From Bdellovibrionota bacterium (GTDB lineage Bacteria; Bdellovibrionota_C; UBA2361; JBGSMV01), in contig JBIKWF010000017.1 in NCBI GenBank assembly GCA_044356455.1, positions 1-53,527 on the forward strand: a stretch of DNA of 53,527 bases. Direction: 5' to 3'. Numbering within the stretch: position 1 is the first letter of the stretch; every line of letters starts with the position of its first letter. Of this stretch, positions 1 to 53,527 are shown piece by piece. Both the position numbers and the translations under genes were made by a program. The notes under the pieces are model-generated. The model searched no databases and was not told where the DNA came from. It saw nothing but the letters and a program-made list of their open reading frames with translations.

Positions 1-63
1 CAGACGTTGGTGGTCAATTGGACTTAAAGGTTTTGGTGGTTGGATAGATGGGTAATGTTTCTG

Positions 64-90
64 CGGCGCCCTGAGGACAGGGCGCCCTAC
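64..90 (-). repeat. GTAG-type REP-like palindrome
   Basis: cggcgccctgaggacagggcgccctac; reverse strand starts GTAG followed by a GC-rich hairpin; related copies at 18301-18616, 20226-20530 and ~47957-47983. Confidence 0.75.
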
Positions 91-201
91 CATCGCTGCT
101 GGGTCGCCAGCGGATTAGCGAATGCTCATGGTACTTTTTTTTCGATCCTCGACTTTGCTTGATGCTGGGCGCTGAAACTTTGAGTATCCTCCTTGGGCTG
201 T

Positions 202-522
202 ATGAGCCAAGGAGAATCTCTAAATAAAATGTTACCTCATGACGAGGGGATGCTGCGCCATATCGCTGAGCGTATTCGTGCCCTTGGCTTAGTGGTGCCG
301 GTGCTCGCTTTTTTGGAGATGCACCGGCCGCTTCGCGGGGTAGCTCACGCGGGCGCTCTTGTTCTCGAGCCCACGCTTCGGTTTGTGTTTGGAGAGGGGC
401 GGACGTCCCCAATTTTAAGAATCTTGGAAAACCCCGAATCGCTCGATCGCCTCCTCGAGCTATTAGAAGAATCGCGGCCTACCCCTACAGCTTCTCAAGG
501 AGCACCACATGGGCGGGTTTGA
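202..522 (+). CDS. Small conserved hypothetical protein, first gene of the GlmL-type operon
   Basis: ORF overlaps the next gene; helical protein (IAERIRALGLVVPVLAFLEMHRPL) resembling small proteins I recall from GlmL/DUF6754 clusters; start uncertain (193/202/229). Confidence 0.65.
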   Translation: MSQGESLNKMLPHDEGMLRHIAERIRALGLVVPVLAFLEMHRPLRGVAHAGALVLEPTLRFVFGEGRTSPILRILENPESLDRLLELLEESRPTPTASQGAPHGRV

Positions 523-1351
523 GCACGCCACTCCTGGAATTATGGTGCTCATGGTCCTGCTTATTGGGCCTGTGCTTTATTATATCCGCGTCGCCCGGCA
601 AGGCCACGACCTCTACATCCGTCGGATTGCAGGAGTTGATGCGATTGATGAAGCAACGGGGCGCTCGGCGGAACTTGGAAGGCCGATATCCTTTTCAACA
701 GGGCTGACCTCTATCTCTCCGGCCCTCTATGCGTGCCTTGGGGTACTTTTTTACGTTACCAAAAAAGCTGCCCGGTATAACTCTCGCCTAGTCATTCCCC
801 AAAACGACCCGCAAGTAGTAGCCGTCGTAGAGGACACCTTGAGGGACGCCTACCGCGCGGAGGGAAGATCTGAACTCTATGATCCAAGGAGTGTGGTCTT
901 TCTCTCTGAAGATCAGTTCGCCTTTGCGGCTGGTTACATGGGAATGGTGCAGCGGGAGCAAGTAGCAACAGCGTTCCTCTTTGGTGTCTTTGCTGCCGAA
1001 TCGCTCATGCTTGCTGAAGCAGGTCAGCAGATTGGGGCCATGCAGGTGGCCGCAAGCCTCACGCCTGAGCAAGTGCCCTATTTTATATGTACTTGTGACT
1101 ACACGCTGATCGGCGAGGAACTCTACGGCGCCGCAGCCTATCTTACCCGAGAACCAATTCAGCTAGGCAGCTTGTACGGCCAAGATAGAGCAAAGCTCGT
1201 ATTCTTTGCGCTGATTGTTATTGGTGTTCTCATAGCAACATATAATTCAGTGGGTGCGGCTTACGGCATGTCAGCAATTCCGAATGTGACGGAATGGCTT
1301 CGCGTGGATCTTACGAATCTTACTGAATGGCTTCGCGGGGAGCTCTTGTAG
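509..1351 (+). CDS. DUF6754-like membrane-anchored protein
   Basis: N-terminal TM, IRRIAGVDAIDEATGRSAELGRP and CDYTLIGEELYGAAAYL motifs, C-terminal TM; SD aaggag upstream. Confidence 0.75.
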   Translation: MGGFEHATPGIMVLMVLLIGPVLYYIRVARQGHDLYIRRIAGVDAIDEATGRSAELGRPISFSTGLTSISPALYACLGVLFYVTKKAARYNSRLVIPQNDPQVVAVVEDTLRDAYRAEGRSELYDPRSVVFLSEDQFAFAAGYMGMVQREQVATAFLFGVFAAESLMLAEAGQQIGAMQVAASLTPEQVPYFICTCDYTLIGEELYGAAAYLTREPIQLGSLYGQDRAKLVFFALIVIGVLIATYNSVGAAYGMSAIPNVTEWLRVDLTNLTEWLRGELL

Positions 1352-1355
1352 CGGT

Positions 1356-2399
1356 ATGAGTTTTCGATCTCTGCTCATTCGAGTCTTTACTTTTTTGGGA
1401 GGAATTTATTTCTTCCTTAAATTTGTGCTTCCAGAAAGTTGGGGAGTTGCGGCCTACCATGCGCAAATTGCTGAAGGGTTTGCGCTTGTGAGCGCCATGG
1501 CTTTGGCGCTGGGGCTGATTAATCTTTTAATGGTACATGGCGGAAAAGTCTTGTATCGCCGTAGGGGCTGGGGGCCGAGTGTTGCTCTTCTCACTGGGCT
1601 TTCCCTCATGATGGTTATTACGGCGCTTGATTGGAAGGAGACGCGGCGTGTCTCGGCCTCCGTCCAGCGCGTAGTTCTTCTAAAGGATTTTGCAGATCGC
1701 ATTCTTCAAGATCAAGAAAAGGGGATAGTGCCCATAGTCGCGCAAAAGACCCTCACTGCTGAGGTGAGAGAACGATACCTCCTTGATGCCCTGGCTCCAC
1801 TCCTTGGGTCATTGGCGGAAGAACAGCGTGGATTCTCTGCGATGGTACCAGCAGAGCCGCAGACCCCAAGTGAAATTGGGCGTAAGCGCTTTTCGCGTGA
1901 GTTTGCAGCCGCATTGGAGGAAACGTCCCGACTATCGGGGATCATGCAATCTCGGGGGGGAGGATATGATCCTGCCCCGCTCAAGCAGCTTTCTCAGGCA
2001 CTTTCTGCGCTCAGCGTTTCGTATCGCGGCGTTGCTATGGCTGTGTACGGCACCTCGCTCACTAAGCATCTCTATGACTTTCTGTTTGAGGGGCTCTACA
2101 TCTCTCTGGGCGCGGCGATGTTCTCGCTGCTTGGGTTCTACATTTCAGCTGCGGCGTACCGAGCTTTCCGCGTGAAGTCCATGGAATCAGTTCTAATGAT
2201 GACTGCCGCGCTCTTTGTAATGCTCGGGCAAATCCCATTTGGGCTTTGGATCTCTGATTCTCTCCCTGAAATTAGGCTTTGGCTCTTGCAGGTTCCAAGT
2301 GCTGCCGCCGCTCGAGCTATCGATATGGGTGCTTCACTTGCGGGACTTGTGATGGCCTTTCGCATGTGGCTCTCCATAGAATCGGAGTCCTTCAAATGA
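1356..2399 (+). CDS. Polytopic membrane protein (operon component)
   Basis: Several hydrophobic segments around a ~140-aa helical soluble insert; AMFSLLGFYISAAAYRAFR motif. Confidence 0.75.
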   Translation: MSFRSLLIRVFTFLGGIYFFLKFVLPESWGVAAYHAQIAEGFALVSAMALALGLINLLMVHGGKVLYRRRGWGPSVALLTGLSLMMVITALDWKETRRVSASVQRVVLLKDFADRILQDQEKGIVPIVAQKTLTAEVRERYLLDALAPLLGSLAEEQRGFSAMVPAEPQTPSEIGRKRFSREFAAALEETSRLSGIMQSRGGGYDPAPLKQLSQALSALSVSYRGVAMAVYGTSLTKHLYDFLFEGLYISLGAAMFSLLGFYISAAAYRAFRVKSMESVLMMTAALFVMLGQIPFGLWISDSLPEIRLWLLQVPSAAAARAIDMGASLAGLVMAFRMWLSIESESFK

Positions 2400-3268
2400 G
2401 TTTCTCCTTTGCTACCATAGATCGCCGATTCGTCTATCTTTTGATCCTTGTAGCGCTTGCCGTCCCTCTTGTGCTTAAGGTGCATTTGAACACCGTACCT
2501 CTCAAATCAGCACAAAAATTTTTTGAGGTCGTTGAAGCGCAGAAAGCGGAGCAGGGGAAGTTTGTGCTTTTAGTCTTTGATTTCGGGCCGAATTCAAAGG
2601 CAGAAAACTTTCCGCAAACTGAGGTAGTGGTAGAGCATTTGATGAGAAGACGCATTCCGTTCGCGGTCTACTCACAATACTTGCAGGCTGAGCCGCTACT
2701 TGAGCTCATCCCTGCTGGAGTGGCCGCACGCCTATCGCGTGAAGACCCAGATCGGACGTGGGAATATGGTAAAGATTGGGTCAATCTTGGTTATCGAGTA
2801 GGCGGCGCACTGTTCATTCAGGGCCTTGTGCGCTCGGAGCGGCTTGGTGAAGTTTTAAAGAAGGACGCACGGGGTAATGATATCTCCACACTGCCGCTTT
2901 TCGATGGTGTTGCAGGAATTAGGAGCATCTCGCTGCTTGCACAGTTCTCGAGTCTCTCAGGAGCGCTTGAGACTATTTTGCAGTTTTTTCAAACTGACGA
3001 ATATCGTCCTCCGCTCTTGCATGGCTGCACCTCCATTACAATTCCAGCGGCCTATATCTTTCTTGATTCGGGACAAATGGTAGGCCTGCTCGAGGGCATT
3101 GCAGGCGCGGCTTCGTATTCAGCGCTCTTAGATGGGAAGTATCCTGGGCGTGAACCCGATCGCTCCTCGTTAATGATGACAGGGCTTGGTGTGGCGCATC
3201 TCGTGGTCATTGCACTCGTAGTCTTGGGGAATATAGCGGCGGGTCTAGCTTCGCGGAGGAACGCATGA
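2396..3268 (+). CDS. Membrane-anchored protein with soluble alpha/beta domain (operon component)
   Basis: ATG at 2396 overlaps the upstream TGA (ATGA); IDRR-TM, YGKDWVNLGY motif, C-terminal TM. Confidence 0.75.
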   Translation: MSFSFATIDRRFVYLLILVALAVPLVLKVHLNTVPLKSAQKFFEVVEAQKAEQGKFVLLVFDFGPNSKAENFPQTEVVVEHLMRRRIPFAVYSQYLQAEPLLELIPAGVAARLSREDPDRTWEYGKDWVNLGYRVGGALFIQGLVRSERLGEVLKKDARGNDISTLPLFDGVAGIRSISLLAQFSSLSGALETILQFFQTDEYRPPLLHGCTSITIPAAYIFLDSGQMVGLLEGIAGAASYSALLDGKYPGREPDRSSLMMTGLGVAHLVVIALVVLGNIAAGLASRRNA

Positions 3269-4005
3269 CTTCTCCTGAGGTTTGGGTGCTTCTTAATGTA
3301 ATCGTGGGCGGGGTTGCTACGCTTGCGATTTTCTCATTCCTGATCAAGGAAAATGGGTTCTATCGCTTCTTTGAGCATCTCTATATCGGAATCGCGGCTG
3401 GCTTTGGGATTATTCTTCCACTTAAAGTTTTCTTGTGGCCGAAGATACTCGAACCCATGCTGGGCATGGATATCGTTCAGTTTCCTGACGGAACTTTTTC
3501 TCGGGAATATAATCCACTCATTCTTCTGTATCTAGCTCCGGCATTGTTTGGGCTACTTTTCTATACCATCTATTCTCCTCGGTATTCATGGATGGCAAAG
3601 CTGGTGATTGGGCTTCTCCTTGGTATGAGTGGAGGAATGGCCTTCGAGGGCTTTTTCAATTACATCATTCCCCAGCTCGATGGCAGCCTTAAACCGCTTA
3701 TCGTGTATGAAGGGGGCGCATTTCAAGGCGTGAAGAGCCTTAACAATAGTCTCTTTGTCTTCACTTTGCTGGCAGTCATGTACTACTTTTTCTTCTCCTT
3801 TCGGCCTTCAGAAGGCCAGAAGTTGTCAAAGTTTTTGCCCGCCATTTCCGCCTCTGGCCGCTGGCTCATGATGGTATGCTTCGGAGCGTATTTTGGATCT
3901 ACGGTGATGGCACGTATGGCGCTTCTTGTTGAGCGCCTCCAGTTTCTTCTTACTGATTGGAAGTCGGCGCTCATGGCGGCAGCTTCTTTGGTGGCGGGTG
4001 TATGA
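3265..4005 (+). CDS. Polytopic membrane protein (operon component)
   Basis: ATGA overlap with previous gene; about 6 hydrophobic segments; KENGFYRFFEHLYIG and FGAYFGSTVMARM motifs. Confidence 0.75.
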   Translation: MTSPEVWVLLNVIVGGVATLAIFSFLIKENGFYRFFEHLYIGIAAGFGIILPLKVFLWPKILEPMLGMDIVQFPDGTFSREYNPLILLYLAPALFGLLFYTIYSPRYSWMAKLVIGLLLGMSGGMAFEGFFNYIIPQLDGSLKPLIVYEGGAFQGVKSLNNSLFVFTLLAVMYYFFFSFRPSEGQKLSKFLPAISASGRWLMMVCFGAYFGSTVMARMALLVERLQFLLTDWKSALMAAASLVAGV

Positions 4006-5840
4006 GTCAGGTGGACCCTCAGAAACTAACCACGGTACTCGTGACGGATTGTGGTTCAACTACCACGAAGGCGCTGCTGTTTCAGAAAACACAAGAGGGC
4101 TGGCGGCAAACCTTTCGTGGTGAGGCGCCGACTACCGTAGAGGAGCCCGTGGCAGATGTGACGGTAGGTGCGCGCAACGCCTTTGCAGAGGTGCAAGAAT
4201 TGAGCGGGCGGCCACTCCTACAGGAGTCCGACCCTCCCTTTATTAAAGATAACGGTTCAAACCGGGAGGGGATTGATCTCTATCTCTCCACCAGTTCAGC
4301 AGGCGGTGGACTCCAAATGCTGGTGGGCGGTGTAGTGCGCCAAATGACAGCAGAGTCGGCAGAGCGCGCCGCCTTAGGGGCGGGCGCGATTGTTATGGAT
4401 ACGCTCTGCGCAGACGACGGACGCGAAGATTTCGAGCGAGTAGAGCGCATTCGGCATCTCAGACCTGATATCGTACTCCTTACAGGCGGAACTGATGGTG
4501 GCTCTCGGTCGCATGTCGTGGAGCTTGCGGAGCTGGTTCTTTCAGCGTCGCCCAGGCCGCGTTTCGGCGATACTCTGCGACTTCCGGTTATCTATGCCGG
4601 GAATAAGGACGCGGCCGCCGAAGTCGCGGAAATATTGGCTCCGATTGCCCAGGTTCAAACGGTTGAGAACGTGAGGCCCACACTTGAGCGCGAAAACTTG
4701 GGGCCTGCACGTGAGGCAATTCACGATTTCTTTCTTTCCCATGTCATGAGCCACTCCCCTGGTTATGGGAAGCTTCTCTCGTGGAGCCCTGTGCCTGTGA
4801 TGCCTACCCCCGCAGCAGTGGGAAATGTGGTCCAAACCTTTGCGGCAAAAAATGGCTTGCAGGTGCTGTGCGCTGATATTGGCGGCGCGACTACTGATGT
4901 GTTCAGTGTTTTTAAAGATCACAGTCAGGCGCCCATATTCAATAGGACTGTCTCTGCCAATTATGGGATGAGCTACTCGATCGCCAATGTTCTCATTGAA
5001 GCAGGAGAAGATGCGATTGCCCGCTGGCTCCCGTACCAATTAAGTGGTTCAGAGCTACGCGATCGTCTCCGCAATAAAATGATTCGGCCGACCTCCATTC
5101 CGCAAACGGTAGAGGACCTTTGGTTAGAGCAGGCAGTGTGCCGCGAGGCGCTGAGGCTTTCTCTCGACCATCATCGATCCCTTGCCGTTGGTTTGAGCGG
5201 CGTTCAGCAGCGTCGTGGAATAGCTGATATCTTCTCGCAGCAGAAAAACCGCTATGACCTCGTCAATATGATGCAGCTTGATGTGGTCATTGGCTCAGGA
5301 GGCGTGCTGAGCCATGCGCCGCATCGCCTCGAAGCGGCGCTTATGATGATTGATGGTTTTGCCCTCGAGGGGCTCACGCAGATTACTGTCGATTCAATTT
5401 TTATGATGCCGCACCTTGGGGTATTCGCCTCCGTGCATCCCGGAGCCGCCGAAGAGATTTTCGTAAAAAACTGCCTCGTTAATATTGCCCATGCGGTAGT
5501 ACCGGTCTGGCCAGGAGCGGTGAGTCTTACCTCTCTGGCTCGCGTGCTTGTAGAGGGACAAGAAGTTGGTCTCGTACGTCCCGGGAAGGTGCAGCTTGCG
5601 CAGCTCCCAGGCCAGGAGAATCAAAGTGTGCGACTGGTTCTTGAGCCGGTGCACAGCTCAGTTGATGTGGGCGCCGGGCCTGGGAAAGTGCTGGAGCGAA
5701 CCATAACTGTCGGGGCGTATGGCCTTATCCTCGACGGCAGGAATCGTCCTTTGCGATTATCTTCCGATCCTGGGGTGAGAGTCGCTGAGCAGTGCGAGAT
5801 ACTTGAGGCCTTGGGGATTGGTAGTGCGAGGAAAAGGTGA
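4002..5840 (+). CDS. GlmL/MutL (glutamate mutase L)-family ASKHA ATPase
   Basis: Phosphate-1 DCGSTTTK, STSSAGGGL, phosphate-2 DIGGATTD, adenosine GSGGVL; ATGA overlap at 4002. Confidence 0.85.
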   Translation: MSQVDPQKLTTVLVTDCGSTTTKALLFQKTQEGWRQTFRGEAPTTVEEPVADVTVGARNAFAEVQELSGRPLLQESDPPFIKDNGSNREGIDLYLSTSSAGGGLQMLVGGVVRQMTAESAERAALGAGAIVMDTLCADDGREDFERVERIRHLRPDIVLLTGGTDGGSRSHVVELAELVLSASPRPRFGDTLRLPVIYAGNKDAAAEVAEILAPIAQVQTVENVRPTLERENLGPAREAIHDFFLSHVMSHSPGYGKLLSWSPVPVMPTPAAVGNVVQTFAAKNGLQVLCADIGGATTDVFSVFKDHSQAPIFNRTVSANYGMSYSIANVLIEAGEDAIARWLPYQLSGSELRDRLRNKMIRPTSIPQTVEDLWLEQAVCREALRLSLDHHRSLAVGLSGVQQRRGIADIFSQQKNRYDLVNMMQLDVVIGSGGVLSHAPHRLEAALMMIDGFALEGLTQITVDSIFMMPHLGVFASVHPGAAEEIFVKNCLVNIAHAVVPVWPGAVSLTSLARVLVEGQEVGLVRPGKVQLAQLPGQENQSVRLVLEPVHSSVDVGAGPGKVLERTITVGAYGLILDGRNRPLRLSSDPGVRVAEQCEILEALGIGSARKR

Positions 5841-5911
5841 GAATTCGCGGAGCTTTTCTGGCAAGGGTGAGCGATTACGTGAGCGCTGCTGAAGCAGCAA
5901 GGAAGTAACGT

Positions 5912-7051
5912 ATGGCACAAGCATTTACTCCAGGACTTACCGTACGCAGCGGAATTGTCATGCGAAAGTTGCGGGAGCTCCCGCTGGCGGGTGAAATTCT
6001 GGTGAAGCTCGGAGATCGAGTGAGCGCGGATCAAGAAGTGGCGCGCGCGTTTCTCCCCGGGGATTTGCACATTATGCGGCTCCCAGAAAAGATGGGACTC
6101 GAGCCCTTCGAAGTAACCAAAGGACTTAAGGTAAAAGAGGGCGACGAGGTCTCTGAGGGCGACCTCCTATGCGAGCATGCAGGTTTTTTCGGTTGGCTAA
6201 AGACAAGATTTTTTTCTACTGCAACAGGGGTCGTCGAGTTCCTCTCTGAGCGAACGGGCCATATCGGTGTTCGTTCGGCTTCTAAGCCCGTCAGTCTCAA
6301 TGCCTATATATCTGGAGAAGTGGTCGCGGTTGAGCCGAAGAAGTCTGTGACAATTCAAACCACAGGCGCACTGGTGCAGGGAATCTTCGGAGTGGGAGGG
6401 GAGCGAAGTGGCGTGCTTGCGCTTTTGCCTGTTACGGAAGAGCAGGCAGTTGAAATCTCGCATCTTCTCCCGGACTGCCGCGGGCTCATACTTGTGGGAG
6501 GTGCCTCAGCATCTGCCGCAGTATTAAAGGAGGCTGCTGCTCGTGGTGCCCTTGGGTTTATGGTGGGCTCTGTGGACGATCAGTCTCTTAAGAGCTACGT
6601 GGGGCATGATATCGGTATTGCTCTCACCGGCGACGAAAAAATTCCGATGACGCTTATCATCACTGAGGGATTTGGCTCGCTTGCCATGTCCACGCGTATT
6701 GTTCAGCTGCTTAAGGCATATGAGGGGATGCCCGTGTCTATTAATGGCGCAACCCAGGTTAGGGCAGGGGCCGTGAGGCCTGAACTCGTAGTGCCAGAGA
6801 GTAGTAATCAGGTGAGCGGAGTTCATAAGGTTTCCGATCTATCCTCAGAGCTTGGGGGAGGGGGGCTCCAGGTTGGTAGCCATGTGCGACTTATACGCGT
6901 GCCTTATTTTGGGGAAAGGGGGCAGGTTGTTGAGCTTCCCCATGCGATGGAAGAAATTCCGACGGGGGCCCATGCGCGTGTGCTTCGGGCGAAGCTTGCA
7001 GGCGGAACCATAGTGACTATTCCACGAGCCAATGTTGAGCTTTGCTCCTAA
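5912..7051 (+). CDS. Conserved hypothetical protein with barrel-sandwich-hybrid repeats and C-terminal KOW-like motif
   Basis: ILVKLGDRVSADQEVA and LKVKEGDEVSEGDLLC half-motifs; LQVGSHVRLIRVPYFGERGQV KOW-like end; SD aaggaag. Confidence 0.75.
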   Translation: MAQAFTPGLTVRSGIVMRKLRELPLAGEILVKLGDRVSADQEVARAFLPGDLHIMRLPEKMGLEPFEVTKGLKVKEGDEVSEGDLLCEHAGFFGWLKTRFFSTATGVVEFLSERTGHIGVRSASKPVSLNAYISGEVVAVEPKKSVTIQTTGALVQGIFGVGGERSGVLALLPVTEEQAVEISHLLPDCRGLILVGGASASAAVLKEAAARGALGFMVGSVDDQSLKSYVGHDIGIALTGDEKIPMTLIITEGFGSLAMSTRIVQLLKAYEGMPVSINGATQVRAGAVRPELVVPESSNQVSGVHKVSDLSSELGGGGLQVGSHVRLIRVPYFGERGQVVELPHAMEEIPTGAHARVLRAKLAGGTIVTIPRANVELCS

Positions 7052-7066
7052 GGACTTGAATCCGCG

Positions 7067-7876
7067 CTAGAAGCCCAGACTGCTTAGCATTGAGTCCACG
7101 TCGTCTTGAGCGAGCTTGTTGCCTGAGACATCGCCGCTACCTGTCGCTTGCGAGGGGTCTACGGGCGTTGGAGAACCCGGGTGCCCGAAGACTTTGATGA
7201 GTGAGAGGAGGTTGGCTTCGAGCTCTGTCACCAGAGTAATCACCTTCCGCAGTGCTTGACCTGTGAGGTCTTGAAAGCCTTGTGCTATTAAAACTTCGCC
7301 GTTGAGGCGCCGGGCCCCTTGGAGGAAGTGATTGTCCTCCGCTATGAATTCATTGAGCGCTGCGCGCAGTTCCGCTTCGCTTAGGCTTGCCTGTGCGGCA
7401 TTTTTGAGTTTCTCATGCCGACGCTCGGCGCCCTTGAGGAGCGCATCGGTTGATTCGCATATCTCGAGGGTCTTGTTGGCAGCCTCAAAGGTCACATTGA
7501 TAACGGCCTCCAGCTTCGAGGCGGCATCAGGGATGTTGGTGGTCGTAAGAGTAACGCTATTGACGTCGAGGCTTGTCTTAAAGTCACGCAGGGAATCATG
7601 GAGAGCCCGCGTCATTTGCCCGACGCGAGAAAATAGCTCGGAGTTGCTTTTGCCCCCAAGCTTCACGAGCGATTCTTCCACGTGAGTGGGATCGCCGGAG
7701 CCAAGCGCGCGCAGTAAGTCGCGGACGGCAACAATAATGGGAACCTGCTCCCCTGAACTAGAGTTGAGGTGATGAGTTTCTAGGATTTGAGCGGTTGTTT
7801 CAAAGATGCTGCATCCCGAAGCGGAAGGGTCCGCCTTCGCTGGCGGGGTGCCACCGGTCTCGTGCTTGCTACCCAT
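7067..7876 (-). CDS. cheZ: Chemotaxis phosphatase CheZ
   Basis: AQGFQDLTGQ catalytic motif and C-terminal QDDVDSMLSSLGF CheY-binding peptide. Confidence 0.85.
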   Translation of the reverse strand: MGSKHETGGTPPAKADPSASGCSIFETTAQILETHHLNSSSGEQVPIIVAVRDLLRALGSGDPTHVEESLVKLGGKSNSELFSRVGQMTRALHDSLRDFKTSLDVNSVTLTTTNIPDAASKLEAVINVTFEAANKTLEICESTDALLKGAERRHEKLKNAAQASLSEAELRAALNEFIAEDNHFLQGARRLNGEVLIAQGFQDLTGQALRKVITLVTELEANLLSLIKVFGHPGSPTPVDPSQATGSGDVSGNKLAQDDVDSMLSSLGF

Positions 7877-7952
7877 GATCTCCTCTACAATCCTACGACT
7901 TCGGGTTCAGCGCGTTCCCGTCGTGCGTAGTGAACCAAGTATTCAGAATCAA

Positions 7953-8351
7953 TTACTTCTGTTTGAAGATTGCTTCCATCTTGGTCTGCAGCACGTCTGC
8001 GGTGAAGGGTTTGATAATGTAGTTTGAGACGCCCGCCTTCGCTGCTTCGATGACATTTTCCTTCTGTGCCTCAGCTGTCACCATGAGAAAAGGGATTGCT
8101 TTAAGCTTTGCGTCGCCGCGCACTGCTTTAAGCAAATCAATTCCCATCATGTTCGGCATATTCCAGTCAGAAATAATAAACTTGAACTCATTGGCGCCGA
8201 GTTTTTGAAGCGCAACGGATCCATCTTCGGCTTCGGTGATGTTTTCAAAGCCAAGCTGTTTGAGACAGTTTTTGACGATTCGTCGCATCGTAGAGAAATC
8301 GTCCACCACCAGTATCGGCATTGCTTTGTCTAGGCTATTTAGTACTGACAT
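7953..8351 (-). CDS. cheY: Chemotaxis response regulator CheY
   Basis: [32 protein letters not shown]. Confidence 0.95.
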
Positions 8352-8399
8352 ATTCCACTCCCCGCTTAAAACCTTCGCGTATCTCTACTCTCCGCCCGG

Positions 8400-8702
8400 T
8401 TACCCGACGGCGGTTTGTTCTTCCGGAAAAATGAGTTCACAATTTTTCTGCTTTACAAACTCTTTCCACTTCTCCTCCTCAAGGGAAGAGGACCCGCTCT
8501 GTTCCTTGTGACACCAATACTCCGGGCGTGGAGTTGCTTTGGTATGTTTAGGATGTGCCGGGGTGCGGCAAAGTACGTCTCCGGGCTGAGCAATGTAGGT
8601 CAGCCAGTACTTTGCCTTCTTCATATCTTCGCATTGGAAGACGGCTTCAAACTTGCCGTCAGCGCTGACGCGGTAAATGACAAAGGGGACAGTCCAGTTC
8701 AT
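8400..8702 (-). CDS. Hypothetical protein upstream of cheY
   Basis: 100-aa ORF, codirectional with cheY, 48-bp gap, purine-rich SD. Confidence 0.6.
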   Translation of the reverse strand: MNWTVPFVIYRVSADGKFEAVFQCEDMKKAKYWLTYIAQPGDVLCRTPAHPKHTKATPRPEYWCHKEQSGSSSLEEEKWKEFVKQKNCELIFPEEQTAVG

Positions 8703-9025
8703 AGGCCTTTTCTTCCCGTAGAAATCGCGAGCGCAGGTAATCCCGGCTCAACCCTCAAGGGTCATATCGACGAGAATCCGGTAAATGTTGAGAACTCTGT
8801 GCGCCAAGAAATCAAGAATGAGCCGGTGCCGCCTTCGGAGCAAAGCTCAGCAATAACAGTATGTTATGTGCTTTTTTTTGGGAGTGCCCCCTGATGAGAG
8901 AAGTGAATGGCTTGGCGCCAGATATGCGAGAATCCGCCTTTATTTCTCGCAGACCTGCGGGAGGGGCTGGTTCGCGGTTGCTATGAGGCAGCAAAACAAC
9001 CAAGCGCGGCCCCGCGCGCGATGAC

Positions 9026-9643
9026 TCATCTTATCGGGATCCTCGTTGAGGTGGGTACAAATGCACGTCGGTCATTTTCGACAGTGAGAGCAGGCGTGCC
9101 CCAGTCGTGGGGAACGGTATCTGAGTTATAAGGAAAGCGACCTTCTTCGTTGGGGCTGTAGACTACACTTGTGATGTAGAAGAGTTGGGCTTCGGAGCTG
9201 AGAACTTTCAGTCCATGCAAAACACCCGGTGGAATTTTTATGCAGACTTCGTGTACACGGCTGCTCCCAAAGATACTCTGAGGGTACGACTCTGTTGCGT
9301 CGCCCATATTAAAGGACATTTTTTGGCGGTAGGTTGGGCTTTCCGGGCGATTGTCGAATAGAACGGTGTGAATTGAGCCAACGCCCACGTACCACCAGTC
9401 AATTTGTACGTGGTGATAGTGCCATGCCTTAACCACATCCTTAACCATGCGGCTATGGCTCCACTGCGCAAAGTCAGCGCCTTCAAAAAAGGGGTCAGTG
9501 CACCGGACAATTTCACGAAAGAATCCGCGCTCGTCGCGATGGGTTTTGAGAGGCTTAACAATTACCCCTTCTATGAGAGGGGAACCCGAAGTGAGCGAAT
9601 CGCTCTCGGAGGAAAGGTGGGAGGAGGGCGCAGCGGATGACAT
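9026..9643 (-). CDS. dTDP-4-dehydrorhamnose 3,5-epimerase family (RmlC-like cupin)
   Basis: HRDERGFFRE, VVKAWHYH, IPPGVLHG motifs. Confidence 0.85.
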   Translation of the reverse strand: MSSAAPSSHLSSESDSLTSGSPLIEGVIVKPLKTHRDERGFFREIVRCTDPFFEGADFAQWSHSRMVKDVVKAWHYHHVQIDWWYVGVGSIHTVLFDNRPESPTYRQKMSFNMGDATESYPQSIFGSSRVHEVCIKIPPGVLHGLKVLSSEAQLFYITSVVYSPNEEGRFPYNSDTVPHDWGTPALTVENDRRAFVPTSTRIPIR

Positions 9644-9763
9644 ACTATCTCTTCCTAATATGACCTAAGTAGTGTTTGCGGTGGGTGCGTGCCTTCGGCG
9701 AACTACCATCTCCCCTCTGCACCACAAAGACTACGAATAAGAACTTTTTCAGAGGCTCCCTAA

Positions 9764-9917
9764 GGAGCTTCTGAAAAGCCTCGCTACTTCATTTTTTCTC
9801 TGCGCTCTCTGTGTCCTCTGTGGTTTTTCCAATTCTTAAATCAACCACAGAGGACACAGAGGACACAGAGGACACAGAGGACACAGAGAGCACAGAGCGG
9901 ACTCTTTCAGAGGTTCC
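9764..9917. mobile_element. IS5-type MITE with 9-nt periodic internal inverted repeat
   Basis: CTAA|GGAGCTTCTGAAAAG ... CTTTCAGAGGTTCC|TTAA; six CACAGAG units at 9-nt spacing (9846-9897) complementary to 9798-9825; abuts a second right end at 9745-9759. Confidence 0.75.
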
Positions 9918-9944
9918 TTAAGTAACCACAGACGAAAAGAAATG

Positions 9945-10967
9945 TCACGAATGGCAGGCCCTGCGGAGGCGATCCATGATTGCAAGCCCTAGCCCCGCAT
10001 CGGGGCATGAATCTACCAAAATCAGGTCTAAGTCTTGGCGGTCAAGAACTCGTAATGCAGAGAAGAGATTCGCCGCAGCCTCTTCGAGGTCTCCCTCACT
10101 ACTGAGCACATACACAGAGCTAAACACGTTTCCTGGTTCGCCTACCGGGGGCTCTCGAAACGAAAGCAGTCCAACTTTTTTGGGAAGCGCCCCTTGCGGA
10201 AGATCCGACCGAAAGGCGAGAGGTGTACGTGGGGCATAGTGCTGCTCAAGCATCCCGGGCGCGAGAGGCTGCGGAGACGTCACCCCCTCAGAGGCGGACT
10301 TCGTTCCACCACGGGGCTTAGACTGGAGGCCCTCAACTTCTTGCTCGCCTAGTAGGGCGGTAAGCTGTTCTCGGGTAATCCCTCCAGGCCGCAAGATTCG
10401 TACTTTCGGCTCAAGAATCGTTACTATAGTTGATTCGAGACCAACGCGGCACGGGCCGCCGTCAAGAATAAAAGGCGGGTGATCAGAGAGCCCCTCTTCT
10501 ACATGCTGAGCGGTGGTTGGGCTTATGCCAGAGAAAGGGTTTGCGCTTGGAGCTGCGATGGGAAGCCCGCAAGCCTTAAGAAGTCTTAGCGCAATGGGGT
10601 GATCGGGGATACGCACGGCAACTGTTGAGAGTCCCGCGGTAACCACAGAGGAGATGGCAGTCGCCTTGGGTAGAATTATGGAGAGGGGCCCGGGCCACAA
10701 GGTTGCTAGAAGCTTAATTCTTCTCTCTACCATGGTAGAATTCGGTAGTGCCGCTACTAATGGGATCTCATCAACCGAGGCGATATGAACAATGAGCGGA
10801 TTAAAGGACGGTCGTCCCTTGGCTTTGAAAATGCCTCGGGTGGCATCATCTGAGAAGGCATTGGCGCCAAGGCCATAAACGGTCTCCGTGGGGAAAGCGA
10901 CAAGTCCTCCCTCTCGGAGGATCTCTGCGGCGCGTGCTATCGACTCCTCAGATGGCTGAACAATCAC
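9945..10967 (-). CDS. tsaC: L-threonylcarbamoyladenylate synthase (Sua5-type TsaC)
   Basis: VAFPTETVYGLGA, KGRPSFNPLIVH, AAPSAN, PGMLEQHYAP; GTG start overlaps upstream TGA, SD GGAGG. Confidence 0.92.
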   Translation of the reverse strand: MIVQPSEESIARAAEILREGGLVAFPTETVYGLGANAFSDDATRGIFKAKGRPSFNPLIVHIASVDEIPLVAALPNSTMVERRIKLLATLWPGPLSIILPKATAISSVVTAGLSTVAVRIPDHPIALRLLKACGLPIAAPSANPFSGISPTTAQHVEEGLSDHPPFILDGGPCRVGLESTIVTILEPKVRILRPGGITREQLTALLGEQEVEGLQSKPRGGTKSASEGVTSPQPLAPGMLEQHYAPRTPLAFRSDLPQGALPKKVGLLSFREPPVGEPGNVFSSVYVLSSEGDLEEAAANLFSALRVLDRQDLDLILVDSCPDAGLGLAIMDRLRRACHS

Positions 10968-12196
10968 AAGAGATTTGCCTCCAAGATTGTTTTCGCAAGC
11001 TGATCGGCGACGATCGAATGACCAATCGTGTTGGGGTGGCACGCATCAGAAGAGACGTAATAAAGATCGTTCTGAGCGAGCGTTGCACCATACTCACGCC
11101 GCATTTCGTTGACCTCGGAAGGGAATATGAGGCCAGACTTAAGTGCCGGGATGCTTTCAAGGAGCTTTCGTTGCCCATCAACAAAAAGCATGCCGTTTCT
11201 AGTCGCAGTCTTTTCGGCTGCGCTGCGGTAGTTCTTAGGTGCACAGAGTGTAAGGACTAGTGTACTCGCACCTGATTCTTTTCGGGCCTCTTGGCCCATG
11301 GCCGCAAGGTTCGCGCTGAAGCGTTTACGAGGAACTGCTCTTTGAAGCGGTGGTAGACTATCAAGCGTAGTGGTGGTGGTTGGTGGTTTCTGCAGTAAAC
11401 GGGCGAAAGTGCGGACTAAGGCGCTATGATTGAAAAGGGTCCTAAGAGCAAAGAGTGAGCTTGTATTGGTGAACGCCTCCACTTGTCCGCGGTGGGGAGT
11501 CACGACTGATTTTGCATCATTAGCCCCAAATCCCAAGATAACAAGGTCCGGAGAGAAGCGGGGAGCGTAGGTGCCGAAGATGAGCCTACCGTATTCTGAG
11601 GAGTCCCCTGGAATCGCAAAGTTGCCTACTTCGATGCGCTTCTTGGTTCCCACGGCGTCCTGAAGTTTTCGCTGTAGTAACTCTGAGAACATTGATTCTT
11701 GGTCTACTCCCCAACCAAACGCGCTTGAATCTCCGAATACCAGGATGCGAAAAGTTTCAGGAGCCTTTTCTGGTGAGATCTCGGGGCCTCGAAAGCCGAG
11801 GGAATTAGATCGAATAGCATAGCGGCGAGTCCTGTCGGTTGGAATGCGACTAAACGTATTCACCACCGAACGTTCAGCTGAAGGAGTAAGGCGTACCCGA
11901 AAACCATCCCCCTCCTCGAACATGCCGATCCACTCGAGGGCCTCTTTATCTACCTTTTGGAAATTCATGCGCGCGCGAGAATTGTCTTCACGCAGCATCC
12001 AGGTAGGCATATCGAGTGCCTGCGGAGCTGAGGTTCTTGGCTTGTCGCTCTGGTCAAGTTTGAAAACTCGGCAGGTAGCCTCGAGAAGACCAAACATAAG
12101 AAGGGGAACTAGTACGGAAATAGCGAGGCCCACCCTCCAAGCTCCAGGGGAGCTGGGGATCGTATTATGAGAATCTATAGGGCGACTTCTGCTCAT
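10964..12196 (-). CDS. SGNH/GDSL hydrolase with N-terminal TM
   Basis: NSLGFRG, FGDSSAFG, GANDA, DACHPN motifs. Confidence 0.85.
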   Translation of the reverse strand: MSRSRPIDSHNTIPSSPGAWRVGLAISVLVPLLMFGLLEATCRVFKLDQSDKPRTSAPQALDMPTWMLREDNSRARMNFQKVDKEALEWIGMFEEGDGFRVRLTPSAERSVVNTFSRIPTDRTRRYAIRSNSLGFRGPEISPEKAPETFRILVFGDSSAFGWGVDQESMFSELLQRKLQDAVGTKKRIEVGNFAIPGDSSEYGRLIFGTYAPRFSPDLVILGFGANDAKSVVTPHRGQVEAFTNTSSLFALRTLFNHSALVRTFARLLQKPPTTTTTLDSLPPLQRAVPRKRFSANLAAMGQEARKESGASTLVLTLCAPKNYRSAAEKTATRNGMLFVDGQRKLLESIPALKSGLIFPSEVNEMRREYGATLAQNDLYYVSSDACHPNTIGHSIVADQLAKTILEANLL

Positions 12197-12540
12197 GGGT
12201 TGGTCGTTTTATCACATGTAGACAAACAGAGGAAAAGTATCGAGCCTCAGTAAGTGAGGGTAAGTGCCTGAAAGGGCATGCCTCGGTGCTCGTGCCTAAG
12301 GTGACGAATAGTTAAACTAGCTGCGGCCGGCGAGGAGCGATTAAGCTCAACTTTGATGATTTTGGAGAATAATCAGGACCGATGCTCCGAAGACATTCAC
12401 CTCTAATGAAGTGCAGAACAGTTGATTTCTCGCAGGGACTTTCCAGGGCCCCCGAAGGGATTCCGTGACATACAAAACTGAGAGTGCGTCCCGTCGCCAC
12501 CACCAAATCTGGTGGAAGGAGTTTCCCGCAGGGCAGTCTT

Positions 12541-12987
12541 TTAGGGGCGAAATACCTCTTCAGCCCCATCCTTGCGGCATGCCTCGAGTCGTTCAATAAG
12601 TCCATTCGTCTCGTCTCGGGAAATTACGCCACGAATGAGATCTGCAGAGAATTGATTGTCGAAGCCATTGAGACAGTCCTTGTCAATGAACTGTGGGCCA
12701 AGAAGAGCAAGGGAGTCGTCGCCCCCTGAGCCTGCGGAAGCGGTTCCTCTCATGAAGGCGAGACGTGCGAGCTCAGTCCCCGCACACCGTTCGTCAGAAG
12801 CGCTATTCTGAAGGCAGGCTGTTCTTCCATCGTCTTGAGCCGTCATGCATTCGCGCAAAAGCTCAGAGCAGGCCTTCATCGTTCCTGTCGGTACGGCAGA
12901 GGAAGGGGCTGCGAAGGAAACATGAGGAGCTACTGCGCACCAAACAATCAGGGCGGATATAATGAGTGAGCGTGAGGTAAGCGCCAT
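12541..12987 (-). CDS. Secreted Cys-containing hypothetical protein
   Basis: Signal-peptide-like N-terminus; six Cys in the mature helical region. Confidence 0.6.
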   Translation of the reverse strand: MALTSRSLIISALIVWCAVAPHVSFAAPSSAVPTGTMKACSELLRECMTAQDDGRTACLQNSASDERCAGTELARLAFMRGTASAGSGGDDSLALLGPQFIDKDCLNGFDNQFSADLIRGVISRDETNGLIERLEACRKDGAEEVFRP

Positions 12988-13219
12988 AATAAGGCTTCCA
13001 AAAAAGGGGAAAAATTAGTTCAGACAGCTCGAACGAGCGAAATTGTATCACCCTCAAGCGATCTAAGCTAAAGAAAGCGCACTTGGATTGTGGGTTGGGC
13101 CGAACGAAAGCAGTGACTTGATTTGCAATAATTCTGAAGGGTTATAGGAACTCTTGGCGCCCCACCCCTTTACCTACTTGTTTTAGCAGGCATTGCTCAC
13201 AGCCTTCAAGGGCTCAGGG

Positions 13220-13657
13220 TTAGTCCTTGCTCAGGGCGATGGTTGTTATCTCGCCTTTGAGATCCTTCATGCGAACTTTTTCCACTGCCTGCATAAAGGC
13301 TACTTTTGAGACTGGCTTTACCAGCAGGGCTTGAGCTCCAGCGCTGGTAGCTTCAAGTTTGTCCTCGTTAGATTCATATTTGCTCATGAGGAATATGGGT
13401 ATTTTCAAGCGTTCGTAATGATTTTGAAATCTTCTAATGAGCTCAAATCCAGAGAACATTGGTAAGCTAACATCTATGAGGAGAAACGCAGGGCGGACTT
13501 TCTGAAACTTATTCTCCATTGCTCGAAGTAGGGCTTGACCATCGTTAAGGCCGAGGGCTTCAAAACCGCTTTCTCCGATAGCTTCAAGGCACGACTTTTG
13601 TGTAGCCAGGTCAGCGTCAACTACAAGTACGCAGGGTTTTGCGTCAGGTTGCTTCAT
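13220..13657 (-). CDS. Stand-alone response regulator receiver
   Basis: VLVVDAD, LIDVSLPMFSG, MS, VKP motifs; SD aaggag. Confidence 0.85.
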   Translation of the reverse strand: MKQPDAKPCVLVVDADLATQKSCLEAIGESGFEALGLNDGQALLRAMENKFQKVRPAFLLIDVSLPMFSGFELIRRFQNHYERLKIPIFLMSKYESNEDKLEATSAGAQALLVKPVSKVAFMQAVEKVRMKDLKGEITTIALSKD

Positions 13658-13853
13658 GAGGCGCAGTCTCCTTCAAGGAGTTAGCCAAAGGGCTTGAAAG
13701 ACCCTATCGGCTAATTCCAGCGGGAATATGAGTATTGCGCTTAGGTATTTCGCAATCGCGGATAACGCCTTGGTAGGACTTAACTTATTCTCTAGCGGGT
13801 TATCGAGATCGGTTCCCGGGCCACCCCGTATCATGGGGATTTGTCTTCACCGG

Positions 13854-15131
13854 CTATTTAAACTGCTCTGCCTCGGTCGAGCCCTTGAGGGCTGTGGTAG
13901 AGGACTCCCCGGAGGTGATCGTCATGAGAACCTTATCGAAGTATCCTGTGCCTGACTCGCGCTGATGTTTGGTCGCTGTATATCCGTCTTTCTCGCGCGC
14001 AAATTCCTGTTCTTGAAGCCGAACATAGGCAGGCATCCCCTCGGCCTTGAATCCCTGAGCGAGCGCAAAAGTTCCCATGTTAATTAAGTGCCAGCCTGCG
14101 AGAGTAATAAATTGATAGCGATAGCCCATGGCTCCAAGTTCGGTCTGGAAACGCTTGATAGTAGCTTCATCTAGATGCCGCTTCCAATTGAAAGAAGGCG
14201 AGCAGTTGTACGCAAGAAGTTTTCCTGGGAAGGCTTTGTGCACCTCTTCCGCGAAGGTCTTGGCCTGAGCAAGATCTGGCTCTGCAGTTTCGAACCAGAG
14301 CAGATCCGCATACGGAGCATATGCTAAGGCCCGCGCGAGCGTGCTCTCCATGCCGCCTTTTACTACATAGTAGCCTTCGCTCGTTCTTGTGCCCGTAGCG
14401 AAGCGCCTGTCTTGTTCATCGATATCGCTCGTAAGCAAAGTTGCATTCAGTGCGTCCGTTCGAGCGACAAGGAGCGTCGGAATATCACAGACATCGGCGG
14501 CCAAGCGGGCGCCAATCAAGGTTCGTATGAAAGCACTTGTGGGCACCAGCACCTTGCCACCAAGATGACCACACTTCTTCTCAGCGGCAAGTTGATCCTC
14601 AAAGTGAACTGCGGCTGCGCCGGCTTCAATCATGCTCTTCATGAGTTCAAAGGCGTGTAGGGGCCCGCCGAAGCCTGCCTCCGCATCTGCGAGAATCGGC
14701 AGCATCCAATCTGTTGAGCCTTTTCCCTCTGAGCATTGAATCTGATCGGCGCGAAGAAGTGCTTGATTAAGGCGGCGCACCAGTGCGGGGGCACTATTGG
14801 AGGGGTAGAGCGATTGATCCGGATAGGTCTGACCAGCCAGGTTGCCATCCGCTGCGACTTGCCACCCGCTCAAATAGATTGATTTAAGACCTGCGCGTGC
14901 CATTTGAACCGCTTGTGATCCCGTGAGGGCTCCGAGTGCAGCAACAAAGGGTTCTTTTGCAATCAATTCCCACAACTTTGCGGAGCTATGGCGAGCGATG
15001 GAGTGCTCGAGGTGGATACTTGGCCTGAGGGCAATAACTTGCTCGGCAGTATAGGTGCGACGAATGCCTTTCCAGCGCGGATTCGTTTGCCACTCGGTCG
15101 AAAGTTTTTTTGCGGCTTCCGTTGTTCCCAT
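13854..15131 (-). CDS. aceA: Isocitrate lyase
   Basis: [11 protein letters not shown] active-site signature, [17 protein letters not shown]; start at 15131 chosen on SD (ORF extends to 15155). Confidence 0.97.
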
Positions 15132-15182
15132 TTCTTCCTCATTAGAAAAATTCATCGGTGAATGACTTTGCGAGCGCGGCAG

Positions 15183-16736
15183 TTACGGAACGCTTTCGCT
15201 AAGCATGCGGTAGGCTGGGAGGGTTAGAAACTCCTCAAACGCCTCGGACAGGATCAAATTTTCTAAAAGCCCCTTGGCGTCAGTAAGCCGTGGGAGACTT
15301 TCAAGCTTGGCGCATTCCTCTTGCAGGATCGTGCGAAACCACGCGGCAGTGCAAGTTGAACCCTCGAGGGTCTTGACGCCGCGAGCGCGCCACAGCCAAA
15401 GCTGTGAACGGGAAATCTCAGCCGTTGCCGCGTCTTCCATCAAGTTAAAAATCGCTACCGCTCCACTCCCGCGTAGCCAGGCGCTTAGATATTGGAGGCA
15501 CACACTCATGTTGTTTCTAATGCCAGCTTCAGAGACAGTTCCATTGGGCACGGAGAAGGAGAGGAGGGCTTCCGGGGTCACGCGCACCTCATCTCGTAAG
15601 CGCTGCTTTTGATGTGGATTGACGCCTAGAGCCGTATCAAAGACTTCCATCGCAATCGGTACCAGATCAGGGTGCGCAACCCAGGTGCCATCAAACCCAT
15701 CCTGGCTTTCGCGCTGTTTGTCCTCTCGAACCTTACGGAGCGCTTGTTCGTTTACCTCGGGGTCTTTGCGCGAAGGAATAAATGCCGCCATGCCTCCCAT
15801 CGCATGTGCGCCCCGAGAGTGGCAGGTCTTTACCAGTAGCTCTGTGTAAGCGCGCATGAATGGAACGGTCATAGTGATTTGGCTTCGGTCAGGAAGAGTA
15901 AAGCCAGGCCAGCCATGACATTTCTTGATGATGCTAAAAATATAATCCCAGCGACCCGCATTGAGACCGGCTGCGTGCTCTTTAATCTCAAAAAGAATCT
16001 CCTCCATTTCGAATGCGGCGAGGATGGTTTCGATGAGAACGGTGGCGCGAATTGTTCCGCGTGGGATGCCAAGATAACGCTGCGCTTCAATAAACACCGA
16101 GTTCCAGAGCCGCGCTTCGAGATGGCTCTCTAGCTTGGGCAGGTAAAAGTAGGGGCCTGAGCCACGAGCAGCAAGAGGCGAATGGTTGTGAAAAAGATAA
16201 AGACCAAAATCAAAGAGCGAACCCGAAATGGGAACGCCATCAATCTCAAAGTGTTTCTCACTGAGATGCCAGCCGCGAGGACGGACTACCAGCGTAGCGA
16301 GGGAGTCCTTAAGGCTATAACTTTTGCCCTCTGGGCTGGTGAAAGAAAGAGTGCGCAGATTCGCCCGCAAGAGATTCTCTTGACCTTCGATGGTATTGTG
16401 CCAGGTAGGAGCGTTTGAATCCTCAAAATCTGCCATGAAGACTTTAGCGCCTGAGTTCAGCGCATTAATCACCATTTTTGCGTCAACGGGACCGGTAATC
16501 TCCACGCGCCGATCGTTGAGGTCGCTTGGTGCAGGCGCCACGCTCCACGTCGACTCACGTATGTTTGCCGTTTCAGGGAGGAAGTGAGGCTTTTCTCCCT
16601 GGGAAAGGCGAAGAGCCCTCGCGCGTCTTGCCTCAAGCAAGTGCTGGCGCTCCTTTTCAAAGGTGACGTGGAGATGCGTGAGGAACTCTTTCGCGGCAGG
16701 GGTGAGAATGCGGGAGGCTGCGGAATGCATGTGCAA
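15183..16736 (-). CDS. aceB: Malate synthase A
   Basis: [41 protein letters not shown]. Confidence 0.97.
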
Positions 16737-16892
16737 TATCTTACACGTTCCTCGTTGATTTGGGTTTAGAAATCTTGCGGCTGCTCAGATCGCTTTCTGA
16801 GAGCCGGGCCCTTCGGCACGACCAGGGGTGCACCGGAGGCTCTTGCGAAACCTGCATTGTGATTAATTTAGGGCACTTGCGGGGAGCGCCTA

Positions 16893-18161
16893 CTAGTCGC
16901 CTGTGATCTCCGCGATGATCTTGAGCAGTCCTCGAGCAGCTCGCAGTTTGCCACACTGTTTTGCCCTTGCGGCTGCTGCGCCCGCAAGTTTAAGAAATTC
17001 ATTGGAACTTATTTCCTGATTGGTTACTTCAAGTTCACTGCAATCGTGGAAGTCCTGAATTGCATCCGAGGTCTTTCCTTGGGCGCCGCGAACGACGCCC
17101 CGGAGCGTGAGTCCCCAAAACAGGGCATGAGCTTGAGCCTCAGACGGGCTATCCTCGACCTCTGTTCTTTGAGTCGAGGCAATAAGCCTAACTCCCTGGG
17201 AGAGAGCGGTTTCATAATCGCAGATATAGAGTGAAGCAACCCCTAGAGCCTGTCGTTGCTGGAGATAAGAGTCAGATGAGGGGGAAAAATCGCGCTCTCC
17301 GGATTGAACTGCACGACTAAGAAAGTTGAATGCCTTTAGAAAATGTCCTCTCGTTAATGCAAAAAGCCCGAGATGGAAGCACGCGATTCCCTCATATCCT
17401 CTTGGAACGGGGGTTCGTCCTACCTCGGGAAGCTGCTCACTGCCCAGGCTACGTGCAAGGCAGCCAGCGTCAATTAGCGAGAGGCTTGCAGAGAAGGCGC
17501 GTGAGGCGGCGGAAACATCCCCGCCCGAATCGCTCGAATTTCCCAGGTAAGATTGTCCGCGCTGAAGTTCTACTTGAGCTAGGAGCGAATATGGCAGCGG
17601 TCTCATAGCACGCAGAAGTGTGCGAGCTTTATCAAAGGTAGCGATTGCATTTGGGAAATTTTCAGCATCTTTAAGAATCGTTCCGAGATTCATGAGCAGA
17701 ACCGCTCGGTAGTGGGGGGAGTGCCGTCCTTCTCTCTCCAGCCTCTGAGAAATTGCGAGGGCCATCCCCGTAAATATTTCGGCCTCATTGGTATTTCCAA
17801 GTTTCTCGTAAGCAGCGCCCAGGGAAAGATAAAGGTCCGCTTGAAAGGGGAGAATGGAAGGCGAATTCCCTTTGAGCAGGTCCTTCCATGGGAGGATGGC
17901 GGCCAACGCTTCGTCGAATTTCCCCTGCTCGAATAGCTTGATGGCAGTGGTGCGGTCCACTACAAACTCATTGATAAGAAGTTCTTCTGCCACTTGAGCT
18001 GCGTCTATTTCCAAGGAAGTGGCGGCGCTCGACTTCGCGGCGTCAGTTCCTCCCACGTGAGTGGCTGGAATATTCAAGGCGGCGCTGTAATGCGGAGAGT
18101 TCGCAGGAGATCCTGGAGACGGGTCGTTAAGCGGACGATTATCAAACTGCTCTGGCTGCAT
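16893..18161 (-). CDS. Tetratricopeptide-repeat protein
   Basis: Repeated helical TPR-like units (YLSLGAAYEKLGNTNEA; LMNLGTILKDAENFPNA) after a low-complexity N-terminus. Confidence 0.7.
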   Translation of the reverse strand: MQPEQFDNRPLNDPSPGSPANSPHYSAALNIPATHVGGTDAAKSSAATSLEIDAAQVAEELLINEFVVDRTTAIKLFEQGKFDEALAAILPWKDLLKGNSPSILPFQADLYLSLGAAYEKLGNTNEAEIFTGMALAISQRLEREGRHSPHYRAVLLMNLGTILKDAENFPNAIATFDKARTLLRAMRPLPYSLLAQVELQRGQSYLGNSSDSGGDVSAASRAFSASLSLIDAGCLARSLGSEQLPEVGRTPVPRGYEGIACFHLGLFALTRGHFLKAFNFLSRAVQSGERDFSPSSDSYLQQRQALGVASLYICDYETALSQGVRLIASTQRTEVEDSPSEAQAHALFWGLTLRGVVRGAQGKTSDAIQDFHDCSELEVTNQEISSNEFLKLAGAAAARAKQCGKLRAARGLLKIIAEITGD

Positions 18162-18272
18162 GAAGAACCTGAGGATACTACTTGCACAGGTCGGGGTAGC
18201 CTATCGCACGGGGCTGGGTAATCAAGTGGCTGGGAATGTTGTATCGGTAGGGCGTTTCAGGTACCGCAGCAG

Positions 18273-18679
18273 ACGCCGCGTGCTGCGGCGAGAGATCATG
18301 TGGCGCCCTGAGGACAGGACGCCCTACCGAGATGCCTCGCCTTTGGGTAGGGCACGCTGTCCTCAGCGTGCCGAAGGATCTACCAGCCCCTACCAAATGG
18401 TTTCAATTTGCCACCATGGGGCGGGTCGGAAGATCCTGCGGCACCGCGAGGACGCGGAGCCCTACCTAGGGAACCTCTGAAAAATTTACCTCTGTGAACC
18501 CCTGTGTCTGCTGTGATGAAATTTTCAACAAGGAATTCACCACAGAGGGCACGAAGGTACACAGAGGTTCACTAGGTGTCTCGCCAATGGGTAGGGCGCG
18601 CTGTCCTCAGCGTGCCGAACAACGACGATAACATCCGAGGAGACGGTATACTTGCCACCGCCGACGCGAGACGTTCCTA
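18273..18679. repeat. Composite ~400-bp repeat, copy 1 (GTAG REP doublets plus nested MITE)
   Basis: Colinear, highly similar direct repeat of 20199-20593. Confidence 0.9.
18470..18571. mobile_element. IS5-type MITE inserted in a REP linker
   Basis: CTAG|GGAACCTCTGAAAAA ... CAGAGGTTCA|CTAG target duplication. Confidence 0.8.
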
Positions 18680-18833
18680 GATGTCTGTGGCTGTAATTGA
18701 CCATAGAAAGCGCCCCGACATATCGCCGCCGCAGTGTGCCACCTTTCCAGCGCACTTAGATGCCTCGACAAAAAAGTAGGACGGGACCATTCTACTGCAC
18801 CAAAAGTCTGCCGATTTAAAAAGGTAGGATCAT

Positions 18834-19826
18834 CTACCGCTCCTCAAAACACCATGGTCGGCCATCCTTAATAACCAGCCCAAACCCGTGCTGTTCCGCC
18901 TCCCTGCGTCGCATGACCCGCACGCGGCCATTCTTCATCCGAACAACTACGTTGTGCCATGGAGCCCCAGATCCATCATTGAGAAGCGAGATTCCGAGCT
19001 TCTCAGTGGAGTGGGGATGCGGGTGAATCGATAGCCGAAGCGCCTCTGGGAACGACTCTCGCAGTACCGCGCTGTACGCCTCATTTCTGACAATCATCTG
19101 CCGCGCCTTGTCCTTGCAAAGCTGAAGAAAGGCGTTCTTACTCAACATGCGGGGCGCTGCAATGTCCTCTGCCAGAAACTGGGTGAAGCCGACATAGAGT
19201 CGCGTAAGTTCCGTATCTTTCCCCAGCTTCGCGAGGAGCTCCGTCTCCTTGTCTCGAACTCGTTCGCTCAGTCTGGTGCGAACTTCATCGGGAGACCTTC
19301 CCCCAATGAGAGTTTCGAGGGTGACCCACTCTAGCCCGTGCTGCTTGCAAAGATTCCCAATCCAGGAGCCGTATCTCGTAACCGTCTCATCGGGAACACC
19401 AATGATATCGTTGTACACACGACCATCCGACACTACGATCAGCTTAGCTCCCTTGGAGTGGACTCTTCCTATGGTGCGGCTAAGCCACGCGAGCCGGCGA
19501 ATTGCTCGCGTTTCGCCTTCGTCAGGCAAATTGCCAATCACCTTATCAACCTGGTTCGGAGATTTAAAAGGGAATGCAGGCAATACAAGCTCTAGTGACT
19601 GATTGGCGGCTAAGACCCGCCGAATCCTTTCGCTGAAAGCCGCACGCGTTGACCAGCTTGTCTCCTCGGTGACACCTTTGAGCCGAATGTGGTTCAGGAT
19701 GTCGGCGATCCGCTCAGTCTTGCGATGGATAAAGCAAGTCAGGACTAAAACTTGCGCCCTTGTGTTGCAGGGGGACTTCAGAATTTGGAGTAGGCTCTGA
19801 TTGTGGGTGAGCAGTATCGAAAGGAT
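18834..19826 (-). CDS. PvcA/Dit1-family isonitrile (isocyanide) synthase; 5' end lacks a canonical in-frame start
   Basis: LPAFPFKSPN, VVSDGRVYND, RNEAYS, LRLSIHPH, APWHNVVV; frame open to 19826 but first canonical start is TTG at 19583, inside the conserved region. Confidence 0.8.
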   Translation of the reverse strand: MLSILLTHNQSLLQILKSPCNTRAQVLVLTCFIHRKTERIADILNHIRLKGVTEETSWSTRAAFSERIRRVLAANQSLELVLPAFPFKSPNQVDKVIGNLPDEGETRAIRRLAWLSRTIGRVHSKGAKLIVVSDGRVYNDIIGVPDETVTRYGSWIGNLCKQHGLEWVTLETLIGGRSPDEVRTRLSERVRDKETELLAKLGKDTELTRLYVGFTQFLAEDIAAPRMLSKNAFLQLCKDKARQMIVRNEAYSAVLRESFPEALRLSIHPHPHSTEKLGISLLNDGSGAPWHNVVVRMKNGRVRVMRRREAEQHGFGLVIKDGRPWCFEER

Positions 19827-20198
19827 TCATAAAAGGAACCACGTGATTAAAGTATGTTTTGCGAATGGCCAAAGGAGTTGTCAAACGACAAGATTCCAGA
19901 GCTCTCGCATTGGGTAGGTCCTCATGAGAGGACCAAACCCGGCAGAGAAGTTTAAAGGACGGCTTTTGTTATGTAAGGGAATGGGTGTCTGCTACGCTCG
20001 CTAGGCGCAATATAAGAGATTTTTGAAATAGCAGAAATTTGTGGTTCGCATGTGATGATTCCCAAGAGACCACAATTTAAACTTTCTCGCTGTGTTATTC
20101 AAGGAAAATCTCGATCTTCTCCCGCGGCTGCTTTGCCGCGCTCTACTAACGAGGGCTATTTCAAGTCGCAAGTTATGGGTGATCTAGGTGGCAATAAA

Positions 20199-20593
20199 AC
20201 GCCACGTGCTACGGCGAGAGATCATGCGGCACCGCGAGGACGCGGCGCCCTACCTAGATGCTTCGCTAATGGGTAGGGCGCGCTGTCCTCAGCGCGCCGA
20301 AAGATCTGCTAGCCCCTACCAAATGGTTTCAATTTGCCACCATGGGGCAGGTCGGAAGATCATGCGGCACCGCGAGGACGCGGCGCCCTACCTAGGGAAC
20401 CTCTGAAAAACTTACCTCTGGTCTGTTGTGGTGAAATTTTCATCAAGGAATTCACCACAGAGGACACGAAGGTACACAGGGTTCCCTAGATGCCTCGCCA
20501 ATGGGTAGGGCGCGCTGTCCTCAGCGTGTCGAACAACAACGATAACATCCGAGGAGACGGCATACTTGCCACCGCCGACGCGAGACGTCCCTA
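20199..20593. repeat. Composite ~400-bp repeat, copy 2
   Basis: Direct repeat of 18273-18679; its end overlaps the phhA stop codon. Confidence 0.9.
20396..20485. mobile_element. IS5-type MITE inserted in a REP linker
   Basis: CTAG|GGAACCTCTGAAAAA ... GGTTCC|CTAG. Confidence 0.8.
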
Positions 20594-21505
20594 TGGGACA
20601 GGACTTTCATCACCGAGAATCACCCGCGCCGCATCCACGATAGTCCGAAGATTCGGAGCGACATACAGCACCGGTTGAAGATGCGTCGTGTCAAAAGTTC
20701 TATTTATTATCTCCTCTACATCGAATTTTCTTAGTTCCGGTTTGCCTCCGAGGACGTTTTTCGTCTCTTGAATGGAAGATAAGATCCCCGCGCCCAGAAT
20801 GCGAAGCTGCCCTTGTTCTTCCACAAGACCGAACTCAACAGAAAACCAATAGAACCTCACAATACGGTCAAGTTTCTCCGGCGACGCTCCGCGAGCGGCC
20901 GTTCCAATCCGTTCAATGAGCTGAGCATAGTCCGCATTCATCAGTGGTGGCACATGCCCGATCACGTCATGAATGATATCTGGTTCGGGTGTATACTGAG
21001 GCTGAGCGTGGTGACGAAGGAACTGCGTGCACGGCATTATTCGCTCCGCCCAGTACTCAAAGTAAATCTTGCCATGGAGGAGTCCCTCTGCGGGCACAAG
21101 CCTCACACCCGTAGTTTTGCTGAGGTGTGGCTCGAGACGCGAAAGTTGTGGGATCTCTCCTGAGCTTAGACCTAAGGCTCGTTTCCCCTCCATAAAAAGA
21201 CTAGAAGCGCATCGGTGGTGCAGCTCGTCGAGTTCTAGGTACGTTTCCCTCCAAAGAAGAGCTTCGGCTGGCGTGTATTCAAGCACCGGTGACGCGATTT
21301 CTCTAAGGCGGTGCTCCCGCGCGAGGTAGAAAAACATGCGCCTCCTTCTCAGGTAGGCGGTGTCGTTAAGTCCGGGATGATTTGTAGGAAGATTAAGTTC
21401 TTCGCTTTCTCGTACTTCAGAATTAATTTTGTCCATCGAGTCCATGTGTAATCCGCGATTTTCTCGACTAGGAGCCAACTCGCGCTCATCCGACCAGAAC
21501 TGCAT
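20591..21505 (-). CDS. phhA: Phenylalanine 4-monooxygenase (aromatic amino acid hydroxylase)
   Basis: NHPGLND..Y..RR, YTPEPDIIHDVIGHVP, YWFSVEFGL, GAGILSS; SD aaagggag before ATG 21505. Confidence 0.9.
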   Translation of the reverse strand: MQFWSDERELAPSRENRGLHMDSMDKINSEVRESEELNLPTNHPGLNDTAYLRRRRMFFYLAREHRLREIASPVLEYTPAEALLWRETYLELDELHHRCASSLFMEGKRALGLSSGEIPQLSRLEPHLSKTTGVRLVPAEGLLHGKIYFEYWAERIMPCTQFLRHHAQPQYTPEPDIIHDVIGHVPPLMNADYAQLIERIGTAARGASPEKLDRIVRFYWFSVEFGLVEEQGQLRILGAGILSSIQETKNVLGGKPELRKFDVEEIINRTFDTTHLQPVLYVAPNLRTIVDAARVILGDESPVP

Positions 21506-21724
21506 GTCTCCCTTTCTAAGGGAAAGGCACACGGCAGGTTTGAGCCTCAAGGCTTATAACCAAGGTGGTGAAAAGTTTAGAGGTCTATGCGGGCAAACAA
21601 GATTATTCCACTCTGAGGAGTGGATATGAGGAAGGGAGATATGAACGCAGGGCGGCCATGTCGCTATCCAACCAGATTGATGCATGCCTGTCAAAGAATT
21701 TATGTGGACCTGGAACGGACGTGT

Positions 21725-22111
21725 CTATGCGGAATGCGATCCCCCCAGAGTTTGGGAATTTGGCCGTAGTCTAACTCGCAGCATGGGATAACAAAGAAAT
21801 AAGACTGCTCCACAAAGAAGTGGCCAGCTACCTAAAAGAGAAAAAGTTGCTATCCACGAGGCTTCTTTGAGTAGGTGTATCTTTCGAAGGAGCGCCCCGG
21901 GAGAATTGGGAAGTTCTTCAATTCGGCCTTCGGCAAGGCTAAAGGACATCTGGGTGTGAATAAACCCGAGAAAAACTCCGCATGCTGCTGACCAGTCAGT
22001 GATGCGAGCGCCGCCAAGGTAGGCGATTAGTGAAAGAACCATGATAACACCAAGCGCTTCCCATACAACGATTCTGCTTGTCATACTAAAACCCTTTTCA
22101 AACCTTATCAT
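21725..22111 (-). CDS. Small hypothetical membrane protein
   Basis: 128-aa ORF with 3-4 hydrophobic segments; SD gagg. Confidence 0.55.
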   Translation of the reverse strand: MIRFEKGFSMTSRIVVWEALGVIMVLSLIAYLGGARITDWSAACGVFLGFIHTQMSFSLAEGRIEELPNSPGALLRKIHLLKEASWIATFSLLGSWPLLCGAVLFLCYPMLRVRLRPNSQTLGGSHSA

Positions 22112-22491
22112 GACTACCTCGTGCTCTCTGGTCTCTTCTCCAAAGTCACATGGCTTTCATGGTCGGGGCGTGAGCCCGGAGCACTCGTTGCTTTCGTAGT
22201 GCCCCTGGTGCGTGGCGGCGCCTTTAAATGCAACGCTCAGCCAGTTTCCCGAAGTATAGTTCGAAGAAAAGAAGCCTCTTGATTCTAAGAATTTTCCTTG
22301 CAGCACAGGACTCGCGCCGCTCTCGTGATTCCCAGAGCCTCTGGGTTTGTCTGGTATTTCATTGGATTAGACAGCCTTAGTGAGGGAAAAGGCCTGCCTC
22401 TTCCTATAATAATCGGCCAGGAACGCCTATTCTAAAAAACGCAAAAAATTAGCGTTTTTGGAGCACCCCTGTCCGTTGGTCCGACATAAGT

Positions 22492-25068
22492 ATGGGTAGA
22501 TTACTTTTTGATGAGGATTTTATGGTTATTCGCCCGTTTGTCTTCTTGTGTGGGGCTATGGTTCTTTTGGGCCAGTCTTTGGAGGCCCAAGCACACAAAT
22601 CAAGAATCGAGTGCACGCTTGTTGGCACCTATGCTGAGGGCAAAAAAGCAGGGCCACGTAGTACTGCTCTCACCAAGTCCCAAATTGAGAAGAGACTTAA
22701 TAAACTTCAAAAAAACAAGCGACTTTCCCCCGCAATAAGAAGGAAAGAAATTCGCGCGCTACGACAAGCTCTTGCCTTGTGTCCTACGAAAACAGCCCCC
22801 GTGCCTACTCCTGAAGCTGCTCCTCCCGAAGTTGTGCCACCAGAGGTGGTCGCCTCTCGGTACTCAACCTGTTTCGACGGAATCGATAACGATTCGGACG
22901 GAGTGATAGATGCGAATGATTTTGACTGTAGTGGTCCGAATCAGAGTGAGGCTGCCGGGTTAGTGCCTTCGATGCAAAAAGATCACAAGGGATTTACGGT
23001 AGTGCATCCTTCCCCAGACTCTCTCATTGTTCATGTCAGTACGAGCGGCAGCGATGCTCACTCGAATCCCACCGAACTCACACCTTTTCGAACCCTGCGC
23101 CGCGCCCATGATTTTGTTCGAGCGAGGCAAGCACTCACCGGGACTCCTGATCTTATTCTTCTCAAGCGTGGGGATGTGTGGGTCAATGAGATGATTGGTG
23201 ACGAGTATGGGCAATTTAGTTTAAGCGGACGCTCTGCTACTGAGCCTCTCGTAGTGTCTAGTTATGGATCCTCGCCCCAGCGACCTAGAATAGATAATAC
23301 CAATGGCGGTGGGATAATCATGACGCTTGGTGTTCCCACAAGAAATGTGGTTTTGATGGGCCTAGAGCTCCGTCAAATTGACCGTCAGTGGTTTGAAGGC
23401 GGAACTGCCATTCGTATTCTGAGTGAGTCTTCAGACGTGCTGGCCGAAGACTTAAAGATATCCGGATTCGGAGGTGCGTTTGCAGTTCAGCAGTATGTGG
23501 GTCCAATCTCTCGTTTCTCTCTGCGCCGCTCCGTCATTTCCGATCAATGGTCGAACTTGGGCCATGCACAAGGGATGTACACAAGCGGGGTTGATGGACT
23601 CCTGCTTGAAGACAATGTGTGGGTGAGGAACGGTTGGAGACCTGGTGCGGTCGTAGTTCCATTGGTTAGTGCGGCCTGGGATCCTCAGACTCGCATCCTC
23701 TCTCAAAGCGGAGCAGCATGGGCTGGGCCGGGGACGAGTTATGAGAGTGTGCAGGCAGACGACACTATCGAGATTATCGAGGGACTGATTACGACCAGTG
23801 CTATCACAAGTTCCCAGGCCATGAATTCAGTTTACGAATTCAGTGGTGGTAGCGAACTGAGCGCACAGGATGGGGCTTATGTGAATCGTTTGGTAAAGCT
23901 TATTCAGGGGCAGTCCACTCAGCTCAAGCGAGTAGTTTCCTATGACGGGGCCAATAGAAGATTTCGAGTGGAGGGGGGCTTCGATGCCGTTCCGAGTGCC
24001 TCCGACCAGTTCGAAATTCATGTTGCTGCGCTCGCGAGAGTCGAGGCAATTGTCTCTCCCCATGCGATTCGACTGGCACCTGGCACTCTGGGAGATGTCC
24101 CCGTGACTGGGGTGAAGAGCGGGGAAGGATTTCGTCCCACTATCTACAATAGAAGTATGTATCTCTCGTCTGGAACAGGAAATACACGAGTGATTGGAAA
24201 TGTGGATGTGCTCGGCGCTTCCGGAGGTATTCAAGCGCGGCGAGGATGCAGCGACTGTTCTCGTAATGTCATGATTGAGGCTCCCGCTTCAATTAGTCTG
24301 GGACATGCGGGTAATCAGCTTGGCTCGCAAGTGTCAGGAGTGGTGCGTCAGAATTTGATCCTCGGTGCGCGGGACGTCAATGCGAATCATCCCTTAGGCT
24401 GGGGCATTACCGTCACGGGAAGCACGCGCTACCGCACGGTAGGGGGAGAATCCGTGCGTGAGTGCGCGACTTCTGCCTCTGATATTCTTGTGCAAGACAA
24501 CATTATTGCTCACAATCGATCTGCTACGGGCAACCTTCGTGCGCTCGTGACAGGTCCCTGTGTAGTTGACACGCAATTTGACTCAAACTTGGTATACGAC
24601 TGGTCTACCGCCTCAGGGGCGGGGGCAGCTATCTCGCCTGATCCTACCATCTTTGGAATTCGCGCGATTAGCTACACGAACAACCAGTTTCAGCAGCCAC
24701 GAGGTGGGAGGGCAGTCGCGATTGATACGACCCCAGCTATTTTGATGGACGCGTTCATCTTTCGAGACAATAGAATTTGGAGCGGACCCAATGACTACCC
24801 GATGTATGCTTTCAACACTCCGCTGAATTTTTCGGAGTGGGTTGAGCGTACCGGATACGGCCAAGATATGTTTTATCAAGTTGAATATCCGGCTCCGAAC
24901 CGAAATGTGGATACCTATATGACGCATTTAGGAATTGGAGGCGGGATTGAAATGTACGTAGATAACCTGTTGGGGCAGTCGAAAGTGGGCTGGGACGAGC
25001 GTTTCAGCGCAGATGCAATCAACAATTACGTGCGTGAGGGATTTGGGCAGGGGCCGGTAACTCGTTAA
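22492..25068 (+). CDS. Large secreted right-handed beta-helix (pectin lyase-like) protein
   Basis: Signal peptide, Pro-rich linker, CFDGIDNDSDGVIDANDFDC metal-binding-type motif, ILLKRGDVW, repeated beta-helix rungs. Confidence 0.75.
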   Translation: MGRLLFDEDFMVIRPFVFLCGAMVLLGQSLEAQAHKSRIECTLVGTYAEGKKAGPRSTALTKSQIEKRLNKLQKNKRLSPAIRRKEIRALRQALALCPTKTAPVPTPEAAPPEVVPPEVVASRYSTCFDGIDNDSDGVIDANDFDCSGPNQSEAAGLVPSMQKDHKGFTVVHPSPDSLIVHVSTSGSDAHSNPTELTPFRTLRRAHDFVRARQALTGTPDLILLKRGDVWVNEMIGDEYGQFSLSGRSATEPLVVSSYGSSPQRPRIDNTNGGGIIMTLGVPTRNVVLMGLELRQIDRQWFEGGTAIRILSESSDVLAEDLKISGFGGAFAVQQYVGPISRFSLRRSVISDQWSNLGHAQGMYTSGVDGLLLEDNVWVRNGWRPGAVVVPLVSAAWDPQTRILSQSGAAWAGPGTSYESVQADDTIEIIEGLITTSAITSSQAMNSVYEFSGGSELSAQDGAYVNRLVKLIQGQSTQLKRVVSYDGANRRFRVEGGFDAVPSASDQFEIHVAALARVEAIVSPHAIRLAPGTLGDVPVTGVKSGEGFRPTIYNRSMYLSSGTGNTRVIGNVDVLGASGGIQARRGCSDCSRNVMIEAPASISLGHAGNQLGSQVSGVVRQNLILGARDVNANHPLGWGITVTGSTRYRTVGGESVRECATSASDILVQDNIIAHNRSATGNLRALVTGPCVVDTQFDSNLVYDWSTASGAGAAISPDPTIFGIRAISYTNNQFQQPRGGRAVAIDTTPAILMDAFIFRDNRIWSGPNDYPMYAFNTPLNFSEWVERTGYGQDMFYQVEYPAPNRNVDTYMTHLGIGGGIEMYVDNLLGQSKVGWDERFSADAINNYVREGFGQGPVTR

Positions 25069-25228
25069 AGAAGGGGTCTTGCGGTGCTTATCGCCTGAAT
25101 CTTTTGCGGCCCCAAAAGGCTGCGAGAGATTCAGGCCAAATGAGCGCTTGAATCAGGACGTTATTTCACTTGAGTCGCAGGCAGTCTCATCAAAGCACCC
25201 TTGCCACCTCCTGCCTCGTTCAATACCC

Positions 25229-25256
25229 TAAAGGCGCAATATTTTTGCGTCGATAG
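25229..25256 (+). promoter_or_regulatory. Possible sigma-28 (FliA) promoter
   Basis: TAAA-N16-GTCGATAG just before ATG 25263 (consensus TAAA-N15-GCCGATAA). Confidence 0.3.
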
Positions 25257-25262
25257 GGATGT

Positions 25263-26054
25263 ATGGGTGCAGAGTCTTTAGCAGGGTGCCTCGAATTGGT
25301 CCTCAGGCCATTGGCGCGGCTTTTTCTCCAAAAAGGACTCGCATTTCAGGAGTTCTCGGAGATTGCCAAAAGAGCCTTTGTGCATGCGGCCAAAGAGGAA
25401 TTCGAGAAAGACGGGGTTAAAGTAAACCCCAGCCGCATTATGGCAGCCACGGGGCTTCATAGGGCGGAGGTTAATAGGCTGCTTGAGCCTTCGCCTCATG
25501 ATGAAGATGCCGCGCTTGGTCTCATAGGAAAGCTTGTGGGGCACTGGGAGCAAGACCCTCAGTACTCGACCAGAAGGGGGCCGCGGCGTCTTACGGTGTC
25601 GGGAGAAAAGGGGAGCTTTGAAGCTCTCGTACGCGCGGTGAATACGCATGTAACCCCAGGAACCATACTATTCCAGCTCGAACGCTTAGGAATGGTGACT
25701 ATTAAGCAGGACTACGTTCATTTAGTTCGCCCAGTAGAGCAGCTAAGAAGCGATCCCCAAAAGCTTTTTGGGCTTTGCGCTCGAGACCTTTCCACCTTGC
25801 TGCGAATTACTGAACAGAACTTAACGAGCTCGGATGCCACGCCACATCTGCATCTAAGAACGGAGTATGACAACATTTACGCAGACAAGATTCCGCATAT
25901 TCGAGCGTGGCTTCTACGAGAAGGTAGTAGGTTTCATAAGAAAATTCGGGATTTCGTCTCCGAGTTTGATGCTGATGTGAACCCAGACCCCGCGAGGTTG
26001 TCCCAGGCAGGACGTTCGGTAGTGCTGGGAAGCTTTGGTTTCAGTGAGGACTGA
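25263..26054 (+). CDS. DUF6502-family protein (N-terminal HTH-like region)
   Basis: VLRPLARLFLQKGLAFQEFSEIAKRAFV and SRIMAATGLHRAEVNRL match my recollection of the family pattern. Confidence 0.7.
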   Translation: MGAESLAGCLELVLRPLARLFLQKGLAFQEFSEIAKRAFVHAAKEEFEKDGVKVNPSRIMAATGLHRAEVNRLLEPSPHDEDAALGLIGKLVGHWEQDPQYSTRRGPRRLTVSGEKGSFEALVRAVNTHVTPGTILFQLERLGMVTIKQDYVHLVRPVEQLRSDPQKLFGLCARDLSTLLRITEQNLTSSDATPHLHLRTEYDNIYADKIPHIRAWLLREGSRFHKKIRDFVSEFDADVNPDPARLSQAGRSVVLGSFGFSED

Positions 26055-26086
26055 AGCAAGAGTGAATCTACGGGCGATAAGGGGTT

Positions 26087-26389
26087 ATGAAACGTCGCGC
26101 GTGCCGCTCACAGTTAGGATCTTCACTTGTCGAAGCCACGCTGCTTCTTGCCGGCGGTACGCTCCTTGTGGTTGCGGCGCTTAGTAGTTTTTGCGACACG
26201 GTATCTTTCAAATACGTAGTTGCCGCGCGCGCTTTGTCTGAAAGTGAAACACTTCCCGAGGCGCAGCATCAGATCCTTGATGGCGGTGGCACCTGGCAGG
26301 GTGGGGAGGCGCCAGCGTGGTATACTGATTGGCTTCGCCGAATCAATAATCGAGTGAGGACTCAGGCCGCTCCCACGTCGCCGCCCTAA
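26087..26389 (+). CDS. Flp/TadE-like prepilin
   Basis: Basic leader, G|SSLVE cleavage-type motif with E+5, then a hydrophobic helix. Confidence 0.55.
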   Translation: MKRRACRSQLGSSLVEATLLLAGGTLLVVAALSSFCDTVSFKYVVAARALSESETLPEAQHQILDGGGTWQGGEAPAWYTDWLRRINNRVRTQAAPTSPP

Positions 26390-26393
26390 AGAA

Positions 26394-27587
26394 CTAATTC
26401 CGAGCGGTCAGAGATTCGTGGGCAGAGAGCAGTACGGCACGTAACGTCTCAAATCCGATACAAGCATCCGTCACAGAGACTTTTGGATCGAGGGGGCCAG
26501 CTTTGAGGAGCTGCTTGCCTGGCTCCAGGTTTGCCTCGAGCATGAGTCCCCTTAGGCTGCGCACGCGGGTCTCTGTGGGGTCGCAGAGCCGCTCAATGCA
26601 ATGTTGAAAAACTAAGGGTTGGCGCAAATAGTCGCGCTCAGAATTGCCGTGAGAGCAGTCCACCACTATCGCATCTAAGAGGCTCAGGCCAGTAATTCGG
26701 CTACGCTCAGATATTTCCGCTTGCGCAGCACTAATGTCGTGGGGGCTATAGTTAGAGCGATTGAGACCGCCTCGCAGAACAATGTGGGCAAGGGAGTTGC
26801 CATTGGACATGACTTGCAGGGGGCAGCCGTCTGGATCGGCAAGAACAGCGGGCTGAGGACTCGCCGCCGCATGAATTGAGTCTACTGCAATTTTCAGGTC
26901 GCCACTTGTTGGGTTCTTAAAGCCAACCGGAAGCTTAAAGAGACTCGCCATTTGCCTGTGGACTTGACTCTCGGTGGTGCGAGCTCCGATCGTGAGATAT
27001 GAAAGGGCGTCAATGAAATAGAGCTGTAATGCAGGATCAAGGGCCTCTGCCGCCATCGGAACACCTAGGTCCGCGCAGGAGGCGAAGAAGGTTCGAAGCT
27101 GCGTAATTGCGCCTGCCATGTCCGGTGCGCCGGTGACATCTGGCTGATGGACAAATCCTTTCCATCCGACTGAGGAGCGTGGTTTCTCGAACATGCCGCG
27201 CATTACAAGGAGCATGGAACTAGAGACTTCTCGTTGGAGCTCAGCAAAGCGCTCAGCAAACGTAGTTGCGGCTTGTAGGTCATGTAGCGAGCAGGGGCCG
27301 GCAATAACCAATAGCCGGGAGTCCTTTCCAGTAAGAATTGATTCTATGTCTCTTCGGAATATGGCGATGTGTTCTGAGGCGCGCGCAGTGAGGGGCGCCT
27401 TTGCTACGGCTTCTCGTACGGTTGGCAAACACTGAGCTGATGAGAGGGAAAGCGAGTCTCGAAGCCCAGCGAGCACTTCAGAGTTACTTCCTGCTAGAAT
27501 TCCCGTGCGCGCAGAAGGAAAGATAAGTCTTCTTTCGGCCGGAGTCCCTGGCTGGGCTCCCGGAATCCCGGGCTGTGGCTGGTTCAT
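26394..27587 (-). CDS. Class I DAHP synthase (3-deoxy-7-phosphoheptulonate synthase)
   Basis: GPCSLHD, EKPRSSVGWKG, IGARTTESQVHR, VGFKN, DCSHGNS, SVTDAC. Confidence 0.92.
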   Translation of the reverse strand: MNQPQPGIPGAQPGTPAERRLIFPSARTGILAGSNSEVLAGLRDSLSLSSAQCLPTVREAVAKAPLTARASEHIAIFRRDIESILTGKDSRLLVIAGPCSLHDLQAATTFAERFAELQREVSSSMLLVMRGMFEKPRSSVGWKGFVHQPDVTGAPDMAGAITQLRTFFASCADLGVPMAAEALDPALQLYFIDALSYLTIGARTTESQVHRQMASLFKLPVGFKNPTSGDLKIAVDSIHAAASPQPAVLADPDGCPLQVMSNGNSLAHIVLRGGLNRSNYSPHDISAAQAEISERSRITGLSLLDAIVVDCSHGNSERDYLRQPLVFQHCIERLCDPTETRVRSLRGLMLEANLEPGKQLLKAGPLDPKVSVTDACIGFETLRAVLLSAHESLTARN

Positions 27588-27805
27588 GAGTCTACTGCAA
27601 GAACAACTTCGTTATGAGACCACGTAAGCGAAGAGGAGCAGGAGCTTATCTCAGGATTTCCTCAAGAGGAATAGGAAGTGCGCCAGCTTGAAGGCAGCTT
27701 TTGCTGCTAGGGCGCGGTAGTTGAGCGTGGAGGCGGGCGGCAACCATTGACGGGTGATCGCATGGCCCTCTTAGAAATAAAAGGGGTAGCGGTAGCTGCG
27801 CAAAC

Positions 27806-27847
27806 AAAGACCCCCGCTAGGATGTTTCCATCCTAGCGGGGGTCTTT
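27806..27847. terminator. Intrinsic terminator downstream of groEL
   Basis: Perfect 19-bp stem aaagacccccgctaggatg / catcctagcgggggtcttt with 4-nt loop. Confidence 0.85.
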
Positions 27848-27919
27848 TGGCAGAGGCTGGAACCGGCGCATCATGGCACATGCCTATGAGCGTCGGTCCA
27901 GCTACTTAGCAGCCGATGC

Positions 27920-29560
27920 TTACATCATGCCGCCCATTCCGCCCATTCCAGCGCCTGGGGCGCCGTGTGAATGCTCTTCCTTTTCCTTAGGAAGCTCAGA
28001 AATCACTGCTTCGGTGGTGAGCATGAGCCCAGCCACAGATGCTGCGTTCTGAAGAGCCGTACGAACCACCTTTACGGGGTCGATAACACCAGCCTTCACA
28101 AGATCTTCGTACTGAAGAGTCGAGGCGTTGAATCCGAATCCGCCCTTCTCAGCGCGAACTCTGTTCACCACTACTGCTGGCTCGGCGCCTGCGTTCTCAG
28201 CGATGGTGCGAAGAGGTGCCTCGCACGCATTGCGGATGATGCGGACTCCGAAACGTTGCTCTTCGTCGTCAATCTTGAGCTTCTCGAGCTTCTCGATTGC
28301 GCGGATAAGGGCAACTCCACCGCCAGGAACAATGCCTTCTTCCACGGCAGCGCGGGTCGCATGAAGTGCATCTTCAACGCGAGCCTTCTTCTCTTTCATC
28401 TCAACTTCGGTGGCGGCTCCAACATGGATGACCGCAACACCGCCGACGAGCTTCGCAAGACGCTCTTGGAGCTTCTCACGATCGTAGTCAGAGGAGGTGG
28501 CGTCGATCTGAGCACGAATCTGCTCAACGCGTGCCTTGATGTCGTCCTTCTTGCCGTTTCCATCGATGATGGTGCAGTTGTCTTTGTCGACCACTACGCG
28601 CTTCGCACGTCCGAGGTCAGTCAGGGTCACGCTCTCAAGCTTGATGCCGAGATCTTCCGTGACGCACTTTCCGCCGGTGAGGATAGCAATATCCTCAAGC
28701 ATCGCCTTACGACGATCGCCGAATCCAGGAGCCTTGACCGCACAAACTTGGAGCGTGCCACGGATCTTGTTCACGACGAGAGTTGCAAGCGCCTCGCCCT
28801 CTAGTTCCTCAGCAATGATGAGGAGAGGACGTCCGGACTTCGCAACCTGCTCAAGAACAGGGAGGAGATCCTTCATCGCTGAGATCTTCTTCTCGTTGAT
28901 GAGGATGTAAGGATTCTCGATCTCTGCTTCCATGCGGTCAGGGTTAGTGACGAAGTAAGGAGAGAGGTATCCGCGGTCGAACTGCATTCCCTCAACTACC
29001 TCAAGGGTAGTCTCGAGGCCCTTGGCTTCTTCAACCGTGATAACGCCTTCCTTGCCTACCTTCTCCATGGCTTCAGCAATGATCTCGCCGATCTCAGTGT
29101 CTGAGTTAGCGGAGATAGAACCAACTTGTGCAATTTCTTTCTTGCCCTTGGTTGGGGTGCTCATGCCACGAAGGCTTTCGGTTACTTCTCGCACCGCGAT
29201 GTCGATACCGCGCTTCAAGGACATAGGATCGTGGCCGGCAGCAACAAGCTTCAAGCCTTCGGTGAAGATTGCAGCGGCAAGTACCGTTGCAGTCGTCGTT
29301 CCGTCGCCTGCGACGTCAGAGGTCTTTGACGCAACTTCCTTAACGAGCTGAGCACCGATGTTCTCAAGCTTGTCCTGGAGGTCGATCTCTTTAGCTACGG
29401 TTACGCCGTCTTTGGTGACAGTGGGCGCGCCAAAGCTCTTCTCGATAACTACGTTACGACCACGGGGTCCCATTGTTACGCGAACTGCATCAGAGAGGAT
29501 TTTAACGCCGCGGAGGATTTGCTCGCGGGCATCCATCTCAAAAGTGACTTTCTTAGCCAT
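27920..29560 (-). CDS. groL: Chaperonin GroEL
   Basis: [18 protein letters not shown]-terminal GGM repeats. Confidence 0.99.
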
Positions 29561-29646
29561 GATTATGTTTCCTTACTTAGTTTCTAAAACAAAACGAAGA
29601 TAAAATACTGAAGTACTCACTCTAAGGGGTTAGCCCCCAACAGGAG

Positions 29647-29952
29647 TTAGCCCTCGACGATTCCGAGCACATCCTCTTCACGCATGATGAGGAGCTCGTT
29701 GCCATCAATCTTGATCTCAGTGCCGGAATACTTTCCGAAGAGGATCTTATCACCGGCTTTTACATCAAGAGTTTGCACGGTGCCGTCGTCGCGAACGCGG
29801 CCCTTGCCAACGGCTACCACACGACCTTGCTGTGGCTTCTCTTTCGCGGTGTCAGGGATGTAGAGTCCGCCTGCGGTCTTTGCTTCTCCGTCGAGGCGCT
29901 CGACGATGAGGCGGTCATGCAGAGGTCGAATCTTGGACTTATTGCTTGCCAT
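29647..29952 (-). CDS. groS: Co-chaperonin GroES
   Basis: [20 protein letters not shown]. Confidence 0.99.
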
Positions 29953-30341
29953 CTTAACTTTTCTCCTTAAAAACTCATGAGCTCGTTCGAGCTCGTCTTG
30001 CGAAGCGCTCTTGGAGTCCTAGCTCTTGTGGTTCTTGCTCTGCCCGAATCCTGCTCCTTCGGTACCTTACCTAGGGAGCAATGGAACTTGGGGAGCGAGA
30101 CCTTAGGGGCCAGGCGAAAATCCAAGTGCACGTGATACCTTTTGAAACGAAGCCTAAAGGCCCGCTGCGCGAGCGGCGGTTATATGCTTCAAAGGCGCCT
30201 AACGTATGCGCATCGCGGAGAAGAAATACAAGGGCAGGGGCGCATCTTTTTTTGAAGAAGTTCAGGGGGTTTAAAGTTGCCCCTAATTGCTTGAAACGAT
30301 TTGATAAAAGTGACATGGTGGGGTAACTACTCGAGGACTTC

Positions 30342-31304
30342 ATGGCGGCGTCTTTTTTCGCTTCTGATATGCGCCCATATCTTTCAGGACCCAAGGCGGT
30401 CGGTGTCATTGCCCTTTCGGCCCCCAGCGAAGCAGCTCGGTTTGCAAAGGGCGTCGCCTATCTGGAGTCGCAAGGTGTTCAAGTTCGAGTGGCGCTCGAC
30501 CCTAGTGCCGCTTACGGGAAAAAGGACCACTTATTTTCAAGCGATACTCCGCAGCGCAGGGCGCAGGCGCTTGTCGATTTTGCGCGCGATCCATCGATAG
30601 GAGTGATTCTTGCCGCTCGCGGGGCCTATGGGGCCATGGAGATGATGCCCTTTTTGGACTTTGAGGCCCTTAAACAATTTCCTAAACCTTTGATTGGCTT
30701 CTCGGATACTACCGCTCTCTTGGTGGCGCTGCTTGATAAATCAGGTTGGCCCACAATTCATGGCCCCTCCCTAGAGTCGGCCTTTAGTAAGGCGGGAGAA
30801 AGTCAGGATCATCGCGCGAGTGCCGAAGCGCTCATTGGGCTTCTTAAGGAGGGCAAGGTTCCCTTAGAGGGAGCTTCCGTCTCTCTCCTTGGCGCTCCAA
30901 AGTTAGGGCATGTGCGCGGCATAGCGACGGGAGGAAACCTCACGCTCCTAGCGAGCCTTGTGGGCACTCCCTATCAGCCTTCGCTCGCGGGCAAGATTTT
31001 ATTCCTTGAGGATGTCTCCGTAAAACCCTATGCCGTTCATCGCTTGCTGCTTCAGATGAAGCTGGCTGATATGTTCAAAGGACTCGCGGGCGTCGCTCTC
31101 GGCGATTTTACTGGCTGCGTCCACGACAAGGGCCTTGGGCCTGATCTCGACCAGGTCTTGCTCGATATTTTTTCCTCCCTTGGCGTGCCGGTCTTTCGTA
31201 GACTAAGCGCAGGACATATTCCTCTTAATATTCCGCTGCCTTTTGGGGTGCCGGTAGGGGTGCAGTTTGATGGCTCCGGACATGGGAAGCTCTCGTTTTC
31301 ATAA
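30342..31304 (+). CDS. LD-carboxypeptidase (peptidase S66)
   Basis: ARGAYG, IGFSDTT (catalytic Ser), GGNL, LFLED, GH motifs. Confidence 0.9.
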   Translation: MAASFFASDMRPYLSGPKAVGVIALSAPSEAARFAKGVAYLESQGVQVRVALDPSAAYGKKDHLFSSDTPQRRAQALVDFARDPSIGVILAARGAYGAMEMMPFLDFEALKQFPKPLIGFSDTTALLVALLDKSGWPTIHGPSLESAFSKAGESQDHRASAEALIGLLKEGKVPLEGASVSLLGAPKLGHVRGIATGGNLTLLASLVGTPYQPSLAGKILFLEDVSVKPYAVHRLLLQMKLADMFKGLAGVALGDFTGCVHDKGLGPDLDQVLLDIFSSLGVPVFRRLSAGHIPLNIPLPFGVPVGVQFDGSGHGKLSFS

Positions 31305-31322
31305 GTGACTATAGAGGTTGGC

Positions 31323-32438
31323 ATGGCTCAAAAGATTCGTGTGGGAGTTATCTTTGGCGGCAAGTCGGCGGAGCATGAGGTTTCTGTCCGTTCTGCCCGT
31401 AATATTATTGCTGCCCTTGATAAGACCAAGTACGAGGCCGTGTTAGTCGGGATTGACCGAGAAGGGCGCTGGCATTTAGGCAATGAAGGCCGCCTCATGC
31501 TTGCTCCTGGTCAGCCAACTGTGGATGCCATTAGTGACAAGGACAACGTCATGCTTGCTCCTGCAGTTAAATCAGGAAGCGGCTCAGTTGTTACCGCGGG
31601 GAGTGCCGCGCCTTTAGCCAATCTTGATGTCGTGTTTCCCGTCTTGCATGGGCCAAATGGGGAAGATGGCACTATGCAGGGGCTCCTTAAGCTCGCGGGC
31701 ATTCCTTTTGTCGGGCCAAGTGTTCTTGGGTCCGCCGTAGGGATGGATAAAGACGTAATGAAGCGCCTTATGCGCGACGCGGGGATTCCGATTGGCCGTT
31801 TTGAAGTTCTCCATGCTCGGGATAGGTCGTCCTGGAGTCCCGAGGCGCTTCTTAAGTCTTTGGGATCGCCGGTCTTTGTGAAACCTGCGAACATGGGTTC
31901 TTCGGTTGGGATTCGCAAAGCTTCGACCGCGCAGGAGCTCCAGTCCGCGGTAGATTTTGCCTTCTTGTTTGATCGTAAAGTGATAATTGAGGCCTTTATA
32001 AAAGGTCGCGAGATTGAGTGTGCTGTTCTTGGGAATGACACTCCTAAGGCCTCCCTTCCAGGTGAGATTATCGCGGGTCATCAGCACGATTTTTATTCCT
32101 ATGAAGCAAAATACGTAGATTGCGAAGGGCAGCGTATCGAAATTCCCGCCAAGCTTCCCAAGGGAGTCGCTGAGGAGATTCAAGCTCTCGCAGTGAAGGT
32201 GTTTCAGGTGCTTTGTTGTGAGGGAATGAGCCGAGTCGATTTCTTCTATACGGAAGACGGGCGCATCTTGGTGAATGAAATCAATACCATCCCAGGATTT
32301 ACCAACATCAGCATGTACCCGATGATGTGGAAGGCCTCTGGGGTAGAGTACTCCGAGCTCATTGGTAAGCTTATCGAATTAGCTCTTGAGCGACATAAAG
32401 CCGAGTCGGCGCTTGTGGTGGCCCCAGCCTCGGCGTAA
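31323..32438 (+). CDS. ddl: D-alanine--D-alanine ligase
   Basis: [42 protein letters not shown]. Confidence 0.96.
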
Positions 32439-32450
32439 TGCTCATCTAAA

Positions 32451-32580
32451 GGATTCTCCGAAAAACTCTCCTCTGTGTACCTCCGTGTCCTCTGTGGTGA
32501 ATTCCTTCATGAAAATTTCACCACAGAGGACACGGAGGTACACAGAGGTGTGTTAAGAATGAAGGTTTTTCAGAGTTTCT
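32451..32580. mobile_element. IS5-type MITE with perfect 32-bp internal inverted repeat
   Basis: Degenerate ends GGATTCTCCGAAAAAC / GTTTTTCAGAGTTTCT; arms 32470-32501 and 32517-32548 exactly complementary; core matches the 18470 and 20396 elements. Confidence 0.75.
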
Positions 32581-32756
32581 CAAGAATCTTTGGAAGGTTC
32601 ACGTTCGCCTGAGATCGTGCAGTGGGAAGTGCTCAGCCTGAAGTACTCGGAGGCGAGTTTTCCACAGGTTCCCTGACACCTCAGTGACTATTGGTCTTCC
32701 GTTGGAATTTCCTTAGAAAGTTCCGTATACTCACCGCTTCTCTGGAGTAGGCCCCT

Positions 32757-34016
32757 ATGCAAACCGCCGAGTCACTTTTTGGTGATATGTTTTCTGTCAA
32801 GGCAGAGTCAGATTCGACACGCACGGGGCCGTCGCGCGCCCAGACACAGTGGGCGAACTCAGAATTTAGTCCGGTAGTAGAGTGCGTTGAGCAGGCAATC
32901 AAAGACGGCGCTACTCCAGGCGCCGTGCTCCTTGTTGCACAGGGGGGGCGTGTCCTCATGCAGGAGGCCTTTGGTTCGCGAACCCCACGCTCCGCAAAGT
33001 TCCCGGATCCTCAGCCGATGAGTGAGGAGACGGTTTTTGATATCGCCTCGGTAACGAGTTCGGTAATTACGACAACCTTGGCCATGAAGTTGGTCGAGGC
33101 AGGGATGTTCTCACTTGAAGATAGAGTCTGTCGCTACGCGCAGTCGTTCGGAGTCCTCGGTAAGTCCGGGATAACCATTGGTCACCTGCTGAATCACTCC
33201 TCAAGTTTGCCGGCGTGGATGCCTTTTTTTGAGGACCTTCTGCGGGAAAATGCGGGAGCGCGCCGCGGAATTATTACGAGCCGCGGTGCGAGGGACTATG
33301 TGTTCCAGGCAATGAATAGGCTGCAGGTAAAGCCATCAGCCATCGGTGCCAAACAGGTATATAGCGACTTAGGGATGATGCTCCTTGGGCATCTCATTGA
33401 GCAATTAACGGGTGTTGGTCTCGAGAAAGCCGCGCACCGTTTGATATTCCAGCCGCTCGGCATGAAGAGCACTAGTTTCGTTGACCTCTCGATGATTAAA
33501 CGCCGAGGGATTCACCCCGTTACTGATCTTATCGCTCCCACAGAAGACTGCCCTTGGAGAGAGCGTGTTCTTTGCGGAGAGGTGCACGATGATAATGCCT
33601 GGGCTATGGGCGGCATTGCCGGGCACAGCGGCATATTCTCGACTGTTCGTGATTTGCACGTGCTTTGCCGCGAGTTGCTACGCTCGGTGCGCGGTGAAAG
33701 CGAGTTTATCGCGGCCCCTGTGGTGCGTATGTTCTGGAAGGGCGCAGGAGATTACGCTGAAGGCTGGCGCTACGGATGGGATAGCGCGAGTAGAGAGAAC
33801 GGCGTCGCAGAGATTGGATTTTCTAACCATGCCGTGGGCCACCACGGATTTACGGGATGCTCGGTCTGGCTTGACCCGGCCCTCGATCTAGAAATTATTC
33901 TGCTTTCTAATCGTGTGTGCCCAAGCAGAAATAATAAGAAGTTTCTCGCGGTGAGACCCGAGATTCATAAGCGCATCCTTACCGCACTCGAGAAGGGAGC
34001 TCGCCATGTGGGATAG
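32757..34016 (+). CDS. Beta-lactamase-fold serine hydrolase (AmiE/class C-like)
   Basis: FDIASVT, LLNHSS, YSDLG, GEVHDDNA, GHSGIFS, GHHGFTG; SxxK reads SxxS. Confidence 0.85.
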   Translation: MQTAESLFGDMFSVKAESDSTRTGPSRAQTQWANSEFSPVVECVEQAIKDGATPGAVLLVAQGGRVLMQEAFGSRTPRSAKFPDPQPMSEETVFDIASVTSSVITTTLAMKLVEAGMFSLEDRVCRYAQSFGVLGKSGITIGHLLNHSSSLPAWMPFFEDLLRENAGARRGIITSRGARDYVFQAMNRLQVKPSAIGAKQVYSDLGMMLLGHLIEQLTGVGLEKAAHRLIFQPLGMKSTSFVDLSMIKRRGIHPVTDLIAPTEDCPWRERVLCGEVHDDNAWAMGGIAGHSGIFSTVRDLHVLCRELLRSVRGESEFIAAPVVRMFWKGAGDYAEGWRYGWDSASRENGVAEIGFSNHAVGHHGFTGCSVWLDPALDLEIILLSNRVCPSRNNKKFLAVRPEIHKRILTALEKGARHVG

Positions 34017-35094
34017 ATTAGAAGCCGTAGAGCGGCGCTATGAAGAAATTGGAGCCCTTCTTTCCTCGCCAGACGTAATCAAGAACCGCGAACTTTTCTC
34101 AAAGTACTCAAGAGAGCATAAAGAACTCTCCGAGGTCGTCGCGACCCTTCGTGCCTATCGCAAAGCCAAGGACGAGCTTCAGGGTAGTAAGGACATGATC
34201 GCAAAAGAGAGCGATCCCGAGATGATTGCGGTTGCAAAGGAGGAGGCTGCTCTTCTTGGAAGGGAGCTTCAGGGGCTTGAAGAGCGCTTAAAACTTGCCC
34301 TGATTCCTAAAGACCCCAATGACCACAAGAATGTCATTATGGAAATTCGCGCCGGAGCAGGCGGCGATGAAGCGGGTATATTTGCAGGCGAACTTTTCCG
34401 CGCCTATATGCGCTATTGTCAGCTGCGTGGCTGGAAGGTCGAAATGATGCAGGCCTCGGATGCTCCTGCTGGCGGATACAAGGAAATTATCGCCACGATT
34501 ACAGGCGAAGGAGCTTACAGCCGTCTTAAGTATGAGCGAGGAGTGCACCGGGTGCAGCGAGTGCCGCAGACTGAGGCGCAGGGTCGTATTCATACCTCAA
34601 CTATCACAGTCGCCGTTTTGCCTGAGGCAGAAGAAGTCGATGTGAAGATTGAAGATAAAGATCTGCGCATAGACGTCTATCGCGCGGGTGGTCCCGGAGG
34701 TCAGAGCGTAAACACGACCGATTCTGCGGTGCGTATTACCCACTTGCCGACAGGGCTCGTTGTCGCGATGCAGGATGAAAAATCTCAGCATAAGAACCGA
34801 GATAAAGGACTTAGAGTTCTACGCTCTCGCCTGCTTGAGATGAAGATTGCCGAGCAAGATGCGAAGCGGGCCGCGGATCGTAAGGGCCAAGTAGGAAGCG
34901 GCGACCGATCAGAAAAAATTCGAACCTATAACTTTCCTCAGAGCCGTGTCACCGACCACCGCATTGGTCTTTCCGTGTACGCGTTGGCGGAAGTGGTGAA
35001 CGGAGATCTTGATCAGCTTATTGATCCGCTCATTGCGTACTTTCAGGCTGAAGCACTACAAGAGGGGCGTGGGGGAGAGACGGCGGTTAATTAG
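34006..35094 (+). CDS. prfA: Peptide chain release factor 1
   Basis: VQRVPQTE (PxT), GGQ motif, IRTYNFPQ. Confidence 0.98.
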   Translation: MWDRLEAVERRYEEIGALLSSPDVIKNRELFSKYSREHKELSEVVATLRAYRKAKDELQGSKDMIAKESDPEMIAVAKEEAALLGRELQGLEERLKLALIPKDPNDHKNVIMEIRAGAGGDEAGIFAGELFRAYMRYCQLRGWKVEMMQASDAPAGGYKEIIATITGEGAYSRLKYERGVHRVQRVPQTEAQGRIHTSTITVAVLPEAEEVDVKIEDKDLRIDVYRAGGPGGQSVNTTDSAVRITHLPTGLVVAMQDEKSQHKNRDKGLRVLRSRLLEMKIAEQDAKRAADRKGQVGSGDRSEKIRTYNFPQSRVTDHRIGLSVYALAEVVNGDLDQLIDPLIAYFQAEALQEGRGGETAVN

Positions 35095-35122
35095 GGAACT
35101 GCTGAAGGAGTGTTTAAGAAGA

Positions 35123-35152
35123 ACAACCACTAAGACCACAGAGACCACTAAG
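35123..35152. repeat. 9-nt periodic dispersed repeat
   Basis: acaaccactaagaccacagagaccactaag; exact reverse complement at 52386-52415. Confidence 0.75.
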
Positions 35153-35510
35153 AAAGCGGGGCTCGATAATTGCTTGCCATTGTAGGTACCGGTGCCTTCA
35201 ATTAGGACATGAAAGAAACCGAAACGATTGCTGCAGGCAGGCTTTTGTTCGCTGGGGAATGGCTGCGAGGTCTCTGGCCGCAGGGTCTCTTTCTCCCGGG
35301 GCGAGCCGCTTCATAGAGGCGCTTACCGTTAAGGGGCTGGGTGTGGGCGCTTCGGGAGCAAGCCTAGGGCGCTCTAACTCCCCATGTTTTTAAATGCGCG
35401 TAGAACACGGTAAGTGCTCCTCTTTCAATTAATACTAAAACGTCAAGAACTCCCTCATACTGAACGATAAGAATTCGTAGGCCTTTTAGCACGTAAGCCG
35501 CCAAACACTT

Positions 35511-36281
35511 ATGGCTCAATTCTATGAAAGCACGCCAAGTTTTCTTTCCGTATTGTTCGGAGTCTTCCTCACAAAATGGCTTATCAATAAGTTCCTTCTC
35601 GCAAGGCATGTCACAAATTCCATAAAGATAATGGAACTACAAAATGAGCTCCTCCTAATTCCCGCCACCAAATTAGAGAACGGTCCCCTCCCTCAGTCTT
35701 TATTAAGATTTATAAAGAAACACGCTGCGGCTCTCAAAGACAACGCCTTTAGGGAAGGTTTTACTACGCAGAGCTTAAAACTAAAGTTAGGCGGTGCCGA
35801 CACAATATCAAAAGTTTTTCTTGCATCAGATTCCCTTAGCGTTGTCGTCTTCACTCATTGCCGAACTAAAAGATATCTAAACTCCCTTTCGATCTATTTG
35901 CCATTCCCGCGCTTCACCGGGCGAACCGAATTAGCACTCGCCATCCAATCAAGCTTTAAAGATAAAACAGTTTTGCTGACCATAAACACCGCTGGGACTT
36001 TCCTATCGAACATTGACGAGCTCTACTTGCAAGCAAATCCCACGTGGAGGGACTTTGGTTCGATGTGGGACATCCACCGAAATGCTTTGAAGCTTCTTCA
36101 AGAGAAAGAGAAGGTCATTGCCATTTCTGTTACTGACTTCCCGTCTTTCGCCTATGCAGAGGAATGCGTGCGTGCGGCCCTTCTTAGAAAAAACCAGGCA
36201 CGCCTTCATCTTCTTCGCGCCAATGAGCTTAGTGCATTTTCAAAAGATGCCCTTGCTCCCCAAAAAACCGAGATAGAGTAG
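35511..36281 (+). CDS. Hypothetical protein, visibly AT-richer than flanks
   Basis: 256-aa ORF with N-terminal hydrophobic segment; no recognised family. Confidence 0.5.
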   Translation: MAQFYESTPSFLSVLFGVFLTKWLINKFLLARHVTNSIKIMELQNELLLIPATKLENGPLPQSLLRFIKKHAAALKDNAFREGFTTQSLKLKLGGADTISKVFLASDSLSVVVFTHCRTKRYLNSLSIYLPFPRFTGRTELALAIQSSFKDKTVLLTINTAGTFLSNIDELYLQANPTWRDFGSMWDIHRNALKLLQEKEKVIAISVTDFPSFAYAEECVRAALLRKNQARLHLLRANELSAFSKDALAPQKTEIE

Positions 36282-36330
36282 CGCCTGAGAAGTGGGGCGG
36301 GGCGACTTGTTGGGGTCGCCCCGCGGTTTT

Positions 36331-37155
36331 TCAGTGTTGAACCTTCCTTTCGATCGAGAACAGCCATGTGGAGAGGACGAAGGGGGCGGTTAGTGCGGGC
36401 CAGCCGAGGGCGCTGAATCCCATGGTGAAGAGCACTGCTGTTAGGGCTCCTCCCACCGAGCGCCATGCGTGGCGATTCGCACTCATGAGCACAAACACGG
36501 TCAGTGCAGCATTGAATCCGAATAATCCCGCGTCCACTGCTGAAGCCGCCTGTCCAAAGCTGAGTCCGAATGCAGCTCCGAGCGCTGCTCCGACGAGAAG
36601 CCACAAGCTTCGCGTCCCGCAGCTGCAAGCCACTCCCACTACGAACAGAAGCCCGCTAAGAGCGGTGCCCTGAAACATGATCTGACCCACGCCGGTAAAG
36701 GGCGCGAGAAGAGGCAAATCTGGGATTAGGCTAAGCCAGGCTTTGTGGCTTGCTGCTGAAGCATGAAGCGCCGTTCCAGCGAAGTAGATCAGCCAAGTCG
36801 CTACAACAAATGGGGCGGTATAACTTCTCATGCCTCTTTGAAGCATGGACCACTGAATCACGCTTGAGAGCACCGCTCCCACCGCTAAAAGTCCGGTGCT
36901 TAGCGGAGTCCATCCGAAGAAGAACACCACTGCAATGCCCACGAGCACACCGTTTTACCCGTACAATCCGTCTTCTACCTTTCCTTTCTGCTTCTCGAGC
37001 ATGATTCCAGTGATTGTGCTGATCACAAGACCAGCCAGCGCGCCGAGAGTCATAGAGGGCGAGCACGCGAGCAACCCCGCGGCGAAAAAGATCGCACACG
37101 CCAAGGATCGCTGCAGGATTACTTGTGATAATCCGTATCCAAAAAGCATGGGCAC
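36331..37155 (-). pseudogene. Urea transporter (UT family) with in-frame stop
   Basis: GLSQV / GVGQI repeats, GLYG*NG and GLFGFNA, TAPFV twice; TAA at 36955-36957 in frame. Confidence 0.85.
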
Positions 37156-37171
37156 GTGAGCTCTCCTTCCT

Positions 37172-37858
37172 TTACCCCCAAATGCAAGAGAGTACTCTCT
37201 CCGAGTCCGATAAATCGTCAAGCACAAAGTCCGCGCCCGCTGCGGTAAGGTCTTGGTGCGGAATTCCGCCCGTGGCAACCGCGATAACTCGGAACTCATT
37301 CGCCTTTGCCGCTTGGATATCAAATACGGTGTCGCCGAGGACGACTACCTCGGAAGGCGAGAATTGTTCGCCGTGGAGGGTGCATGCGCGTTCCAAGGCA
37401 GTTCGCATAAACGAGGCTCGCTCAGGATGGTCTGAGGCATATCCGCCGAATTCAAAATAGGATTCGAGCCCTGCTCTTCTTAGTTTTAGGCGAGCGGTAG
37501 ATTCGAGATTGCCTGTTTGAACACCTAGGTACGCGTCCTCGTGCGAAGCGAGGGTACGGACGAGTTCAGGCACGCCCGGTAGTATGCGGAATCCAATGCT
37601 TCTTTCTATCTCCCCTTTGAAGTGCTCAACAAAGCGCTCGTTAAATTGTACATGTTCGAGAGGGGTAGGGGGCCGGCCGAGAGTCGCCTGGGCTGCAAGT
37701 TCAAGAATCAAAGGATCCGTGCGGCCCCTTAGGTCAGGGGCAAAATCATTGGGCAAGGCTCCCAGCGTTTCGTTCAGAGCGCGAAGAAAGGAAGCCCTGC
37801 TTGCTCCTCCTGCGTGGAGCATGGTGCCGTCGATGTCAAAAAGTACTACGCGTGCCAT
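37172..37858 (-). CDS. HAD-family hydrolase/phosphatase
   Basis: LFDIDGT, TGN, LGDTVFD motifs. Confidence 0.9.
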   Translation of the reverse strand: MARVVLFDIDGTMLHAGGASRASFLRALNETLGALPNDFAPDLRGRTDPLILELAAQATLGRPPTPLEHVQFNERFVEHFKGEIERSIGFRILPGVPELVRTLASHEDAYLGVQTGNLESTARLKLRRAGLESYFEFGGYASDHPERASFMRTALERACTLHGEQFSPSEVVVLGDTVFDIQAAKANEFRVIAVATGGIPHQDLTAAGADFVLDDLSDSERVLSCIWG

Positions 37859-37914
37859 GCTGGAAACTTACGACCTGAAACGTAGCGGGTCAAACGAAAA
37901 CCTGGGGGGCTTAG

Positions 37915-38116
37915 GGAACCTCTGAAAAACCTAAAAATCGCGCTTCTTCTGTCCCGTTTTTCCTCCGCGTACCCCGCTCCGCCAAAGCTGCGCCGCGGCC
38001 GCACTTAAGCCTGGCTCGGCGCAGCCGTAAGGCGTAGACGACTCCTCGTTATTCAATAGTTTTCAAGTAACGCGGAGGACGCTGAGTACGCGGAGGAGGA
38101 GTTTTTCAGAGGCTCC
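37915..38116. mobile_element. IS5-type MITE
   Basis: TTAG|GGAACCTCTGAAAAAC ... GTTTTTCAGAGGCTCC|TTAG (16-bp IR with one mismatch, 4-bp duplication). Confidence 0.85.
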
Positions 38117-38152
38117 TTAGGTAACCTGAGGTCGCATGCTTCATAAAAAGAA

Positions 38153-39343
38153 TCATTTTGGCTTCAGCAGGCCCTTAATATCTCCTTGAAAAGGCTCAAT
38201 CTCAATTCTGCGTTCCTCGTCGTTAGAACCAATCGAGGTCTTAGGTCGCTTAGTAACGAGAGGCTCATTTTGTTTGGGAACACTCAAAATCGGGGCTGTC
38301 AGCGCACTCTCTCCTTGCTGAGATTCGTCTTCCTGTACTGCGGAGTTCTTCTGGACCGACCAACTGCTTCTTTCTCTTAACCAAGCGCGATATCTTTGGA
38401 ATGTCCAGCACCCGGAGTCGGCCCCCGTCTCAAGGCAGGTAACGAGTTTAAACGGCTCACGCGCGCGGATGTGAGCACGTGCGGCTGCGGTAGGGCGCAA
38501 AATCTCACATTCGGGCACCAAGATTTTGGCACTCTCCTGGTATACTAAGCGCTGCACAATCACTCCGCGTAGACAGTCCGCCAACTGCACCGCAACCGAG
38601 TGCTGAATCTCTGGGGCGAAGGCGCCAACAATTCGCTCTACCGCCTCTGAGGTACTCCCGGAGTGCAAGGTCACCATTACCAGATGTCCAGTCTCGGCAG
38701 CTGTGAGAACGAGCCGAATCGTTTCGGGATCGCGCATCTCCCCAACCACCAATACATCCGGGTCTTCGCGCAGCGAGTCGAGGATCGCTTGAGAAAACGA
38801 GGGTGAATCGCGACCTATTTCACGTTGCCGAATGTAGGCTCGGCGAGGTTTGATAAAATACTCGATCGGACTCTCTAAGGTTATAATGTGCCGCGGTTCA
38901 GAAACATTGATCTCATTTACGAGCGCCGCGAGTGTCGAAGATTTGCCGCTGCCGGTGGGCCCACTTATGACGACCAAGCCATGCTCTAAATGGCAAAAGT
39001 CCAGCAAAGAAGGATGTAGATTCAAGACTTCAAGGGAGAGGTTTGCGGTGTGCAACAAGCGGACGGCAAATCCGATCCCGCGCATGGTGCGAAAAATATT
39101 AATACGGCAGCGCTGTCCTGCAATTACGTGGGAAAGGTCATAGGAGCCGCGTTTGACGAGCTCTGCCCAGCGGTCATCTCCAAGCAAGCTGCGTGCTTGC
39201 TCGAGGAGCACCTCACGAGAGAGCAGCCCCTCCTGTATCTGAATCGTTCCATTGAGGCGGAAGGCAGGCGGCAGTCCCGGTTCCAGATGCAAGTCGCTGG
39301 CTCCTAGGCTTTTTGCTTGAGTGATAAGGTTTTGTAGAAACAT
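38153..39343 (-). CDS. PilT/PilU-family type IV pilus ATPase
   Basis: ASDLHL, GPTGSGKS, TLESPIE, VGEMRD, AETGHLV..TLH. Confidence 0.9.
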   Translation of the reverse strand: MFLQNLITQAKSLGASDLHLEPGLPPAFRLNGTIQIQEGLLSREVLLEQARSLLGDDRWAELVKRGSYDLSHVIAGQRCRINIFRTMRGIGFAVRLLHTANLSLEVLNLHPSLLDFCHLEHGLVVISGPTGSGKSSTLAALVNEINVSEPRHIITLESPIEYFIKPRRAYIRQREIGRDSPSFSQAILDSLREDPDVLVVGEMRDPETIRLVLTAAETGHLVMVTLHSGSTSEAVERIVGAFAPEIQHSVAVQLADCLRGVIVQRLVYQESAKILVPECEILRPTAAARAHIRAREPFKLVTCLETGADSGCWTFQRYRAWLRERSSWSVQKNSAVQEDESQQGESALTAPILSVPKQNEPLVTKRPKTSIGSNDEERRIEIEPFQGDIKGLLKPK

Positions 39344-39407
39344 AGATGCCTCCTCGAGCCGTCATCCTTCACGGGAGTTCTTCGGGCCCCTGAGAGAAGA
39401 CGATTAG

Positions 39408-39465
39408 GAGTATATCCCGTAGAGAATTCTACCACTACATCTTGTGTTGGTAGTGGGGCACATTC
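39408..39465. mobile_element. Mini-MITE, second family
   Basis: TTAG|GAGTATATCCCGTAG ... GGGCACATTC|CTAG; inverted homologue of 45244-45304. Confidence 0.6.
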
Positions 39466-39778
39466 CTAGCCCTACGCCGCCTTCTTTTTCCTCTCCGCAA
39501 TCGCATCGGAGAGAAATAGCGTAGTTATCGCCTGGTCTTCGCTTTCACAGAACGCCCTCTCTCATCTCGATGCCGGCCTCGCCGTACTGATCCGAACCTA
39601 CTCCTTTCGAACATGAACCCCACCATCAGTACTCTTCCCTCGGTAACATTCTATTTGACTCATGTCGGTGTCTGGCCGAAAGCCCAAGTAACGTAGCCTC
39701 GTCTCAATTCTATCCATACCAATTCAGAAGAATCAGAGAGGTCGGTAGCTTTTAAAGCAGCGGATCTCTTCCCTAACG

Positions 39779-40936
39779 GTGGCTAAGGACATGTTTAACC
39801 AGAGATCGTTCAGAGTTTTGGGCGCGTCGGCCGCAGTAGCGGGCGCTGTGTGGAGTGGGGGTTGTGATCAGAGCTCGCCGCCTGCCGGGCAGTCCCCCGC
39901 ATCAGCCCCTTCACCGTGGCCGGTTGGCGTTGAACAATCCATAATGGACGCAGTTCTGCGTACAAAAGACTTTTACAAGCGTCAATCGACTGCAAAGGGA
40001 GTGTCAGCCGAGGAAGTGCTCGCCAAAATCAATGAACTTCAGGAAGGTCTCTTCCGCGCGCTCCCTGGTCGAAAGTTTGATCGACCGATGGATGTCGCCT
40101 CTCTAAGGGGGAGTCTAGACCTGTTGCAACGTGAGTACCTTCCTCTGGGATATTTTGTCGATGTAGGAGTCGATTTCGCCAATAGTAAATATTACCTATC
40201 GGTGGAGATCTTGAAATTGAGCGATCTGCCTCTCGAATTCGAGCAAAAAACTTTTGTTGCAGGAGAGTTCCGATTCCCTGTGCCGGAAGGCGTTCAGGCC
40301 CGAGCGATCGAAAAACATCTGTGCGATCGGTACGAGCGTACGGCTGGAAATTTGGCTACAGGCAAGGAGCTAGTTCCCCTGGGCGTCTTTGAACGCAGCG
40401 TCAACTTAGTTCTCGTCTCTCCTCAAGTGGCTCGAGACATAGCCATCCATTTGGGCGTTGATTCGGAAAGAATTGTTAAGACAGCGCTACTAAATGAGCT
40501 CGGGCATGCGGCATTGCATCCTTTTCTTGATCCGCTGCAAGAGCAGGCCGAAAGCGCCGACCCTACGGGAGCAGCGAATGGCAAGGGGAAGCCACTTAAT
40601 TTTAAGCAGATAAATGAAGCTTTTTCCGACTATGTCTCAATACGGTACGGTCCCGATCTTGTACTCATGCTTCATCAGCTTGCCGAGCCCTCGACCGAGT
40701 CTTACCAATTTTCTTATGAGCTCATGCAGAAGGGTGTCGCTGCGGTACTTCAGGCTGGTCCCGCTGTAGTTGACTTGAGTAAGATCGATCGTTCGAACGG
40801 TAGCACGGCGACTCTCACGCTCAACAAGTATCTGCTGGAAAATCCCGCCCGGGTGGAGCGTGTGCGCGCGATCATTGCTACTACTTATGAGCAGCATCTA
40901 GTCCAGATATTTGGAGCATTGAAAGATGCGAACTAA
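39779..40936 (+). CDS. Putative lipoprotein with zincin-like motif variant
   Basis: Signal ending SGGC; LLNELGH plus downstream NEAFSD. Confidence 0.6.
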   Translation: MAKDMFNQRSFRVLGASAAVAGAVWSGGCDQSSPPAGQSPASAPSPWPVGVEQSIMDAVLRTKDFYKRQSTAKGVSAEEVLAKINELQEGLFRALPGRKFDRPMDVASLRGSLDLLQREYLPLGYFVDVGVDFANSKYYLSVEILKLSDLPLEFEQKTFVAGEFRFPVPEGVQARAIEKHLCDRYERTAGNLATGKELVPLGVFERSVNLVLVSPQVARDIAIHLGVDSERIVKTALLNELGHAALHPFLDPLQEQAESADPTGAANGKGKPLNFKQINEAFSDYVSIRYGPDLVLMLHQLAEPSTESYQFSYELMQKGVAAVLQAGPAVVDLSKIDRSNGSTATLTLNKYLLENPARVERVRAIIATTYEQHLVQIFGALKDAN

Positions 40937-41388
40937 GCCTAAGGCTTCACGTTCTCTTGCTTTGCGAATTGAAATTCACAGACGAGGTAGCCCTGCTGGT
41001 CATGACCAACGTCCCGCGATTCTGATAAGGTAGTTGGGGTGGACAAATCCGTGATACCAATATGTGGTCCGTGTAACTATTTCCTCCGAGAGTTGGGTAC
41101 ATGAGATTTTGGAAACAGAACTACAAGGTTCTTGGAGCCGCTCCAACGCTACAACTATTGAACACTCAACTATCTGATTTTCATCATAAAACTTCATAGC
41201 CAACGGGATGCCGCCCTCTGCAGCAGATGGTGATTTGCTCATGAAATCCCACATTTAATGCTTATCAATCGTTAACCGCTCTATAAAGCTGATAAATATC
41301 CCGATTCACCAATGAGCAACTCTTTGATCTTTGCCCGGGTACCCCCGCGCTACATCGAAGGTGTGCGGAGGTGTGTGGTGGTGTTTCT

Positions 41389-42666
41389 GTGGCTGTAAGT
41401 ATTGGCTCGAATATCTCGTCGTTGACCGCACAGCGTAAGCTGTCGGCTACGACGAATGATCTCAGCCGAGTCTACGAGCGGTTATCCTCCGGTCTAAGAA
41501 TCAATCGCGCCTCTGACGATGCCGCTGGACTCGCTGTAAGTTCAACTCTCAATTCAGAACAACGCGTGTTTGGTGCTGCGCTAAGAAATATAAACGATGG
41601 GATCTCCGTGATCTCGATCATGAGCGCCGCTCTCGACGGACAATCGCATATCCTGGGGCGATTGTCGGAGCTCGCTGAACAATCAGCCAATGGCAGTCTT
41701 TCCTCGGCCCAGCGCAGTACTTTGCAAGCAGAGTATGCGCAATTAGTGAAAGAGTTTGGTCGCACCGGTGACACGACTACCTTTAATGGGCTCGATCTTT
41801 TGCGTGGTAATCGAGGCAATCTGAGCGGTGGGATCAATATTCAAGCGGGTATACGCGGCGATGCAAACTCGAGGATCGGGCTCGCAGGGGTCGATCTCGC
41901 GACGCTCTCAGGGACCGTTGATGTCAGTTCGCTGACATACGACTTTAATGGCGATGGCAATCAGAATAACTTCGACTTCGATCTCTTCGCAGAAGGTGGG
42001 ACCGAAGCGGAGTTGCGAGCGGGGTTCGGTAATAACGTAGTATTTCTAGATGGAAGCCACACTGCGAGCGGCAGGAACGTGGCAGTGGTTCTGTTAAAAA
42101 GTAAAGTCGATAATACGATAGGAGTCTTCGCTATTGAACAACAAGTCGATGGAGACTACGTTGGTGATTTTTTCACCTATCTGGATGCAGCCGATTTCGA
42201 CACGATCGGTAGTGGCGCGATCTCGTACGACCCTGGTTCGGGGGTTGTTACGTCTGTAAATCCCATAACAACTTACAGCGCCGACGGCGGCAGCGCGCTG
42301 CTTACCGACTTCTCTGGATTTCTTTTCCAAGATAATTCTCAGTCGGGCTCCACCGCGATTGAGTTTACCGGGGTTGATACGGTGACGAATGCTCGAAATG
42401 CACTTGATGTGGTGAGGAATAAAATAGCTGAACTCGGTTTAATTCGTGGAACCATTGGTGCAACGGAGAGTCGATTCTTGGTCGCACTTAATCTGGTTGC
42501 TCAGGCTAAAGAAACGCGTAGGGCGGCTGAATCAAGAATTATGGATGCGGATCTCGGAGCGGATTCGGCGGAGCTTGTGAGAAAGCAGATCTTGCAGCAA
42601 TCGGGCGCTGCAATTCTAGCTCAGGCGAACCAGACCCCGACTATTGCGCTTACGCTGCTGAGGTAG
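41389..42666 (+). CDS. fliC: Flagellin
   Basis: ERLSSGLRINRASDDAAGL N-terminus; AAESRIMDAD ... ILAQANQ C-terminus. Confidence 0.93.
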   Translation: MAVSIGSNISSLTAQRKLSATTNDLSRVYERLSSGLRINRASDDAAGLAVSSTLNSEQRVFGAALRNINDGISVISIMSAALDGQSHILGRLSELAEQSANGSLSSAQRSTLQAEYAQLVKEFGRTGDTTTFNGLDLLRGNRGNLSGGINIQAGIRGDANSRIGLAGVDLATLSGTVDVSSLTYDFNGDGNQNNFDFDLFAEGGTEAELRAGFGNNVVFLDGSHTASGRNVAVVLLKSKVDNTIGVFAIEQQVDGDYVGDFFTYLDAADFDTIGSGAISYDPGSGVVTSVNPITTYSADGGSALLTDFSGFLFQDNSQSGSTAIEFTGVDTVTNARNALDVVRNKIAELGLIRGTIGATESRFLVALNLVAQAKETRRAAESRIMDADLGADSAELVRKQILQQSGAAILAQANQTPTIALTLLR

Positions 42667-42669
42667 AGA

Positions 42670-43044
42670 GGGGAATTGCAACTACTGCCAGTCTCCGATC
42701 ATTCTGCGAAAGTTGGAGTTTCTCCATGTGGAAGAAGACAAGGTGTATGCCGATAGGGCCTACGTCAATGCCGCGCGCAAAAAGTAGTACGAGACCGAAG
42801 GAGGCAAATGGCGGGTCTCTCGCAAAGCAGAACCAGGACACCCCTCTCTCTGCGTGACAAGTTATGGAGTCGCGCTCAAAGCAGAGTGCGTGCTTTTGGG
42901 GAGCACCTGGTTCACGTTCTTAAATGCCTCTGGCGTCATACTAAGGTTCGTTACCGAGGACTTTTTAAGAGCACCTATCAGCTCTTTTCGCTCTGTGCTT
43001 TGGCCAACGTTTTTCGGCTCAGGCACAAGCTTGCCGTTGCTTAA
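42670..43044 (+). pseudogene. Degenerate IS5-family transposase C-terminal remnant
   Basis: LHVEEDKVYADRAY in one frame (with a stop), then RVRAFGEHLVHVLK..TKVRYRGL..LFSLCALAN in another. Confidence 0.8.
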
Positions 43045-43118
43045 CTTTCTACCCCCAGAACGAGGTACTTTCTTAAACTTACCGCTCAAATTGCCTCACT
43101 GAAGCTTTCATCCGTAGG

Positions 43119-43185
43119 GGAATCGCTGAAAAATCCGTGAGCGGGTGCGTGCTGCGCTCAGCTCAACGGGTTTTTCAGAGATTCC
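43119..43185. mobile_element. Minimal IS5-type IR pair next to the transposase remnant
   Basis: GGAATCGCTGAAAAATCCGT ... ACGGGTTTTTCAGAGATTCC; same IR family as the MITEs. Confidence 0.65.
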
Positions 43186-43349
43186 CTATCTCGCTGCTCT
43201 CTTTGCCTTAGAATCGATAGTCCGTTGAGTTTGTAGCTTCTATGTTGGACAAAGAGGGTAGCGAGATGGGCGAGGTTCTAGACAAAAGGCCTAACGTAAT
43301 ATCCGTGGGTGAAGGGCTGTTCCCAAACTATAAAACCTACCAGCGATAC

Positions 43350-45125
43350 CTATGCCCGGAATGAGCGCCGCGGGCTAAATGGCGTGCGAGAAATCACACG
43401 TTTCCCCCGCATCACTATTGCCCTATAGCGGGCGGTGTAAGATCCGGCCTTTTGTTTCTTGAAGGCAACTTGATTGCGCTTTGACAGTTTCTTTTGTTCG
43501 TCTCTGTCTCCGCGCCGCTTAATTCTTACATCGTAAACCACGGTCTTGCGTCTTGCGCCTTCGGCCCGCGGGGAGTCTCCTTCGTTTTCTAACATTGCAA
43601 CGAGAGCCTCCTCAGGTGCCGAGAATTGCTGGACTGAGACCGTGATGGTGCGGCTATTGGGACGCCCCGAGACCACGACATCGGGAGGGACTTCAATGGT
43701 GGTGTCGGAGGTCACCGCAGGGGAGGATATGGTGATTGGGACTGTGTAGACATCCCGAGAAGAGTCCGCAATGCCCTCAGCCACAAGATTTGAGGCGGAA
43801 GAGAGAAAACTCATTACTCCGCTTGTTCCACTAAAACCCTGAGGGGCGAACGAGCCCGAAGTGCATTCGCCATTAGCTTCACTTCCGTCAAAACCTCTTC
43901 CAATCCTGGTTATGGAGCCAGTTGTCATGTCCTTAAAATACACATCGGTAATACTGCTGGTGTCGTCAGATGCTAAATTCGTAGCGAATGAGGCGAAGGT
44001 TACAAAGCGCCCATCGGGGCTAATTGAGCTGTCAAACGCAGCACCGTTCGCGACTTCGCCCGTGCTTAATTGATCCACGCGTTCGCTTGTTCCGGTAGCA
44101 ATGTCGTAGCGAACTACGATCTGAAGGTGAGAAGGATTTCCGCCCACAATATTCGAAGCATTCGTAATATAGCTCACGTAACGTCCGCTAAAGCTAATCG
44201 AAGGGAAAATACTGCCATCGTCTCCCTCGACCCCGTCAGCGCCTTTGCTGATAAGGGAAATACTCGCAGTTTGTCGGTCGTAAAGATAAATCTGCTGTGC
44301 CGAGGAAACGATTCCGGGGACAAGGTTGGTTGCGAGAGATTGAAACGCAATGTAACGACCGTCGCCGCTAATGCTCGGAGCCAGGCTCCGTCCGTTAGGC
44401 TCCGCTCCGCCAACCCCTGAGGTAATGCTTTCAAAGGTAACGGCGTTTCGTGGGTCAGTCGCTGAGCTGATTTTTGATAGATCGAAGATCGAGAGGTAAA
44501 TGTCCGCAACTCCATTGGTATCGGCAGTACGTAAGTTCGTCGCATCGGAAGGGTAGGCAACCACAAGCTGCTTCTTCGCCTCAACTAGCGCAACTGCTGG
44601 CTGTGCGCTGCGGTCATTTGCTTCAGCAAGACCTCCGGAATCGATGTCTTTCGAGAACGAGGCGAGGTAGGTCTTCCCAGTCTTTGGCAGTCGCACAAAA
44701 ATATCGGCGACATCGTTACCATCGGTAAGTCCTGTCACAAGATTCGTTGAGCTTGAAACGAACGCTACGGCAAAAGATCCGTCTGAAGCCACCGCACTGA
44801 TGGCAGGGTCTTGTGAGCCAGCATTGCCAAGCACTCCTTGGTCATCAACGCCAATTGCGGAAACCGCTCCCGAAGTGAGGTCTTTAAGAATCACGTCTCT
44901 GGAAAAGTTCGAATCCCCTGCGATCACGTCTGTGGCATTGGTGTCGTAAGCGACGTAGCCGCCATTGGCCGGTTGACGCGGAATGAAAGCAACGCCCTGG
45001 GAGAGGCCCCCGGAGGAGTTCACACTAATTTTAGTTATCGTGCCCACCGTGACAAGCGCGTAAGCGAGAGCGCTCCCCAAGAAAATAGAGGTAAGTGCGA
45101 GCGAGGTATTCACGAGTCGGGACAT
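43350..45125 (-). CDS. Secreted TolB-like/PD40 beta-propeller protein
   Basis: Signal peptide; repeated PSISGDGRYIAF.S.ATNLV / D.N...D units; basic C-terminal domain. Confidence 0.8.
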   Translation of the reverse strand: MSRLVNTSLALTSIFLGSALAYALVTVGTITKISVNSSGGLSQGVAFIPRQPANGGYVAYDTNATDVIAGDSNFSRDVILKDLTSGAVSAIGVDDQGVLGNAGSQDPAISAVASDGSFAVAFVSSSTNLVTGLTDGNDVADIFVRLPKTGKTYLASFSKDIDSGGLAEANDRSAQPAVALVEAKKQLVVAYPSDATNLRTADTNGVADIYLSIFDLSKISSATDPRNAVTFESITSGVGGAEPNGRSLAPSISGDGRYIAFQSLATNLVPGIVSSAQQIYLYDRQTASISLISKGADGVEGDDGSIFPSISFSGRYVSYITNASNIVGGNPSHLQIVVRYDIATGTSERVDQLSTGEVANGAAFDSSISPDGRFVTFASFATNLASDDTSSITDVYFKDMTTGSITRIGRGFDGSEANGECTSGSFAPQGFSGTSGVMSFLSSASNLVAEGIADSSRDVYTVPITISSPAVTSDTTIEVPPDVVVSGRPNSRTITVSVQQFSAPEEALVAMLENEGDSPRAEGARRKTVVYDVRIKRRGDRDEQKKLSKRNQVAFKKQKAGSYTARYRAIVMRGKRVISRTPFSPRRSFRA

Positions 45126-45190
45126 GAGGCCTCCGGACAGAATTACACAAGGTTAGGGGCTGCCCTTTCGGGCCTGAGCGAGAGGCTAGC

Positions 45191-45358
45191 CTAGGAGTGT
45201 GTCCCGTAGAAACATAAATCCTCATTTTGGACACAATCCGTAGGGGGGGCTGTCCCGTTGCCACCACAACATGTAGTGGTAGAATTTTTCTACGGGACAG
45301 ACTCCTAGGGGCGTGTTCCATAGAAGCAGAAATATTAGCTACGGGCACAGTCACTCAG
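45191..45358. repeat. Tandem trio of mini inverted-repeat elements separated by (C)TAG
   Basis: Units ~45195-45238, ~45244-45304 and ~45309-45354, each bounded by TGTCCCGTAG-like IRs. Confidence 0.65.
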
Positions 45359-45583
45359 ATCCTCGCTACACGAAGTGGTGGAGAGAGGGTTCTGCGGGAG
45401 AGGCTCTACGGCTCATCTTTGGTGCAATTTGTGGGCACGTCCTAAGATTTCCTAGATCGGAAAGAAAGAGGGTCGTTTTAGCTTCGCTAGAGCACATGGG
45501 GGCGCTGATTCACCACAATAGGTACAGATATCTGAGGGCAAAGATGCCTGAAGGTATATTGGTTGTTGATTGGTGGGGGTTTT

Positions 45584-46651
45584 ATGAAGTTTTTGAATCG
45601 CGCCGTAAAGGCGTCGTCCTCTCTGCGTGCGAATTCTCGCGCGTCTTCTCTAAAGATTAGTTTCTTTCCCAAAGTATCTCCTTTCCTTGCGCTTGCGCTC
45701 GTCTCGGGTGCAGCATTTTCAGCTTGCGATGCACATGCGCAGTCGATTGTAACCGACCCAGGCGCTCGTAAGGCTATAAGTAAAGTAAGCAAAAGAGTGG
45801 TCGCGCTTGAAGCAAGAGTAGCTCAAGTTGATGCACGCGCGCTTGTCCCAGGGCCTCAGGGACTGAAGGGAGACAAGGGAGACAAGGGAGACAAAGGAGA
45901 TACGGGAGCTGCTGGTGCAGTGGGCGCCCAGGGTCCAGCAGGGGCTCGTGGTGCTCAGGGCGAGCGAGGGCTTCAAGGTATTCAAGGAGTTCCTGGTGCA
46001 ATTGGCGCGCAGGGGGAGCAGGGTGCCGTGGGTCCTCAGGGTCCTGCCGGAGCCGTTGGCCCTCAAGGCTCTGCTGGTGCGATGGGCCCACAAGGTCCGA
46101 CTGGTGCGGTAGGACCGCAAGGGGCATCAGGTGCCGTAGGCCCTCAAGGTGCAGTGGGTGCTACTGGTCCGCAGGGTCCGCAAGGCCCAGTTGGAGCGGT
46201 AGGGCCCCAAGGACCTGCAGGGCGAGTTGATGCAAATCTTCATAGCGCAGCAGCGGGACAGTGCGTGACTATCGATCTGCGTGAGATGTGCTCTGGGATC
46301 ATGGGATGTAGCCTTAAGGCGCTGAGCACCGATGTTGCTGCAGTGCGGGTACTCGGCTTTGCTGGTGAGATGCGCTTTAGAACGGATGGTCAGCCCGTCA
46401 ATTCGGCGCGGGCGAGTGTGGCTGCCGCGAATGAGGCGCTTATAGGCCAGGCGGGTGATGACAATAAGACCCTTTGGTCGCCCTCCAATCTCTTCTATAT
46501 CCAGAATCATAGGTCAGGTTGCCCGAGCGGCTATGTTGCGCCGGCGCAGATCAACTCTGCTTCCGCAACAAGTCGCTATATTGACCCATTTGTGGTGACT
46601 CTAAGACCTCTTGCTGCGTGGAATGTATCCCTAAGGGTCGAGAAGAACTGA
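45584..46651 (+). CDS. Secreted collagen-like protein
   Basis: Signal-like segment, short coiled coil, 42 uninterrupted Gly-X-Y triplets (45851-46228), Cys-containing C-terminal domain. Confidence 0.85.
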
Positions 46652-46783
46652 GACCGCTCATAAATAAAGAGCAAGAGTCTTGAGGATAATTGCTATGGGC
46701 CAGGGCGGGATTCCTCCCGCACTGGCCCGATTTTTTTGGATCGCTACGTTTAATTGGCCTCAAAGGTCTGTCATGATCGGCGC

Positions 46784-47635
46784 ATGACGAGCATGAGAGA
46801 GTTAATTATTGAAGGCGAAAAGTCGTTGCTGAGCGCTTCCTCAAGCGCCCGTCTTGATGCCGAGCTACTGCTCTGTTTAGTTATTGGATGCGAGCGCCTA
46901 GGCCTGATTGCAAGGTCAAATGAATCTGTTCCTTCGGAAGCTGAGAGCCGCTTTAGAACCCTACTTGAGCGCCGTTCTCGGGGAGAGCCAGTTGCCTACC
47001 TTCTTGGTGAGCAAGAGTTTTATGGACTTAGGTTCGAGGTGTCTCCCGCAGTTTTAATCCCGCGTCCCGAAACAGAACTCTTAGTTGAGCAGGCCTTACT
47101 CGAGTTGACGCGCCGAGATTCACGGCGGCGTGTTCTCGATCTTGGTACCGGGTCCGGATGTGTGATTGTTTCCCTTGCTTCAGAACTTGTGCGTAGAGGG
47201 CTTCGAGCCGAGCTGACTGCGGTAGATAAAAGTGCAGATGCGCTTGCCGTTGCGAAGAGGAATGCTTCGCGTCATCCCGGCGGAGATGCGATTCGCTTCC
47301 TGCAAAGTAATTGGTTCTCTTCTTTAAGCGGCGAGGTTTTTGACCTTGTCGTCGGAAATCCACCGTACGTTGAAGAGGGCAGTCTCGAAGTATCTCGCGA
47401 AGTTCATTTCGAACCCGAAGCTGCTCTTTATTCGGGACCTCAAGGAACTGATGATATCCTGCGGATTTTAGCTGAAGCGCCTCGCTACTTGGCGCCTGGT
47501 GGGGTGGTGTTGCTTGAGTGCGGCTATCGTCAGGGGCGTGTCGCGTCGGACGAGCGTTTTGCCTCCGATTTCTCGGCGCGATCCGTAATCAAGGATCTTG
47601 CGGGGAAAGATCGAGTGCTGCGATTTGAGACTTAG
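46784..47635 (+). CDS. prmC: Release factor glutamine methyltransferase
   Basis: GEPVAY, LIPRPETE, LDLGTGSG, NPPY. Confidence 0.95.
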   Translation: MTSMRELIIEGEKSLLSASSSARLDAELLLCLVIGCERLGLIARSNESVPSEAESRFRTLLERRSRGEPVAYLLGEQEFYGLRFEVSPAVLIPRPETELLVEQALLELTRRDSRRRVLDLGTGSGCVIVSLASELVRRGLRAELTAVDKSADALAVAKRNASRHPGGDAIRFLQSNWFSSLSGEVFDLVVGNPPYVEEGSLEVSREVHFEPEAALYSGPQGTDDILRILAEAPRYLAPGGVVLLECGYRQGRVASDERFASDFSARSVIKDLAGKDRVLRFET

Positions 47636-47649
47636 TGTGGCGAGTTGCA

Positions 47650-47846
47650 AATTCTCTGAAGACTTGTAGGGAAACTTTAACGCGAAGGACGCCGAGAGCG
47701 CGAAGGTAACGACTCGACCTCCTTCGCGACCCTCGTGTCCTTCGCGTTACTCGAAAGGTCTTGAATAACGCGGAGCCGTCTGCGCTGAGTACGCGGAGAA
47801 AAAGCTGGACAGAAGAAGGTAAATTTCTAGCTTTTTCAGAGGTTCC
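47650..47846. mobile_element. IS5-type MITE related (inverted) to 37915-38116
   Basis: Right end TTTTTCAGAGGTTCC at 47832-47846; internal cgctgagtacgcggag..ggacagaagaag matches the 37915 element; left end degenerate. Confidence 0.6.
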
Positions 47847-48033
47847 CCAGGTAGGGCCGTGCCGAATCACTCGCTACGGGGCACCCGTGAGAGGTTGAGA
47901 TTGCCCATGAGCGAGGTGGGTAACTAGAGGCCACGTGCTCGTGTGAGAGATCTTGCGGCACCCTGGGGACAGGGCGCCCTACCTTTGGAACTTCTGAAAA
48001 ACTCACCTCGGTGGGCGGCGGGTGAGGGTACGT

Positions 48034-48423
48034 TTAATTCACCCGAATATTCTGAATCGCCCGCATAATAATTTCATTCGTGTTCTTGAGAAGAGTCATG
48101 AACCCCTCGTAGGCCCGCGAAGCGCGCTGGTACTTAAGCTCCACTGCTTTTCTCACGCCTTCCATAGACGGGATGCGCTCAAGGAGCGACTTCCCCTCGG
48201 TCTTGGTGTCAATAAGGTCAGTGAGTCCCCGCGCTTCGAGGTACTTGTAGCGCGTCTCGGCTGTTTCCGAGGCGCCCCATTCCCCCTTCGCATAAAGTTC
48301 AAGCAAGCCATCCTCGAGGTTCGTGAGATTATTGCCAATCTGAGCGCCGGTCTGCTCATCTTGATTCGCTCTCTCAAGCTGCGTTCTGACAAAATCGGAA
48401 ATACTTCCTATGCTGCTGCTCAT
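48034..48423 (-). CDS. Small helical protein, paralogue of 48447-48734; T3SS needle/rod-like C-terminus
   Basis: IGNNL..LE; YQRASRAYEGFMTLLKNTNEIIMRAIQNIR; SD gggagg. Confidence 0.6.
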   Translation of the reverse strand: MSSSIGSISDFVRTQLERANQDEQTGAQIGNNLTNLEDGLLELYAKGEWGASETAETRYKYLEARGLTDLIDTKTEGKSLLERIPSMEGVRKAVELKYQRASRAYEGFMTLLKNTNEIIMRAIQNIRVN

Positions 48424-48446
48424 ATCGCCTCCCGCTAAAATCTAGG

Positions 48447-48734
48447 CTACCGAATTGCAAGTCCCTGAATCGCGCGCATCATCATCTCATGCGCATTTTG
48501 CATGAGGCGCTGAAACGCCTCGTAGGTGCGCATTGCTCTGCGGTACTGAATTTCAAGTTTTGCGGTTTCGCCTTCCTTGGCTTTTGGGTTGCCAAGCGCT
48601 TCCATATACTTTTCTTCAATGGAGGAGAGAGTGTTCCCAATTTTAACCCCCATCTCTTCGTCCTTGCCGGTATCACGGAGGGATTTTCCAATTCGGGAGG
48701 CGAGGTCACTGGAGCTGGTCTTTACGTTTGTCAT
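48447..48734 (-). CDS. Small helical protein, paralogue of 48034-48423; T3SS needle/rod-like C-terminus
   Basis: IGNTL..IE; YRRAMRTYEAFQRLMQNAHEMMMRAIQGL. Confidence 0.6.
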   Translation of the reverse strand: MTNVKTSSSDLASRIGKSLRDTGKDEEMGVKIGNTLSSIEEKYMEALGNPKAKEGETAKLEIQYRRAMRTYEAFQRLMQNAHEMMMRAIQGLAIR

Positions 48735-48866
48735 AAAAATCTCGAGCCTTTCGATTAAAGTTTTTGCCTTTGGCCTTTTGTTCTCGGAAAAACTCAGCGA
48801 AAGTTGCTTTGACTTGTTACAAAAGAGCGACTACCCTCCCAAGATTAGCGCTCGTGGAGAATCTAG

Positions 48867-50156
48867 GTGTCTGATTTTATTGAGATAAATGGCGGTATTC
48901 CCCTCCGGGGAACCGTTCGAATTGGCGGCGCAAAAAATGCTGCGCTCCCGATGCTTATTGCCTCTTTGCTTACGTCAGAGAGCGTAGAGTTTGAAAATGT
49001 CCCCAATCTTGAGGACGTCAATCTTACCCTTAATCTTCTCGAGCACTTCGGTGGGCGAGTCGAGTTTTTCGGGTCCCACGCCAAAGTGGCGGTACCACAG
49101 CTTGTGGCGACGGAGGCCAGTTATAGTTTGGTGAAGGCCTTGCGCGCTTCCTTCTGGGTTCTTGCTCCTGTCTTGGCCCGCGGGGGGGCCGCGCGGGTTG
49201 CTCTTCCCGGCGGAGATATTATTGGGGCTCGCCCGGTAGACATGCACCTAGCGGGACTTACGAGCATGGGGGCGGATCTCAAGCTGAAACACGGTACTGT
49301 GTTTGCCACTGCTCCCAAGGGCTTGCGGCCAGCCAAGATTTCCTTCCGCTTTCCTTCTGTGGGAGCGACGCACCAGATAATGATGGCTGCGGCGCTCACC
49401 CCGGGTACCACGACCATTCAGGGAGCGGCGAAAGAACCAGAGGTTGTGGCGCTTGCCGATCTGATTAATCAAATGGGTGGAGATATCGAAGGCGCGGGCA
49501 CAGAGACAATTGCTATCCGCGGGAAGGAGCAGCTTGGAGGTGCCCGAGTACACTTGATTGGCGATCGTGTCGAAGCTGGAACCTATCTACTTGCCGGAGC
49601 CGCGACCGGGGGAGAGGTTCGGGCAGAGGGGATCACTCCTGCCTTTTTTGGAGAGTTCCTCTCCATTCTTGACCAGATGGGAGTGCAGGTGGATAGCGGA
49701 GCTGATTGGATTTCAGTTCGAGCAAGTCAGCCACTTAAGGCGGTCGATGTTTCCACCGGGCCTTTCCCGCAGTTTGCTACGGATCTTCAGGCGCCGCTCA
49801 TGGCTGCGCTTTCTGTGGCGCGGGGAACTTCGCATATAGAAGAGAACGTTTTCGAAGGGCGTTATGGGCATGTCTCAGAACTCTGTCGAATGGGCGCCCA
49901 TATTTCGGTAAGTGAGCGCACCGCCGTAATCGAAGGTGTCGAGCGTCTGGCTGGGGCGGAAGTTGAGGGCTTTGATATTCGAGCAGCGGCTGCCCTAGTC
50001 ATCGCTGCGCTTGCGGCCGAGGGGGTGAGCTCTATTGGAGAGCCGCACCATTTGCGCCGAGGTTACGAGCGCCTTGAGCAAAAGCTTACCGGGTTAGGAG
50101 CTCGCATTCGCAATAAGACATCTGATGCAGAGGATTTCCTCTTCACGGGCTGCTAG
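48867..50156 (+). CDS. murA: UDP-N-acetylglucosamine 1-carboxyvinyltransferase
   Basis: GAKNAALP, LRAS, LPGGDIIGARP, SVGAT, TDLQAP, RGYE. Confidence 0.96.
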   Translation: MSDFIEINGGIPLRGTVRIGGAKNAALPMLIASLLTSESVEFENVPNLEDVNLTLNLLEHFGGRVEFFGSHAKVAVPQLVATEASYSLVKALRASFWVLAPVLARGGAARVALPGGDIIGARPVDMHLAGLTSMGADLKLKHGTVFATAPKGLRPAKISFRFPSVGATHQIMMAAALTPGTTTIQGAAKEPEVVALADLINQMGGDIEGAGTETIAIRGKEQLGGARVHLIGDRVEAGTYLLAGAATGGEVRAEGITPAFFGEFLSILDQMGVQVDSGADWISVRASQPLKAVDVSTGPFPQFATDLQAPLMAALSVARGTSHIEENVFEGRYGHVSELCRMGAHISVSERTAVIEGVERLAGAEVEGFDIRAAAALVIAALAAEGVSSIGEPHHLRRGYERLEQKLTGLGARIRNKTSDAEDFLFTGC

Positions 50157-50161
50157 GTGGT

Positions 50162-50884
50162 ATGACTCAATTAAGTTTGAATATCACGCCCTGCGTTTCA
50201 TACGGACCTGATCATTTTGTCGCGCACGAGGGGCTTAAGGAGGTGCTTCTTAGTACGCAGTGCTTCCTGAGTAGCGGGTTCCTGCGTGATACTCAAAATG
50301 AGAACCAAAAGTTTCAGATAGTTTTTGTCCAGGGCGGCGCAAGGACGGGTAAGACGCATTTTTCAATCTTCCTCAGTGATGTACTATCCAAAGCGGGCAG
50401 GTATCCTCATCTCATTGAGGCGACCAAGGACCTAAAGCTCAGTGAGGTGCTCCTCTCCCGCCAGGTGTCCGCGGCCGATGTTTTTATCATTGACGATGCG
50501 GAAGATTACCTCGCAGCCCTGCAGCCAGGAATGTCGGGAGATTTCGTGAGCTTTATTGAGGCGCTTCGAGTTAAGGGCGCAGGCGTGGTTCTTCTCAGTT
50601 CTGAACCGCTAGAGAGTTTCCCCTGTGACGAACACGTAAAGAGCAGGATCCTTCCTGGGGTAGGTCCTGTTATCAGTGCACCGCTTGAATCAGAGGTTCC
50701 TGAGATGCTCAAAGTCCTGGCCCGCCAAAGGGGCATTGCGCTTAGCGATCGGAAAGTAGAGTTCCTTGAAAGAAGGCTGCCAAGAGACATAGAGCAGCTA
50801 GAGGCGTACCTTGACCGGGTCCAGTACATTTCCCATGTAACCGGAAAACCAGTGAGATTTCCAATCCTTGGGGATGCTCTATAA
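50162..50884 (+). CDS. DnaA/Hda-like AAA+ protein
   Basis: QLSL clamp-binding-like N-terminus, GGARTGKTH, IIDD, SR, RLPRDIEQL. Confidence 0.75.
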   Translation: MTQLSLNITPCVSYGPDHFVAHEGLKEVLLSTQCFLSSGFLRDTQNENQKFQIVFVQGGARTGKTHFSIFLSDVLSKAGRYPHLIEATKDLKLSEVLLSRQVSAADVFIIDDAEDYLAALQPGMSGDFVSFIEALRVKGAGVVLLSSEPLESFPCDEHVKSRILPGVGPVISAPLESEVPEMLKVLARQRGIALSDRKVEFLERRLPRDIEQLEAYLDRVQYISHVTGKPVRFPILGDAL

Positions 50885-51060
50885 CGCTTGGTTAGCCTCA
50901 GCTTAAAGGCTGCTTCCCCTATCTCAGCTATCTTAAGTTTATGCCCCAGCACTGGGCCTTTTCCCTCCGATTTGCTAAGGTCCCGGACACGCTGATAGTT
51001 TTAACCCGTCTGCTTTAGGCAGGGTGTGGTTACGTAGTTGGGGACTTGGAGATAAGACGC

Positions 51061-52332
51061 ATGAATAAGCGCCGAGTAGTTATCACCGGAATGGGGATGA
51101 TTTGTCCTCTCGGAAACACCACACCTCAGGTTTGGGCAGCTGCTCAGGCTGGAGTATCTGGAATTGGTAAGATAACTCGTTTCGATGCCTCGCAATTTGC
51201 TACCCAGATTGTGGGTGAGGTTAAGGGTTTTGAGCCAACCAAGTTTCTTGAGACCAAGGAAGTTAAAAAACACGACCTGTTCTCTCAGTACGCTATCGCG
51301 GCGGGGCAAGAGGCGTGGGAAGACGCGGGGTTCCCCAATCCTCCTGCCGAAGGGCAGGTCACTGAGATTGGACCGTACAGCCCGACTCGAGTGGGATGTG
51401 TCCTAGGGATTGGCATTGGTGGCATGGGCATCTTTGAGAAATACCACCAAGCCTTTCTTGAGGGTGGTCCGCGAAAGATTTCGCCTTTTCTTGTTCCCGC
51501 GATGATTAGCAACCTGGGACCCGGTAATCTTGCCATTCGATTTGGCTTAAGAGGGGTGAATTTCACCGTTACGAGTGCCTGCACTTCTTCTACGCATGCG
51601 CTTGGAGAAGCTGCGCGCATGATTGCGATTGGTGCCCAGGACATGATGGTGACTGGCGGAGCGGAAGCTGCGGTTACGCCAATCGGAGTAGGGGGATTCT
51701 GTGCGATGAAGGCCCTTTCAACTCGCAATGAAGAGCCGACTAAGGCTTCGCGTCCTTTTGATCGCGACCGCGACGGATTTGTTCTTGGAGAAGGCGCGAC
51801 GATTATTGTTCTCGAAGAATACGAGCACGCAAAACGCCGAGGGGCAAAGATATATTGTGAGGTTGCCGGTTACGGGGCCTCTTGCGATGCCTATCACATC
51901 ACCGCTCCTTCGCCTGACGGCATGGGCGCCTTTATGTGTATGTCGGACGCTCTCAAGGACGCGGGCATGAAGCCTGAGGACGTGGGGTATGTGAATGCGC
52001 ATGGCACCTCGACCCCGCATAATGATGTTACTGAATCCCTCGGTGTAAAGAAGGTCTTTGGTGACTGGGCTTATAAGGGCCTGCTCGTGAGCTCAACGAA
52101 GTCCATGACGGGGCATCTGCTCGGAGCCGCTGGCGCTATTGAAGCGGGTTTCTGCGCCCTTGCAATTCGTGACGGCGTTGTTCCCCCAACCATTAACCTA
52201 GATAATCCTGGCGAAGGTTGTGACCTTGATTTCGTTCCCCACAAAGCTCGTAAGGTAGATCTCAAAGCGGCGATGTCGAATTCATTTGGATTCGGTGGAA
52301 CCAATGCTTCTGTGATTCTTAAGGCTTGCTGA
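51061..52332 (+). CDS. fabF: 3-oxoacyl-ACP synthase II
   Basis: RRVVITG, SACTSS, NAHGTST, KSMTGHLLGA, SNSFGFGG. Confidence 0.97.
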   Translation: MNKRRVVITGMGMICPLGNTTPQVWAAAQAGVSGIGKITRFDASQFATQIVGEVKGFEPTKFLETKEVKKHDLFSQYAIAAGQEAWEDAGFPNPPAEGQVTEIGPYSPTRVGCVLGIGIGGMGIFEKYHQAFLEGGPRKISPFLVPAMISNLGPGNLAIRFGLRGVNFTVTSACTSSTHALGEAARMIAIGAQDMMVTGGAEAAVTPIGVGGFCAMKALSTRNEEPTKASRPFDRDRDGFVLGEGATIIVLEEYEHAKRRGAKIYCEVAGYGASCDAYHITAPSPDGMGAFMCMSDALKDAGMKPEDVGYVNAHGTSTPHNDVTESLGVKKVFGDWAYKGLLVSSTKSMTGHLLGAAGAIEAGFCALAIRDGVVPPTINLDNPGEGCDLDFVPHKARKVDLKAAMSNSFGFGGTNASVILKAC

Positions 52333-52385
52333 CGAATCGAGGAGCAGCTCTAAATCAGGCCCGGGGAACTTCCCGTAAGATTCCC

Positions 52386-52415
52386 CTTAGTGGTCTCTGT
52401 GGTCTTAGTGGTTGT
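52386..52415. repeat. 9-nt periodic dispersed repeat
   Basis: Exact reverse complement of 35123-35152. Confidence 0.75.
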
Positions 52416-52475
52416 CCATCGACTTTTTTTCAACCAATGAGGTTTTGGCTGCCTTTGTCCCTCTTGTAAGCGCCT

Positions 52476-52700
52476 ATGTCTCCCAAGGACGACTTTCTTG
52501 ATGAGCGTCAGCGGGCCGAGGATATACTCCTTGGCTCTCTTGGTTTTGCCGAGGAGGCGAAGATTGTTTTTGTTGAGCGCGCCGAAGTCGGCTACCGTGG
52601 AACCGGAGCGTTTACCGATGGGGAACGCTTTGAGTTTTCCTCCGAGGAGGAACTAGGGGAGCTCGAGGAATGGGCCCTCTCAATTCTTGTAAAAAAATGA
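52476..52700 (+). CDS. Small acidic hypothetical protein
   Basis: 74-aa ORF with ATGA overlap to the next gene. Confidence 0.55.
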   Translation: MSPKDDFLDERQRAEDILLGSLGFAEEAKIVFVERAEVGYRGTGAFTDGERFEFSSEEELGELEEWALSILVKK

Positions 52701-53206
52701 CGTATCCTTTGAGAGATAAACTGCCCGATCAAGAGGCGAAGAGGGAAGGGGATAGCCTGAAGACCTCGAGTCCAATCGCTCGGCAAGAGATAGACAAAAG
52801 TAGCGCGGTTCGCGCGCGTGCTGAAGAGAGGAACGTTGTGGCGCGCTTTCTTTATGTTTCTCTCGGGTGGTGCGCGCTTGGAGTGGGAGCGGTGGGCGTC
52901 GTCGTTCCACTTCTTCCTACGACCCCATTTATTTTGCTTGCCGCGCTTCTCTTTTCTAAGGGCTCGCCAGAACTTCACGAGTGGCTTCAGAACACGCGCC
53001 TGGCAGGGAGAATAATTCGGGATTGGGAAGCCCATGGCGTGATTCGCCTACGAGCCAAGGTCATCTCAACTGTAATGATGGTAGGGCTAATAAGTTATCC
53101 CCTGATATTTAAAGAGATGCCAATCGCCTTTAAATTCGTGGCGGTATTTACGATGGTGGGAGTACTTTCGTTTATTTGGACCAGGCCCTCTGCTCCCAGA
53201 GTTTAA
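52697..53206 (+). CDS. YbaN/DUF454 family membrane protein
   Basis: GVVVPLLPTTPFILLAA..FSKGSP..H.WL motif. Confidence 0.88.
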   Translation: MTYPLRDKLPDQEAKREGDSLKTSSPIARQEIDKSSAVRARAEERNVVARFLYVSLGWCALGVGAVGVVVPLLPTTPFILLAALLFSKGSPELHEWLQNTRLAGRIIRDWEAHGVIRLRAKVISTVMMVGLISYPLIFKEMPIAFKFVAVFTMVGVLSFIWTRPSAPRV

Positions 53207-53527
53207 GCTGCGTGAAGAGATGTGTAGAGATTGGCCTGTCCTTAGCTACCCCGTCCTGCTTAGCGCATGCCATGAGAGTAGAAAACAAAGTTAATCCATG
53301 GAGATCAATAAGGGAGTCGTGACGAAATAGTTCTCTTCCTACTTGAATGTTCGAGGAAACTCTGTGGATGGGGTTAAGAAGGGATTAGCGCGGAGACACG
53401 GAGACCGCGGAGGGGAGGTAGAATCGAGATTTTGCTCAGCTCTGTGCCTTAGCATAATTGCTAGTAATCCTGAACATTCGCAAACAAAATCCTGGTGAAA
53501 CCTAGAAAGTTACAAATTTGCAGGCGA

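Follow-up and report, generated by a model that had tools for sequence, protein, structure and literature searches.

Known ATPases and the seven-gene locus

The closest described relatives of the ATPase considered here are GlmL/MutL, of glutamate (methylaspartate) mutase, and Or-4, of ornithine degradation (PF13941, NF040745, NF040744, TIGR01319), and MutL/GlmL is termed a reactivating chaperone in one report (PMC4682846). A related design is that of the diol/glycerol dehydratase reactivases, for which an account of the glycerol enzyme (PMC7674605) gives an Hsp70-like ATPase combined with a swivelling domain, and a subunit swap. Alike in logic only is the ArsA/ArsB arsenite pump, in which the membrane carrier can work by itself or together with a soluble ATPase docked on it (PMC13381914). 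ABC and ECF transporters offer a further likeness, one energising module being common to several membrane cassettes.

The window, by which we mean the whole stretch of 53,527 nucleotides that was analysed, begins at a contig end, so that the region upstream of base 1 cannot be judged; the source genome is 93% complete. Near its start lie seven genes (g1 to g7, Table 1), which a preliminary description had called codirectional, with three ATGA stop/start overlaps, four membrane proteins and an ATPase with intact motifs, and each of these statements is borne out: all seven frames are on the + strand, the overlaps stand at 2396, 3265 and 4002, and hydropathy marks g2–g5 as membrane proteins. At the other junctions, g1 and g2 overlap by 14 nt, 4 nt separate g2 from g3, and 71 nt separate g6 from g7. 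A promoter scan stayed at chance level (4 against 3.8). In 17 other loci a two-TM gene lies upstream of g1, and it has no match in the source genome.

Table 1. Features of the locus, in coordinates of the window
Feature	Position	Strand	Description
g1	202..522	+	Small protein of 106 aa without a known family, conserved as part of the system
g2 (DUF6754)	509..1351	+	Six-stranded Rossmann-type domain (predicted cytoplasmic) between two TM helices
g2 helix, residues 38-57 (RRIAG...GRSAELG)	620..679	+	Putative ATPase docking element, about residues 40-55
g2 Y198, Y211	1100-1102, 1139-1141	+	Lost together with the helix
g3	1356..2399	+	Six-TM protein, predicted N-in
g4	2396..3268	+	TM – alpha/beta domain – TM protein
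g5	3265..4005	+	Six-TM protein, predicted N-out; conserved N30, E37, R217, R224
g6	4002..5840	+	Long GlmL-like ASKHA (actin/Hsp70-fold) protein, 612 aa
Phosphate-1 motif, DCGSTTTK	4047..4070	+	In g6
Phosphate-2 motif, DIGGATTD	4875..4898	+	In g6
Adenosine motif, GSGGVL	5292..5309	+	In g6
g7	5912..7051	+	Soluble partner of g6, three domains

The ATPase, g6, belongs to PF13941 (E 8.7e-120, 401 bits against a Pfam cut-off of 27), a family in which at least 8000 related protein clusters were counted, and is homologous to GlmL/MutL and Or-4 over its residues 12-490. It has the same nucleotide motifs, the phosphate-1, phosphate-2 and adenosine motifs of ASKHA proteins, and all three vary little or not at all across 94 homologues. 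However, it falls under all of the NCBIfam cut-offs (218 of 475 bits for NF040745, 205 of 600 for NF040744 and 171 of 204 for TIGR01319), is about 150 residues longer, with about 110 C-terminal residues beyond the GlmL models of 450-460 positions, and is paired or fused with g7 and linked to membrane proteins in the absence of glutamate mutase. A Glu in the connect-1 segment is catalytic in Hsp70 and MreB; in g6 the segment reads MPTPAAVG, without Glu. The gene is single copy in the source genome, and a PDB sequence search with its profile gave one match, at E 1.1.

Its partner g7 is modelled (pLDDT 93.6) as a barrel-sandwich hybrid (residues 49-123), a swivelling beta/beta/alpha or RraA-like domain (152-296) and a KOW/SH3 domain (316-379), with fold matches to enzyme I (Z 9.3, rmsd 2.6, 107 aligned), RraA (Z 9.0-9.6) and NqrA (Z 8.4, rmsd 1.7, 64 aligned). 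In 132 g7 rows no His is found among the residues conserved at 90% or more, and a PTS-type phospho-accepting His is not conserved in the swivel domain. The one Foldseek match, to Thermotoga NusG (TM-score 0.12), was rejected as reflecting shared small domains only. The combination of an Hsp70-like ATPase with a swivelling-type domain recalls the dehydratase reactivases, but here the domain would sit on a separate protein beside barrel-sandwich and KOW domains, the partner is a membrane one, and no B12 dehydratase client occurs in the neighbourhoods seen. Likewise, the barrel-sandwich domain matches NqrA and RnfC, and g3 and g5, six-TM proteins whose predicted orientations are opposite, parallel a pair in Rnf/Nqr, but the match spans only ~65 residues, g3 and g5 have no conserved Cys, and there is no flavin or Fe-S subunit.

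Within the membrane unit, g2 is a DUF6754 protein (PF20539, E 3.6e-84, 282 bits, positions 13-249 of 257 in Pfam), and g1, g3, g4 and g5 match no family in Pfam or NCBIfam. In contrast to ABC and ECF systems, none of the seven genes matches an ABC ATPase or permease family in those collections. The g2 model (pLDDT 92.3) gives generic Rossmann matches, among them glycosyltransferases and transhydrogenase domain III, with Z from 10.8 to 9.1 and none standing out, and Foldseek returned no match to it at E 0.001; its predicted topology is based on 3.3 K/R after TM1. Its invariant residues are Q136, E164, Q179, Q188, D197, E204, D226 and K229. In other phyla g2 carries a variable secreted N-terminal domain, and g3 also occurs with variable secreted domains; the helical insertion of g3 between TM3 and TM4 (about 1638-2060), predicted to lie outside, is phylum-specific. 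The domain of g4 is likely on the outer side, an orientation to which the K/R bias lends weak support at TM1 and which it contradicts at TM2. It is possible, from a profile match that is in register and not significant (E 0.029, probability 1.7%), that g4 is a distant paralogue of g2; inverted paralogy of g3 and g5 was not detectable by profile comparison (E 0.052), and the idea of an inverted duplication (g2 with g4, g3 with g5) was dropped for want of statistical support. By sequence, none of the membrane subunits resembles a known transporter: PDB searches with the g2 and g5 profiles gave no matches, that with g4 found a repeat protein, which was rejected, those with g3 were coiled-coil noise, and Atlas searches returned hypothetical clusters only. 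A search for long forms of g4 yielded three N-terminally extended proteins and no fusion, and P0357, in which g3 is joined to g4 on a single short contig, was set aside as a likely misassembly.

Co-inheritance and predicted contact

That these genes belong together, as the preliminary description proposed, is supported by a gene-neighbourhood survey. Throughout the phylum of the source organism, PF20539 and PF13941 are each present in 95 of 96 genomes and g7 in 94, nearly always in single copy, and the system is kept even in genomes of 1.7-1.9 Mb. The genes g2–g7 are contiguous and in the same order in 33 of the 40 phylum regions fetched, so that their grouping is not due to chance; three of the others reach a contig edge and four are split, the ATPase lying elsewhere or adjacent in the genomes concerned. 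Homologues of g1 accompany 36 of these 40 regions and 52 of 79 metagenome loci, and g1 probably serves the membrane unit as an accessory subunit or adaptor. Other lineages have the order g1-g6-g7-g2-g3-g4-g5. Among metagenome loci, g7 follows g6 in 45 of the 49 with room for it, and 9 of 13 long ones contain a membrane cassette; in a second phylum of 121 genomes, the 21 that have g6 are also the 21 that have g7, and every one of them has DUF6754. Four natural g6-g7 fusions were found (L058, P0171, P0244 and L181), as well as three loci with duplicated g2–g5 cassettes beside a single ATPase pair (L050, L071 and L108). Neighbouring genes are mostly unrelated housekeeping ones. The system is also carried by Nitrospira, a genus with cultured members. 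No plasmid records carrying g2 were found, no RNA holder is listed, and our literature search found no paper naming these families.

A contact between the ATPase and DUF6754 passes a check by complex prediction weakly. The assembly of g2, the C-terminal half of g3 and g6 scored 0.41, against 0.00 for the best control and 0.00 again when g2 was replaced; agreement in contacts between the runs is 72% or more, with partner pLDDT of at least 72. Of 157 solved complexes 116 reach the pass mark, as do 2 of 215 mismatches, and scores of 0.60 or less comprise only 18 of the 157 solved complexes together with both passing mismatches. The prediction is a score without contact positions, the chains were not chosen blind, and it lends the proposed contact weak support.

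A lineage without the ATPase

In the second phylum, a clade of 12 genomes keeps intact g1–g5 with no g6 or g7 found. In a quick version of the g2 tree it forms one branch (support 87), sister to L025, which shares the gene context of the clade but has g6-g7 placed between g1 and g2, and it counts as a single evolutionary event. In 11 of its 12 loci g1 adjoins g2, and the remaining locus begins at a contig end. A further search of six genomes without the pair recovered neither g6 nor g7 (of its probes, A2 has matches elsewhere and A7 is without a positive control in that search), and a thirteenth DUF6754 genome without the pair, G106, was left out of the motif count.

These ATPase-less g2 proteins keep 47 of 60 conserved positions, and the relaxed ones are concentrated in one helix: 5 of 9 conserved positions there against 5 of 51 elsewhere in g2, for which the Fisher p of 0.004 is overstated because the window was picked after seeing the alignment. 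Of seven residues (I40, G42, G51, R52, E55, Y198 and Y211) they keep 0-2, whereas 5-7 are present in 73 of 75 other rows. Since it is relaxed where the ATPase is missing, this helix likely marks the docking site, judging by the alignment. Elsewhere, the motif is also lost (1 of 7) in L162, though a g6 with intact motifs adjoins, and second cassettes in L182, L191 and L192 are degenerate in genomes having the ATPase.

The preliminary description suggested a transporter or membrane-coupled enzyme energised by the ATPase. Co-conservation and the weakly predicted contact agree with this, but strict dependence does not stand, since the clade keeps g1–g5 without g6 and g7; the ATPase would then be a detachable motor or gate rather than the sole energy source.

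Mechanism and alternatives

Since the membrane unit persists in one lineage that lacks the ATPase, we think that a transporter with a detachable ATP-driven motor or gate is a likely reading. The fuller proposal, to which we give about an even chance, is that the seven genes form a new membrane transporter in which g2–g5 with g1 would provide the pathway and the g6-g7 pair would drive or gate it; it is built on the observed two modules, their co-inheritance, g6-g7 fusion, several cassettes per pair and a lone membrane unit. The g4 outer domain, and in other phyla the secreted N-terminal domain of g2, would capture a small solute, which 16 TM helices with conserved charged residues would move across. 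The g6-g7 pair would dock on the predicted cytoplasmic Rossmann domain of DUF6754, where g6 would grip helix 40-55 of g2 and, through its ATP cycle and together with g7, might push or time a step. Without the ATPase, the unit may run as a facilitator or ion-coupled carrier, like ArsB without ArsA. ArsA is a P-loop ATPase, neither Ars protein has a sequence match here, and ArsB is one polypeptide, in contrast to four membrane subunits with an ASKHA pair. The proposal is least secure as to cargo, for which a small organic nutrient, of amino acid or peptide type, is a doubtful first guess, and single-copy retention across the phylum fits an envelope or housekeeping role equally well.

Such a role would suit a membrane-bound envelope enzyme acting on a lipid, lipid-linked or protein substrate, with active sites in the domains of g2 and g4, on either face of the membrane, and an ATPase pair that activates or regulates it. 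The g2 invariant residues are mostly kept without the ATPase, its Rossmann matches include the transferase and transhydrogenase folds already mentioned, and the system is near-universal in single copy, but no g2 fold match stands out from what Rossmann domains give in general, the neighbours include no constant envelope or lipid gene, and twelve TM helices with several cassettes per ATPase seem more transporter-like, so that we consider this reading unlikely. Distinctly unlikely, in our opinion, is that g6 and g7 act as a reactivase-like chaperone that remodels the membrane unit, putting it together, resetting it or taking it apart, instead of energising each turnover: the swivel-type domain of g7, the precedents of the dehydratase reactivase and MutL/GlmL, and the survival of the membrane unit without the pair would all suit it, but no dehydratase reactivase is among the best 50 fold matches of g7, no exchangeable cofactor is evident, and the job of the membrane unit goes unexplained. 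The idea is partly compatible with a transporter.

A transmembrane sensor, in which g4 and the g2 ectodomain would sense an outer signal and switch the ATPase, with g7 as output, appears improbable. It could draw on the variable secreted domains of g2 and g3 and on the likeness of g7 domains to RraA and NusG/Spt5 KOW in fold, but those folds are common and the Z scores middling, no regulator is constant among the neighbours, and the whole membrane unit is kept in a clade that lacks this putative output. As for g6 being simply the reactivating factor of some B12 mutase, with an incidental place in the operon, the Pfam and NCBIfam names of its family and the methylmalonyl-CoA mutases of the source genome point that way. 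Yet g6 misses three NCBIfam cut-offs, those mutases have their own MeaB adjoining, and all 11 of the 78 genomes in which methylmalonyl-CoA mutase was not found have both g6 and g7. The earlier claim that glutamate mutase is missing extends to the whole source genome, which has no E subunit, and to the phylum, where PF06368 exceeds its cut-off in 0 of 96 genomes; no mutase or B12-binding protein occurs among 96 scanned g6 neighbours, and lysine/ornithine aminomutase (PF09043) is found in 0 of 78 genomes, with no control genome positive. The ATPase thus tracks with none of the B12 mutases tested, and on these genomic grounds the mutase reading is already largely refuted and, to our minds, highly improbable.

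Returning to the transporter, the broadest form of the proposal, a new class of primary active transporter with an actin/Hsp70-fold ATPase, a Rossmann domain on each side and a motor that it can shed to run alone, serving as core machinery throughout an uncultured phylum, is one that we hold tentatively, at somewhat less than even. No family of transporters driven by an ASKHA ATPase is known to us, and a confirmed one would therefore couple ATP to membrane work in a new way. The database labels of g6, 'glutamate mutase L' or 'methylaspartate mutase', meanwhile invite false pathway calls, and the natural ATPase-less version, with its single relaxed helix, furnishes a ready experimental contrast.

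Operon and protein anatomy

The preliminary description had proposed a codirectional operon of membrane proteins and an ASKHA ATPase, and its seven ORFs, three ATGA overlaps and three ASKHA motifs are all borne out by the window sequence. Pfam profiles identify g2 as DUF6754 and g6 as PF13941, no family is matched by g1, g3, g4 or g5, and for g7 there are only barrel-sandwich and KOW matches, both below threshold; g6 itself scores under the GlmL, Or-4 and TIGR01319 cut-offs. Each of g1-g7 is present once in the source genome (93% complete), and the nearest named records carry the labels Bdellovibrionota, Oligoflexia or Deltaproteobacteria.

The g2 model places a Rossmann domain between two transmembrane segments (pLDDT 92), with fold matches that are generic only (top match at Z 10.8 and rmsd 3.3 over 147 aligned positions; Z is 9.1 even at rank 50), and K/R bias puts this domain inside, with g3 N-in and g5 N-out, six helices apiece. 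For g4, the bias at TM1 favours N-in (2.4 versus 1.5) and that at TM2, from shortened rows, does not favour C-in (2.3 versus 1.1); its domain probably lies on the outer side. In other phyla g2 begins with a signal-like peptide and then a variable N-terminal domain, which looks fibronectin-III-like by eye and has no Pfam call. The g7 model comprises barrel-sandwich, swivel/RraA-like and KOW domains (pLDDT 94), and residue conservation across its homologues reveals no conserved His.

Features of the window and of related loci (L numbers, loci in other genomes or metagenomes unless stated)
Feature	Location	Strand	Observation
cheZ-like gene and CheY-type response regulator	window, 7067-8351	-	converge on operon end
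dTDP-sugar epimerase family, Sua5/TsaC, GDSL hydrolase	window, 9026-12196	-	ordinary genes
B12-binding domain fused to C-terminal helix-turn-helix-like segment	L003:161-1114		source genome; possibly a B12-responsive regulator
Second, divergent g6-g7 fusion (983 aa)	L181:3566-6514		genome G134; no adjoining membrane cassette; flanked by TetR regulator and aspartyl protease-PDZ gene
Ribosomal protein S7 in frame with g6	L073:1075-3264		likely chimeric assembly
g6 and g7 separated	L079:1310-8529		inserted oligopeptide ABC operon
Small two-TM protein	L072:81-563 and 16 further loci		other phyla; no family; immediately upstream of g1
Two unnamed genes upstream of g1	L018:4325-5293; L131:4577-5470		in 27 and 21 loci of own lineage; homologue of the first on contig C66, source genome
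g3 homologues, 614 aa	L051:14291-16132; L053:6112-7953		large insertion, at the site of the own-phylum helical insertion
Family f17 operons	L183:5663-11659; L184:5542-11559		whole operon kept; g6 shortened to 530-546 aa; g7 strongly diverged, GVGGE and TGDE motifs gone; possibly ATPase module decay in progress

Co-conservation of two modules

The gene-neighbourhood survey proposed in that description found g2-g7 to be co-conserved: 16 of 18 genome loci carry all six genes side by side, and contig ends interrupt the other two. We also chose 40 regions among the 95 DUF6754-positive genomes of the phylum, partly overlapping those 18 loci; 33 of them have an unbroken g2-g7 run, 3 are truncated at a contig edge, and in the remaining 4 the genes are separated. 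In 79 metagenome loci selected via g6, g7 directly follows g6 in 45 of the 49 with room for it, g1 is found in 52, and a membrane cassette lies close by in 27 (9 of 13 among those with long flanks). The usual order beyond the phylum is g1-g6-g7-g2-g3-g4-g5, so the gene link withstands rearrangement. Since g6 and g7 can be fused (L058, P0171, P0244, L181) and the g2-g5 block duplicated beside a single ATPase pair (L050, L071, L108), the system consists of two modules, a g2-g5 membrane block and a g6-g7 pair. The two-TM protein upstream of g1 in other phyla is a likely eighth member; a search of the source genome gave no match to it. Because the cheZ-like/CheY pair adjoins the operon elsewhere only in L016 and L043, we regard it as a local neighbour.

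Apparent loss of the ATPase pair in a second phylum

The ATPase module appears detachable from the membrane unit. Among 121 genomes of a second phylum, one of whose member proteins is labelled Krumholzibacteriia, 34 have DUF6754; 21 of these have g6, and the identical 21 have g7, neither gene being found outside this set. Of the 13 genomes lacking the pair, 12 have an intact g2-g5 operon, 11 of these with g1 as well; these are drafts at least 85% complete, in which absence means 'not found', and a joint miss at the same locus in 12 related genomes is unlikely. The 12 loci group in a single branch (support 87). Its sister, L025, shares their gene context and has g6-g7 placed between g1 and g2. 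Identities within the branch fall to 38-52%, so the membrane unit has long been retained.

The g2 proteins of this branch keep 47 of 60 conserved positions, the acidic cluster included, and have lost I40, G42, G51, R52, E55, Y198 and Y211; as many as nine residue types occur at position 52. Within residues 38-57, relaxation affects 5 of the 9 conserved positions versus 5 of 51 elsewhere, in a helix window picked post hoc and a clade that represents a single event; L162 runs counter to a link between motif and ATPase, as do the second cassettes L182, L191 and L192. The separately measured relaxation signal agrees with a complex prediction in which g2 (5-252), g3 (228-347) and g6 (6-606) were co-folded. 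This scored 0.41 versus 0.00 for the best control and 0.00 after g2 replacement, with runs agreeing in at least 72% of contacts and partner pLDDT of at least 72; of 157 solved complexes, 116 reach the pass mark, as do 2 of 215 mismatches, and scores of 0.60 or less comprise only 18 of those 116 and both mismatches. The coupling of ATPase to membrane proteins suggested earlier thus gains weak support as a contact of g6 with g2; the prediction lists no contacts, and therefore helix 38-57 cannot be confirmed from it.

Mechanism and rival readings

The DUF6754/g6/g7 system is a core function of its phylum: of 96 genomes, 95 contain DUF6754, 95 contain g6 and 94 contain g7, and all 73 that are at least 90% complete have both g6 and g7. 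That g6 might be a B12 reactivase is highly improbable. The preliminary description had doubted a mutase link, and the glutamate mutase E subunit exceeds the cut-off in none of the 96 genomes; 11 of 78 genomes, all of which keep g6 and g7, yielded no methylmalonyl-CoA mutase, an enzyme that adjoins MeaB in the source genome. Lysine/ornithine aminomutase searches matched 0 of 78, with no control genome matching either. Among the 96 same-strand g6 neighbours scanned of 126 in metagenome loci, mostly unrelated housekeeping genes, there is no mutase or B12-binding protein and one homocysteine methyltransferase domain. Peptide ABC genes flank L049, L077, L079 and L113, and peptidases L097, a weak hint at cargo.

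The g1-g7 system belongs to none of GlmL, Or-4, ABC/ECF, PTS or Rnf/Nqr. In a literature search of main texts, mostly open-access, no paper found names DUF6754, TIGR01319 or PF13941; genome tables in supplements may mention g1-g7. Nothing relevant appeared among listed matches, all unrelated, on glutamate mutase L or on ASKHA proteins with membrane transporters. The one paper found on GlmL together with glutamate mutase does no more than name MutL as a mutase chaperone (PMC4682846), and three Dictyoglomus genes are assigned to glutamate mutase in another (PMC5167688).

With an Hsp70-like ATPase and a swivel-type domain, the g6/g7 pair may share parts with the dehydratase reactivase (PMC7674605), which is absent from the 50 best fold matches of g7. 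A remodelling chaperone is quite unlikely; an envelope enzyme made by g1-g7 is rather unlikely, and a sensor very doubtful. A useful comparison in working logic is ArsA/ArsB, a detachable ATPase on a carrier (PMC13381914), and g1-g7 may share that logic. The most probable reading, to which we give an even chance, is that g1-g7 form a transporter, in which the g2-g5 membrane core could run without the ATPase pair, and the ASKHA pair would dock onto DUF6754 and then drive or gate transport.
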